A stretch of 64,000 nt of DNA from Atractiella rhizophila (taxonomy: Eukaryota): assembly GCA_021432655.1 (NCBI GenBank), contig MU271437.1, forward strand, positions 1 through 64,000, in the 5' to 3' direction. Shown here piece by piece: positions 1 through 64,000 of the stretch (its first letter is position 1; every line of letters starts with the position of its first letter). Below the pieces are notes generated by a model, which was not told the DNA's origin, searched no databases, and saw nothing but the letters and a program-made list of their open reading frames with translations. The translations under genes and the position numbers were made by a program.

Positions 1-660
1 AGGTTTGACGTCGTGGGGAGATTCTCGGTAAGAGGTACCTTCTTTGACCGGAGGAGATCGTGGTCACGAATGATGATTGCCTTCTCTCTTTTGAGGGGCA
101 TGGGACCATGCGTTGGTTTGGTGCTAGAACGAGAGGTTGGAGAAGGGGAACGAGGGTTGAAATCGGTATTGACACTAGGGGGTGACTGGTATTGGCATCT
201 ACCGTCAGGGAGTTGGATGTTGTTGGGGATTGGTTTCATGGATGGTGAGGATTGGATGGGTGTGTTAGGTCTCGTGGGAGAAAGGGATTCAGGAGGAGAG
301 TGGTCAGATTGGTTTGTTGGCATGATTGATGGGTTAAGGGTAGGGAAGGGGTTGATTGGATATTGGGACGGCGGAAAGGCACTTCCTTGGGTAGGGTCGA
401 AGGATTGATGTATTTTGGCTTCGAGGATTACTTCGGTACGATGAAGACGAAAGGAAGGAAAGTATAGATACTTAGGGATGATGGTGGATGGTTACTGTTT
501 GGGCTGATGGACATAACGAGTTTATTGGATGAGGTTGGGTCGTAGGTGCTGGGAATACATTAGTGTCTTTACCGAAGAGAGGCGAGGACAGATTTTGAGG
601 ATTAGAAGGCTGATTCTCGCGAGTAACAAAGTTGATTCTGGCAATGGGGGTGAGGGTTTG

Positions 661-803
661 CGCGTGAGAAGGAGGAGAGTCCACTCGTGCGAGAGGGAGG
701 ACTCGGAGAGTTCACTCGCGAGAAGGAAGAGAGTTCACTCGCGCGAGAAGGAGGAGAGTTCACTCGCGCGAGAAGGAGGAGAGTTCACTCGCGCGAGAAG
801 GAG
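661..803. repeat. Tandem array of about 5-6 copies of a ~25-bp unit (GAGAGTTCACTCGCGCGAGAAGGAG)
   Basis: Unit is directly visible and repeated head-to-tail. Each copy carries the palindrome CTCGCGCGAG or a variant. There are no unique spacers. Confidence 0.9.
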
Positions 804-1489
804 ACTCGGCTGTACAGCCTGTCTCGTCTGGACGAGCTGAACGAGCGAAACAAACCGCCTCCCAGATGCATTTTTCATCTCGAGCGGTCAATAAAACGGA
901 TATCGTCGAATGCTCACAAGCACATTCACCAAACCAAATTGGAAACCTGAGAAAGGATATCACTAAATATCTCGAAAGCACGATTATCCCGCTCTCCACC
1001 AGAACAGAATGGAAGCAGGTCTGGCCTCCTGGAATGATGGTTCATCTGCTGACATACTTTAATAGGGAACTCCAGCATCTCCACTGCTCCTGAAGGCGTC
1101 TATGTCTATCCGAGGACGCTGGATGGAAGAATCCAGCTATTGACGTGTGACAATCTGAAAGCATTTTTCCTTGACCCAAACAGCACCGAAGCGTTACCTG
1201 ATGGTGACATTGTTAAGAGGAAGGCAGAAATTCTCCGTGAAATGGAAGATCAGAAACAAGACGGCACGTTTCCAACTTTTTTCCAACTTTGAAATGCCTA
1301 ATTTTCGTCATTCCCGCAGGCAACCCCGTTTCCTCAATGACTCATGGTTTTAGTAAGCTGTGATCACTTTCTGGTCAAAATGTTGTTATCTTTAGTTTCG
1401 TTGAGATTTCGTTGTGAACTGCTTCTCGACACAATGATAAATTGTTGGTTGCTTTCTGAAATTAAGGAGCTACTGCGCTAGTCAGCTTT

Positions 1490-1675
1490 GATGAGATACT
1501 GAGCTGTAAGCGCTGCAAATGCGAGCCAAAAAAGCGATGGGACTTGCACTGCAGAGGTCTTGCATATTTGTGAGAAAATATCACCGTGGCCCGTCACCGT
1601 TCCTTGAGCCAATTATCAAGCAATAGAAGAAGAAAGAGAAATGAGACTGCGCAAAAGTCCATCAAACTCCCCCTC
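1490..1675 (-). mobile_element. Polypurine tract and start of 3' LTR of a Ty1/copia element
   Basis: On the minus strand GAGGGGGAG (1675-1667) lies just after the RNase H stop and is followed by TTTGATGG. The adjacent sequence recurs inverted at about 3830-3955. Confidence 0.55.
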
Positions 1676-1697
1676 ACATTCATATTTCATGCATCTT

Positions 1698-2452
1698 TCA
1701 CTCATTCATCATCCCAAATTTACTCATTGCTCCTTCCAACTTCATCTTGCTTACTCCCTTTGTAAGGATATCTGCTGGAAGTTCCTTCGTATCCATGTAT
1801 TGAAGCTCGATTTTTCGATTAGAGACACATTCGCGTGTATAGTGAAATGGGACATCAATATGTTTGGTTCGTTGTCTGAAGATGAGNNNNNNNNNNNNNN
1901 NNNNNNNNNNNNNNNNNNNNNNNNNNNNNNNNNNNNNNNNNNNNNNNNNNNNNNNNNNNNNNNNNNNNNNNNNNNNNNNNNNNNNNNNNNNNNNNNNNNN
2001 NNNNNNNNNNNNNNNNNNNNNNNNNNNNNNNNNNNNNNNNNNNNNNNNNNNNNNNNNNNNNNNNNNNNNNNNNNNNNNNNNNNNNNNNNNNNNNNNNNNN
2101 NNNNNNNNNNNNNNNNNNNNNNNNNNNNNNNNNNNNNNNNNNNNNNNNNNNNNNNNNNNNNNNNNNNNNNNNNNNNNNNNTAGTTCCCCGAAGGTAACGA
2201 AATAGTCTTTTTGCGGCTTGCCAATGGTCCGGAAGAGGATTTTCGCTAAACTGTGCAACTTCAGTGACAGCGAAAGCAATATCGGGACGGGGTTGCAATC
2301 ATGATGTACATCAAACATCCTATTGCTTCTCGATATCTCACGTGATCCCCACTTCCTTCCTTGTCCTCCGGTGCGAGTTTTCCACTAACCTCAAAAGGGA
2401 TGACGGCTGGTACAATAGAACAATCCGATTTTGACAGCGTGAATAAAAACAC
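1698..2452 (-). mobile_element. Ty1/copia pol relic (RT C-terminus + RNase H), frameshifted and spanning an assembly gap
   Basis: YREAIGCLMYIMIAT/RPDIAFAV..QFSENP...HWQAAKRLFRYLRGT and RTKHIDVPFHYTRE...ADILTK are canonical copia RT/RNase H motifs. Confidence 0.9.
1887..2180. other. Assembly gap (N run)
   Basis: Run of N bases. Confidence 1.
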
Positions 2453-3750
2453 GACTTTGCGTGATCATTGCGAAGCCGAGTCCCGGAATTGACAGACGGG
2501 AAGGTGGCAAGATAGAAGGCGAGGAACAAAGTCAAAGGTTCTAATCCACGTTACATATTTGCACATGCTAAAATGCAAATGAAGTCCTCTGTACCGTGAA
2601 TAGCAGAATACGACACGTTCCTCAGCTTGCGCGGCAGCTGCAAATAGCTTTGCCCATTTGACGGAACGGTCGAACCGATCTACAATGACAGTGAGAAGAA
2701 GCGGCCTTCGCATCAATCGTTCGCTTTTTCGATGTGCACTTCGTTGCCTCAATCTTCATTCACATCCACGAATGGCAATCTTCAGTCAAAGAGCTATGAA
2801 GCTGGAGGGTTGAGGAGCAGGTTTTGGATCGAAGAGTGGAGTGGACTAGCTGCAAAATAGCCTGGTTAGATATTGAATGAAAGAGCGTGATCCGGGAGAT
2901 CTCCTTGAATTGGAACGTAGAAACGGACAAAAATTCGCCGTTTTTGGAAGGTTGAAAGGAATCGGAGCAACATGGGAGTGAAAAGCATGCATGACAGCAT
3001 ATTCGAAGGACCTCAATTCAAGTGGCAGCAGATGGGGAGGATGCCGAGATCCGTTCGACGTTGGCAAGCTTTCTCATTGTCATCCTGTCACTCCTGCCAA
3101 TAACTCAGCCCCTCAAATCCCAATGGACTTGTGAGACACGTGAGACACAATGGTCAAATGCGGCAATACCTTCCTATTCTGGAAGCGGCTCCTGCTTAAC
3201 TTGGAAGTCACATTGACCACTGTATACCTCACAACTCCCCCGTCTCTCTACACCTCTCCTGTCGGCTCCGAGCGCGTACGATCGATCGGGAGAAAAGGGA
3301 GAGATAACTGCGTGGTATTTTAGCCTTATTTAGAAGCTGGAAGGCGAGATCCGTCGATTCCCTGGCGAGACTCGTTGGTTCCCTTCAGCTTCCTCTTCGT
3401 TCCACGCTTTCAGATCATTCCATATTTCTATCTACTTGTGTATTACGGGTTTTCTCGCGATGTTGTTTGATCTTTTATCTGACAAGTGTGTCAACGGGTC
3501 CCTCAGGCCCCCCAACCCACTCTTAAGAGGCATGGCCCCTTGAACCCTTCTGTGACTGGTTCGAGTCCAGTATGAAACACATTTTTTGACCTCTGCAGAA
3601 AAAAAGTTCCCTGCAGATTCAGGAAGGCACAAGCATATGCAATAAGCTGGTGTCATTCATTTCATTTCAACGTCCTTGCTGAGGGAGGTATGAATGCTCA
3701 AAAGTGCGTTTTATGACTCATGCCAAGAACTGATGAATCTTAGAGGAATA

Positions 3751-4340
3751 AGATGGACATTTCGGACATTTGCGCATTCCCATTTCTCACTTCCTACATC
3801 ATTTTGGTCTTGTGACTTTTTCTCTTTCCCTTTTTCTTCTTCTATTGCTTGATAATTGGCTCAAGGAACAGCGACGGGCTGCGGTGATATTTCTCACAAA
3901 TATGCTAGACCCCTGCAGTGCTAATCCCATCGCTTTTGTGGCTCGCATTTGCATGTGAAGTTATTTCTCTTAAGTACCAATGAAATGCATTCTAATAGCT
4001 TTTGTGGCTCGATTTGCAGTGCTTACAGATCTGTATCTCGTCATTATCCGATTCATTGGCCTATATAAGAGGCCTCAATTGTTAGTGTAAATGCATCTTA
4101 TTCCTCATCATCTTACTTCGCCCTCACAGTAGAAAGCGTGGTAAGAATCGAGGTAAGTTCCCCGGGCCGTAGAAGCGCCCCTGTAAGATCCATTGTCTTT
4201 ATTCTGAGACCAGATAGATAAGCGGCTCTACACTTCAGTGTGGCTAGCATAAGCTGGTTCCTGTCTCTCCTTTTCTTTTCAGCTCTCATTTATTGATTGA
4301 GCCTCTTAGTTTTTGCTATAGTCGAGCTAAAGGAACTCGC
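3751..4340 (+). mobile_element. Putative solo/degenerate LTR related to the copia LTR at 1490-1665, in opposite orientation
   Basis: CTTCTTCTATTGCTTGATAATTGGCTCAAGGAAC...CCCATCGCTTTTGTGGCTCGCATTTGCA matches the reverse complement of about 1513-1632. A TATA-like GGCCTATATAAGAGGCC lies at about 4058. The right boundary is uncertain. Confidence 0.45.
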
Positions 4341-5419
4341 TTTTTGCAGTAGAGTCTCACGGACTAGTGCTTCTTGCGGATTTCGGCATGAATTTTATCG
4401 GCCGCCTTTGACAGAAAGCTTTTGTGCAGCAATCAGGTTTTAAATGCTTCCCACTGTAGTGAGCTGGAAACAGGTGCTTCCTTGCAGCTTGGCGGATCCG
4501 CCTTTGTCGATTGCCTTTTTGCACTCTTTTTCATGCTGGCTTTCAAGAAGCATCTGAGAAGCACCAACTTCTCTGTCGATCTCCTTCAACCCATGTCTGT
4601 CCGCGCTGATATAACTTCAGGCAACAACAGACCTGATATCGCGTGTACGTTTCTCGCTTGGTTATTGTAGGTGTGGGAAGTGCAAATATCGCTGAAGCAG
4701 TTAATCCAATTTGGCGTCGGAGCCAACCTGCTCACATCAATCCTTCAAATCCTCGAACTCATCCTCTTCCTGGCTTCACCAGATACGGCTTATCATTTTG
4801 CAGGTACGTCGCGTCTTTTGACCGAGACCTGACTTACATGGTGGTAGTTCTCATTTTCATCTCAAAGACATATATAATTGGGCAAAGTATTGATATGCCG
4901 TGCCTTTCAGCAATGAATCTCAACGCTCAGCAGCCTTCTTGCCGTCATCACCCAAGCACGAGCATGGAGCTCGTCATCTCACGACAATGGATCAATCGGT
5001 ACCCCCAACTATAGGATTCAGCACAACGTATGCTTTCCTTCTTCTAGGCTCCAGAATTCGAAACAGAGGTGTCACACCAGATTTCCATTTGTGGAGATGG
5101 CACTCCGTGTTCAGACTGGCCGCAAGTTTGCTACTGAGACCCAAGCCTGAGGTTAGTTCTGCTCCAGCCCACTAATGGCACTGATGAAATAAGTAAGGCT
5201 CCGAACCAACAATCAACGATTGTTGAGTATTGGAGTTGAGACTTCCTCTTCACTCGGCATAATTTTGAATCTTGTCTGCGCTCATGTGTACCCGATCAAC
5301 CGTCCTTTGACAGATTTCTGCCTTCAATCACTTTGTCTCCCACAATCACTGAAAGGAGGTGCTAGAGCACACCTTGTTTGTGATGACAGACAATTCGTGG
5401 ACCTGCCTTAGCCGGTTAG

Positions 5420-5960
5420 TATTTTAAACCTGATTTACCCTCATTTTCAACTTAGCCACGCTATCACGCGACTATTTTGTTCAGCTCTGGCACTCCACCC
5501 CTTGAACGAGGGAGGAAACGACCGTGGGCCTGGTTCGAGTTGAAAAAGGAGGTTAAACCGGGTCGCTCTTGACAGAATCGTGCGCCTCCTCCTTTCGCCA
5601 CTTGCGCACTTGCGCGTTTAGTTTCCTTCGAGCACTTTCTGGGACTGTGGCCAATCTTTTGCCACAGGGATCTCTCTGTTATAAAAGCTTGTAAACCTGC
5701 AAGTGCGAGACTTATACTCATTGTTATGTCGCACTTCGCAGGTAATGTGATTTCCTTACATACTAAACGCAACATATACTCATTGTTATCTCACACTTTG
5801 CGGCGCTAATACATTTGTCGGCTCTGGCAAACTGGTGGCCGGTGGCCAGCCAGGCAAAAAAGGAGAATAACCAGATATTTGCGCGTTCAGTGCGGATTTC
5901 GACATTCACTTTATCACCAAAACGCGAATGATCTCTGGAGGGTTGCCACTTGATGGCGAT
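5420..5960. repeat. Dispersed non-coding repeat family (non-autonomous element), copy 1
   Basis: About 5421-5553 matches 32580-32712 (direct). About 5573-5741 matches the reverse complement of about 61184-61350. Confidence 0.8.
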
Positions 5961-6229
5961 CTTTTGAGGTACTTCAAGGTTCATCTTCCATTGTGAATCA
6001 AAAGTTGGTGAAATAAGCGGCCGACAAAGGGGATGCCAAAATCGCTGAATGACCGCACAGAACGCAAAGTTTCTCACCAGGTGGAAAGATATCCTCCCCA
6101 AATGTCAAAGGTGATAGAGATATAAACGTTGCGAGGGGTCTCGCACTCGCTAATGATTCGTGGCAAGCCTGTCCACGCTTCAAAGATGATCGATGATCCT
6201 TCGCATTGCAAGGCAGGAACGCTACTCAC

Positions 6230-6500
6230 ATGAGATGTATCATCTTGACGTTTGGAACCTACATTGTGGCATCAAGCCACGATTTGTGTTCTGTGAAGAC
6301 TCGGACAACTCTTGCTTCCCAACAAACAAATTCAAGTTGTGTTTAGCTGCAGGAACCAGGCCAATGGATGCGTCTGGGAAGGACAAAAGAGTGAAGTAGA
6401 GGTACGCGATGTCATTCTAACGGAACAGGTTTATTGTGATCGATGGCTTATGAAACATCTCGAGAACTCGTGGAACTTCGTATGCACATCTACTCCCGGA
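6230..6500 (+). pseudogene. Degenerate TRAF/Sina-type zinc-finger fragment
   Basis: VFSCRNQANGCVWEGQKSEVE...HLENSWNFVC resembles the CxNxxxGCxWxG...HL...C TRAF zinc-finger pattern. No intact gene model. Confidence 0.35.
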
Positions 6501-7639
6501 GCGCAACTTCTGCAGCAACAAAAGAGAAGATGCCTTTCTGTCTCAGAGGCACAGCTTTTGGAGAACGGAGGCCAGATCTGGGGATCTCGTCGCGTGACTA
6601 GCTCTCCATGCTCGGAATAACAACTGTGCAGCCACATCCATCATTTCAGACTAGAATTAGCCATCCTGACACAATGTAGTCCCAAAACCGTAGTGCGGCC
6701 AAAAATACAGGCCCTCTGTACTCTGTCCTTGCTACCTGTCTCACAAGTTTGACATGTACAAGTTTGACATGTATCCGATGACGTTCACTTGCCTCGATGT
6801 GAGGGACAACTCACCGTCCACGATATCGGGGACAACCTCACCATCTGGGATATGTTCATACCCAAATTCGAAGCAGATTAGAGCCTTCTCATTTGTTCTT
6901 CCGTACTGCTCGAGCCTGTCAATTCCACAGACGTCAGCGTTCGGCCTCACTGTCCCCCGGCTCTTCCTTTAATCGTCCTGCTGAGAACTGGAGTCTGACC
7001 CAGTCGGCTCATTGGACCCTGAATTGCACCGCTACACTCTCATCGTTTATGATGCTCCCAAACGCCTGACCACGGGCTTGTTTCGCTAGTTCTGCACTCT
7101 CCCGTCGTCCTCCTCTCTCCACTCTCTAAAGAATATCAAGACAGGACCCACAAACCCTTCATTCTCAGCTTCCCTCGCACGCCAATTCCCAAAGAACCAA
7201 CGTATAAAATCTGGGAACGCAGTAATCGAGCGATACGTGAAGTATCGCTGTTACATTTTTGATGCTTGTGAAGAACTGACGGGAAACGAGTTTGAAGTTT
7301 CTTCGCCGTCATGAAGGAACAAATAGGTGAGGTGTGTAAGGTGTAATAAGCCGAGCGAGCGTTTACGATGGAGGTCTGTCCGCTGGCGGAGAAGGGGGCC
7401 GGCACAACCTTCAGAGATTGCAGAAGACGCGGCAGAGGATAGCCAAGAAGGAAGAAGGGAGTGGACACGTATAGGAGAGTTGCAGGCGGCGAGGGGTGGG
7501 TGCCAAGGAGAGATATGGTTTCAAATCTTTAATGTTCCTGCAGAAGAGGGCAGGATGCAGGACACCATCGAGCTGCTCCTTGCCGCCATTCCAGGACCGA
7601 ACCCCTCCTGTCAATATCAAGAGTTTTTTCTATCCATTT

Positions 7640-8430
7640 GTGGAAGATTGTAACTCCCATCTATGGGACTTATGGAGCGGAAAGGTGGAGCCTGTTGAAG
7701 GAGACCGACACCTTCTTTCTACAGATCAGAACATCCTTATTGGGGAGGTTATGCACAACGCGGTAATTGATCTGCCAGCACGCTTCTCAAACCGCATTCG
7801 CAATCTAGACAAGTTCCGTAATACGCGATATTCAATATATGAGTGGCTTGCATGGGTGCATTGGTATTCCGTTCCAATATTGCTGGAAGTTGGCTTCCAC
7901 ATCGAGCTCATACAACATTGGACGAACTTTGTCTCTGCAATCAAAATCATCACAAAAATCCACGCCGCCTCTTTGTCACAACTTAAAGTGCAGGTTCCTT
8001 CATCAGCAGCTTTTGTACTGGATTTGAGGAGCTCTACGTGCGGAACATCCCTGCTCTGGTCCGCCGTGTTCCAATGCCGGCATCAGCCGCCGCACATTGT
8101 CCCCCTGAGCAGGGTTCTAGGAAGCCTGATGAATTTCACACAGCTTCCTTTGGAGCGAAATTTAGGAACTGAGAAAGACAAGCGAGGTTCACGAAGACTG
8201 CCGTATGCCGAACTAGCGAATAACTTGATCCGGCGCGAACAACTGAATATTCTCAAGCTCTACATTCCTCGCATTGACACCTCTCCTAAACCTACAAAAA
8301 GAAGAAAAACTTTTTCCGCCAAATCACAGTCTAGGACGTTTGATTCTGCTCTTGAAAGCAGCATCTTGACCGCACTTCAGTCTTACCTTACGTCCCGTTA
8401 TGGGAACTGAATATGAAAGTGAAGACATCG
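7640..8430 (+). mobile_element. CACTA/En-Spm-like transposase C-terminal relic (DUF4218-like region)
   Basis: EWLAWVHWYSVPILL...HWTNFVSAIKII...QLPLERNLG...SRRLPYAELANNL resembles fungal En/Spm transposases. It is frameshifted, and 8281-8426 is duplicated at about 26697-26840. Confidence 0.6.
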
Positions 8431-9448
8431 AAACGGAACTGAAAAACTGCTGACATCGGACTGTCGAACATCCAGTCACTCCTGGCAGACTGAACTTCGC
8501 CCGCGCAGTGACTGCCTTTTGACGGAACTGACTGAATTTTTACGGAACCCTGTTTTCATAGAGGCGTCATTTGGGAAAATCTTTCCAGAAGGACTGAAAA
8601 CTCTTGTATTTCTTCTTCATCATATATAGAGCTCTGAGCACCGCGACATACGACTCAATCAATCAACGACCATAGAGTTTCGCAGAATGACTCTTCATGT
8701 AAAGCTAGAGTTTCGTTTCTCTCAGCTCCAAGTTGGAGTGCACACAAATCGCCCAATGGATCGACAGGCATCTTGTTGCGTTTTTCACACGACGCAAAAT
8801 GCTAATTGCTCCAAATAATCAACAAAATATGAAAATGATCCGTCAATATTTGCCAGCTCAAGCGAAAATCATTAGAAAGTACTCACTGCGCGTATCTCGA
8901 ATGGGCTTTTGTTGTTAAATTGATACCCACACTCTGCAACACATCGTTGGAAACTGACAAAGTTGTTGGTTGTGTCATCAGGTTCATAAATTCTTCCCTC
9001 GACTAACCTTCTATCAGAAACAATACACTTGGCGGGATCAGACTCACCAGACTGAACATAAGATCTTTCCGGGAAAACAAGAGGAGTGTCGAAATGCTGA
9101 AATGCTGAATTACGGTCAATTTGTATGCATAAAAAGGAAAACACTTACAGAAACGTCTTTGCCTGCACGTTGCCATGCCCTCACGATTTCGACAGGATAG
9201 ACCATACAATCCCGCGAACTCCAAAGATAAACTTGTTCGCACTGATTAAGTTCTGTATCAACTAGTCAATATTTGGGCTTTGTAGCAATATGGTAAGGAA
9301 AAAACTTACCCATAGTGTGATATATAACAGCTCAACGATAACAAAAGGTCGAGAAAGACGAGAAAGAGGATAGGGAGCTTGTGAGACATGAATGCAGCTT
9401 CCCCAGTATTAATAATCTGCCCTCGCAAACAATAAGATTGTTGGTGCC

Positions 9449-9516
9449 TCTCTCTCGTGTGACTCTCCTTCTCGCGCGACTCTCCCTCTCGCGCGACTCT
9501 CTCTCTCGCGCGACTA
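9449..9516. repeat. Tandem ~18-bp repeat (CTCTCCTTCTCGCGCGA-like), about 4 copies
   Basis: Directly visible. It shares the TCGCGCGAGAAGGAG core, inverted, with the array at 661-803. Confidence 0.8.
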
Positions 9517-9545
9517 TAAAGTTTTAGTTGAAACATGAGTCATTT

Positions 9546-9949
9546 GAACTTCACTGCATAAAAAAAAGAAGTAGTCTTAGTCTTTTGTTGCAACAACATG
9601 CAAGTTATTCAGTTCTTTGTTTCTTTTGGTGGTGCACGCTGGGCGATTCTACAATGTCCACTATGATGTGGGACCACCAAGGCAACTTTCCTACTGTTTT
9701 TCAATAAACAGTGAAAGCTGCAGAGCTGAATGGTTGACTATACTGTTAGGAACATGCAACAATCAGTGAAGTGAGTATGCATAACAATTCTTTACAAACT
9801 ACATTGATCTGTTTGCATGTTTCTCTCCAGGATCAAAATCCTAAATCCACGTGCCGTCACAATTCGGAACAAAAATCCTGAACCCCCATTCTTATTAAAA
9901 ACCAAGTAAGCACAGCAACCATCCATCCCTTGGATCCGCCGAGACACAA
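9546..9949 (+). repeat. ~400-bp direct repeat, copy 1, upstream of the MULE ORF
   Basis: GAACTTCACTGCATAAAAAAA...CCCTTGGATCCGCCGAGACACAA is nearly identical to 12436-12832. Confidence 0.9.
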
Positions 9950-9952
9950 ACA

Positions 9953-12061
9953 ATGTACAATATCATCCTGAAGACAGACGTGACACTTCAATGCATGCGT
10001 GTATTATTCCTTCAAACTCAAACAAAAACAGGCCATCGATATGAACCCTATAAGAATGCATCAGCACAACGAGGACCAAAAAAGAAGTGGGAATGGGTAC
10101 AGACCTACTCCTGTGATCACAGCGGAAAACCTCGAAAGCAGGAAAACAAGATGGGGAAACGAAACGTGGATCCTTCAATCAAGATCGGCTGCAAAGCGGA
10201 ACTTATAGTGCGCAAGTTCATCGGGGAACAATTTGTTGAAATTGAGCGTATTGACCATCACACTGGACATGACCCCTCATCTCTTAGGTCATTCCAAGAA
10301 TCAAGAATCCCTGCTCATTTACGTGCCTGGTTAGAAGACAAAGTTAACCGGGGCTTTGATTGGGGACCTATCAAGAGCCTCCTTGCATTAGAAGATAAGG
10401 CCATGGAAGTATTGGAGCAAGGTTTGGGGAACACATGTGGACCTTCATCAATCCCGGAAAGTATGCGTCTTGGATATCAAGATGTGTACAACTTTGTACG
10501 AAAGAGATTCAATGCCCTGGCAAATAAAGACACCGATGGATGGGAGAGCTTGAAGAAATGGGAAGCAGAGCTGAAAGCAGAAGGATGGGATACTCTTTTA
10601 AAAGAGTGTATCGGAAATGGTGATCCTGGCCAACAGACACAGCCTTTTGTGTTCTGTTTCATGGACAAATGGCAGAACGAGCTGTTATCAGAGTTTGGAC
10701 AGACAGCTTGCCTCGATTCAACTCACAACACAGCATTCTCAATTGAGGGGAAAGGATCCAAGGTCTTCCTCTACACGGTAGTGATTAAGCACCGTGGTGC
10801 AGGAAGGGGTATTCCGGCCTCATTCTGCATTACTACTGAAGAGCATCGATACCCCATAATCGATTTCCTTCGCTGGATCAGATATTGTGCCCCCTCCTTT
10901 CAGCCTTTACAATGGATGATCGACTGTTCCGACACAGAAGCTGCTGCAATTGCTCAGGTGTTTCCAACTGCAAAGATCCTTTTCTGTTACTGGCACCTCC
11001 TCAAAAGTCTGGTTGCACAATCAAAGGACAAGATCAAGCCGCTTCAAAAAGGAAGAACCAAGCAACAACTCGAGCTCAATGCGGAGAACAGAAATAGTGG
11101 GGTGAAGGATTTTGTCCAACTCTTGCATAAGGAAACTGAGTGTGGATTTGAAGAGGAGTGGAAACGTTTGAAGGAGAAATGGAAGCTTCAACCGGAGTGG
11201 GTTTCCTACCTCGAAACACAATGGATAAATCAGAAGGAACGATGGGGACAAGCCTGGAGAAAGGAGTGTACACTCAACATCGACACAAACAACTATATCG
11301 AGTCTTGGCATCGAGATCTCAAGGTCAACTACATCAAAAGAAAGAGGAGACAACGTGTTGACTATCTTGTCTTCCTACTTACACGACAGGTTCTCCCAGA
11401 TTACCGGAGAAAGGTCTTGCGCATCCTTTTGGGCTTTGAACGACGTGTTCAGGATAAAGCGGACCGTTCCTGTTATGCTCAAGCAGATGCCATCGACTAT
11501 ACCCTAGCAGGTAGCATGGTCCGCCATCTCCAAGGCACACTGGACCACGAAGGAGATGGAGAAGTAGCGAATGAAACTGATGGAGAAGTAGCGAATGAAA
11601 CTGGACTTCAGGTCCAATCATTTTCGGACCCTGCAGTTTGGTTTGAGATCTCCATCGCCCCATCAGGATATTTGGACAAATGTGGCTGTCCTTTCTTCAC
11701 ACGGAACGGCACACTTTGCAAACACCTTTGTTTGGCTGCAAGGGTGACTTCCTTTTCCGTTGGTTTCCAGCCTGCTGGATCACCTCTTTCATCAACTGAA
11801 GAGGCTAATGTGGAACAGTTAAGAAATGCAGAAAGGAGAAGACGAGAGGAGGAGGAAAGACAAGGAGAGGAATGGACAAGACTTCAAAATGTCTTGTTAA
11901 CCAAATTAAACGAGATCAAACACTTGGCTAGACAGCCAGAGATGTGGGCCTTTGGAGGAAATGTGGCACCTCAAAACCTCATAGATGGGATCAGCCATGC
12001 GGACACTCTCCTCCGCATAATCAAGTTTAGCGACCGAGCATTACACACAACACAACAATGA
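9953..12061 (+). CDS. Mutator-like (MULE) DDE transposase with C-terminal SWIM zinc finger, uninterrupted 702-aa ORF
   Basis: N-terminal YSCDH...SIKIGCKA...HHTGH (WRKY/FAR1-like). Catalytic motifs LDSTH (D), WMIDC (D), CYWH (CxxH) and TNNYIESWH (E). SWIM motif CGC...CKH. Confidence 0.92.
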   Translation: MYNIILKTDVTLQCMRVLFLQTQTKTGHRYEPYKNASAQRGPKKKWEWVQTYSCDHSGKPRKQENKMGKRNVDPSIKIGCKAELIVRKFIGEQFVEIERIDHHTGHDPSSLRSFQESRIPAHLRAWLEDKVNRGFDWGPIKSLLALEDKAMEVLEQGLGNTCGPSSIPESMRLGYQDVYNFVRKRFNALANKDTDGWESLKKWEAELKAEGWDTLLKECIGNGDPGQQTQPFVFCFMDKWQNELLSEFGQTACLDSTHNTAFSIEGKGSKVFLYTVVIKHRGAGRGIPASFCITTEEHRYPIIDFLRWIRYCAPSFQPLQWMIDCSDTEAAAIAQVFPTAKILFCYWHLLKSLVAQSKDKIKPLQKGRTKQQLELNAENRNSGVKDFVQLLHKETECGFEEEWKRLKEKWKLQPEWVSYLETQWINQKERWGQAWRKECTLNIDTNNYIESWHRDLKVNYIKRKRRQRVDYLVFLLTRQVLPDYRRKVLRILLGFERRVQDKADRSCYAQADAIDYTLAGSMVRHLQGTLDHEGDGEVANETDGEVANETGLQVQSFSDPAVWFEISIAPSGYLDKCGCPFFTRNGTLCKHLCLAARVTSFSVGFQPAGSPLSSTEEANVEQLRNAERRRREEEERQGEEWTRLQNVLLTKLNEIKHLARQPEMWAFGGNVAPQNLIDGISHADTLLRIIKFSDRALHTTQQ

Positions 12062-12435
12062 GTGATGGAACATTTTAACAGGCATTTGAATCTAAGAAAC
12101 AAAGAAAACCCTTGCATAATCTAGAAGAGGAAACCATGCACCTAAATGCCACTGCCCTCCTTTCCCTTTCATATATCCTGCCAACGTAACCTCGCTCTCC
12201 CTCATCTGCCTTCAACTTGTTCCGCATCAAGACTTGCAACCTGTTAGACATCAGCTGTTATCGGACTGATAAGTAGATAAAAGTACTTACTGATGCTATG
12301 CGAAGCATTGAGAAACCGCTAGCACTAGATGACCTGATCGATGGAGAAGGAAGGAATGTGGCTCCAAGAAGGGCAATCTGACCGCTGATAAAGTGGGCCT
12401 TCCAACCAAATGAGGCCTGGGAATTAAGCTCACCC

Positions 12436-12832
12436 GAACTTCACTGCATAAAAAAACGTAGTCTTAGTCTTTTGTTGCAACAACATGCAAGTTATTCAGT
12501 TCCTTGTTTTTTTGCACGCTGGGCGATTATACGATGTCCACTATGATGTGGGACCACCAAGGCAACTTTCCTACTGTTTTTCAATAAACAGTGAAAGCTG
12601 CAGAGCTGAATGGTTGACTATACTGTCAGGAACATGCTGAGAGATAATCAGTGATTGAGTACTCATAACAATTCTTTATAAACTACATTATCTGTTTGCC
12701 TGTTTCTTCTCCTGGATCAAAATCCTAAATCCACGTTCCGTCACAATTCGGAACAAAAATCCTGAACCCCCATTCTTATTACAAACCACGTTACACAGAA
12801 ACCGTCCATCCCTTGGATCCGCCGAGACACAA
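12436..12832 (+). repeat. ~400-bp direct repeat, copy 2, downstream of the MULE ORF
   Basis: Nearly identical to 9546-9949. Confidence 0.9.
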
Positions 12833-14525
12833 TCAATCCTAATCACTTCTCCTCCCTCCGATTTTACGGACGTTCCTCTCCCACAAATGACCAGCTTCAC
12901 CTTCCCGCTTGAGACCTGACAAGCGGCTGCGACAGCGGGAGCCACAGAGGAACGCCAACTACAGCAATGACGTTAGGCAGACAGATGGAGGGCTGACTAG
13001 GAAGGGACGGAGGGCTGGTGGAAGGAAGAAGTGTAAGCGTCGTGTAGCTACAGGGACTTACTCGAGTGCAATACGGCACATGTTTTTAGCAAGAAACACT
13101 CGACTGACGACGGTGCACAAGCGCAGCACTTGTCGGGGCCTGATTTCAGTCACTGAGGTAAGAATGAGATTGCACCAACCTAACACCAGTAAAATCATAT
13201 TCTATTCCCCACAAAATCCACTTGGGAGACACTGAACAGGGGCCAGAAGCACACACTGTCGACTGCCTCGTTATGTGCATGAGAATGAGCATGATAATGG
13301 ATAGGGGATTCGTTGAGGGAACAAAGCGAGATGCAACACTTGACGGCGGAATGAACGTTCCTCCCCCCACTATCACAGGATTAGCCATTTGAAGAAAGAC
13401 GAATGGAATACGTACTCCTCCTCTCTAGACATCCCTTCAGCTATTTGTATTGCCATTCCCAATCCGGTCACGCAACCGCTCGTCCCTACACCTCCATTCC
13501 CCACGCCGTCCCATTCGATGATCCACACTTCTCCGCCTCTCACTGGAAGAGGGCAATGGGGACTTCATATCTACGCTCGAACGACGGGGGTGGGAGCTCA
13601 AGGGTGAGGATGGGGAGGAAGCTATGGAGACAGACTGAAGGTTGCGATGGGCGTTTCATGAGTCTCTTCGACTTCCATCTTCGAATTCTCGAACGACTCA
13701 TTCACAGTCCCTTATTCCGACGCCCTTCACAAACGACTTATACTCAGCCCCTTTCTCGCTGCCTCTGATGGCTCTTCTTCCGCAAACCCCCTTCCTTCGA
13801 CCTTCCCTGTCCGTTAGATCCCCACATATGCGGTGAGCACCCAGCTCCTACGTTCCGCGTAGATGTCTGCAAGAGTGCATCTCCTAACTTCGTTCAAGTG
13901 AGCCGACCCATTTTCGATATCGCCGATCAATGTTGATTAACTAAGGGAAGGGGAGAGACCAGAGCCATCCAATGACACTCGAAAGAAAGCCAGTTAGTTG
14001 GGCGGCGGGCGGTGCGAGGAGAGGTAGGATGAATTTCGCTTGGAAGGCGAAGAAGTTATGGGAAGCGATGAGAAGTCGCAGAGGATGCGGTGGGCTACGG
14101 GGCGGGAAACGGCGGACTGCCAGTGAGAGGGCATCTTTTCCCGTCAAGCTACAAGTCTCGAACGGAAGGAGGGGAGAGAGAAAAGAGAAAAGAATGTGAG
14201 CGTGTTGGAGGCGGACCGGGCAAACATGACTCCCATACGGAAGCAAATCATTTATCCGAATGGGAAGTCATGGCGAGTCATCACTCCGCCTTCACTTTCT
14301 CTCACCACACAGAAACAAGAACATCCGTTAAACTATGGGACTGACGTATGTAGAGCAAATAATATGGTAATTCTGACAGAACCTAAAGTACCTGATCTCA
14401 CCCTTTGACCGCAGTGGGCTTGAAATGCGACGTCTCCGGGACCGCCTCTCCCTTCCTCTCTATCAGCAAAGGATTTATCAGCGTATTGCGAATATCATAA
14501 GGTTAACTGCTCAAGGTGACCTAAG

Positions 14526-15575
14526 TTGCAAATACGTGCTCAAAATCTGATCGACCTAGCTGACCTCACCAGGCCGCGGCATGTTGCAGCAACACCACTC
14601 AGTCCAGAGATAGACCCTGGCGGGAAACCCTACGGGTTTTGCGGCATGGTAGCGAAAGATGATCCGGCGGCGGGAACCAGCGCGACGACGTCGGAAGAGG
14701 GGGGATTGTGGCGCGGCGAAAGGGGCATAGAATACAACGGCTTCCAAGGAGGAGACTCACTTTTGGCAATTTCTCCCTACGCTCGTGGGAGCGATGACGA
14801 GTGCAGACGCGCACAAGAAGAGCGTAACAACGGTGAAGAGGAGGAAAACTTTGCGAACGAGAGGGACGTCGATGAAGTGGCTCAGGGTGAAGACAACCAC
14901 GACATGGATGTGGACACTGCGGAACCGTTGGGGGAAGCGCCCAGCTCGGGAGATTTACTGTTGTTGTCGGAAGAGGAGTGTGAAGGTGGTTCTGACGAAG
15001 AGGAGGAAGAACCGGATGGGCTCAGCTTGAAGAAGCAAGAAAAGTGTCACCCATCCGGACGAATACTGAAGCGCCGCAGATCTCAGAAATCAGCTCGTTC
15101 GGAGAGGAAACGCCAGAAGCTGGACAACTCGGAAAGGGACCAGATTGCCAAGTCGAGGGGGTGGAAAGACTTTGCACAGGCGAAGGGGATATGTCAGAGG
15201 AACGGGAAGGCCACGAAGATAAGGGACACCCCCAAGAACCTGGAATTCGCTGAGAGACGATTCTTGGACATGTTTGCCGGCATTTCCACAGAGCATACGT
15301 TGTCACGACTACACAGTCTTGTGTCCAGACTGAAGGATGCTGAATGGATGGAGTTGCCTGTATATGATACAGATGATTCCGCTTTCAACCGCATATGCGT
15401 CCTCGCGCACAGGATCTCCGACGTAACGAACGCGGAATCGTGGGTCGCTTTGACCAAGATGGTACAGACCATGAAATTTGCTATTGAGGTATATGAGTGC
15501 GTTTTCTCACCATTTGTTCAGAATCGATTACAGAGTAAATACACAGGTGGGAGATGGCCCGGCCGCGAGACCTGA
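14526..15575 (+). CDS. Hypothetical protein exon with acidic tract and basic NLS-like segment; probably part of a spliced gene
   Basis: 349-codon open frame with a D/E-rich region and KRRRSQK...RKRQK. No recognisable domain. True start and end are uncertain. Confidence 0.4.
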   Translation: MQIRAQNLIDLADLTRPRHVAATPLSPEIDPGGKPYGFCGMVAKDDPAAGTSATTSEEGGLWRGERGIEYNGFQGGDSLLAISPYARGSDDECRRAQEERNNGEEEENFANERDVDEVAQGEDNHDMDVDTAEPLGEAPSSGDLLLLSEEECEGGSDEEEEEPDGLSLKKQEKCHPSGRILKRRRSQKSARSERKRQKLDNSERDQIAKSRGWKDFAQAKGICQRNGKATKIRDTPKNLEFAERRFLDMFAGISTEHTLSRLHSLVSRLKDAEWMELPVYDTDDSAFNRICVLAHRISDVTNAESWVALTKMVQTMKFAIEVYECVFSPFVQNRLQSKYTGGRWPGRET

Positions 15576-15728
15576 CGGGTGAGGGATGTACGCTTCACGC
15601 TATGCAATAAACATGTATTAACAATAAGGCAGAGGCTAGGGAGCCTTAAGAGTGTAAATCAAGCAATTTGAGCAACAAAACAAACAAAAAAGCGGACAAT
15701 TTCAATGCTGAGACAGAAAATTGATATA

Positions 15729-18700
15729 TCAAGCCTCTTTGGCAATTGTGGCAAGAGCCGTTTTGAACTTCCTCGTCTTCCGATCCCTCTCTCGGCGCAA
15801 TTGAGCCTTAAGAACCATGAGCGCTTGAATGGTGTCCGGTTTGAGGCGTGCACGGCGGATCCCAATAGTGTCGCGAGCTCCGCTGAAGACACGTTCAACA
15901 GCCATAGAACAGCCTGCGTAGCAAAGACTTGTTAGCCCAGTAATGGATGTGAGAAAGAAAGAGAAAACAACCTGGAATGGAGAGTATATCCCGGGCCATC
16001 TGTGACCACTCTTTGAGATCTGTTGTCGACCGTGTACGATAAACCTCCAGGGGATCTTTTGTCCAGGGTAGTTGGGGCAGACTGAACCATATATTTGGTT
16101 GGTGGTCCTCATCCTCTTGAATCACCAAACTTATGCGTTGTTGAGCCTTCTGCATAAGCTTAGCTGAATACGACACCGCAGTAGGTTCATCATCTTGCTT
16201 GAAGGATTCGGAAGGGGAGCAACTGTCGGAAGGTGGTACACGGCATTTACGAAGGTAGTTGATCTTGAAATGCTCAATTAGGGCCGCTTTGCTTGCCACA
16301 ATCACATCCCTATGTTCATCGAATATTGGGCTTGCGAGGAAGTAATGGTTGAGGCGAGGGTCGAGAACTGATGGCTGCAAGTCAAAGAAAGCGAAGCGTA
16401 GGCAAGGAAAAACACTTACAAACAGACCAAAGAGGGTAAGGAGATTGATCCAAGAGTGCGTTGTAGGTGCTCAGTTTTGTATGAGCCTTCACCAAACCAT
16501 CCCGAAATTCCGTTGGGATGGTTTCCGGCATAGTTACAATGAACTCCCTCAGTTCTGCCATAAGCCCGTAATACATCCCCAGCGTTGATGAGAGAGATGG
16601 CGTGGATGTGGTTGACATCTCGAGAGTTGCATTGCGGAAGGATTCAAGCCATGTTGTCACTACCTCTATCCCGTCCCACTCCGCCTTCTTCAGTCGCTGT
16701 CTCTCCAGCCCATACTGATCAACATATCTTTCAATCGCCTCCCGATATCACAGACAGAGTGCTAGCATGTCGTGGGTGGAGGACCAACGTGTGCAGCAGT
16801 CAAGGATAAGGATCTTGAGTTCTTCTTCCGACAGTTTTCCGAGCTCGTTGAGAGTGTCCTCAAGCAAGGTAAACCAGGTCTTTCGCCTTTGGGGTGTCAA
16901 GCGAACATGCTTGACAATGGAGCGAAGCTGGCATTACCAATATTGGTCATAATAGATCAATGAGGCATCAGCAACGCACCTTGGCGAGTATATCCTTCAC
17001 TATTCCGACTTGAACATCAATGTCTGTTTCATCATCCAAAGGTAACTCCCCCCCTCCAACCTTGATCTTCCTTGTCACTTCCTCTTGCCACAGAGCTGAC
17101 TCCATCACTTTGTTCTCCTTTTCTGGAAATGCACCAATAACCTTCAACAGCTCCATCGCAGCGAGATGTATGACATGCGGAGAGCAGAACACACGCCGTT
17201 CTTTTGCGCAGAAGGGTATACCACGTTCGAGCAGTCGGGACTCAATTCCTTCGACGGCGGTCGTGTTGTTCGATGCGCCATCTCCCGTAATACATCCTAG
17301 CTGTAAGCATTCATTGAGCCAATGTCCACTGTAAAAAAACAGCTGTACAAACCTGCCGATCAATCCCATAGTTGTCAACTGTCTTCATGATTGCATCTGC
17401 AAGGGCATCGCCAGTATGCGCTCCTTCAATCTCTTGAAAGTCAATAAGAACTTCCTCCAGCACCCAGTCTTTGTTGATGAACGAAGCAACGATCGCAAGA
17501 AAGGCATAGCAGTTATCGGAGGTCCACAGATCTTGAGCAAGGTGAATCTTGGTATCGAGGGCCTAGAAACTGCAATGAGCACCGAAGCAACAGAGATAGC
17601 TAAAGTATTACCTGAAGGCGTTCTCCTAAACACTCCTTAGTATCCTTAGCCATTGACAACACCTTCCTCTCAATGGTTTCACGGCTTGGCAGTTTGAGAC
17701 CTTTTTTCTCTTCATCAACTTCCATGACTGCTTGATCACTGGCTACCGAATCATCCTCGTCTGGGATAGGACCATCCTGTGGAACTGGTATTTCTTGCTC
17801 CTTGGAGATTGGAAGTGTCCACTGAAGGTACAGAAGAAGGACGAGGAATTCGATGGAGGTGACAGACATGAAGGGCTGGTCAGTACTGACAATGTATTTG
17901 AGGAGGATATCATCGAATATCTGTTGATCAAATGCCTACACAAAGTCACAAGTAGTAAAAGGTTCTAATACAGCCCTCACCTGCCTCTTATACTCATCTA
18001 TCATCCGGTTCATCATCTTCTTGATGGAGGAGGCTTGCAACTTCGCTTTTTTCTTATCTGAATCTGTAATCTAGCAAAGAGCCATGATCAACAATGAAAT
18101 ATGAACGCTTAAGGAGAAAATACGAACAGGAATATGCCCTGTAGCCTTATCCATATCTTCTTGAGGTATATCAGTCTCGTTCTTGACGAGAAGGAGGAGC
18201 TTTTGATAGAGCGAATAGGCGCCTTTATGATTTTGAGCGGTCCTAAGATGGCCTTCGAGGCTGGAATAGTTGTTGTGGCTGGCTTTTGTCACTCGGCAGA
18301 TGTAGTCGCAGTGATGGCACCCATAATATTTGTCTCCTTCGCTGTGACCCCTCTTGACACGGAGTGGGACACGAGCTTCGTCTGGAGAGATCTGTTCGAA
18401 GAAGTAATGGACGGTTGCTCGGTGTCGAGAGCTTATCAACTGAAACACATAGGTGGTAAGAAAGAATTCCGAATGTAAAGTAAGAGCATACTTTTGACTG
18501 TTGCTTAGCACGTATCTTGCGAGGACTAAGAGCTTTCATTGTGGACATGGGAGTAGTTGTGCCATTCTGTAAACATGTTCAGTTCATTTGAGACCGCCAA
18601 ATTGAAGCAACAGACCTAGCCGCGCTTCTTCGACTTCTTCATTGTTTTTGTCGGCAGCATCTCAGCCAGCTCCCGATTTGACACCACCTCCTCCGCCTTG

Positions 18701-19371
18701 TCGCCATCATCATCCTTACCATCCTCCATCTCCTCATCATCGTCCTCTCCTGAAGACAGCACGAAGAGGCCGCCATCACCACCAATCTCATCCACTACTA
18801 GATCTCCAACCAGGACAATGTGGAAGTGAGCAGCGACCGCACATATTGAAGCCTTCCGGGCCTTTACAAGATACGAGGGAATACCATAATTTTTCTCGCT
18901 TTTGCATAATCCGTCCCAGAGAACTTTGAGGCTTTGGAGACCGTGTCGAAAACCAGAATCGGACGAAGACTGAGGACGGTATCCAGAGAACGATGAAATG
19001 GGCAGTCATTGTCTTCATCCTTGCAGGGGAGCATTGCCTTGAGGTTCTCACAAGTCTTATAAAGCCAAGATGTAGCCTAATATAGAGATCAGTTAAAATT
19101 GAGTGAGAGAGAAACAATGTACGTAGTCCTTATCTCGTCGTACAGTTGTGGCAGACGACATCAACACTTCAAGCTGCTCGTAACCAGGAATAGTCAAGTC
19201 CCTGGCGCAAACAAAGTCAACACCGCACATCATGTTGAAAGATGAAAGGACTGGCATACACTTCTCACTCCCACTTCTTTCTTTCTGCCTCGCTAAAAGC
19301 AGTCCCATCTTCATTATTCCTCTTCACCATATCCACCAGTTTGATTTGCCGAATTGACTTCGTTGATGCCA
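15729..19371 (-). mobile_element. hAT transposase gene (multi-exon), inactivated
   Basis: BED-like CHHC...LEGHL, then DLWTSD, GDGASNN, CSPHVIHLAA, DCCTRWSST and dimerisation motif SMAVERVFS...RRARL. In-frame TGA at 16748-16750. TATA-like CTATAAAAG at about 19425-19433 (minus). Confidence 0.88.
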
Positions 19372-19764
19372 TCGTGGTCAAGGAATAGCAATGCGTTGAG
19401 GGTGACGGCGGGAGGGCTGAGCGCCTTTTATAGTCATTTTGGTTGGGGTTTGGCGGCGGACACATTGATACCCAGTTATCTGGTTGAAGCCAACTTGCTT
19501 TTGGGGTTGGAATATTCTCGAACTGCGGTTACCCAGAGAATCCGAAACATCTATTCGTGAGGAGGCGTGGTCGTGACTGGCATCCGATTGTACAACAAGC
19601 GTAAGCACGCATGGAGACGGGTCTGTTTGGGGTGGACCTACCGTGCGTCTTGCTGTCCGTGCACAGGAGCGGGCGGGTAGGAGCGGGTTGATTCTGGTTC
19701 AACGTAAGTCAAAATTGGCGGATATCCCACACGGGTGCCAAACCGGTGACGTAGCGTTGTGTAT

Positions 19765-22118
19765 CCCTAAATGGTCCCCACACAAGAGGTGGGAATCATT
19801 AACTCATGGCTAAGGGGAAGAAGCACGACCTATAACTTCGATGGATATTCTTCGGAGTTCTTCGTCCTGCATGTAGGACTGGCACAAGGCTCCCCCCTTT
19901 CTCCGATTCTCTATCTCTTCCACAATGCTGACCTTTTGGAAATACAGGCACCAGGAGGGGCATATCTCAAATGTGGGTTCGTAGACGACATCCACATGAA
20001 TACCCGTGCAACTAACCCGTCACAAGCCATCGCAAATCTTGAGGTGATGCTCGATAAAGCAATGGCTTGGGTGAGAAGCATGGGGCCATACTTGAGGAGG
20101 CCAAAACGGACTTTGTCCTATACGGGCATCTGAGGAAGATGAAATCCCGATACGGCCACCTTACTATTCGTGTTGGAACGACAACCATTCCCCAGTCGCT
20201 AGAGATGAAATACCTGGGAGTGCTCCTTGACTCCAGGTTAAATTTCAACTCTCATTTAAAAGCCATTGAGAAGAAGGCTAATGCCTCGCTCTCCCTCCTG
20301 GCATCCCTCTCCAACACAACGAAGGGAATCCCCCTACGACTGTATCGGCGCCTCTATGAGGCTGCTGTATGTGCAATGACCGACAACAACACAGTGGTAT
20401 GGCACCGCTTAGGGAAGAAGACAGGCGGAGCCATGCGCCTAGAAATCATTTAACGCTATGCCCAACGACTAATACTTGGGGCCTTCCGTACGACCCCCAC
20501 TTCTGCCCTCTCCTACGACTCCAACCTCACACCAGTAGTCGCCCACCTGGACAGGGTAGTCGCTAGGGCGATAGTCAGGTTACTCTCTCCTTCAAACTCC
20601 AACCCAGCAGGTCTCATTGCCTGGAAAACTCTGGCCCTGCTGTCTCCTAGTTCCCATCTCTCGCCACTCAATTACACTTTCAACTCAACCAGAATCACCT
20701 TCCCCAAAGGCCTCGAAGTCATTCCATCCTTCACCACCCACCCAGGGTGTACCCCTCCATTCAACGTCCCCATTGCAGAAACAAAAGAAGATGCCTCCAG
20801 GGAGTTCAACGAGCTGGTACAGGAGGCAGGAGAAACTTGGATCTTCACGGATGGTTCAAGAACAGAAGATGGTGTGGCATGTGGGCTGGCAATCACAGAT
20901 CCAGATATCAAGGCTGGTTACAGGATCGGCGGCTGTGACAAGAACACCGTCTTCGAGGCAGAATTGCTGGGGATTGACAGAGGCTTGGCGTTGGGCATAG
21001 CACTCAACAGAACACGAGGTACCCAATCCTCGGTCCGTATCTTTACGGATTCCCAGGCTGGAGTCAAAAACCTAGCTGAGAAGCCGAAAAGCAAACCGGC
21101 GGTTTGCGTTGTCAAGAACATCCACCACCTCGCCTCCACATTCCGAAAGGAGTTCCCCCTTGCTAACCTCTCGTTACACTGGATCCCTGGCCATGCTGAT
21201 ATCAAAGGCAATAAACTCGCAGACTCAGCGGCCAGCGGAGCTACTAATGCCAAGAAAGCAACGGGAACACATAGCCTCCCAACAAGCCCTTCGGCATTCA
21301 AGTCCACCATCTCACCATCGATGTTCACCCAAAGATACACCAATGCTACATCCTCCTTGGGGAAGCACCATCGCTCCCTCTCACGTGCATTGTCGCCAGA
21401 AGAGACACTCGAGGTACTAGCATCGATGCCCAGGGCTCAAGCATCCATCTTTGTCCAGCTCCGATCTGGGCACATATCTGTGAATGACTACCTACACAGA
21501 ATCGGGATCAAAGAGGACCCAGGCTGCAACCAGTGTGGCATGTGTGATACTGTTTCCCACTTCTTCTTCGAATGCGAAGAATATGACGAAGAATGGAAGA
21601 AGCTAAAGGAAGAAGGACATCCGGTTTAGATCTCTCAGCGACCTCTTAAGCAAGCCGGAAGCGATCCAAGCGGTATGGGAATCATTAGGAGGAGCGGCAA
21701 GTTCAACTTATGGATCAAGAGGGCACAAAGGGTGTTAGACAGGAGAAAGGAGGAGAGAAAGAAGTCAGGAGGCAGAAAGGAAGAGGATAAAAGGGAAGAC
21801 TGGGAGGACTAATCACCTCTAAGATAAGTCTCCTCCAAGAATAACTTAAAAACTTTCACTTAGCCATCCCAACGTAGAATCCCTCTCATGGTCATCCTGC
21901 TTAACGGTCATATTCCTTGCAAGGGGTGCTGGGGAATCATTACACTTCTTACTTTCACATCTCTTCTTATCACCATACATTGCATCTCACTCCCACCGAC
22001 GTACTTTGCTCACAAGTCTTTTTTTTACTTACTTTGATCAGTTCCCCAATGTAGAGCTCCGTTGACTACAGTCTGTAAGCTCTGAAATATGGTCACAATA
22101 ACAACAACAACAACAACG
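19765..22118 (+). mobile_element. 5'-truncated non-LTR retrotransposon (Tad1-like LINE): RT C-half, RNase H, CCHC knuckle, 3' UTR and (ACA)n tail
   Basis: QGSPLSPILY, FVDD, KYLGV, GAFRTTP, FTDGS, FTDSQA, WIPGH.DIKGN and C..C...H...C. Frameshift at about 20070 and TAA at 20451. Tail AATAACAACAACAACAACAAC at about 22097-22118. Confidence 0.93.
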
Positions 22119-22536
22119 ACTTCTCCGTCCGCTGAGGTCTGAATTATCCGCCTAATTTCTTCCAATTTCCATTATTCTCAGTTGTGAATGCTCTGTAATC
22201 TTATTCTATGTAAGAATATGGAAGTTTGCGCATCATTTTTGCCATTATGAACAAAGACAGGGCAACAAACAACAATCAACATTACTTTCGGAGCCGCATG
22301 AGCCGAATATCGTATCGTGGAATATCGTATCGTATCTTGTCGGGAGCGTGCCCCGGCGGTTCGATGGTGTGAGTCGAACTCGAACCGGGTTGTTTGCCGT
22401 ACTCTTTGGGCCTCTCCGATACGACTCGATTGATCTCTTAGTAGGAAACCCCGAGGGGGACCGCCACCTTTGAAATATGTGGATTGTGGTTATTCTTCAT
22501 CCCTTCAGCCATCTTCAGCACCGAATCTTTTCCTTT

Positions 22537-24982
22537 ATGAGCTCAATGTCAGCTCACGACGACGTCTATGAGTTACTTTTTCAAGTAGTGCATGTCGGTG
22601 ATGAAAATCAACTTGTTGGAAAAACGTCAGTGATCGAATTTCCTGCCAACAAAACAGTGGCAGCATTAGAGAAGGCCATTCGTCAGGAGTTTCCTCAAAA
22701 TCTCAGCACCAACGAATTTGATTTATGGATGATGGACCCAATGCTAGCCATCGAGGAGGAAGAGGTTGTGAAAACGATCCGGTTCCCCTCTGAAAGATTG
22801 AAAAAACTCCACCCCGCATTTCGGTTATCGAAATACTGGCAAGAAGCCCCTGGAGATGGACATCTACATTTGTTGGTCCAGCTGCGAGACCCACCGCTCG
22901 TATTACAACATCCAACATCTAGTAAGTAACCTGCGGTCATTTCATCCCTCTCTGATTTGTGTGTTAGTCTGGCAGGCTCACGGCATTCTCGATGACTATC
23001 AATTTCTTGCGCGCATCATGACAATCAAGGCGGGATCATTCGAGCCTCATGCCCTTCTAGAAGCAAACAACACCTCCCGGTCCAAGAATCCCGAGACCGT
23101 CACATCGAGAATGCTTTCGGCCGAGTGAAGAACACGTTAGGGCAACTATTTCAGCTCCCTGGAATGCCTGATGCTGTTACTCGCGCAATTGGAGCATCGC
23201 TTCAGAGCTTTTTTTTTCGACAGGGGCCTGCGACTCAGGGTCGAATAGCAACAGCGGCGGAGCTTCGTCATTATCATGAGGTTGCCGCAGCTCATCCCTT
23301 TTTTGGGAGATTTTCGGACAACAAGGAACCATATTTCAACTGGACCTATATGATGCCTGTGGCGAGAGAACTCTCCCGCCGCCGATATGGATCGGACCAA
23401 ATCTCCGACTTCATCGCGTACGCCTCTCGCTTTTGGTTGATTTCTACTGATATAGCCGATGGTTCAGTAATAGAAAGTGGTCAATTCATCTTTATCCTTA
23501 TACTGCTCAAACTCCAGCCACTTCTGAATCGCCAGCCGTCCCTATGAGACAGTACAAGTATCAACCTCGCAGCGACTTTCAAATTCAACGGCATGGCATC
23601 CCGCAAGTCCTCGTCGAAGTGCAATCAAAAGCGTCGGGAGAAGATCGTTGTCGGATGTTGCTGCAAGCTGGAGCTCTCGTCAGGGTGGTGAATCACGCGA
23701 TGAGAAGCGATGCCTCGAATCCTTATATTCTTATCGCGTACTATATCACAAACGCATTGGAGGCCGAACAATACTTATTGTGCATTGGTACAGACTCCGT
23801 GCGTAGATTTGCGACTTGTCTCCAGGTGTCACCTGTCGATTCTGTTATTCGTAGAAAACGGTGAAGTACTCTGAATACCGCTTCGATCTCCGCGTGCGTG
23901 AAGAAGCGTTCAAGTTTCTGCTTGAGCTATACAACTGCTCAGATGTGATCGATTCGAACAACAGTTGGATCAATGAAAAAGCGAGCAAAATCAAAGACAG
24001 CTTAAACACTTTCGGTCAGCTCCCGTCATTCACCAGCACGTCGAATAAGAAACGCAAAACCGCTCATGAAAGCGACGGAAACGACGACGACGGAAACGAT
24101 GGCGGACTTCTTGCTGTTCCACAAGTGCAATCTTATCTGACTAAATTGGGATATCGGCTGGAGTCACCAGAATCTAGGAGTTCTTGGATTCCATGGGAAG
24201 ACGTGTGTATTTTACACTCTTGGTTCGCCCTGTTGATCGCCTGACACCAGGTCTCGACTTCGTCCGTGGTGGCAGCCTCCGCATCCGACGGCACCCCTGT
24301 GATCATTAAACGAGCATGTAGCCCTAAAGAAGCTCAGATTCATCAGTTTCTGGCAGGCATATCTGACGTTAAAAATCACACGATGAACATTCGCGAAGTT
24401 TTGGGATTCCAGGACTACACGTTGGTTGTTCTCCCTCATGGGACTCCTCTACCGTCCTTGAGTCTGAATACTTCTCTTGCGATATCTTTGGCGGACCAAC
24501 TTGTTGATGGCGTGGGATTCATGCACAGTCATGGTTTTGTTCACCTCGATCTCAAACCCAACAACCTCGTCGTCGTCTCTAACGTCCTTAAGATAATTGA
24601 TTTTGGGTTGTCTCGCAAAGCTGGCGACGAGACCATCTTGAAAGGATATCGAGGAACTCGATCATGGGTCGCCCCTGAACTTGGAACAGAAGACGGACCG
24701 CAGCGAGTATTCCATCCGATCCCCGCTGATCTATGGGCTGTTGGCCTCATTATTTCTCGTTTCTTTGGTTCGTTCCTCCCACCCTGTCACTATCTCTTGC
24801 TTCTTGCTCCTGAGTTGATGTCAATGAATCCTCAATCGCGGCCACGGCTGGACAAATTGGATCGAAGGCCAAAGAAAAGAGTTTTGGAATCTGAATTTGG
24901 TTGGAGTAATTTGGGGAGTGAAAATGAAGGAATTGAAAGTGAGAGTCTGATACGTAAAAGGAGACATCTCATTGCTTGTTAA
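22537..24982 (+). CDS. Crinkler (CRN)-type protein: ubiquitin-like CRN header + REase-like domain + protein kinase; 5 exons, one reading-frame lesion in exon 2
   Basis: Header TVAALEKAI..FDLW..LHP...LSKYW..P..GHLHLLVQ..P (HVLVxxP-like). PRSDF...LVEVQS. Kinase motifs VIIK, HLDLKPNN, DFG, APE and DLWAVG. Introns at 22922-22967, 23480-23535, 23799-23854 and 24203-24250; the last three join in frame. Confidence 0.8.
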
Positions 24983-26599
24983 ATGAATGTTTCACGAGTT
25001 TGGGGAACAAAGCGAGGGGGAACACAGCGAGAGTTGCACATACGAATACCTCCAATCTTGCAATAAACTACGGGATGAGCAACGGGGCAGCAGCGTGAGC
25101 AATCGTTCTCTTATGGGCTAAAGCGCAGATATTGGGTCCACATACATGGATTACAAGAGATTGTTTTGTTCGCCAGTATCGGCTTGCTACACCTTTCTTT
25201 GAGGTCTCGAGGAGAAGGAGAGAGATGCTTCGAAGCGCCGTCCCACGAACAATCCGCCGCCAACAATTCCTCCTTTTTGTACCCTACAGATACCTCTAAG
25301 CATCCAAATTCGATGTCTTTTTGCGCTCAGACTGTCAGCGGAACTTTACCCCCAACTGCAAGGAAGGGTTCTACAATGAGCAAAGTCACTTCAACATCAT
25401 CACAGTGAAGGTTAGCTCCGTTTGTGACCGAATGAGGAGACTTTTCTCGACCACCAACGACTTGCGGAGATGCTCAAACAACAGTTGCCCGTCGGAAACT
25501 TAGAAAAAAGAAGACGTGTCCAGAAGATGTTGACGAATGTTAATAGAGCAGAGAAAAGGTGTTACAGATGTGTAAAATGTTAGTAATACTTTCTTCCTGA
25601 ACATTCTGGAAGTTTCTATTTGCCACAAGCCCTCATGTATATAAACACCTGTTCTTGTGTTTCTGCTGCTCATGCATTTGCAAGAGCTCAGCCAAACGTA
25701 ATACATTTGTTTGAGGTTAACAAAGCAGCAGAGAAAAACAACAAAAGGTTAGGATTAGGATTCAAGTATTGAGGTCAACAACTTAAGCTCTTTCGAGTCA
25801 CTACAGAAGAGTAGGTGTCTCTCTGAGAACGGGCCACGAGTCTCGTTACTAGACCACCCCTCCTTATCATCCTCCTTCAGTTCCAATCTTGATGCAGCGT
25901 CTCCGCCTCCTTGAATCTTTGTGCTGTAATGTAGGGGTGAGGAGCTTAAAAACTAGCGATAATAAATTGATTCCAATTCGTCGGTGATCCCCATATCCGC
26001 TCATCTTCACGAGGGGGACCTATTTTGGAGAGCTGGAAGGGTAGGCTTTCTGTCATTTGCCCGACGGCGATCACATGCTCGGCTTCGGACTGTCCTCCGT
26101 CTAACTGGCCTGCTTCCCTCTCGTTGGGATCGCTAAACGAGATTAAAGGAGGAGCCTGAGGAGTGAAGATGATCGGCGATTGTTTTGCGGGACGTTGACT
26201 ATAGGCGGTGTCCATTGGCCAACTGGAACCCAGAAAGAAGTGGTTCAGCTGGTGACATATTTCATTGTCCACTCAGGAAATACATAGAAGGAAGGCCTGG
26301 CAAGAGAGAGGCAACGTCCGAACCGTCGCTCGTTTCCACCCGTTCAGTAAATGAAATCTTGCCCCTTTTCCCGGTTTGGGATAAGGGTTTTGTCGAACGT
26401 GGGGCTGATAGGTTCCTTGGCCATAAAGGCCAGGAGATGATCCTAAAAGTGCTGACAAGTCGCTGTTAGACCCTGTGCCGTCTGGTGTTGAGTCAGAAGG
26501 CATCTTGAGAAGGTCAGTGGCTGTTTTGAAAGTAAACAAGAGTATCTTTTTTTGCGCTGTAGCTGCACATGATTCTACAAGGTGCCTGCTAGTCATTTA

Positions 26600-27310
26600 T
26601 CTGCAAATAAATCAGAAGCAATCTCTTAAAAATTGTTATGAAAAGCGGAATGGACAGCCGGTTTGGCTTGATCCCAGAAATATTCGAGAGCATCGCCTCT
26701 CCTAAACCTACAAAAAGAACAAACACTTTTTCCGCCAAATCACGGTCTAGGACCTTTGATTCTGCTCCTGAAAGCAGCATCTCGACCGCACTTCAGTCTT
26801 ACCTTACGTCCGTTATGGGAACTGAATATGAAAGTGAAGACGTTGCTAGGATACATTCTCAATCAGAGAAGTCGCGCAAAATGCATCTTGCACACGGAAC
26901 AGTGGTTCGCTCATTGGAAAATGAAAGTTGGTAATGTAAATGCTGTCCGGCGAGCACGTCACTTCGTTGTACGTCATGCGATCTATTGTCTCCCATAGCT
27001 TGGCTGATTTATGGAAAGTATGAATATGGCAGGAGGGAAGGATATGCAGAGGCAATAATATACATAAGATTTCCCGCCAATCTAGCGGTTTCCAGCGCAA
27101 CACATATTGTTGTCAGCCGGCGTATTTCTGTTACTCAAACTCTCCTGGGAGAGACTCTTTTGGGAAGGTGGGACAAAGCAGGCCAGCACAGTCAAACACT
27201 TGATTGGCATCTTCCAACCGGCCACCTCTTCGTCCAAAGTCTATGTTCTGAAGAAGAATCCTTGGACCCACATTGTAGACAGCCGCTTGGAGGAGGATAC
27301 AGAGTAATAT
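26600..27310 (+). mobile_element. Second CACTA/En-Spm-like transposase C-terminal relic
   Basis: About 26697-26840 is nearly identical to 8281-8426 (SPKPTKR..TFSAKS.SRTFDSA.ESSI.TALQSYLTS). It continues with stops and frameshifts. Confidence 0.6.
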
Positions 27311-28043
27311 AATATTATCTTAAAGACAGCAAGATCTGAGATACAGAATCTATTTGATATGCACCGTGCAGCCTCTGTTTGAAAATCCAACAACAAAGAC
27401 TGACATACCGACCAAAGCTTACTCATCAATGAAAGCCACGCAACAACTACAATCATTCAATCCCTCTCCGTCACTCTCCATTCCAATGCAAATACGGTGC
27501 GAAAAACAGATCCCAGTTGTCGGCGGACGGGAGGAAGGTGTGTCAGAACCCTAAAGTACTGTTAGTAGGACCATAGGCTGACGGGACTCACCATGGCCCT
27601 GACCCTAACTCCGTTCCCCAGCCAAATTTGACTGACGGAACAGTTCTGTCGCGTAGGAATAGTAGTAGGAACTGTTCCGTCATGAAGGATCTGAAGGATG
27701 GCAGGCATGTGTCCAGGGACTTTCCCTACAGCTCATGGCAGCCATGTTAGGAGTACTTATTTACTGTTGGAAGCCTCTAGAGGAACATATCAAGAAGGAG
27801 AATTATACTCTGTGTGTTTCATCTTTGGTTCACTTTGAAGTCTCACTTTGTTGGGTTCTGATGGTTCTGCCCTCTCCTGTTGATGTTGGTCCCACCTTCA
27901 TCCCTAACACTGGCCTATTCTCTGACCAAACAGGCACTCTTTCCACATTGACAGGTATTAAATATTGTCTATAACAGATAACCCTGCAACATGAGTATGC
28001 AAACATTTGTTATTTATAAACGGACTGCCACCATGAAAAGGAA

Positions 28044-30770
28044 TCATCTCTGGTCTTCCGGGTCCACCAGCTCGTCCAGTCTTTCCACTTGTATGTTCTT
28101 GTTGAGTCCCAACGCTGCGTAAAAAACTTCAAAAGCTTGATCCTGCATAGATGCGTTGGTGCGACCAACAATAGTTGTCACCTCTCTCCACTCCGCCAGT
28201 CCAACCGTCCCCAACCCCTCCACCTGAAAGCGATGGTAATCCCCACGCCTCCCCTCTAGCTGAAATTGCTCCTTCACACTATTGGCAACCCGCGAACAAT
28301 CCGTCACAATGTCAGCCATGGCCTTCACCAATTCAAGGTAAGAGCCGCTGCCCTTGACTGCGGGTTGGGAGCCCGTCCCTAGGGAGATGAGACAAGAAAT
28401 GTGACTATGCTTGCCCCAGATGTGCTTCGTTTCGTCAATGGCAATCTTGGTCGGGTTATTGGCTCCCATACCACCATCAATATACAGAGTGTTATCCACT
28501 GTGATAGGGGCAAAAAACATGGGGGTTGCACTTGTGGCTCGAGCTGCTTGCCAGATCGCCATGTTAGCTGGTTGGTGAAGCCGAGTCCGATACGTTCGCA
28601 GGGGCGCTGGCTTGACATCGGCTGCATACGCCGAGGTGAGGAGGACTCGACATCTCCGAGCAAATTCGACGTCTGGATCTTTCATGCGTATCTCCCGAGA
28701 ATCGACATGTCCTGCTTCTGGAGCATAAAGAGCAAGCATCTCCATCATGGCTTCCTCCAAATTCTGACCATTGAACGCGAAGACCGCCTTGCCAAGGCCT
28801 TTGATAGCGTTGAGGCTCTTTTCGGTGACGGAAGGATCGGGGAATATTCTTTGCGCGAGCTCCTTATACACCTGAATGCATTGGCGAGTCGTCATGCCTA
28901 ACCTTCCAAGCATAATGGCAATGATCCCCCCCGTCGACGTGCCGCACATAAGGTCGAAGTAGTCGCAAGGCCGCAGCTCCTTTTTCTCAGGGTAGGGATC
29001 ATCAGGAAAGAGCTGAAGCGTAAGCTGCTCCATGATTTCTCCAGAATGTAGAGCTCAGATAACCCTCGTACGCCACCTCCGTCAAGGCAGAGAACCCGGA
29101 GGGCTTTCGGATCGGGATGGTGAGCCGTTGGAGGAACGCTGTAAACGTGGTTTTTGGGAGAGTGTTTCTTCATGCCACTCAGCGGTTTTGAACCTATGCA
29201 GCGACGGTGGAAGCAGAATGCGAGGATGACGAGGAGAATGAGTACCACAACTCCGCCAATTGCGCTCCCCACGATCACACCGACATTGATATGTGCTCTA
29301 TGTGAATGCCCACTCCCACTGCCAGACGTACTGCCGTTGCCAGTCCCGTCCGTTCCAGGGAGCCCAGAACCATCGAGAGATCCAGAGTTCTGTTGGATGG
29401 CTCGAGCGAAACCAATTTGGTGATTGGTGGTAGAGTTGTAGGAGAAGACGGTGTACCAGTTCTTCATGAATGCATCTCCAACAACCCCGAGTGGTGTGTT
29501 GTCGCTATCGACAGCCTATGGAACTGCAAGTTAGTATTGCCTGTCACTGAAAGAGGGACGAGAAACTAACATCCGTCGCCACGAGAATGATACCGCATTG
29601 ACCGTTTTGAGTGGTTCCGACAAACAAATCAAGAGGCGCCATGTCATAAATGTTTCCCCCAATGTTGAACCCGAAGTCAAGCGTGGCGAGGTCTCCACAA
29701 CTCATGAAGAGAACATAATTTCCGCCTCCTTGATTCTGGGTCCTAGCACCGATGCCTTCAGCGTAGGCTTGAATGATCCCCGCTGGAAGGTTAACCACCG
29801 AGCTTCCAGAGTCAACCAGCAGCCGCATGCTCGTCCCGCTGATGGTCTTGCCCTTCGCGGTCAACCCTTGACAGTCAACAGCCCAGAAAAAGTCCGATGT
29901 GACGTCTACAAAAGTAACGTCTCCCGTATAATGGCTCTTATCCGTACATCCAACGCAGATCTCACCGCCTGTAGAGTCTGTAGTTGAACCAGAATTGAAG
30001 TTCTGAAAGGTTCTATCACGTTCCAAGAAGAGGGAGAAGACAGCAGAATTGAGAGTGCCTCTATCTCCAGCTATGAGATGCTCCATGAAGGTCGTCTGCT
30101 TATTCCTGGCCAAGGTAGAGAAGCCAAGACCGATCAATCCATCCTCCACACCCCGCTCCAGTTGTTCTGAAGTGATGTTTGCCAGCGAGAAGCCTTGACT
30201 GGGAATCGTAAAACCAGCTATCCTGAGGGTGTCCTGTGCCACGAAACCAGTTATCGTCGTTCCGTCACCGTACGTTATTTCCCAGGGATTCGTGCTGCTG
30301 ACAAAGGTGGATGACGCTGAACTGGTGAAAAAGGGATGCTTCGTTGCATTGGAATCAGGGCCATAAACCCACAAGTCGGCTGATCCAGCTTTACACCACG
30401 AAGGTTAGCCGTGCTCGCGCAGTAGTTTGTGAACGAACTATCAAACTGGAGCGTGAAACTTTGCGCAGGAGTTCCCAATGCGATTTGGCCAAGGTAGATT
30501 CCTACAGCCTTCCATCAGCTCCAAGTTCCAGACAGAGGTAAGGCTAGACAAACCGTCGAGTGGAGCACCATTCAGGAACTCTTCCAGTCCGTCTGCCCGG
30601 TTTGAGAACCCCAGTCTGCGGCGTTCTTTGGACTCTGATGATTTGATGTGCTTAGTGAGGGAGACGACGTTGAGTCCCCTCTTCTGCCACTCTTCATGTC
30701 GCGATGATGAGGGAGGAAGAAATGTGGCAGATGCACCGATGACCCAGAGCAAACGTGAAAGCGTGATCAT
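28044..30770 (-). CDS. Receptor-like fusion: putative signal peptide + pepsin-family (A1) aspartic protease + TM helix + patatin-like phospholipase; 4 exons, 1-nt frameshift at about 29036-29038
   Basis: Introns at 30553-30502, 30438-30389 and 29570-29516 splice in frame. Protease motifs: YLGQIALGTPAQ, FDTGSADLWV, ITYGDG, DGLIGLGF, VDSGSS, VVGDAFMKNWYTVF. TM: INVGVIVGSAIGGVVVLILLVILAFCF followed by HRR. Patatin motifs: LDGGGVRG, GTSTGG, ARATSATP, YIDGG. Confidence 0.88.
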
Positions 30771-31000
30771 TTGACTTGAATAGTGAGACTGAGACAACGA
30801 AGGAAAACTGGTAGGATGCTGCTGAAGAGAGAGGATTCGAGTGTTTTGGTGTTGTAACTGAAAAGTTAAAGGGAATTTACGAATGGAGGGACTACAGAGG
30901 TTAAAAGGAATTCGACCTGTTCTAGGCCTAGGGCTGTTCACCGTCCGTCTGAAGCGAAAGTTTTCCTGGACGACAAAGGGACGGTTGGCAAACTGGTCGC

Positions 31001-31113
31001 AGGAGCAGGGCGACGATGACGGGGAGGAGAAGGAAGAGGAGCAGGGCGACGATGACGGAGACGAAATGGAAGAGGAGCACGACGGCGATGACGAAGAGGA
31101 GGAGGAAGAAGGA
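31001..31113. repeat. Degenerate ~36-bp GA-rich tandem repeat (EQGDDDG-type or Ser-rich)
   Basis: GAGCAGGGCGACGATGACGG... occurs about 3 times. Confidence 0.6.
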
Positions 31114-32530
31114 GGTTCTGTACTAGCGCCTTCACTTGAAGCTGGCGAGAGCAATGGCGTGTATCGTCGCCGTTGCGTGAATCCACTGGTAGAATACTTG
31201 AGAACCACATTTCCTAGCGATGCGAAGAAAACTGTAATTTTTCGGACGTCGGAAAGCATCCAAAAGAAGGTGTTCACGCTCTGCAGTTCGAGGAGTGGAG
31301 AGAAATATCCTTGCGAGGTTTAACGCTTAAAGTCGTCGTCAAGCTCGTGAACATCCTCCTCACTCCGGAGAAACCGGCTTATCTTTGGGCGACTGGCGCA
31401 TTGAGGGTATGATGAACGAGGCGACGGGATGGGGCTATTTTACGATGATGAAAACGTTACCGAGAGCAAGTTGAGCTTCAGACGCGGCGTGGAAGAGGTC
31501 CCCACCTTTCCCTTTACTATTTAAAAGTCACTCTTTGCGCTACGCGTGGGCTGGTCTTAGCCAGATGGATGTGCCGATATGGAGGATGAGGAAGTCATGG
31601 CTGAGTTCGCCTTGAGAAAGTTCGTCCCCCTCCTTATCCGTCCTTCGTGCAATTGATGAACTTGTGCGCAGCGACGGACCGTTGAACCAGCCACTGGGGA
31701 GGTAATCACCAAAGAGGGGCGATGCATCACTTTCCCCAACCACATCCAACACTGCGTCTCCTCCTTTTCCCTCATCGATAAAACCAAGCTTGGATATACA
31801 TTTTCAGCGGTTGATTTGTGCCAATGAATCCATAGATTGAAGGAATTGCACCAAGAGATCCATAACAGCTGAGAGAAAATAAAACTTGCAGAAAGGGATA
31901 TGTCAAGAGGCACCTGCTTGGCATCTTTGTCAGCCAAAGTGGACCAGCACAGATTAGCACTTACTTGGGTCCAATCTCAGGCTGAGGTGCTGACGAGCGA
32001 GGAAAGGCAATGTTGGGAGATACTTGCTCTAGCCGTTGTTGGTGTGCGCCAGAATTGCAGCAACAGTCAGTTACGGTAGCATAGGTAAAATTGGCGCACC
32101 TGTCTGCAGCCTCCTCGTGCCATACTCTGCTCCAGTCTAGCGACTTCGTTGCATCCGTGCAGACCTAGAACTGTCCACGAAGTCTGACGTCTCAGGTTGA
32201 TGTAGTCCGCCGTCATCATCCGCTGCCAAAGCCAAAGTGAGGGGACTTCCACTACCCTCCCTGAGATATTCGCTCTCATGCCTAGCAGCTTGCTGACAGG
32301 GGCGAGGCTTGTGAGCAAGGTGTCAGACCGCCGCCACGCAAGCAAAAGATCGTTTGCGCTTTCAATTTTGACCCAAAGGCCACTTCACTTTCAAATCAGT
32401 TTTCATCGTGTCGACTCCGAACCGCCGAAACGCCGCTCAGGGTTCTCAACCCCTGAGGGGCTGCATGTTCTTCCACGTCGCCAACTTGCGGTTGGATCCT
32501 TCCAGACTCCTCCGTGTTTTGTTTCTTCAT

Positions 32531-32850
32531 CTTGCTGGATCCGACAGGTCTTACAGAGTGTTTGGGGATGGCAAGGTGCTTTTAAACCTCAGTTACTTTC
32601 ATTTTCAACTTGGCTACGCTATCAGGCCACAATTTTTTGTTCAGCTCTCGCATTCAACCCCTTGAACAATGGAGGAACGGCCGCGGACCAGTTTCGAGTT
32701 GAAAAAGGAGGTCAAGCTGCGGCGCTCCAGCAAACCTGGTGGCCGCGCGCCGGTTCAAAAGGCTTTGAAGCCACAATTTTTGGAGGTTTGTATGCCAAGT
32801 GGGTCGACTTTCGACTCCAGCCAGCTTTGGGACGGGTTAGTTATTCAGTC
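32531..32850. repeat. Dispersed repeat family, copy 2
   Basis: 32580-32712 matches about 5421-5553. 32531-32583 matches 38322-38374. Confidence 0.8.
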
Positions 32851-33063
32851 TGAACTGTGAGTATTTCATTGGATTTGTACGGGAAAGGGTGCAGAAGCAG
32901 AATCGATTTAAATCCCCAACTGCTTTTGAACTTTTCCATCAAAGACTTGAACCCATTTCATAGCCAGCAACTTTTTCACTTTTCATACGGCACGCGGTCG
33001 AGCGCTAGTTGTCAGGGGACGGGTTGGTTCTCATCAAGACTGAGGTGAGAACATCAGGTTCGG

Positions 33064-34400
33064 TTACCCAAGGTTCACAACAACGGGGAAACTCGCCACC
33101 GGGTCGTCCATCTCTCGTAGAATTTCTGCGGTCCGCTTAACGATGTCTTGATAATTAACCCCAGGACTCTTTGTCTCCTTTGGCCAGACCCCAAGGGCTT
33201 CGAGAAGGGCGATGGCTGCAAGGTGAATGATATGTGGCATGCAATTGAGATGACGTTCGTGTGCGCTGAAATGGATGCCCCTCCTGGCAAGACGACTTGC
33301 AATGCTCTCTGCAATGGTGTTGTTGTTACTTGCACCATCTGTCATCAGAATCCCAAGCTATAGCGCGGAAGCAAGTTCAGCAACTACAGGGCACAGAAAT
33401 CAAGGGGAAGGAACGAACCGTCTGTGCAATATGATAGCGATCCAAGCACTTCATAACAATATCTGCGATGTTATCCCCAGTGTGGCTACCTATGAGCTCC
33501 GATAAGTCAAGGCAAATCTCTTCCAGTTCCTAATCATTATTGATAAAATGGCCGATAATGGCAAGGAAGGAGTAGTACGAAGGGGTTGATGTCTAGGCAT
33601 CCAAGGACAAGTGAACTTTTGTTTCTATACGCTACACCACAAATTATGTTTCTATTAACTGAATATGTAGCAAGAGCAATGAACCGACTTAAATGCAAAC
33701 TCTTTCCCAGTTCATCAATCCTCTGCTCCGACATCTTCATGATTCTCTCCTTCATAACCTTTCGGCTTGGAAACTCAAGCTTTGTACCCTTGACACCCTT
33801 CTGGTCCGCAGAAGCAGTGGCATCTTGAGTACCGTTGGCACTTGTCACAACAATTTTTCAAGGTTGACCGAGTCCAGTGCACGCAGGAGACCAACTCTAG
33901 GAACTCGGGCTTTTCCATCAAGGAGAAAGGTTGTTCCGTTGATATGATAAATTTTTGAAGGAGGTTGTCAAAGACTCGTTGGTCAAACTGCTGTAATCAC
34001 ATGTCAAGGACATGGAGCACCTAGTGCAGACAAAAGACAAACCTGAGACCCATACTGCTGTTCTAAGTGCTGTAAGATATTATCGACATGCTCAGATTGC
34101 ATGTGAGCAGTTTTGCCGTCTAAATCTGTGGTCTATTCGGAGGAGGCAGCTCAGTAGTTATAGCCAAACACTACGTCAAAAAGGTGACAGACCTTGGTTC
34201 TTCCAGCTGCCTTGTCAAGGTCCTCTTGTGTAATCTCCAGGTCGTTTTCCTTCTTGGTCTTCAGAAGACCATAAAACTGCACCAGAGATTTCTGATGGCT
34301 GGAGAGATTGTTAAGATGTTTGACAAGCCCTTTGTAGTTAGAATTGCACACTTCTCTAACCTATTAATCTTGCAAGTGTGATTAACTGCGCAATGTCAGG
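33064..34400 (-). mobile_element. hAT transposase relic, 3'-truncated
   Basis: TDGASNN, CMPHIIHLAA, LDAWMPRHQP/GCLDI...HFIN-type segment and BED-like NYKGLVKHL. It is paralogous to the hAT at 15729-19371. Confidence 0.8.
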
Positions 34401-36640
34401 TCGTTTATATCTTCGAAATCTGAGAAATGCTCCACATTATCTCGTCCACTGTCGATATTGATTCAGTTAAGGTGTTTGACCGTCGAATGGACTTTGTTGG
34501 TGTGCATGCCACGTTCGGCATGCCATTTCTGCAACCCAGCGCAAGAAAACACCGAATTGTCATGGACCAGGGTACTTACCTCATCCAAGATCTGCAGATT
34601 GCTAACAGAGATCAAAGGATGACGCTATCCCATCAGCTATTGTGAATGTACAACATGCTTGCAGATTGGCAGGATGCACCAATGATGGCACTGACTTTGT
34701 ACGCCAGGAGCGATAGGTCACCGGTCACAACTCAAACCCGGAAAGCCATCTCTCATCACACCACTGACCCACGAACTCAGTTTTACGCCACTAGGAACTG
34801 TGCCGTTGTCGAACCGTTCATCCCAATCCATCTATCATCCAATAAGGAATTTAACAACGTCGTGAATTAAAAGCCGCCACAACTCGATACAAAGAACAGG
34901 CAGGTGCGGTCGCCCAGCATGCTTCAGTGACATCGCGCACTTCAGCCTGACTTCGAAGTGCAAAGCTTATCCGACCAACAAATCCGCGACTTCTTACAGC
35001 AACCTGGGCAAAATGTGTACCCAACATCAAACTTAGAGTATTCGTTTCAAGCCCGCTCTGATGTCTGCACTTCGTACTAACGTTGCGCATTGTAGCGGAC
35101 CTTGTTATGCATCTGCAGCGCATGCTTGACGCTTTGCGAACTCAGCTGCGCGAAGCAAGAGGGGTGAGTCGCGACAACCCGAAGAACAGTGTGGACTCTT
35201 GACAATGGATAGCGGGAGATGCAGTTTTCTCCTTTCTCCTGTATGAGGTCCTTCCGCTTCTTCGTTCGCAAGCGAACAAGCGAAAGTTCCACTATTATAG
35301 TGGCCCTGGCGAAGTCAACAACCTCCACCTTGGCTTTAAAAAAATTGAGCAGAGATACAGTGAGCCACCAATGGCATTCCTTTCGCCCTGTTCGCCGTCC
35401 GACCACTTCTTTCCTTCCACACACTAAGTACCTAATGTAATAAAGCCTGAACAGAGACTTACACAACTTCAACCTTATCGAAATCACACAACTCCCCTCC
35501 ACTCCTACCTACCTTAGGCTCGACGTTACTGCGCTCGTTGCGAGGTAGTGAGGGATTGCACGGCATGACTACTCGAGAAACTGGGGAGAGTGGCGTGGAA
35601 GGGATGGGCGATTATATGAGAGGGGGGCGGCGTGAATGACCGTGTGGCGAATGCTGAGCCTTTAAGAAACGGTGGATGATGGAGATGCAGGCCTGCAATG
35701 CGACGGCACAAGCAGGGGCAGTGGAGGTTACGACGGTGAGCTTCGGTGAGCTTCTGAAGGACGACACTCTGCAGAACGTGAAGCGTGAGATGCCGTTGTT
35801 TTATAGCTAGTTAGGGCAGAGCGAAAGGAAACAACAAAGAAGACAAGACACAGCTGTGTACCCTCCACTGAGTTGTAACAGTTACTTAGCCGACGGGAAC
35901 GAGAAGGAAGGCGATCGAGATGGGTGCGATGTGGCTCCTGTACGTTTGCATGACCATTTCTTCTGCGACCCGACTTTGAGAGGGTAGGAGGACGCCACAG
36001 GTGGCACAGCAGCGCAACCGTGAGAAGGCGAAGGTGGGGTAGGTAGAGATTTGAGAGCGAGCAAGGTGGAAAGGACAACAGGGGGCTGGGACCATGCAAG
36101 GGGTTGAAGCCATGGAGGAAGGGCTAATCCAATACATATCAGTTTGATAAATAGAAAAATGAAAATCAGAAGAGAAGAGCAAAACTTAGATAAGTCACAG
36201 ACAGGGAGCGGGAGCCCAGGCTGAGCGTGGGAAGGATGCGACGGATGGAACGAGGACCAAGGCACGAGGAGAAATCGTAACGTCAAAGGTGTTTGCGTTT
36301 TTCGTTCGCCTTAACGTTTCAAGGCACGTATTCAAATCCACAGATTTCCACCGAAAAATCAGTTCAATCTGGCCAGTCCTGTCGAAAATGGCCTCGATCT
36401 GCTCCTATCTCCCCACCTCCTCCATCGCGTCCCTGAGAGAGCGGTTATTGTTGCGTGGAAAAGATGTCTTTGACGGGAGCTGTGTTCGTATGAGATAATC
36501 AGGGCAGCATCTGTCTCATTCCAATCCAACCAGAGACGAAAATGGTGGTGGTATTTGTGTTTGGCATAATTGCATCTCGCTATTCAAAATGGGCAAACAG
36601 AATCAACGCTGAGAACAGTTCAAGCAACTAACATCTGCAT

Positions 36641-38139
36641 CTAATCCACAGTTTTGAGGGATATTACGACACCGTACAGACCAGTATCATCGTCTTGAAA
36701 TTCTGCAACTCCATCAACCCTGTCTTTCACGCCAGCAAATCCTTGGAGTTCATCGCCCACATAAAAGTCACGAACAATTATGGTCCTTAAGCGCGAGCAA
36801 AGGTCCAGCATTGGCTTGAAAAAGTCAATGTCCTTGCTCAAGTTGGTTCCATATCCAAGTTCTAGCTCTAAAGATAAGAGATTGGGAAATGCTTCTAAAG
36901 CCTTCGCAAATGTCAATCGTGGGGGATGGTCTTCGTCATCCCAACCCATACCGTCAAAATCGGCGTTTAAGACAAGATGTTGAAGTTTGCCGTGCCTCCC
37001 ATACATGTGAGCAAGGTCCTCGACGTGATTCCGTACGCCAGCGAAATATCGCAGATTTGGTAAAATCCCAGACGGTAGAGAAGTAAATGGGATAGTTTGG
37101 CGACCTCGAAAGTCGTTTCCAGGGCAGACACCAATGTTGAGATAGCCGATACCTGGATGGGATTCCAAAAATTTGTGCAATGATTCAGAGGAACCATAAT
37201 CGGTAATCCCGTCGTCACGCATATTATGGCACTCTCCTCCAGAAATGGAGAGAGATATCAGCTCGGGCCAGGATGCTCCATCAAGGAGAGAAGTAACGGA
37301 GCAAGAGTCCACAGTGGCCGGCCCATCGTCAAGTCTGAGCTGAAGATCGAGGCGAGTGAGCGAGCGGTTGTCAATCAACCAAGAGAAGAGGCCAATGGTG
37401 TAAGGATCAACATCGGGTTCACCATCCGCTGTAAGATTATATCATCATTTGTGTGCGGCGTATAGTGCGGTTTACCATTATCCAGCTGAAACTCCTGTGT
37501 AGTCACAGCGACACGCTTCCAATGAGTGAGTTTGAATAGCTGTCGCGTTTATGAGCTAATGTCAGAGTGAAGAAACTCTTGCATACGGAATTTTCATTTT
37601 CCGCCGATCCATACGGAAACTCGCGAACACTTAGCTCTTCCAGTCTAGGGTACTTCCCTCTTTCTATTGTCTCCCAGATGATGTTATCTTTGAGGAGATC
37701 TTCAGATTCCGACCATCCTGATAAAGCATGCATGAGCTTGAATCATTCAGGTGGAACTATGTGACAAACCGTCGTGGGTCTCGGAGGTGTAGACAAATTC
37801 GAAGCTCTCGAGATTTTGCTGCAACACCGATAAACTGAGCAATTTAATTGCGTAAGCATGTACGCTTTCGTTTTCTGTCAACCGTGCACCCTGTAAAGTG
37901 AGCTGCCGAATGTGTCGAACCAGATTCGGTTTCTGGAGGAGCGTCTCGCAGAGAGTGCGTGAAGCGTCAATGGCGATAGTAGGTATTTTCCGATACAATA
38001 CTGAGGTAGATAATGCACGAAAAGCTTTGTTTGTTAGGTTGAGTGATGAAATGGAAGAGATGGGGAGGTGAGAGCAGATCTCGAGCCAGATTTCAGCAGG
38101 AAAGATGAACGTGCCCTCCCGAGTCGTATCGTTGCTCAT
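36641..38139 (-). CDS. F-box protein with LRR-like C-terminus; 4 exons, apparently intact
   Basis: FPAEIWLEICSHLPISSISSLNLTNKAFRAL F-box. Introns at 37769-37718, 37586-37540 and about 37475-37429 join the ORF pieces in frame. LxxL repeats (LTRLDL, LPNLRYF, FPNLLSLEL). Confidence 0.82.
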
Positions 38140-39997
38140 ACTGAACGGCCGAATAGCGTTATTGATTTACAACTAATGTCCAGAGATGCAAGAGTGAGCC
38201 GAGAGAAGTTCCACGCCATTGCATTCAGCGACAGAAAGAGCATGACTCACACCACACCATCAACCCCTGGTGGCTTTGCAAGTCCTTTCACAACCAATTC
38301 ACGCAATATTGTTTTCTTCACCTTGCTGGATCCGACAGGTCTTGCAGAGTGTTTGGGGATGGCAAGGTGCTTTTGGACATCATTTAGCTCCTCATTTTAA
38401 GGCTCTCGGCATCTGCCGGACTCAACCATGGCGTTCACAGCCAATTGGAAGAATGAAAGAGCTAAGGAACTCCCGGCTCTCCTAGTTGTAGCCTTGGAGT
38501 GTGGACTGGAAGTTGCGCTGTTTGTCTGTGCGCCCATATTCCCCCAGTGAGTGTTACTGTTATTGCATGCCGCACCTGGGCCACCTTTTCATTCTTTCAT
38601 CTTCGATTGTCGGGTTGCTGTTTATGAGGGATGAAATCCATGGCACCTGCCCATAATAGTAGATGCTGTCCTTAAGTGGCGAGACATTTGCGTCCTTAAA
38701 CTGGAACAGGAAAGCTCGCACTTTTAAGCAGCAGCGCTAACTTCGCCGCCAGTAGGGCTAGACTTGCTTTTTCAGTTATCCCACGTGGCCGGTTGCAATC
38801 CATCATGCCATCCATAATATGCTTGATCCGCGGACGGATCGGAGGGAAAAAAGGACTAGAGGGCGGCTGATCCGCGTCGCTCAGGGAACTGGTTGACAAC
38901 TTTCGACTGCGACCTTCGCCGACCAACTCCATCATGGTTGGTTCATGGTACATTTTGCAGAATTTTTACTAGAGTTGAAAAGTCGGGAGTCGAGGTGGGT
39001 GAGGGGGAAGAGAACCATAAAAGCATGGTCGTGCAGTGTGCTCAGTATGCTACATATGGCATGCACGAATGGGCGCGTTCAGAGTTGCCCTGTTATGAGA
39101 AGGAAGCTGGAACAGCTTACCAAACCTGTGCTTGGTCTGGTGTAGGAGAGTCCAAGGCGTTAGGGGTTTTGTCGACAAAAAGGTCGTTATTTCGATATCG
39201 TGTTGTAGGGTGAGTATAAATGTTCTGAGGGAGTTAGAACGGACCGTTCATGTTGTCTCCGTTAACAGTCAGTATTTTTCCGTGGATATGTACAGGAAAG
39301 GGCTTAACTGCTCCGAACTTACCATCAAGGGTTCCAGTTGCGACTACGTGTGTCGGAGTGGATTCCGGGCAGCCTCTATATGTATTTCTAGAGCAATATC
39401 GGTGCTATCTATGAAAGGCGTGAAGATGAAGACGGCGGAGGCGCACTGATCGGGGAGCTTGCGAACTGATTTCTACTTCGTTGATTGGAGGTACGTTGAG
39501 GGCAACCACAAGAGCTTGATTTATGATGAATCTGCATACATAGCTCACAGCGGCGAGTCTGATGAGCCAGCCTGATGCTGGAACAATTTAACCTGACATC
39601 TTTTCTTCATTTAAATCAGCAAAAGTAAACTAAACCCATGTCGGCGTGTGAGTCAGAGCTCAACACTTCGACGGACGGAAAAGGGTGGGACATCTGTGAC
39701 AACGAAGACGAAGTTCTCTTTGACATCTCTCAGACACTTCTACCTTGCTCTTTCGCGGGTCGAGGGTATTGATTGCCCTGCTTCAGCTCTCCACCACTGA
39801 ACAACCAACGCATTCGTATGTCCCTCCCTCTACCTTTCTCGCTGCTGACGTGGCCTTCTTAGATCTCCACTTGTTCACCTCTCTTCCCCTCGCCTGCTGG
39901 CTTGGTCAATATTTGAGCATATCAGCTGATTCGGCGATAGCCACTTCGCCTCTCCCTCCGACTCCCTTCCACTACCCACCCCGTACACAGTGTCACG

Positions 39998-41120
39998 ATG
40001 GCTGCCTACCTCCACTATCAGGAATGCAAGACGTCTTCAGTATGCACGGTGATTTGCGTAGAAGGTGCTCTCTACAAGTAGATATGTCAGTTTCCCAACT
40101 TAATGTCTAGAGAACCCTGGAGTTCATCTGTTTTCTGGTACGCACATCTGTTCTTACCACCATCCCCGCTGACCTTGCATATTCAGTACTTGTGCTGGTG
40201 CATCATCAGTTTTCCTCCTCGCTAACGGTATGTTGTCCCTCCTACCCTGTTGCCTCTTTACTCATCTTGTTCTAGCTGGTTCTGCTTTGACCAGCGCTTC
40301 CGGCATGGGCAATCATGACATCCGCCTTTCCAAGACCACTGTATGTCCTCTTGCCCTTATTCGCTAGACTGACACTTTGCTCACAAGTCGTCAGCAAGCT
40401 GCTAGGCATGAGAGCGAATACTCTCAGAGAATACTAGAGAGGTAGAGGAAGGTAAGTCCCCTCATTTTGGCTTTGGCAGCGGCTGATGATGGCGGACTAG
40501 GTCACCTGCGCTGAAAACTTTCTGAACATCTCGAGCTCCAGGGACCAGTACGCTTGCTCGACGGAGAAGCTAGGAGAAAACTCGACGGGTTTCATCCCGC
40601 AACGTATGTATTCTTCTCGATTCCGCAAAATTGCTTCCGATGAAAGATGCTTCCCTACAACACAGATCAGAACGCTCATTATTTCAAACGGAGAGCCTCT
40701 GCCACCGGTTCCCTCATTCCCACGGAGCCTCCAACGCCTGATGGTTTTCTTCATCAGCCAGGGCAGAAGTCACTCCCTTACATTGTCCAACTCCCCGATG
40801 GAGGTTGCGAATACAAGTTCCTGGACGACGCTGATTCCAATAATCGCTCTCCGCCGCCAACCCCTCCGATGCCGAAACAAAGACACGGACTGATGCCTCT
40901 TCAGAAAGAGCGGAGAGTGAAGCCCGCTCTCTCGTCGCCCTTTGCTGAAAATCTGACTCCAGCGCCAATTGTTGCGATATATCCCCCCGTCTTCCGACAC
41001 CACACATACAATCAGATTCGTAGGGAAAGATTGTTTGTAGATGATCCCGGACCTAGTGCCCAAAGGGCCAAGGCGATCGCAGCAGGAGGCTGCGCTGTGG
41101 AAGCAGGACAACAATGCTAG
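39998..41120 (+). pseudogene. Micro-exon-rich gene or relic of unknown function
   Basis: Run of about 50-nt GT..CTGAC..AG introns between 40067 and 40390. About 40392-40500 has an inverted paralogous copy at about 32200-32297. Confidence 0.35.
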
Positions 41121-42059
41121 CCTGGAAAGGTTGATGGGTACTCGGAAACGACGAAATTGCAGGAGCGGTTTGTGCGCTGGAAGTTGCGCACGGGTGGCTG
41201 ACGGCGAGCGTTTGGAGTTGGATGAAAAGCTGAAGGGAGATAAGAGCTGGAAGATGGAGGTAGGGAGATTATGGAATCAGGCGAAATGAAGGGACGCAGG
41301 GAGGAGGTCAAAGTGCTTTCGCGAGTGAAGGAGTGGATGGGGAGGTGGTTTGATAGACTTCTTGAGCAGAACAGGAGGAGGGAGAGAGTTGGGCAGAAGG
41401 AAAGAGGGAGAAAGATATTGGAGACATTCCGGTGTTAGACAGCTTGGATATGATCCCAGTGCGTTGTATGGAAGCCGTGTTCGTTTCATCTGTCTTCTCG
41501 CTCAATCTTACGGATCAAGAATTGTTGATGAATATGGGAAGTAGAAATGCAAGTTGTTTTGTTTGGCACATGAGCGGGATGTCTGAAATACAATCACAAC
41601 GATGATACCGTATCTTGTCGACGTGCCTATCAGAACAATCTGCATCGCCTCATCGACGGAGCTCTTCATCCAGTGTGTGATTGTAAGCTCATTTGAAGGC
41701 TAACTTCCAGTCAGAATGGCGTATTATCGCTTGTCGTTGCATGGGGACAAGTCTGACAGGTTTCATGACCTCGAAGAGGATGTATTTCAGTAAGGATCGG
41801 GTTTCTGCATTTCTTGAAAATCATGGCTGAAGAGCAATTCATAATTTCCTTCGATTTCTCTCTTTTACATGGAGTCGACTGTGAATCAATCATTGGCACT
41901 TCTTCACAAAGCTCGAAAGTTCTCTTTGTACAAGTCCGCATGGTTCATTTCCAGCGCTTTGCCTACGAAACTGTACCAAATGAGCGAAGTCAATGCTTGC
42001 CCAAGCACATGTTACGAGGAATATCAGGCGCGACTCACGATAGCGTCCTGAATAATTCC

Positions 42060-42440
42060 TCACCTCTTCGTCCATGCAGTCCACCGGCAGCCTGCCTTGA
42101 TCTTCTCCAAGCGATCAAGGCAGTAGGCCCTACCACATCGATCCCCCGTCATGAAATAGAACTGCTCGTTCCTCCCACATCGAAAATGGATGTCCTCCAT
42201 GGATTGGACGCAGTTTGCTCTCCCCTGTGCATTTCCCGTCGAGATATGCAGTTCCTCCGCCTCCTTGAATCGCTCCAACGCTTCCTCGTTCCTCCCGCAT
42301 CGGAAATCGATCAACCCAATGGATTGGGCACATTTTGCTCGGTTTATAATGGTTGCAGGATCATTGTTGCATCCTTGTATGGCTACGGAAGTGGGTGTCA
42401 GACAGAGCAGCTTTATGTATAGAAGGGAATTGAATAACAT
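42060..42440 (-). pseudogene. TPR-repeat fragment of the type found at the C-terminus of fungal NLRs
   Basis: 40-aa (120-bp) repeat: AKCAQSIGLIDFRCGRNEEALERFKEAEELH..GNAQGRANCVQSMEDIHFRCGRNE..GRAYCLDRL. Confidence 0.65.
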
Positions 42441-42899
42441 ACTTTAAAAACATCGGCAATAATATTCACTTGCTTCCACTCCAGTTCACTAAGAGCATAA
42501 ACACCGAATGTAGTGCAGTATTTTACACAGAACCTCTGCAGTGCCTATTGTTGCCAGCAATCAGTAAGAAATGAGCTCAGTTGACAAAGAAGACTGCCTA
42601 CATGTCGGATGGGATATGCTCTCGGTGCTCTGAATTCCATCGTGTATCATTAGCTTGGAGGAAGGAGATTGCGCTGGGTGTGACCAGGGGATAGGTTTCT
42701 CGTGATACCTTTCTGAAAGCACGCATCCGTTCACCAGAAGCACGAATCATCAGACAAAGGAGTGTGGCCTATATGCTCAACATTTGCTCACTAGTGGCAG
42801 TCAATTTATGACGAGTGCATACCTTGTCTCTTGCCGAGTTATCTGCGTTTCCAGGTACCAATCCCTGTGCCATTGCTGTGTCACGCGCCGTTGCATCTA

Positions 42900-44070
42900 C
42901 GCCGTCCGCCTCATCCATTTCCACATCCAAGCTGCAGACAGATACGCTGTCATCATCTTCGAACTCTACCTCATCCGAATTCCATCATGTCCAGTAGACC
43001 GGATGCATTGGACATGTCACAAGTATCGGGATGGGGTCCTACACCCAAAGCATGCAAAATCGCCTTTGCTACAAGGTTGATAGCATGGAGGGTACATCTA
43101 GCATGGGAGTCCGGAGCTTGCCACAGACGGCCACAAGACAAAAGGTTGGCTTCAAGGAAGGGAAGGGCGGCAAGTCCATTGGAAGCATGGTCTGATCCAA
43201 TGTTTCCTGTACAGAGTACCGCTATTAGAATCAAACAACAGAGAAACAAAAAGAGTGTGCGCGCCAAATTTCTGCACCAAATTCTTGTCCGCAATTGTCT
43301 TCGAGATCTTGCGTGCAAGGACAGGAGCTGTTGATAATCCGCTCAGAATTGAGCTTCGAAGAACTCTTTCTTGCTTCACCCAATCAGTGTCGATGTAGTG
43401 AGAGATAATGGCACAGGTATGGTGGAGGCTCCCAAAGCTGCTCCAGCCATCATGTTCAATGTGGACCATGCTTGTGTGCATCTATGCACTAGGATCAGTT
43501 TTGCTAAAACACTGAAATAGGATGGAAGCTTTGCATCAAGCTCGCCCTGTATAACCAGTCGAAGTGCATCGTACAAGCGGCCAGCCCACTTGCTTGCTGT
43601 TGTTGCTCCGTAAAGTGTGCCTCCTAGCCTCAAAAGCCCCAAGACATCCTTCAATCCCTGTTCTTCAACAATGCTTACAGCATGATCATAGCGGACAATC
43701 CATTCCACCGACTTCCGGAAGACCTCATCAAGCTCAGCAGGACTGAGCATCTTGGACAAAGCGAAGGAGGGATTTTCTTCCGTCGTACAAGGACTTTGGC
43801 TGGTTGAGGAGATAGTGTGATGCCCTTTGAGCCAGCGAGATCATGGTGGGGACATTGATGGAGGTGGCTATTCAGGTTCGAATAGTTGTTACTGTGGATG
43901 TTCCGCTCTGCGCTACCGGTGCATTGTCAGACATCACTCAAAAAGAGACGATTGATATAAAGCATACCTGCAAAGCAGGCATGTGTACCTACACTTGTTG
44001 TCCTTTGTTCCACGTGGATAGGCAGGCGTCAAAGGATCATGCTACATACCATACTTTCAGTACTGACTAA
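42900..44070 (-). mobile_element. hAT transposase relic (third, more divergent)
   Basis: SIVEEQGL, HDGWSS, HYIDTDW and CTLHAINLVAKAIL, with frameshifts. Confidence 0.75.
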
Positions 44071-44959
44071 AGGTAAATGGACCGGTTAAAACACACCTTG
44101 TAGTAATTGAAGACAGCTGGATTCCCCTCCCCTCATGATCCATCCTTGCACTCTCTTCTGCTTCCTTTCCTCATCACTCTCCTCTGTCTCCGGTCCCATT
44201 GCATTGAGCTGCAGATGCAGGCTCCGGCCGAGGGGGGCGCAACTCAACGGGGCTTACTCTTGGTCTTCCTTGCGATATGTAGTGGGGACTGGGCCCATCA
44301 CAGCATTTCTTCTTCTTCACCTTGGAACTCCCAATTTTACCTCTTCTTAGCTGTTCAAGGTTTCTGTTCCCACTCTGTACCCGAATTGTATACACTTCCG
44401 TCTCACCACAATCGTAACCATCCCCTTTACCACGTTTTGCCTCCGGAGGAGATAGTGTCAAAGTCGAAGGCCATCATAAGGGCTTTTAGGTGCGACCATA
44501 CTGTGTTGAACATTCTGCATCCTGTCCGATCTGCAAAGACAAGCAACGCAGGGCCCAGTCAGTAGTGTGGTGGGGGACCAGGTGTGAATACTGTGCTGTT
44601 GCACTTTTTCCGCCCTCCCTCAACCTCGGCCCTTTTTCTTTCTTTTATCCCCTTTGAGCCTTTGCCTCCTCCCAATCCATTCAAACACACATTTCGTCTC
44701 CAATATTTCGATGAGGATACCAGATGCGAAGAGAAGACAAAATATGGAAGATGTGACCGTTGCTATGACGAGATGGAAGACGCAGTGAGCAGTGTCGTCC
44801 CACACTGTGGCCGATCAGTTTGAAGTACTCCCATACTGACCTGTCCTCAAACTCCCTCATCTTGCCTTCCATCTTGAGAACATGCTGGAGGTCCTCTGCT
44901 CAAGTCTCTGTAATCACCGTCAGTGAAAACTGATGATGTGGACTACTGGGTCTTGCTAA

Positions 44960-45288
44960 AGCTGCAGGGCAAGAGAGGGCTTTTCGAAGAATTAGGAGCA
45001 CTTGAAAGCGTTCACAGCGTCTCGCCAGGAGAAGACATACCCTCCACGACAGTCTTCGAAGACAATCAAGCGGCAATCAAGATCTCAACCAACGGAGTCC
45101 ACCATGCACAAAGCAAGCCATTTCTGCTTCGCTACCACATGGTTAGAGACAACGTCCAGAAAGGCAATATCATTCTACGGTATGTGCCAACGCGACATCA
45201 GATTGCAGACGCTCTCACAAAACCACTTGCCAAGGACTCCTTTCACCAATGCGTACGCGATATTGGAACTCACATCATTTTCACCTAA
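44960..45288 (+). mobile_element. Ty1/copia RNase H fragment
   Basis: FEDNQAAI...HAQSK...RYHMVRD...YVPT.HQIADALTKPL. Confidence 0.9.
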
Positions 45289-45484
45289 TTGACACTCTGT
45301 TCTTTTCATTCGTGTGTGCTCTCACTTCTTCGGTTCAGTCTTCACAATAGTTGTGTAACAGAGCATTTCTTTTTTTTCATATTCACATCTGTTTGAACAC
45401 ACACACCTTTACATCACAACCCATCCCACATTCCTGTTCTCCATTGCAACTTCTCCCAATTTCTTGTAGCGTACGGAGTGGGAG

Positions 45485-45646
45485 TGTTGAAGGGGGGTTA
45501 TTTTTCTCTTTTTGTTTTGGTTTCTCGTTCATCTTACGCATTCCGCGTCTGACTGTTCCGTCCGCTACTGTAGTTTAGTCTCGTTCACATTACCTGAGCT
45601 TCATCTTTTCCTCTTCCTGTCTTTCTGATGAACCTCAGGTTCAACA
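45485..45646 (+). mobile_element. Short (162-bp) 3' LTR of the copia element, preceded by a PPT
   Basis: GGAGTGGGAG precedes TGTTGAA...TTCAACA terminal inverted repeats. Confidence 0.75.
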
Positions 45647-45860
45647 CCCCCTCGTATCGCCGCAGACGACATCGTAGGCATTCTCATTGTCTGTCACTGG
45701 AATGATTTGGCCGTCATGGTTGGAGCTGCTGGCCAGCCGCTTTGGGGTCGGCTTTATTAGTGAGGGATTGGCGGAGTTGCTAGTACGTGGGGTAGTAGCT
45801 TCAGGTTGGGGAGTAAGGGGGGCAGGTCGGAGTTGATATCGTAGCAGACTCGTCGCCCAA

Positions 45861-45999
45861 GGGGTCGGAGTTGGTCGGCGATAAAACTGGTCTATCAGTT
45901 TTGACCTGCAAATTTTCTTAAAATTGAAGCGCAAAACCATTTTTCGCTTGCGGCCGCCGGCCGCTTGCGCAAACCCCCGGGGGCGACCAGTTTGCCACC
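45861..45999 (-). repeat. ~140-bp inverted repeat arm (GGCAAACTGGTCGCCCCC family)
   Basis: Its reverse complement matches 47509-47660. The same terminal motif occurs at 54804, about 5826 and about 30987. Confidence 0.8.
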
Positions 46000-46389
46000 T
46001 CTCTCCTCTCCAACTTCGTCCGTAGAAAAAGCTTAAATGAGAATTATCAAGTTACTGGGGTCTCTTGGACTTCACACTGTTCATGTGTCTGGCCTGGCTC
46101 AAATTCGACCCGAAGACTTGTGACAAAATTTATCTTATCAAACCAGTTGGTGGCATTGCTGTCTTTTGTGCGTCCCCATTCGTGTTTCAAGAGAATCCCT
46201 GACGCATTGTAACCGCAGTGAGTTCCGAGTTCCTGGTTGCTGCAAGGGTATGGGCAATATGGGCGCGTCGACGATGGATCCCTTGGTTCTTTGGTATATT
46301 TGCAGCAACCGGTTCCGCACTTGAGATCTGGCACTGGTTCCGAACAAGCCACTGCATTTGTATGTTTTTTAATTCGGAAGAGAGAGGCT

Positions 46390-47160
46390 GACAGATTTGA
46401 AAGGCCCGATGGGTTGAGAGGGTGCTTCTCTATCGGAGGAGGTCAGAGGTAATTTGTTGTCACGTCAGTCTGGCATGAACGAAGCTGATGGTCGACTTGA
46501 CAAAGCTACCTCAGGGTTTTTTGGTCCGTGCCAGCGACGAGTTGTGAATTCCATGGTTGCTGATATCATGGCAGTACAGGATGCCGATTCTCCTCTATGA
46601 TACGACAGCAACCATATTTATGATCATGTCCGTCACCGTCACTTAATTCCCCCCTTTGACATATTGCTAAGTCGTCAGTAGACCACTCATCAATCACTGG
46701 CGCAACGGCCCTCGTACACATCTGGTTTCAGTCTTCTTCCGCCATGGCATCCTCTACTTCATCGTCGTAACCGTTTGCAACCTGATCAATGCGATTTACT
46801 TCAGGTTTATATTTTACCTTTTCGCTACCGTTCATGCAGCTGACCAAACCACAAAACAGCATCCCTAATACATCCAACCCACTGCTCAATGCATATCTTG
46901 CCCTAGCTTTCACGCAGATTATGACTTCTCGTCTTGTTCTCCACCTTCGATCTGCTTCTCACTCCAACCCCCAGGAGGGAGGCAGCACTGCTCAAAGTGG
47001 ATCCCACAGACGTAGTAACTTTCCCCCAAAGTTTGGGATTCCTAACAAAAGCGATGTACCTGAAGAAGTGGAAAGGCATCCCCAGAGAGGGGGGGGACTC
47101 GTGGAGGAGGGGTTCCCGGTTGATTATGCAAATGTCGTGATCACCGTTGAATCCGTGTAA
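46390..47160 (+). pseudogene. 5'-truncated DUF6533-like multi-TM membrane protein gene fragment
   Basis: RHGILYFIVVTVCNLINAIYF | ...LNAYLALAFTQIMTSRLVLHLRSA. It is a paralogue of 61609-63076. Confidence 0.65.
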
Positions 47161-47508
47161 ATGGGCGATATCGAGAAGAGGTCCGTCTATTGCTCATCGT
47201 TACATGTTGAGTCAAGATCATGATGGCAAGACAGGGTTGCAGCTGTGAAGGGTGCCCATGCTGATGACCATGAGACTGCAGTTTGCCAGGACATCTGTTG
47301 CGGGGGAAATGAGCAAACTTGCTTTGGGTTTGAGGCTTGTAGGTGTTATACCGTGTTATTTGATAATTACTCATCTGTCATTCCCTGCAGTGATTTGTAT
47401 CTGGACAACAGTATAATTTAGCTATACCACTTATTCTAAACCGACATCTCGCTCGATAGGATGAATTTAGGTTGACATGGATGTACTATTGTTGCGAATA
47501 CTAAATGC

Positions 47509-47660
47509 GGCAAACTGGTCGCCCCCAGGGGTTTGCTTAAGCGGCTGGAGACCGCGAGCGAAAAATGGTTTTGCGCATAAATTTTGAGAAAATTTGCAGC
47601 CAAAAAGCTGTCAAAACTGGTCGGTCGGACAAGTTTCATCGCCGACTAACTCCGAACCCA
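47509..47660 (+). repeat. Inverted repeat arm partnering 45861-45999
   Basis: Direct sequence comparison. Confidence 0.8.
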
Positions 47661-47699
47661 GTGTTCTGCTACCAGTTTTAACCCCAGCGGTCTCCAATC

Positions 47700-49036
47700 T
47701 GCTAACAACTCCACCGACCTCATCATGCCGTGGGTCGCATTCATCTCCTGTGACGACAATATCACCTCCTTTGATCCAACCACTCCGAACAATACAAACT
47801 TGAACATCGTCACCCTCGCGAAGCGAAAAGGCGCAACAGCTGTTGTCCTCTACAGCTCGCAGAACGAGACTCGCATCGTCAATCCCAATTATCTCGCGGG
47901 TTTCGACCAGACCCAAGATAGCATTATGGTGGTGGGAGTTGTCAGAGTTTGGCACCGTTTTAAGCTGCATTCATGCCACTGTCATTTGTGGCTCTAGTTT
48001 TCTTTCCCCTTTGCCGTTTCCCTCATTTTGCCTATAAAAAGCCCATTGTAACTTCATTGTAATTCATTCCTTTCGACCCTTGGAATCAACAGGAGTGATG
48101 ACGGATTTGAAGAATACAAGATTGGTGGAAGGACAGTTCGCGTACGTTTGCGTCCTCTACTGACGAGGCCTCCCTGTCGGCTGCTTCTGCCAGCCGCTTC
48201 CCCAACTGCCAGCTCTCTGACGAAGAAGCTGACAACTCTCAACATGTTGCCGAACCATCGCTTTGTCGGCAAGTTTCTCCATCCAATGCCAGCAGGCCCC
48301 CTCTTCCTCCTCTGCGTGCTTGCCTCCATGAACTCCGCCCTGGCACAGGGGAATGGGACGGATAATACCATTCCGAACCAGGGAAACGATGGGAACAAAT
48401 GCGGACCGAATACCTCTTTGGCCATGATCATCCTCTATGCGATCACGGGTTGTGTCACTTTCATGTTGTGTCACTTTCATGTTCATCATCGTCGTCATGT
48501 TTGGCGTCATTCATGCCATCAGACATCCTGATCGCTATGGTCCCAGGGGGGCAGGTGCGGCTGGAGGGAGAGATGGCCAAACCGTAGCTAGGGCGTTGAC
48601 GAGGGCTATTCTGGATACTTTCCCCGTCGTCAAGTTCGGACGGACGAGTGAGGATGGAGGTACGAGGAGGGATGCGGAGTCTTCAATCGGAGAAGTCGCG
48701 GAACAGGCGAAGAAGTCAGTCACAACCATGGAATTGGCGGATTTGAAGAAGGCAGATGGGGTTAATGGAGAGATGGCGGATGGAACGAAGAAGGGGGGAG
48801 GGAAGTCGGAGAGGGCGTCAGAGTCCATTGAGCCTGAGGTCACGGCTGTTGATGTCCATCATCTCGATGTACAACATCTCTCTTCTGAACCCGAAATCGA
48901 AGTCGCCTTCACCGCCACCGATGCTGCCGCCTCGGAGGACTCGAAAGGGAAGCGCAGATCGATGTCTCCTCCGCCAACCACAGCAGCAGTGACGACGACA
49001 GGCCCAGCGACAGATCATCGTAAAAAGCTTTACTGA
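47700..49036 (+). pseudogene. PA-domain/TM (PA-TM-RING-type) E3 ligase relic; RING domain missing
   Basis: PWVAFISCD...LAKRKGATAVVLYS, then TSLAMIILYAITGCV...AIRHPDRYGPR...ARALTRAILDTFPVVKF. A tandem duplication of about 16 bp (TTGTGTCACTTTCATG) at about 48450-48482 frameshifts it. Confidence 0.7.
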
Positions 49037-50310
49037 CTGACCAACATTGATCAGGCCATCGGCGCCGTCAGGGCTCGGCTAAGTGACCGTGAGTGACCAG
49101 CTAGTCAATACCCCGAGATTGTGTGATCAGAAGCGCATCAGAAACTCTAGGCGGCTCGATCAGGCACATTTCAAGTAGTGCTCAGGGAACAAGGAGTTGT
49201 GGTCAGCAGCACGTCAGTAATCATATGCAATTGTATCAGCTTAGTCTCAGTCAGTGAGCAGATAGTAGGGAGTTGTGATTGGAAGTGTATCAAGAAATGA
49301 CCAAAGCTGTATCAAGTCCGATTCAGCTGGTGATCAGGTCGGCGGGAGCAGCGGAGGGATGTTTGTCAGGTTGGCTTGTGCTGGATGAGTGCCTTCTTGT
49401 TCGAGTGCAAGTCGACCGATAGTAATGGATTGCAGCATGCGTACATACACTCCATTTCCCTCCATCTAAAACACTCCCAAACCCACACAGCTCGTGAACC
49501 CTGCCTCTTACATTATCACGATCCGTCTCTCCGCTTTCTATACTCGTGGCACATCTCACGGTGGGCATCGACGATTAAACATCGGTCGCAGGGGGTGTGC
49601 TGTGATAGGAGGGAGCGGTGCATAGAGATGCTAGCCTGGATGCTGGCGGGGACCGGGTGGAGAGCAGGCGGGCATGAAAACAGGGACAGGAACAAAAGTG
49701 AGTGAGTTAAAAGACAGAGAGACGAGTAGGAAGGGGAAGAGGGAAGGAACATACCGCTGTCAGATTTCCTGCAGTCCACCGCAACCCTCCCCACATTTCT
49801 CAGAAGCGAAGTGATGAGAAGGAAGACAAGTCAGGGACACATGCATGTTTGTCTCAATTTGCCGTGTAAATATGAATGCCGCGGCAGCAGAAGGCGACAG
49901 GCATTCCGGAGCGGATGACAATGTGTTTCTTCCAAAACAAGACGGCTGAGCAAAATGACTTGCCATGTCGCTGCATTCATGTTCAAACCTCCACAATGCT
50001 CATATTCTCGACAAATTGTGATTCAAAATGACAAAGACATGCAGTAGCAAGAGTGCTCCTGAAGCTTACTGCGTCACTTTCCGCTCAAAATAAGCAGGGA
50101 GCGCTTGAAATCTGACGTGACACTCCGTAGCTTTTCAAATTCAGAGTTCATTAACATTCCTCTCCTCTCAGAAGAGTTTGCTTCATCCAAACACAGACGA
50201 CAAAAGCACTCACTTGCTCAGTTCAAGTCTCAAACACCGCCTAATTTTATATCCTCTAACCACCTATTTCATTATTCAAAGTCAATACAGCGTGAGACTG
50301 TGAGATGCAG

Positions 50311-50337
50311 CAGAGAGAGAGAGAGAGAGAGAGAGAG
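50311..50337. repeat. (AG)n microsatellite
   Basis: Directly visible. Confidence 0.95.
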
Positions 50338-51153
50338 TAAATGTTGGCGGTTTGCTGCTTGGTTTTGTCTTCCTTTTGCCACCGGCGGCCGGATTTCGAA
50401 CTTTGGTGTTTTCGCCAACTTCAAATCCATAACCTGTTTGCCATCGTTCACTGATTTTCTTTGCTCGCTAGGGTCGCCGTTGAAACAAGGGAGGGATGGG
50501 TGCGATAAAGAGGTCCACCTTCATTGGGGACAATAACTTTGGCCAGCTCTTGCAGTTCAAGTTGCGGTCTGATGTTGCAAAAGTTGGCAAAGAACCCACA
50601 AGAGGCTACTTCCCCTTCGAGTCCGTCGCCAGTTCGAGCACAATGCTAAGAGCAATGGCTCCTCATACTGCATTGCCGAAATGACAGAGCTTACAGTATC
50701 ATTTCATTGTCGTATGCATTTGTAATGTTACTGACTTCTGTTTTGCATTGAGAACAGTCTCCTCGCTCTCCGTCATTCCCTCTCCAGCCATCCTGTTTCC
50801 CTATCCGTCTCTCCATCCTCAGTACATTTGTCAATGGCACGATGCACTCCTGCCACTCAACTAATGATCATTAAATTCAACAACGGCTGATGCGAAACAG
50901 AACCAGATGAGGTACTTCGGCTGAGGGAGGGAGGGCGGTAGTAAGAATATGTTGGTGCGTTATAGCATTGTACTCATGGCTAGTGTAGCGGGACATAGAA
51001 CCATTACTGTAATCAACTCTTTCATCCCCATGTTGCCCCCTTCCTTTGAGATATGAGCTATCTTTCATTCACAAAATTGAATAATATTAACATAAAAATA
51101 GACAAGAATATGCTATCTACAATACTTTTGCTATGTGCTTGTAAGAGATGTTT

Positions 51154-52632
51154 CTATTCTTCAACTTCTTCCTCCTCCGGGTTGAAGTCAACTTCAAATC
51201 CTTCTAAAATATCTGCGTCGCTTGTACCATGGTGTGGTGTGGAAGAATCCCTTTCAGCATTGTCCTGTGGAAAGACTTCCTTATTCCATATAGAGATAAG
51301 GTCCGTAAATTTGTCCTCATGCTGTGCTCGGATGGTTGAGAGGAGTTTGACCGTTCTTTCGAAATGTTGTCGATAGTCGTTGACTTCTGTTGTACCCCGT
51401 TTGATGGGTACTGTCCCTTCGGCAGAAAAAGCTACATCGCCGCTAAGCGCATATCGAGCCTTCTGGAGCGTGAACATTGTGTTATTTTAAGCATGGATGG
51501 GGACATACCAAAGTGGAGGAATAAGCCATCAATGGAATTGTTATTTGATGGATTGACAGGTTGCTTCCCATGGTTGCTCCGCAAGCATGAAGATTTACAC
51601 TTGTGATCGTGGCAGGTCCATGAACAATGATGCGTGCAATCTTCAATTTGTAATCAGCAGTTGCTTGGGACAAAAGGGATTCTTACTCTGAAGAGAGCTG
51701 GGGAACGAAGATACGCAGCAGCCTTGATGGCTTTTTGGTGCGAGCTAGTGCCTCGAGCAGGGACTTCGTAAGCAGCATAAATGTAACTTTCGTGGTTGAT
51801 ATGTCGCTGGATTTCTTCATCTTCTTGATGATTTTTTTGGATCTTCAATTCTGCAGACGTCGAAGATTTGATTTCGAAGATGTCAACAAGATTATTGCGC
51901 ATTCTAATAGCATTGTCGCTTTTCTGTTCAGCAAGACCGCGTTGTACCTAGAGCTCAATATCAGAATGCAGCATTACATTGAGTGAAAGTAAATACTTCA
52001 CTCTGGAACCAGGCACTGCTGTGCCATTGAACAGCTTCAGGCGGAAGCTGCCCAAAGATGAATTTGAGGAAGTCAGACTTCCGGTACTGACGACGGACCT
52101 CGTATTCTTGATTCCTTCGCTGCCTATCTCTTCTCTCTTCACTATCTTCTTCCTCTCCACCTTCATCATCATCAGATACCACATCTGGTTCCGCATCTTG
52201 TGGATATTCTGAGGTGTCTGATCGTTTGGCAAAGACACTCTCAAGATGTGTTGGCCAAGGATGGTAGAGGAGCACCGCAGCCTTGCCAGCACGATAAACT
52301 TGAACTTTGGCTAGTTTAGAAGGTGCAGAAGGGATGACCCGAGTAGAGCGACGTCTTTTAGAGGGAGGTTCATCTGAATGAAGCTGCTCTCTGTCACTGC
52401 TTCAAGCTCTTCTTGCATTTGGGCGCGCTCTTCTCCCCAGGTCTGCTCGTTTTCCTCTGCTCTTGCCACAGCTTCTTGTAGCAACATTAATTCTCGATGT
52501 GCATCATTACGCTACAAACATGTCGTCCACTCCGTTCCTTGCTGAACAAAAGAAATGGCGCACCTGCCGCTTCAGAGCCCTGTACAGCTCCCTGTAATCT
52601 TTCCTCTGTGGTCTATTTTCTTGGTCTGACAT
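51154..52632 (-). pseudogene. DUF6698-like gene (multi-exon, degenerate)
   Basis: QKARYALS...DYRQHF..TVKLL...LISIWNKEVFP and VYRAGKAAVLLYHPWP. First exon MSDQENRPQRKDYRELYRALKRQ followed by a GT donor. Stops and frameshifts are present. Confidence 0.55.
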
Positions 52633-52778
52633 TTGCCCTTGAATGTTGTGCTGGGGAGAAAGAGTTGTGGGCTTTTATAGCCATAAGAAGAAGGTAAACA
52701 AGAATGACGTCATGACCTCAAGACGTGTCTGCTGTTCTCGTCATGACGAACAAGTTATTATTTCTCCATCAAACGACC
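52633..52778. promoter_or_regulatory. Compact bidirectional promoter with TATA-like box and CRE palindrome
   Basis: 146 bp between divergent ATGs. CTATAAAAG on the minus strand at about 52672-52680 and ATGACGTCAT at 52704-52713. Confidence 0.45.
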
Positions 52779-54062
52779 ATGGCTCCTCAAAACACAAAAG
52801 TAAACACAATCAATACCTTACCCGCTGGGAAAGTAGAATGCCCTGACTGCCACAAAGTGTTTTCTTTCGCCAAAGGCAGCATTAAAAGACATCGTGCACT
52901 CCAGCACCCAAAGCCTGCTCAGCGAGCAGGCTGGAAACCCATCAAGCTTGATGGAAGGCATGTTGGAATATTGTCTGAGAATGTGAGTACACTTTCTTCA
53001 TCATTTCATATTGCTGATAATTGAAGCAAGGATATCCCCAACTCAGATGGTTCCGAATCAAATAATGAGGAGGATAATTCGAAGGACGGCACTTGCTCTG
53101 GGGTTCACCACCAACGTGATCGTGTGTCCAACTTGTTTTCAGCTTCCTTAAGAACACACTACTGACATGTGCACTTATTGAAGAGGCTTTCAACGCATCA
53201 CAACCCCACCAATCTCCGGATCCGTCCATACCAACGACCTTGCCTCTCTCATATTCATCATCCAATCCAGTTTCCACTCCAACCTCCTCGTTATCTGACA
53301 ATGAGGAATGGGACACAGCACTTCTACAAGAACTGGGTGGCCCGTATTTCCAGCTTCTTCATCCAGATTCACTTTCTACAACTCCATTTTCGTACCATTG
53401 CCACCACGCTCCTTTCAAATCCACTAGTACAAGAGAATTATCTCCCTATCATCCCTTTAAAACCGAAGCTGACTTCGATATGGGATCTCATGTCTTTCAT
53501 CAAGGAATGACACAACGGGACACTACGGCATACTTTCGCAACCTCAAGAAGCACGGCCTACCGCACTTTACACTCGACTCCTTCAAAGATCTTAGAGAAA
53601 CACCCAAGAAGGACAGGATGAGTGTCACCACTGAGGTGCGTCGTTTTATTAAACACGATGCATTGACTTATGCCGGTTAGTTTCAAGAACACCTGATTTC
53701 GGCTGAGTTTGATGGAAAAGTGATACAACATCGTATATTTCTTCGAGATCCAATTGATATTATGAAGGAAGTGATTCGGGACGACTCCACCCGCCAGCAT
53801 ATGCAGTTTTACCCTGTCAAAAAGTTCAAAAGGACTGGGAACCCGCCATTCCGCAAGGTGAGGGCATATGATGAGCTGTGGACTACTAAGCGCTGGTGGA
53901 AGCTTCAAGTGAGTCTTCTTCATGTTATTCACTCACAAGAGTATCATACTCAAATGTTCTCAGGACTTGTTACCCAATCACAACGGGTGCATTGGTGCCA
54001 TCATCCTATATTCGGATGGGACGAACGCAGTGAAATTCGGACAAAAGACAGTTCACCCAATC
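52779..54062 (+). mobile_element. Plavaka-type transposase, N-terminal part with C2H2 zinc finger, 3'-truncated
   Basis: CPDCHKVF...IKRHRALQH, PYHPFKTEADF, FLRDPIDIM, YDELWTTKRWWKLQ and IILYSDGT..FGQKTVHPI. Introns are present. Confidence 0.8.
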
Positions 54063-54344
54063 TCATTTCCCTCTTCCCTCTTGTTCCCTCCACCTGCATT
54101 GGCCTACTCCATTCCACTTCATGGCGGCTCTTCATGTTCATGTTCAAGTACCCCTTAACATCGTAGGACAATAGGACAGGATGGGATGAGGACGAAAAAA
54201 ATGATCTGGCGATGATGTAAAAGCTTGCTGGGGACGGACGACTCCCATCCCTATGAACTGTGGACGACTTTACCTCAACTGTGTCTCTCGGAAGATCCCT
54301 GTGCCTGCACTTCAAGGCACTACTAACCAGGATCAGCTGTCCCT

Positions 54345-54530
54345 ATGCATCCTAAGGAAGCGAAGATGCTTGTCAATGTGCCATGAGCCTGCGGAGGAAC
54401 CAAAATCTTCGACAACAAGTCTTCCTTGCTGAAATGTTCCATCTCCGTTGTTCACCGATACCAAGACGCCAGCCTCACCAAATGCCATAATGTTGGCTTT
54501 CCCGCTACCGGTCATTTAGCCAGGAGTCGA
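54345..54530 (-). pseudogene. Single blade of a PVL/AAL-2-type (integrin-like beta-propeller) lectin
   Basis: TGSGKANIMAFGEAGVLVSVNNGDGTFQ..RLVVEDFGSSAGSWHIDKHLRFL matches the PVL repeat pattern. Confidence 0.7.
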
Positions 54531-55649
54531 ATGTGCTTCTAGACACGCTGCTCTCTAGCCCCTATCAAAAGTGCATTCCTGTTTCTCCCTGCTTTGCCTT
54601 ATTTTGCAGCAAATCACAACGTTTCACAACAATATTCCACATTTTTGTGCACTAAAGCAAACAGACAACAGAACCCAAAATTTGCTCAAGAGCTGGGACG
54701 GAAAATGTTGGAATTTCCTGACTTGTAAGCAAAATGTAAGTGTCTCACGTTCACATTCACCCTTTGAGAAAGTTGGGCAGAATTGTCATTCTGGAAATCT
54801 TTTGGCAAACTGGTCGCCCCGTGGGTTTTGTACTCAATTTCGTAGAGATTTGCGCCACATTGGGCTGCAAACACAAAAGTGGTCACCTTGAACTCGAATA
54901 TTCTTGAACGCAAAAATGTTGTAATGATTAACGATTCATCTTGAATACAATTTAGACTAATCCAGTGTCTATGAAATGGAATGTGTCTGTCTCTGAAGCA
55001 TAAAATAAAATAAAAGATATAGGTATATGGAAACTTGAAATGTAATCACACCTTCCGACATCAATACCCAATGTGTTTCCTGTTAAGTAGCTTGAACGTA
55101 ACGTATGTGATGCTGTTGTTGCCCTATATAACATGTAATAACTATGAGTGAACATTAAAAAGCGGAGCAAAAAGTACTCACCTCTATAAATCAAAAATAC
55201 AATTTGCTATTACTTCAGCATTATCCATTACATTTCAGGAGTGAGTAGGGTGAACGCAAGGCCTGAGAACCAGCTACAACGATGTAGAATTCGTAGTAAG
55301 AATGAGTTAATATCATAAAGTGGAGGAAAAAATACACACCTCTTGTATATCAAAAATGCAATCCCCTATTAGCTTCGCCATTATTCATCATATTTTAGAC
55401 GTAAGCAGCACTAATGGGCGTCCTGTGTTGTAGCTTCACCGACGTTTAATGTGTATTGAGAATGAGCAAATATTAAAAAAGAAAGGACACAATACACACC
55501 GCATATATATCAAAACATGCAATTCCCCATTGCTTCATCATTATCCATTGTATCTCAGGCCTGATTATGTCAAATGCAAGGCCTGAGAGCTAGCTATCAC
55601 GACGTATAAGGATTATTAGCATTGAAGGGATGTTAACAAGCAGAGCATC

Positions 55650-58300
55650 AACTCACATTATTTACATCGTCCAACTGCGCAACAGTACATTCAGTTCTCT
55701 TGCAACTACAGTTGTAATTGATCAAATAAAAGCTCAAAATTTGCCTTTGCTTTAGAATAGTTGACGCAATCTTTATAAAAATTCCGAAAGTGGGGGCTGG
55801 TGCATTATTTGTCCCAGACTGAAAATCACAAAAGATATCCATTCGCATCTGACTACTCACTAAGTAAATCACTACTTTCTCTTCCCCACTCCAATATGCA
55901 ACCTTTCTTTTGTCAAAACCGGGTCCATCTTTTCCTCTACCCATGTCATTGCCATAAAAACTCGTATGTTGATCATCTCCGCTGATTGAGGTACTTTCCT
56001 ATCCTTGATATCTGTGAAAAACTTCTTTACCACATTCGTCTATGCTCCACTTCCCCACCATATTCTTGCAGAGTGGGACATGGCATAAGTTAGTCTTGGA
56101 CAGTGAGTACAGAACTTTGGACCAATTGCATAAAGTTGTTGTCACAGACATCAAGCTTGTGCTTGTTTGTATTCTTCTCACCATACCCATCCTTTTGCTT
56201 CTTGCATCGACCATAGGTCTTTACAGCTCCAAGGGTGCCCTTCTTTGTTGGAATGGTGTATGTCACTTTCACTGGTGGAGGGAGTGTCGTTTGTAGTTTC
56301 CAAAATGGTTTGATCGCTGTTCAACACATTGTTAGTTGTTAGTAAATTCCTTTTCTTGTCAATAAAAATGTTCAAACTCACAGTCTCCTCTGGCTACTCT
56401 CTGAATGTGACTAGCAGCCCCCTTCTCGATTGCCAATAAACCATTTTTCAGCACCAAACCGTCATGAATGATTTTGTCGTCTGTAATACAAAGGGTTCAA
56501 GATAAGCTGGGGTTATTATAGTTCACAGCAAACAACTTCAGCTGCTTCTCTGTCGTTGAAGAAATAGCTTTGAACTGGAGTTGGCAGGCCACAAGTTTCC
56601 AGAAGGCATCAGAGTACATTTGAATTGTACTCTTCTCCTGATAATCTACAAACAAAGTGCCTGTTACTGAAGTAAAGGTCTGTGATGTTAGAGATTAGGA
56701 ATCATTTATGGGCAGAGGAACTAGCGGTGGTTGTACTTCCACATCAATATTTGTGGAAGATGTGAACTGGTTCGATTTTGTGAAGTTCCAAATAGAAGGT
56801 ATCGAAGGCGGCTTGATATCTGGCTCCAAAAGTTCTTGATTTAGATGAGGGTGTTTGGAGGAGATGGCGAGCATTGCAGTGGCATCATCCTCACTATCCA
56901 ATTGGGTTGCCATATGCTTCTCTGGCAAGCAAGATGAACTGATTGCAGAATGTTGTAAATGAGTGTTTTCGGGTTTCTATAACAGCTCAATACGAATATA
57001 TTCTTATGTTGAGAAGACTGGGCAAGAGAAGACCTACAGCCTTCAGAGACACCTCCATTTCAACATAAGAGTCCACAGGAAGCTCACCATTCATAACAAC
57101 CATTCCATTCATGACAGCTGTAACAATTACTTCGGGGCATTTGATATCATCTGGTTTGAGAGTTTGGAGGAGCTCCTTTCGCTTCGCTTTATAGCGATCT
57201 AGGTCAAGTCCCATAAATCTAAACTCATGGAATATCAATAAATGTACTACTCCCAGTAGCAAGTACAGAAAACATACTGCTTTCATGCTTAACCAATCTA
57301 AACTCATGCTTCGAAAAGGCGTCCAGCAGTTTAGGCTGGTTTGAAGAGTATAAGATTTCTTCCAGACGACGATTCCTATCCACAAGAAAGATGTGGTGGG
57401 TACTAGCCTCAATAACCTTCTTCCAAAATGCTCCCGATGGTGAGTTAGCTGGCTGAGAGCGGTTCTTAATTTTGACAAGGAGGTTTTTGCGTAAGAAGAT
57501 ATTGGGAAGGACACTCAGAACACTTGTAAGAGAAGAAGCTGATCCAGGAAATGGCTCACCAGCTGCATTATGCCAGCTGTCATTATTTAATGTCGTAAAC
57601 GGGAGTTGCTGATGCTTTGGAATAAGGCATCCCTTCGCAATGTGACCATTTTGAAGCTTGAGTGTGGTACAGCACTTGTTCCAAAGATCAGGCATCTTCT
57701 TGAACTTCAAATTTTGTAAGCTGCTCCAAACTTTCTTCAACTGAATAATGCCAGTAACCCCACCTTGCAAGTCAGCCTTCTTCTTCCAGATTGCCTCTCG
57801 AAATGATACAACGAAATCTGCTTGTGCTGGATGTATATGAGGAATTGTTTCAAAGACACACATTTTGAGATGAGCTAAATCCTGGCCAATCCAGAGTTCC
57901 GGCACATAGAGAAGGACACTTTTCCTATATTGACAGCAGAGGTCAATACATACCTGTCTGCTACCTTTGAAATTGACTCCAAGTAGCCTGCACGTTGAGC
58001 AAAATCTTGAACTGGTGGACCCATCACAAGTAGTGAGTTTCCAACAAGAAATTCCTGGATTGTTATTATTAGACTTTGAATTTACAGATGAAAACAACCT
58101 TATAACTTATGTATCCCACAAGTTCCCAGTCCTCATTTACCATCGTCAACAATCCTCCACAAAAAAATATTTGTAACTTGTACTTTTTGACGACCACCAG
58201 CCTCCTTCACAGTAGTATAAACATTTGCCTTCTTAGCGATCTTGATGGTTGCATCGAGCCTAACAAAAGACCTGATTGTTTGTCAGGATAGAGGGCCAAG
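55650..58300 (-). pseudogene. Large degenerate AT-rich coding relic of unknown family
   Basis: Overlapping minus-strand ORF pieces (57225-58097, 56987-57514 and others) broken by stops and frameshifts. Confidence 0.3.
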
Positions 58301-58609
58301 GTAAACCAAAATACATACCAGTGAAGGTGTTGTTATTGTGTAAAACTGCAATGATTATTTTGCTATTTTTCTCAGTCTTTATATACTTGTGAGACAGTTG
58401 TTCTAGAACTTTCAAAAAAAAGTAAGAAAGTAAGAAAACAAAAAAGCGAGAATGATGGAGAATATTCTAGAACAAATAATTGCAACTCATCCGAGATGGC
58501 AGGATGAATCATGAACACCAACAGAAGGTCTTCAAATACATATTGCTTTCTGGGCCATGCTCATACTCTATCCAGTGTTCATAGATTGCCTTGATGAGGT
58601 CAGATGATG

Positions 58610-59021
58610 GAGAGGGATTAATCGCATCAGGTACTCATGAGTACTACTCATGGGTACCCTTGTATTACCTTAGACTCTACTCGTCAACATAATTTTACAG
58701 CTTAGGCACATTAGTTTACATAGATGACTTATTTATACATTACTTATGCCTTAAACACCACTATCTTGTATCTCAGAGCCAGATCGAGCCATTTTAAATG
58801 TGAAAAAGATCAAAAATTGATATAAAACTCTCTTTAACTCTTTCAAACAAGTACTCCACAGGTACCTGCCATTTCAGGCCATATGAGTACTCTTAGGTAC
58901 TTAGCAGGGAACACGAACGGGCACCCCTGATGAAAATTAACCCTCTGTAGCTGATTTGTAACTTGTTGTGCACGGGTACCTGTGGCACAAGTACCCATGA
59001 GTACCATACTCGTTGACATCT
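58610..59021. mobile_element. Non-autonomous hAT-like element or end with GGGTAC/GAGTAC subterminal repeats
   Basis: Many GTACTCATGAGTAC and GGGTACC motifs. The right end reads GAGATGTCAACGAGTA on the minus strand, resembling fungal hAT termini. Confidence 0.45.
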
Positions 59022-61183
59022 CGAAGTCTTTACTCATCAAATTTCATGTTGCTCCTTCATTGATGATCGCTCTTCCAATTGTGTACTCATCCATGGGGCC
59101 ACTCTGATCATTCTCTATCTCTATTGTAAGGCGGAAGAGTTTTCCCCTTGTCCATCTCCTAAGTACTCTTGCTTCTTGCTCCTTTGTAGCTCTCATTGTT
59201 GGTTGTTGCAACAGTTTGTAGCTTTGAGCAATGTGCTTTTGCTCCTCTGTGTCTACCAGTCCTCCTTCATCTTCGTGAACTGCTCTGTTTGAAGCAGCTA
59301 ATGGTGAGGGAGGGTGAGGAGGTAGTTGGTTAAATCGTGCATGCTGTTATGTATCGATGATTGGAGTCTCTGTTAAGTCTAAGCTCGAAGGGGGTGGAGG
59401 TGCCGTGGTGCTGGTTCTTGCTCCTCTGGCACTATTGTTGTATCTACCATATGTGGCTCAGCCAGTTCTGGGATTTGATTCGCAATGGCTGTAGGCTGTG
59501 ATTGGGTGTCCTGTATTGGATTTGAGCCCTGTTGGGTATTGGATCTGGCACTGTCGAAAGAGTCTTTGTTTTGCCCTCCTTTCCCGCGGTGGAGGGGATT
59601 GTGTCTCAGATGGGATGTGCAGGGGTGAGATTTCACTATCAGACATTGAGGGTGTTGAGGATGAGGAAGTTTGTTCTTCATCAACATCCAGTTCTAAAGG
59701 GATCTCAGGATCATTCATATCCAACCCAGTCGAGATTGGGAAGGGCATGCTCTTGTGAGGCTTAGGCAAGAGCCTGCACCCTCCCCCCAGGTTTTGCCCG
59801 CTGTTTGAGAGTCAACGGGACCTGAGTCGCTAGAGGGGACTGACTCCTGAATTTTTTTACTCCTTCCTTTCTAACTTCTCTAAAATCTCTCTCGGCCAGT
59901 CAAGGGATGATCCTTACATTTTCCCAAAGGAGGATGGTTTGGCAATTTCATTCTTCGTAGTAGCGACAGGTTTTTCCTTTTTCTCTGAAACATAAGGATG
60001 TTCCCCCGACTCATCACCCCTCCCCAAAGGTTCTGGATGTGGGATGTGATGAGCAGACTGCTTGCTAATGCAGGAGTTGGGTACTCACCTTTCTTCGTTG
60101 TGCTTGACTCCTAATCCCTTCTCCAGTTCTCTTGCTATGAATGCATATTCCCAACTTTCCTTCACCTCACCTTCTGCTTCCTTATCCCCTGCCCACTCCA
60201 CAGATATTTCGTCTCCTCAGCCTCCATTGCTGGTGTGTTAAGAAAGATACCCACCTGCTCAGCACTACCCCCAATTTCTGACAACTATTCTTCCCACATC
60301 CTCTGTTGTCTTCTTATCCTGGTAATGGCCCATTGTTAGAAGGTAGCGGGCAATAATTTTAGGACATACAAATGTGGAGTGTTGGGGCTTACAATCGGTG
60401 AGCGACGAGGTTCCTCTTTGAATGGTTTAGAATAAAAGCTACCTCAAGCTCGAAAGGAACGAGATTGGGAGACCTTTACAAGTGCAATTTGAGAAGCAAA
60501 AGGTGTGACGAACCAATGGGTGGGATGAATTTATACTGTGAAATGAGCTGTGTCCCATCAGCTTCATGAAGGGCGGATCAAGCCTGGAAACTAGCCAGGA
60601 TCTCCATCAGGGGACTATGCAAGGAAGAAGTAGAATGATCCTGCACCTGCTCCCCCTTGACTGCATTCAGACACCAGCCAATGATCCCGGGTTGAAGGAC
60701 TCAAGATGAGTACTTTGTTACTTTTGATAGAAATTATACTGAACTATACACGGTTAGCACAGCCGTTGATTTCTTCTTTCCCAATACAGTATCCTCTAGC
60801 TCAAACATCTTCCACAATCTCAAGTCTACCCCCATTAAGATCACCAATCAATGTAAGAATCGTTGAGCGAAAGAGAGACCTCTTTGTCTCTGTCTCCACA
60901 TTGACCGTCGGCATAGCTAACCTGCAAGCTGTAATGCGGGTTAGAAGTTACTGTTAATGTGCAATGTTTGTGTCAAAGTACTTACCTGATTCCTTGTTCC
61001 AATTTCCAATCTGTCTCAGTCATTTCTCCCTCACACACAATCACCCATCTGTCTTTTACTCGCGGTGTCTTTTTAATCGTTACGCAGTGTTGTAGTGTGC
61101 GAGGTGAGTAGCCTTTTACTTTCTTATATCTTACTTATGCCAATGGGCACTCTTCAGGTTTCTACATGACAAATGTATGAGCA

Positions 61184-61380
61184 CTGTGAAGTGCGAGATA
61201 ACACTGAGTATAAGTCTCGCACTTGCAGGTTTCCAAGCTTTTATAACAGAGGGATCCCTGTGGTAAAAGATAGGCCACAGTTCCGGAAAGTGCTCGAAGG
61301 AAACTAAACATGCAAGGACGCAAGTGGCGAAAGGAGGTGTATGATTCTGTCACTACCCATTCTCCCCTTTCAAGAGCCCC
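61184..61380. repeat. Dispersed repeat family, copy 3 (inverted)
   Basis: Its reverse complement matches about 5573-5741. Confidence 0.8.
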
Positions 61381-61608
61381 TGTTATCATATAAGAGCAAC
61401 CGGACTAGAAGGTAGGCTTAGGCCTCCTCAGTCCACATTCTTATCACTTATTTCTGACATAGAGATACTGTTATTTGACCTGTTAGACGTGCAACCAGTT
61501 TGGGTGTTTTAGGTATGCTTCCTTATGTCTTATGATATTCCTATCCTCTTATGCAACTATGTGTTCCAGCACTCTTATGCAACTAATGTGTTCTAGCATT
61601 ATCAACTC

Positions 61609-63076
61609 TCAGTCCACTTGCCCCCTTTTTGGCTCACTCCCCATTTGGATCAGTGCCAGGTCCAAGCTCGGATTATACAAGCCGTCTTCCATTTGCCTCC
61701 CTCCTATTTGTTCACCTACATCCCACTTTCTAGGGCTCCTAAACTTTGGAACAGTATTGTTGCCTCCATAGGAGCCACTGGCGCTACCTCCATCACCAGA
61801 GTTCAACCTGCAAGCAGCAGAGCGAAGGTGGAGCACAATGCGAGAAGCCATCATCGTTGTGAATGCTATGGCGAGCGGCGCATTCAAAGATGAGATGAGA
61901 ACTCTGGGGACACTGCTTGGCTTTCTGTCAGTTCAGAAAGGATCTGGCTGTGAAGCCGGGCAGATTCTACGGACCTGAAGTAAATTACATTGACTAGGTT
62001 GCAGATGAATACAATGATGAAGTAGAGGACGCCGTCGCGTATAAAGATTGAGAGAAGACGTGTCGGCGGTGTGTTGTTCCAGTGTGTGATGATAGGGCTT
62101 TCAACGATTTTGGCCTCAGTCAGATGAAAGAAGAGGTGACTGACACAAGCGTGAACATTGTTGCCGTCGTATCGTAAAGGAGAAGCGGGACCCTATGCTT
62201 TCCATCAGCTAGTTTGATTCGTGTATCGATGAAACACAACCAATAAACCCATTGACGGCTGTACGAAGTGTCAGCTTGGTTCCTGCCAGATTGATGTAAG
62301 GATGAATCACTTTTGGACCCTTCCGACAGAGATGCATCCCCTCAAACCAGGCAGTCTGTTGGGCATGTCATCAATTATCCCTTGTGCACAGTGGCGTACA
62401 AATGCAACGCCTCGTTCTGAGCAACTGACCAAACCTGAACAGCCGTACCAGCAATGGCAAAGACTCCGAAGAAGTAAGCAATCCAATTACGACGGTTCCA
62501 CATTACCCACACTCTTGCGCCTAATAGAAACTCGCAGTTCACTGTGTCATATCATCTCAGTCCCATGGATACTTGAATCGGGAGTAGATGCACAGAACAG
62601 GATTATAGCGGCGACAGGTTGAAGAAAATGAACCTTATCGCACGTTTTCGGTTGGAATTCGATCCAGAGAAAACACATCGAGATGACAAAGTGCAAGAGG
62701 CTCCAGTAACTTCACATTTCTCATGTAAGCCAGAGCGAATGGAAAGAGAGAGATACCGATTGAAGAAGAATGCGGCTCGGACTGGTGTCCAACGCTGCGC
62801 TTTCCACATAGAATTGTATTCATCTAGAATCGGGAGGAGATGCACAGAACAGGATTATAGCGGCGACAGGTTGAAGAAATGAACCTTATCGCACGTTTTC
62901 GGTTGGAATTCGATCCAGACAAAACACATCGAGATGACAAAGTGCAAGAGGCTCCAGTAACTTCACATTTCTCATGTAAGCCAGGGCGAATGGAAAGAGA
63001 GAGATACCGATTGAAGAAGAATGCGGCTCGGACTGGTGTCCAACGCTGCGCTTTCCACATAGAATTGTATTCATCT
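61609..63076 (-). pseudogene. DUF6533-like multi-TM membrane protein gene with a tandemly duplicated 5' exon
   Basis: DEYNSMWKAQRWTPVRAAFFFNRYL (N-terminal motif), RDGVLYFIIVFICNLVNVIYF and MNAPLAIAFTTMMASRIVLHLRSAA. Introns are present. Confidence 0.65.
62575..63076. repeat. Near-perfect ~251-bp tandem duplication
   Basis: 62575-62825 and 62827-63076 differ by only a few bases. Confidence 0.95.
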
Positions 63077-64000
63077 GGGAAAGTGAGGATGAAGTCCCAA
63101 CCGAAAACTGCAAAGCAAGCTGCGCTCCAGTTCAGTGAAGCTTACATGGGGAGCAAGGAGATCGAACCTGTGAGATAGGTCCGACTAGCAGAAAGAGAGT
63201 CTTCTAAAGCTGTACGTTGCACGGCGAGATCGAGTGGTTCTTCCACAGTAAAACTCAGGTTTGCTGAAGACATAGCAGCTGCTTTGTGACAGGAAAATCG
63301 TGAGGCAGGTGCAACCCTCGGCAGGGGAGGCCGCTTTTTAAGTCGCGTTTGAGTTTGCTTCGAGCTTCTTCGGACATGAAGTGTTTATGAAAGTGCATGG
63401 GGGGGCTGTGTTGAGGATTGTGATACTCGGTCAACGAAACGAAATGTGGAATCACGCTAGACAGTGCCGTTTTCCGCAGCGTCCTTCTGCTGCTCCACAA
63501 ACCAATCTCCAAAAGAAGGGCGAGTTGATAACCTGGCCTAGAAAAGCTCCGGAAGATACCAGGCGTCACCGAGCCGACGCCACTTCAGGTTAGTGTTTGC
63601 GATGTCGCGGGAAAAAGATCTGCAATTTGATAACCACAAACTTTGAATGGCCACCTAAACGCCATATTTGCGATGATAAAGGAAAGAGTGGCTCCGGCTT
63701 GGTAAGCTTCGTGCATCATCCTGCTGACTTGTTTCGGGATGTGTGGGGTTAACACCTTTCCCGGCCCTGCAACGAGATGTGCATAAAGTAAGCAATTTCT
63801 CAGCGTGGGTCAGCTTCATCGTAAAAAGGCAAAGTTACCTTACGAAACTCTGTCACGACCGGATGATGAAAACGAGCCGGAGGCCTTTGGTTCAATGATC
63901 ATTTTGGAAACGATGAAATGTCAGTTCTTGGAAGTCGATATCCTAGCTACACCGACGGGTGATAGAGCGTGTTAGGCTTATTTCTCGCTCATCCCCACCT

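Follow-up and report, generated by a model that had tools for sequence, protein, structure and literature searches.

A membrane-anchored aspartic protease gene joined to a frameshifted patatin phospholipase: a probable young chimera in an Atractiella-like basidiomycete

Results

Architecture of the locus

The locus described here occupies the minus strand from positions 30770 to 28044 of the window, that is, the whole 64,000-nucleotide stretch of DNA that was analyzed. Its features are listed in Table 1, and every element named in a preliminary description of this DNA was located in the sequence. Three introns interrupt the gene, all of which begin with GT and end with AG. Each contains a CTRAY branch site positioned 15-20 nt from its 3' end, and their removal keeps the reading frame. 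The first three exons total 1098 nt, or 366 codons. As written, the open reading frame encodes a product of 571 aa. The figure of ~856 aa given previously for a restored protein is arithmetically correct, in that 366 + 490 = 856 aa if the frame is read through the break described below.

Table 1 Features of the locus. Coordinates refer to the window.
Feature	Coordinates	Strand	Basis
Exon 1: begins with the start codon at 30770; hydrophobic N-terminus, a likely signal peptide, and propeptide-like region	30554-30770	-	tblastn match of P0004 from 30674
Intron 1, 52 nt, GTTTGT..TAG	30502-30553	-
Exon 2: ...YLGQIALGTPAQSFTLQFD and the first base of the DTGS Thr codon	30439-30501	-	P0270 residues 1-20 align at 30496-30437
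Intron 2, 50 nt, GTTCGT..AAG; splits the first catalytic motif, DTGS	30389-30438	-
Exon 3: A1 aspartic protease body with the rest of DTGS, flap YGDG and DSGS	29571-30388	-	PF00026; 86.6% identity to A. rhizophila P0270
Intron 3, 55 nt, GTTAGT..TAG, branch site TACTAAC	29516-29570	-
First part of exon 4: C-terminal portion of the Asp domain, then Ser/Gly-rich linker	29300-29515	-	96% identity to P0270 over 53 residues
Single TM helix, then HRR (positive-inside signal)	29201-29290	-	Hydropathy; homologous TM and RRR in P0004-P0006
Short joint region CIGSKPLSG with the likely fusion breakpoint at ~29182	29174-29200	-	End of the Asp-TM paralogue contig match and start of the patatin paralogue match
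Patatin N-terminus in the Asp/TM frame: Met (MKKH), GGGVRG oxyanion loop, ..ILEK	29036-29173	-	Standalone paralogues start at the same Met
Site of the missing base (frameshift)	29033-29039	-	Frames overlap at 29036; relatives read ILEQIMEQ; X1 and X2 contigs
Out-of-frame tail of the as-written reading frame: 45 residues with no relation to patatin, closed by TAG at 28900-28898	28898-29035	-
Rest of patatin in the shifted frame: GTSTG, DGG, stop at 28046-28044	28044-29036	-	PF01734; 77-78% identity to P0157 and P0271 over 330 residues

The protease half and its membrane anchor

Exon 3 alone scores 164.1 bits with the Pfam profile PF00026 (Asp; cut-off 19.9) and covers profile positions 22-281 of 315. 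Both DTGS and DSGS are present, as would befit the complete pepsin-family protease proposed earlier. The former lies at residue 93 and straddles the junction between exons 2 and 3, and the latter is found at residue 286 (29813-29802). The sequence YGDG, which we take to be the flap tyrosine motif of the A1 family, is located at 30272-30261. Among A1 enzymes of solved structure, renin, gastricsin, and proteinase A are the closest in sequence. There is only one strongly hydrophobic stretch, delineated by residues 440-475 at coordinates 29290-29210 (Kyte-Doolittle values above 1.6 in 19-residue windows), where the hydropathy reaches 3.06. The HRR triplet follows at 29209-29201. By hydropathy the N-terminus is modest, with a value of 1.12 over residues 4-20. 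These features suggest that the Asp half is a pepsin-type protease that looks active, with a putative signal peptide, a Ser/Gly stalk, and a single TM helix.

The patatin half and the frameshift

The segment LRVLCLDGGGVRG (29101-29063) lies in the same exon and the same frame as the TM helix. The patatin motifs GGGVRG, GTSTG, and DGG are found at 29080-29063, 28943-28929, and 28478-28470, respectively. These catalytic elements do not all reside in one continuous reading frame, and the as-written frame stops before GTSTG. A 1-nt shift ahead of GTSTG and DGG had been noted previously and is confirmed: the upstream frame ends with ..ILEK at 29036 and the downstream frame begins with IMEQ.. at 29036, and thus one base is missing at approximately that position. 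Close relatives read ILEQIMEQ there without a break. The lesion falls between the GGGxRG oxyanion loop and the GxSxG serine. The Pfam profile PF01734 (Patatin) scores 78.4 bits on the 28047-29054 frame, above its cut-off of 27.7. The match extends over profile positions 23-191 of 191, with the first 22 positions falling in the other frame. The Asp plus Patatin result anticipated in the preliminary description was obtained, in two reading frames. No NB-ARC, NACHT, or repeat domain follows the patatin; the frame terminates at 28046-28044 and Pfam finds Patatin only.

A candidate 47-nt GT..AG intron beginning at GGC|GTACGA (counted by hand) would restore the frame. It would also delete VRGLSELYILEKIMEQ, including the Arg-Gly of the oxyanion loop, and the paralogues code straight through VRGLSELYILEKIMEQ. 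This candidate was rejected.

All 336 codons after the frameshift are open, up to the terminal stop. Four other Atractiella patatins agree with one another at 86 alignment columns, and the window patatin deviates at two of these, as compared to 43 of 277 columns overall, a count that serves as a rough stand-in for dN/dS. Given the open frame and the retention of constrained sites, the frameshift looks recent, and the patatin would seem to have been under constraint for most of its history. That constraint cannot be dated relative to the fusion, and all of it may predate the fusion.

Read support for the break and the junction

Two DNA runs from one sample, referred to as X1 and X2, each yielded a single read-derived contig covering 27879-29393 with zero differences and zero gaps. 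These runs may be the assembly data of the window itself, and they thus provide a consensus check rather than an independent sample. The contigs encompass the patatin, the frameshift, the junction, the TM helix, the linker, and the last conserved Asp residues. Their depths are 85 and 115, and those of the flanking single-copy contigs are 83-96 and 120-122. The reproduction of both the missing base and the junction in these contigs indicates that the break is real, and the 1-nt gap at single-copy depth means that the present allele cannot produce a patatin with its Ser nucleophile. The allele is incapable of encoding a working phospholipase, and the gene is not intact. The concern raised in the preliminary description about misassembly at the junction is countered by the same contigs, which run across it without a difference.

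A third run, X3, derives from another study (2025) and is guessed to be RNA. One 151-letter contig from this run is identical to 29114-29264 and bridges the breakpoint, and therefore the junction exists outside of the source sample. X3 also matches exactly at 29269-29419, and its total cover is confined to 29114-29481. Among the matches listed, no RNA run contains the stretch, X3 being only guessed RNA and ending short of the frameshift. The region from 29394 to 29473 is common to paralogues and shows raised depth, and none of the single-copy contigs listed passes across it. As a consequence, the identity of the upstream Asp paralogue rests on the assembler.

Paralogues of the two halves

Both halves match gene families that are separately encoded in Atractiella rhizophila. 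None of five long reading frames taken from the window has an exact counterpart in the protein collection searched. The standalone patatins P0271 (378 aa) and P0157 (402 aa, KAH8917082.1) are those aligned over 330 residues in Table 1. P0271 starts exactly at MKKH, the Met of which, at 29173 in the window, is positioned nine residues past HRR. The partial model P0121 begins at the equivalent Met, and P0157 has 25 extra residues before it. Across the frameshift site P0121 displays 89% identity and reads ILEQIMEQ. With respect to the protease, P0270 (87% identity) has a GPI-signal-like tail, and P0004-P0006 (51% identity) contain a homologous TM helix and RRR followed by an unrelated tail of ~110 aa. 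The A. rhizophila Asp proteases that were found have TM or GPI-like ends and no patatin.

The homology blocks of the two halves abut at 29182-29173. The contig of an Asp-TM paralogue appears to match only down to ~29182, as judged from the end of one contig match, and the patatin homology starts at 29182-29173, where the standalone patatin genes have their own start codon. Only ~27 nt separate HRR from the patatin ATG. The TM-patatin junction is in frame, an outcome expected by chance in about one of three joins. The in-frame protease-TM-patatin arrangement previously claimed is thus present in the DNA, but an intact gene is not, the patatin being frameshifted. On the evidence of these alignments, the two halves are recent copies of separate A. 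rhizophila gene families.

Search for fused relatives

Word-indexed protein searches, which are insensitive, returned three and two proteins. With the Asp exon as query, three proteins of 502-2000 aa matched, none of which carries Patatin, and neither of the two in the second search is an Asp-patatin fusion. PF00026 was likewise absent from all 120 of the listed patatin relatives of 589-2000 aa. A search of 1.84 billion representative proteins gave 8114 matches, of which the best 150 were considered. Within these 150, eight have at least 330 residues before the patatin match, none of them with Asp (0/8), and the 23 that were scanned yielded none either (0/23). In JGI metagenomes, a scan with the patatin alignment identified 80 loci of 24-44% identity, none with an Asp match (tblastn, E ≤ 1), and a scan with the junction exon gave 207 pattern matches and no relatives. 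The best scores in the ESM Atlas for the junction piece, 0.77-0.78, were below a meaningful level. In titles and abstracts, no fungal transmembrane aspartic protease-patatin fusion was found, and among the matches listed for the A. rhizophila genome literature there was nothing on this gene. The absence of a fused relative, given the scope of these searches, pertains solely to predicted proteins and JGI metagenome contigs.

The statement in the preliminary description that this architecture is not a described family agrees with these results, in that no described or annotated protein possessing it was found in the databases and literature searched. The same description held that the lack of any fused homologue would refute its interpretation, and as far as the databases reach there is none. 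Its proposed receptor family is represented by a single locus, with no fused homologue or paralogue in the databases searched.

Genomic surroundings

The neighborhood is rich in transposons (MULE, hAT, RT/RNase H, and Plavaka), and a repeat at ~65 times the single-copy depth begins 136 nt past the stop. Among repeats flanking the gene within the window, nothing brackets the patatin block. The in-window repeat matches consist of one of 147 nt (26696-26841 versus 8280-8426) and one weak match upstream.

Discussion

Origin and present state of the gene

We consider the locus to be a young, lineage-specific chimeric gene with an inactivated lipase from an Atractiella-like basidiomycete (Pucciniomycotina), and place the probability of this reading at about 0.65. 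Given the lost base and the lack of an intact fused relative in the databases searched, the locus looks like a fusion that formed recently and is already disrupted, and not like a new family of receptors. The recipient would have been a gene for a pepsin-type protease comprising a signal peptide, a Ser/Gly stalk, a single TM helix, and a tail in the cytosol. The region encoding that tail may have been exchanged for a duplicate of a standalone gene for an NLR-type patatin phospholipase, with the join falling ~9 nt before the patatin ATG and being in frame by happenstance. The loss of one base in the patatin copy would then have followed, although this order of events is itself a reconstruction.

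The present allele encodes a 571-aa membrane protease of predicted type-I topology. The tail of ~100 residues after the TM helix, cytosolic under that topology, consists of nine joint, 46 patatin, and 45 out-of-frame residues. Today the locus most likely functions as a membrane-anchored A1 protease of the yapsin or BACE type, acting at the cell surface or in a lumen, with the lipase as a relic. Other isolates may carry an intact fused allele.

The foremost alternative, which we regard as unlikely, is that of a fusion receptor still at work or only just lost, for which the window holds a null allele. The product would be an 856-aa type-I membrane protein combining an extracellular protease, for which the preliminary description suggests a role as sensor or self-cleaving switch, and a cytosolic patatin lipase. 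The in-frame junction, its occurrence in X3, the presence of DTGS, DSGS, GGGVRG, GTSTG, and DGG, the 336 open codons, and the two altered columns of 86 all accord with it. Fungal immune-type genes, moreover, are often polymorphic for null alleles. The constraint seen in the conserved columns may all predate the fusion, however, and no second fused copy was found in the databases searched. Additionally, the sole allele seen is broken, with reads in agreement, and a join located where the patatin coding sequence starts, amid abundant transposons, has the look of an accidental juxtaposition. The bolder form of this alternative is somewhat more doubtful still. In it, Atractiella domain shuffling would have placed an NLR-family patatin lipase beneath an extracellular pepsin-like domain, and the resulting type-I membrane protein would serve, or have served until the frameshift, as a one-chain switch from the cell surface to membrane damage without a nucleotide-binding domain, intact alleles of which would segregate elsewhere.

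It is less probable again that the locus comprises two transcription units, with the protease-TM mRNA ending in or near the joint region and the patatin expressed from its own ATG, such that the fusion is simply an uninterrupted frame between abutting genes. The start of P0271 and P0121 at the very Met of 29173 (with P0157 preceded by its 25 residues) and the end of Asp-TM homology ~9 nt before that Met are what such an arrangement predicts. The ~27 nt between HRR and the ATG, however, are too short a gap to accommodate a terminator, promoter, or in-frame stop, and the patatin would be frameshifted all the same. An artefact, either a TM-patatin mis-join or a homopolymer error, is very improbable in light of the X1 and X2 contigs that span 27879-29393 and the exact matches from X3, despite the draft state of the assembly (with a run of N at 1887-2180) and the raised depth of the paralogue-shared 29394-29473.

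Under the young-chimera reading, the locus would represent a clean case of a newly arisen gene fusion that is already disabled. Both parent families persist as independent genes, the likely breakpoint falls at the start codon of the donor, and one base has been lost. For annotation purposes, a read-through product of 856 aa should not be assigned to the locus. The locus would also illustrate the shuffling of fungal immune-type effector domains in transposon-rich regions. Should an intact allele exist, the locus would matter far more, for a cell-death-type phospholipase tethered behind an extracellular protease would be an unreported wiring of such an effector.

Comparison with known systems

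The proteins closest to the Asp half are the A. rhizophila "acid proteases" (P0004-P0006, of 574-588 aa, and P0270; KAH-series NCBI records), which share with the window a signal-like N-terminus, an A1 protease, and a GSLxGSGLPGTDGT stalk. The TM helix and RRR of P0004-P0006 correspond to the TM helix and HRR of the window, and P0270 terminates in a GPI-signal-like end. Unlike the window, none of these proteins carries patatin; their tails are unrelated, low-complexity segments of ~110 aa or are absent. In addition, the catalytic sites of P0004-P0006 read DTVS and AAGY, in contrast to the DTGS and DSGS retained in the window.

The standalone Atractiella patatins P0271 and P0157, annotated as "FabD/lysophospholipase-like protein," share with the window copy the start MKKH, the end LVDPEDQR, and the GGGVRG, GTSTG, and DGG motifs. 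They are separate, unbroken genes whose protein models lack a protease or TM helix upstream, whereas the window copy is fused and is missing one base.

By sequence, the window patatin belongs to the same subfamily as the patatin effectors of fungal NLRs, such as PLP-1 of Neurospora. The NLR-type assignment made in the preliminary description holds, given that 88 of the 120 long relatives listed have an NB-ARC or NACHT domain after the patatin (by hand count). Parts of one report link the patatin domain of fungal NLRs to regulated cell death (PMC10197012). In the NLRs, the patatin is N-terminal in a cytosolic protein, whereas that of the window would be C-terminal and behind a TM helix. The closest solved structure is that of CapV, the cGAMP-activated patatin phospholipase of bacterial CBASS (8zr9 and 9kej; sequence profile E of 1.7e-18, positions 21-239). 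CapV is bacterial, soluble, and nucleotide-activated, and its kinship to the window patatin is one of fold and family only.

Finally, the yapsins and BACE-type proteases are A1 enzymes held at the membrane by a C-terminal anchor, and they have short tails or GPI anchors. The window has in common with them a C-terminally anchored A1 protease, but its tail-coding region holds a copy of a phospholipase gene.

Gene model and protease half

Scripted splicing of this minus-strand gene gives four exons (table), the first three of which total 366 codons. Introns 1, 2, and 3 are 52, 50, and 55 nt in length; all three begin with GT, end with AG, and carry a CTRAY branch site 15-20 nt from the 3' end, that of intron 3 being a perfect TACTAAC. 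Exon 3 matches the A1 aspartic protease profile PF00026 at 164 bits versus a cut-off of 19.9 (Pfam); renin, gastricsin, and proteinase A are its closest relatives of solved structure. Intron 2 interrupts DTGS, the first catalytic motif. The protease half is predicted to be an ordinary A1 enzyme. Exon 4 encodes the end of the protease, a Ser/Gly stalk, and the transmembrane (TM) helix with HRR; nine residues farther on, the patatin begins with MKKHSPKNHVY...LRVLCLDGGGVRGLSELYILEK. This is the organization put forward in the preliminary description, namely a pepsin-family protease with DTGS and DSGS, three GT-AG introns spliced in frame, and a Ser/Gly linker, single TM helix, HRR, and patatin start sharing one frame; Pfam returned both families expected there, Asp and Patatin. 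With the signal-like N-terminus, single TM helix, and trailing HRR, the protease would face the outside of the cell or a lumen, and the tail the cytosol. A low-complexity stretch upstream of the start codon is open on both strands, E/D-rich and acidic on the plus strand (30862-31320) and Ser/Pro-rich on the minus strand (30444-31319); neither frame has a Pfam match.

Features of the protease-patatin gene and transposon remnants in the window
Feature	Position	Strand	Basis
Exon 1	30770-30554	-	scripted splicing
Exon 2	30501-30439	-	scripted splicing
Exon 3	30388-29571	-	scripted splicing
Exon 4	29515 onward	-	scripted splicing
Flap YGDG	30272-30261	-	motif coordinates
DSGS, second catalytic motif	29813-29802	-	motif coordinates
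TM helix (sole strongly hydrophobic stretch of the protein; HRR follows it)	29290-29210	-	hydropathy
MULE/SWIM transposase, 720-aa open frame	9899-12058	+	
hAT dimerisation domain	15732-16121	-	
Reverse transcriptase + RNase H	19771-21626	+	
Plavaka transposase	53681-54163	+	

Relatives of the two halves and probable breakpoint

The close relatives of both halves are all proteins of Atractiella rhizophila (Pucciniomycotina). The closest relative of the window protease, at 87% identity, is P0270 (399 aa, partial), which has at its C-terminus a long run of Ser/Gly and a GPI-signal-like hydrophobic segment in place of a TM helix plus tail. Proteases P0004-P0006 (574-588 aa), at 51% identity, have the stalk, the TM helix, and RRR in common with the window protease; the tail of ∼110 aa that follows RRR is unrelated. 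The membrane-anchored layout is already found in Atractiella paralogues. The anchor type switches between close paralogues, being GPI-signal-like in P0270 and a TM helix in P0004-P0006. The patatin relatives P0271 (378 aa) and P0157 (402 aa) share 89% identity with one another and 77-78% with the window patatin over 330 residues; all three end in LVDPEDQR.

A read contig of a paralogous protease, with a stalk 30 nt shorter, tracks the window only to ∼29182, as inferred from its 98-letter side, and the patatin paralogue alignment begins at 29182-29173. The two blocks of homology therefore abut ∼9 nt before the patatin ATG (29173), the apparent signature of a patatin copy that either inserted into the tail-coding end of a protease-TM gene or recombined with it. 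The region is rich in transposon remnants (MULE, hAT, RT/RNase H, and Plavaka), and a repeat at ∼65x single-copy depth begins 136 nt past the stop codon; such surroundings fit an event of this kind.

Ordinary genes are few in the window. A Crinkler N-terminal domain (22474-22926, plus strand) followed by a protein kinase domain (24245-24979, plus strand) forms a Crinkler-kinase type gene (22474-24979) ∼3 kb from the protease-patatin gene, its parts spread over several frames through either introns or decay. A 147-nt repeat occurs at 26696-26841 and 8280-8426 (95% identity), and 294 N at 1887-2180 mark an assembly gap.

The frameshift and its interpretation

The upstream frame closes with ILEK at 29036, and the frame containing IMEQ, GTSTG, and DGG starts at 29036 too; because both meet at the same base, one base is missing, in line with the 1-nt shift originally described. 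P0121, a partial patatin model 89% identical over this site, reads ILEQIMEQ. Restoring the frame yields 366 + 490 = 856 aa, the length suggested originally. The unmended frame adds 45 out-of-frame residues before a stop at 28900-28898, for a total of 571 aa. The patatin profile PF01734 is matched in the frame 28047-29054 at 78.4 bits versus a cut-off of 27.7, over profile positions 23-191 only.

The favored reading, with a probability of about 0.65, is a young chimeric gene in which the lipase is dead. Given both retained catalytic motifs and the predicted topology, the product of the present allele would be an A1 protease that is anchored in the membrane and probably active, with a cytosolic tail consisting of a patatin remnant that lacks its nucleophile. 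That the fusion works in other alleles is unlikely. Three observations favor a genuine fusion that functioned until recently: the junction is in frame (chance gives 1 in 3); the frame stays open over all 336 codons beyond the break; and the window patatin is changed at only 2 of the 86 columns identical in four other Atractiella patatins, versus 43 of 277 columns that differ from both close paralogues overall. The patatin copy was therefore under constraint through most of its history, and the frameshift is young, although the count cannot place the constraint before or after the fusion. Two abutting transcription units would be a decidedly less probable arrangement still. In its favor, the P0271 model starts right at MKKH (P0157 carries 25 extra residues ahead). 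X3, a presumed RNA run from a separate study (depth 2-3), contains 151-letter contigs identical to 29114-29264 and 29269-29419; the first crosses the junction without reaching the frameshift.

An artefact is highly improbable, for the TM-patatin junction and the missing base are both real: one gap-free contig from each of X1 and X2, two DNA runs of one sample, spans both, and neither is an assembly slip. These contigs (27879-29393; no differences; depths of 85 and 115) take in the whole patatin, frameshift, junction, TM helix, stalk, and last conserved protease residues at the level of neighboring single-copy contigs (83-96 and 120-122). The misassembly considered in the preliminary description was thus not seen. 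Of the words sampled from this stretch, 96% occur in the two runs. The runs may be the source data of the assembly, making this a check of the consensus rather than of a second individual. Positions 29394-29473 are common to paralogues, with raised depth, and none of the contigs listed is a single-copy one across them, so the identity of the upstream protease paralogue rests on the assembler. The very-high-copy repeat past the stop codon shows at ∼27800-27908 as a jump in contig depth to ∼5500 and ∼10000, versus 85 and 115 for single-copy sequence.

Search for fused relatives

The search space comprised predicted proteins and JGI metagenome contigs, and the word-indexed searches have low sensitivity. 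No patatin was present in the three protease-exon matches of 502-2000 aa, and no PF00026 in the 120 listed of 249 patatin matches of 589-2000 aa. By hand count, 88 of these 120 carry NB-ARC or NACHT, confirming the affinity to fungal NLR effectors that had been claimed for the patatin. The junction-exon query returned two proteins of 360-2000 aa, one protease and one patatin, neither fused. HMMER, run exhaustively against 1.84 billion representatives, produced 8114 matches; among the best 150, an Asp domain was found in none of the 23 scanned (the best few together with those whose patatin sits deep within the protein, including all eight with at least 330 residues upstream). Fetched flanks of 80 metagenome loci with related patatins held no protease, and literature searches did not find such a fusion. 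As far as searched, the Asp-TM-patatin combination is unreported, a singleton with a broken frame. Every feature originally described was confirmed, and the receptor interpretation is partly supported: the NLR-type affinity of the patatin holds; no fused family was found in these searches, and the frame is broken.

Comparison with known systems

Active A1 proteases contain D-T/S-G twice. The window protease keeps both motifs, whereas P0004-P0006 read DTVS and AAGY at these sites and may be catalytically inactive pepsin-fold proteins, anchored in the membrane and carrying tails of ∼110 aa. According to a review, patatin-like phospholipases belong to the N-terminal domains of NLRs, and the PLP-1 patatin is required for regulated cell death (PMC10197012). 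The window patatin groups by sequence with fungal NLR effector domains; the gene is not an NLR since no NB-ARC or NACHT follows. The nearest solved structure to the patatin is bacterial CapV of CBASS (E 1.7e-18). Most likely, the gene is a young chimera of two known kinds that is in part a pseudogene.
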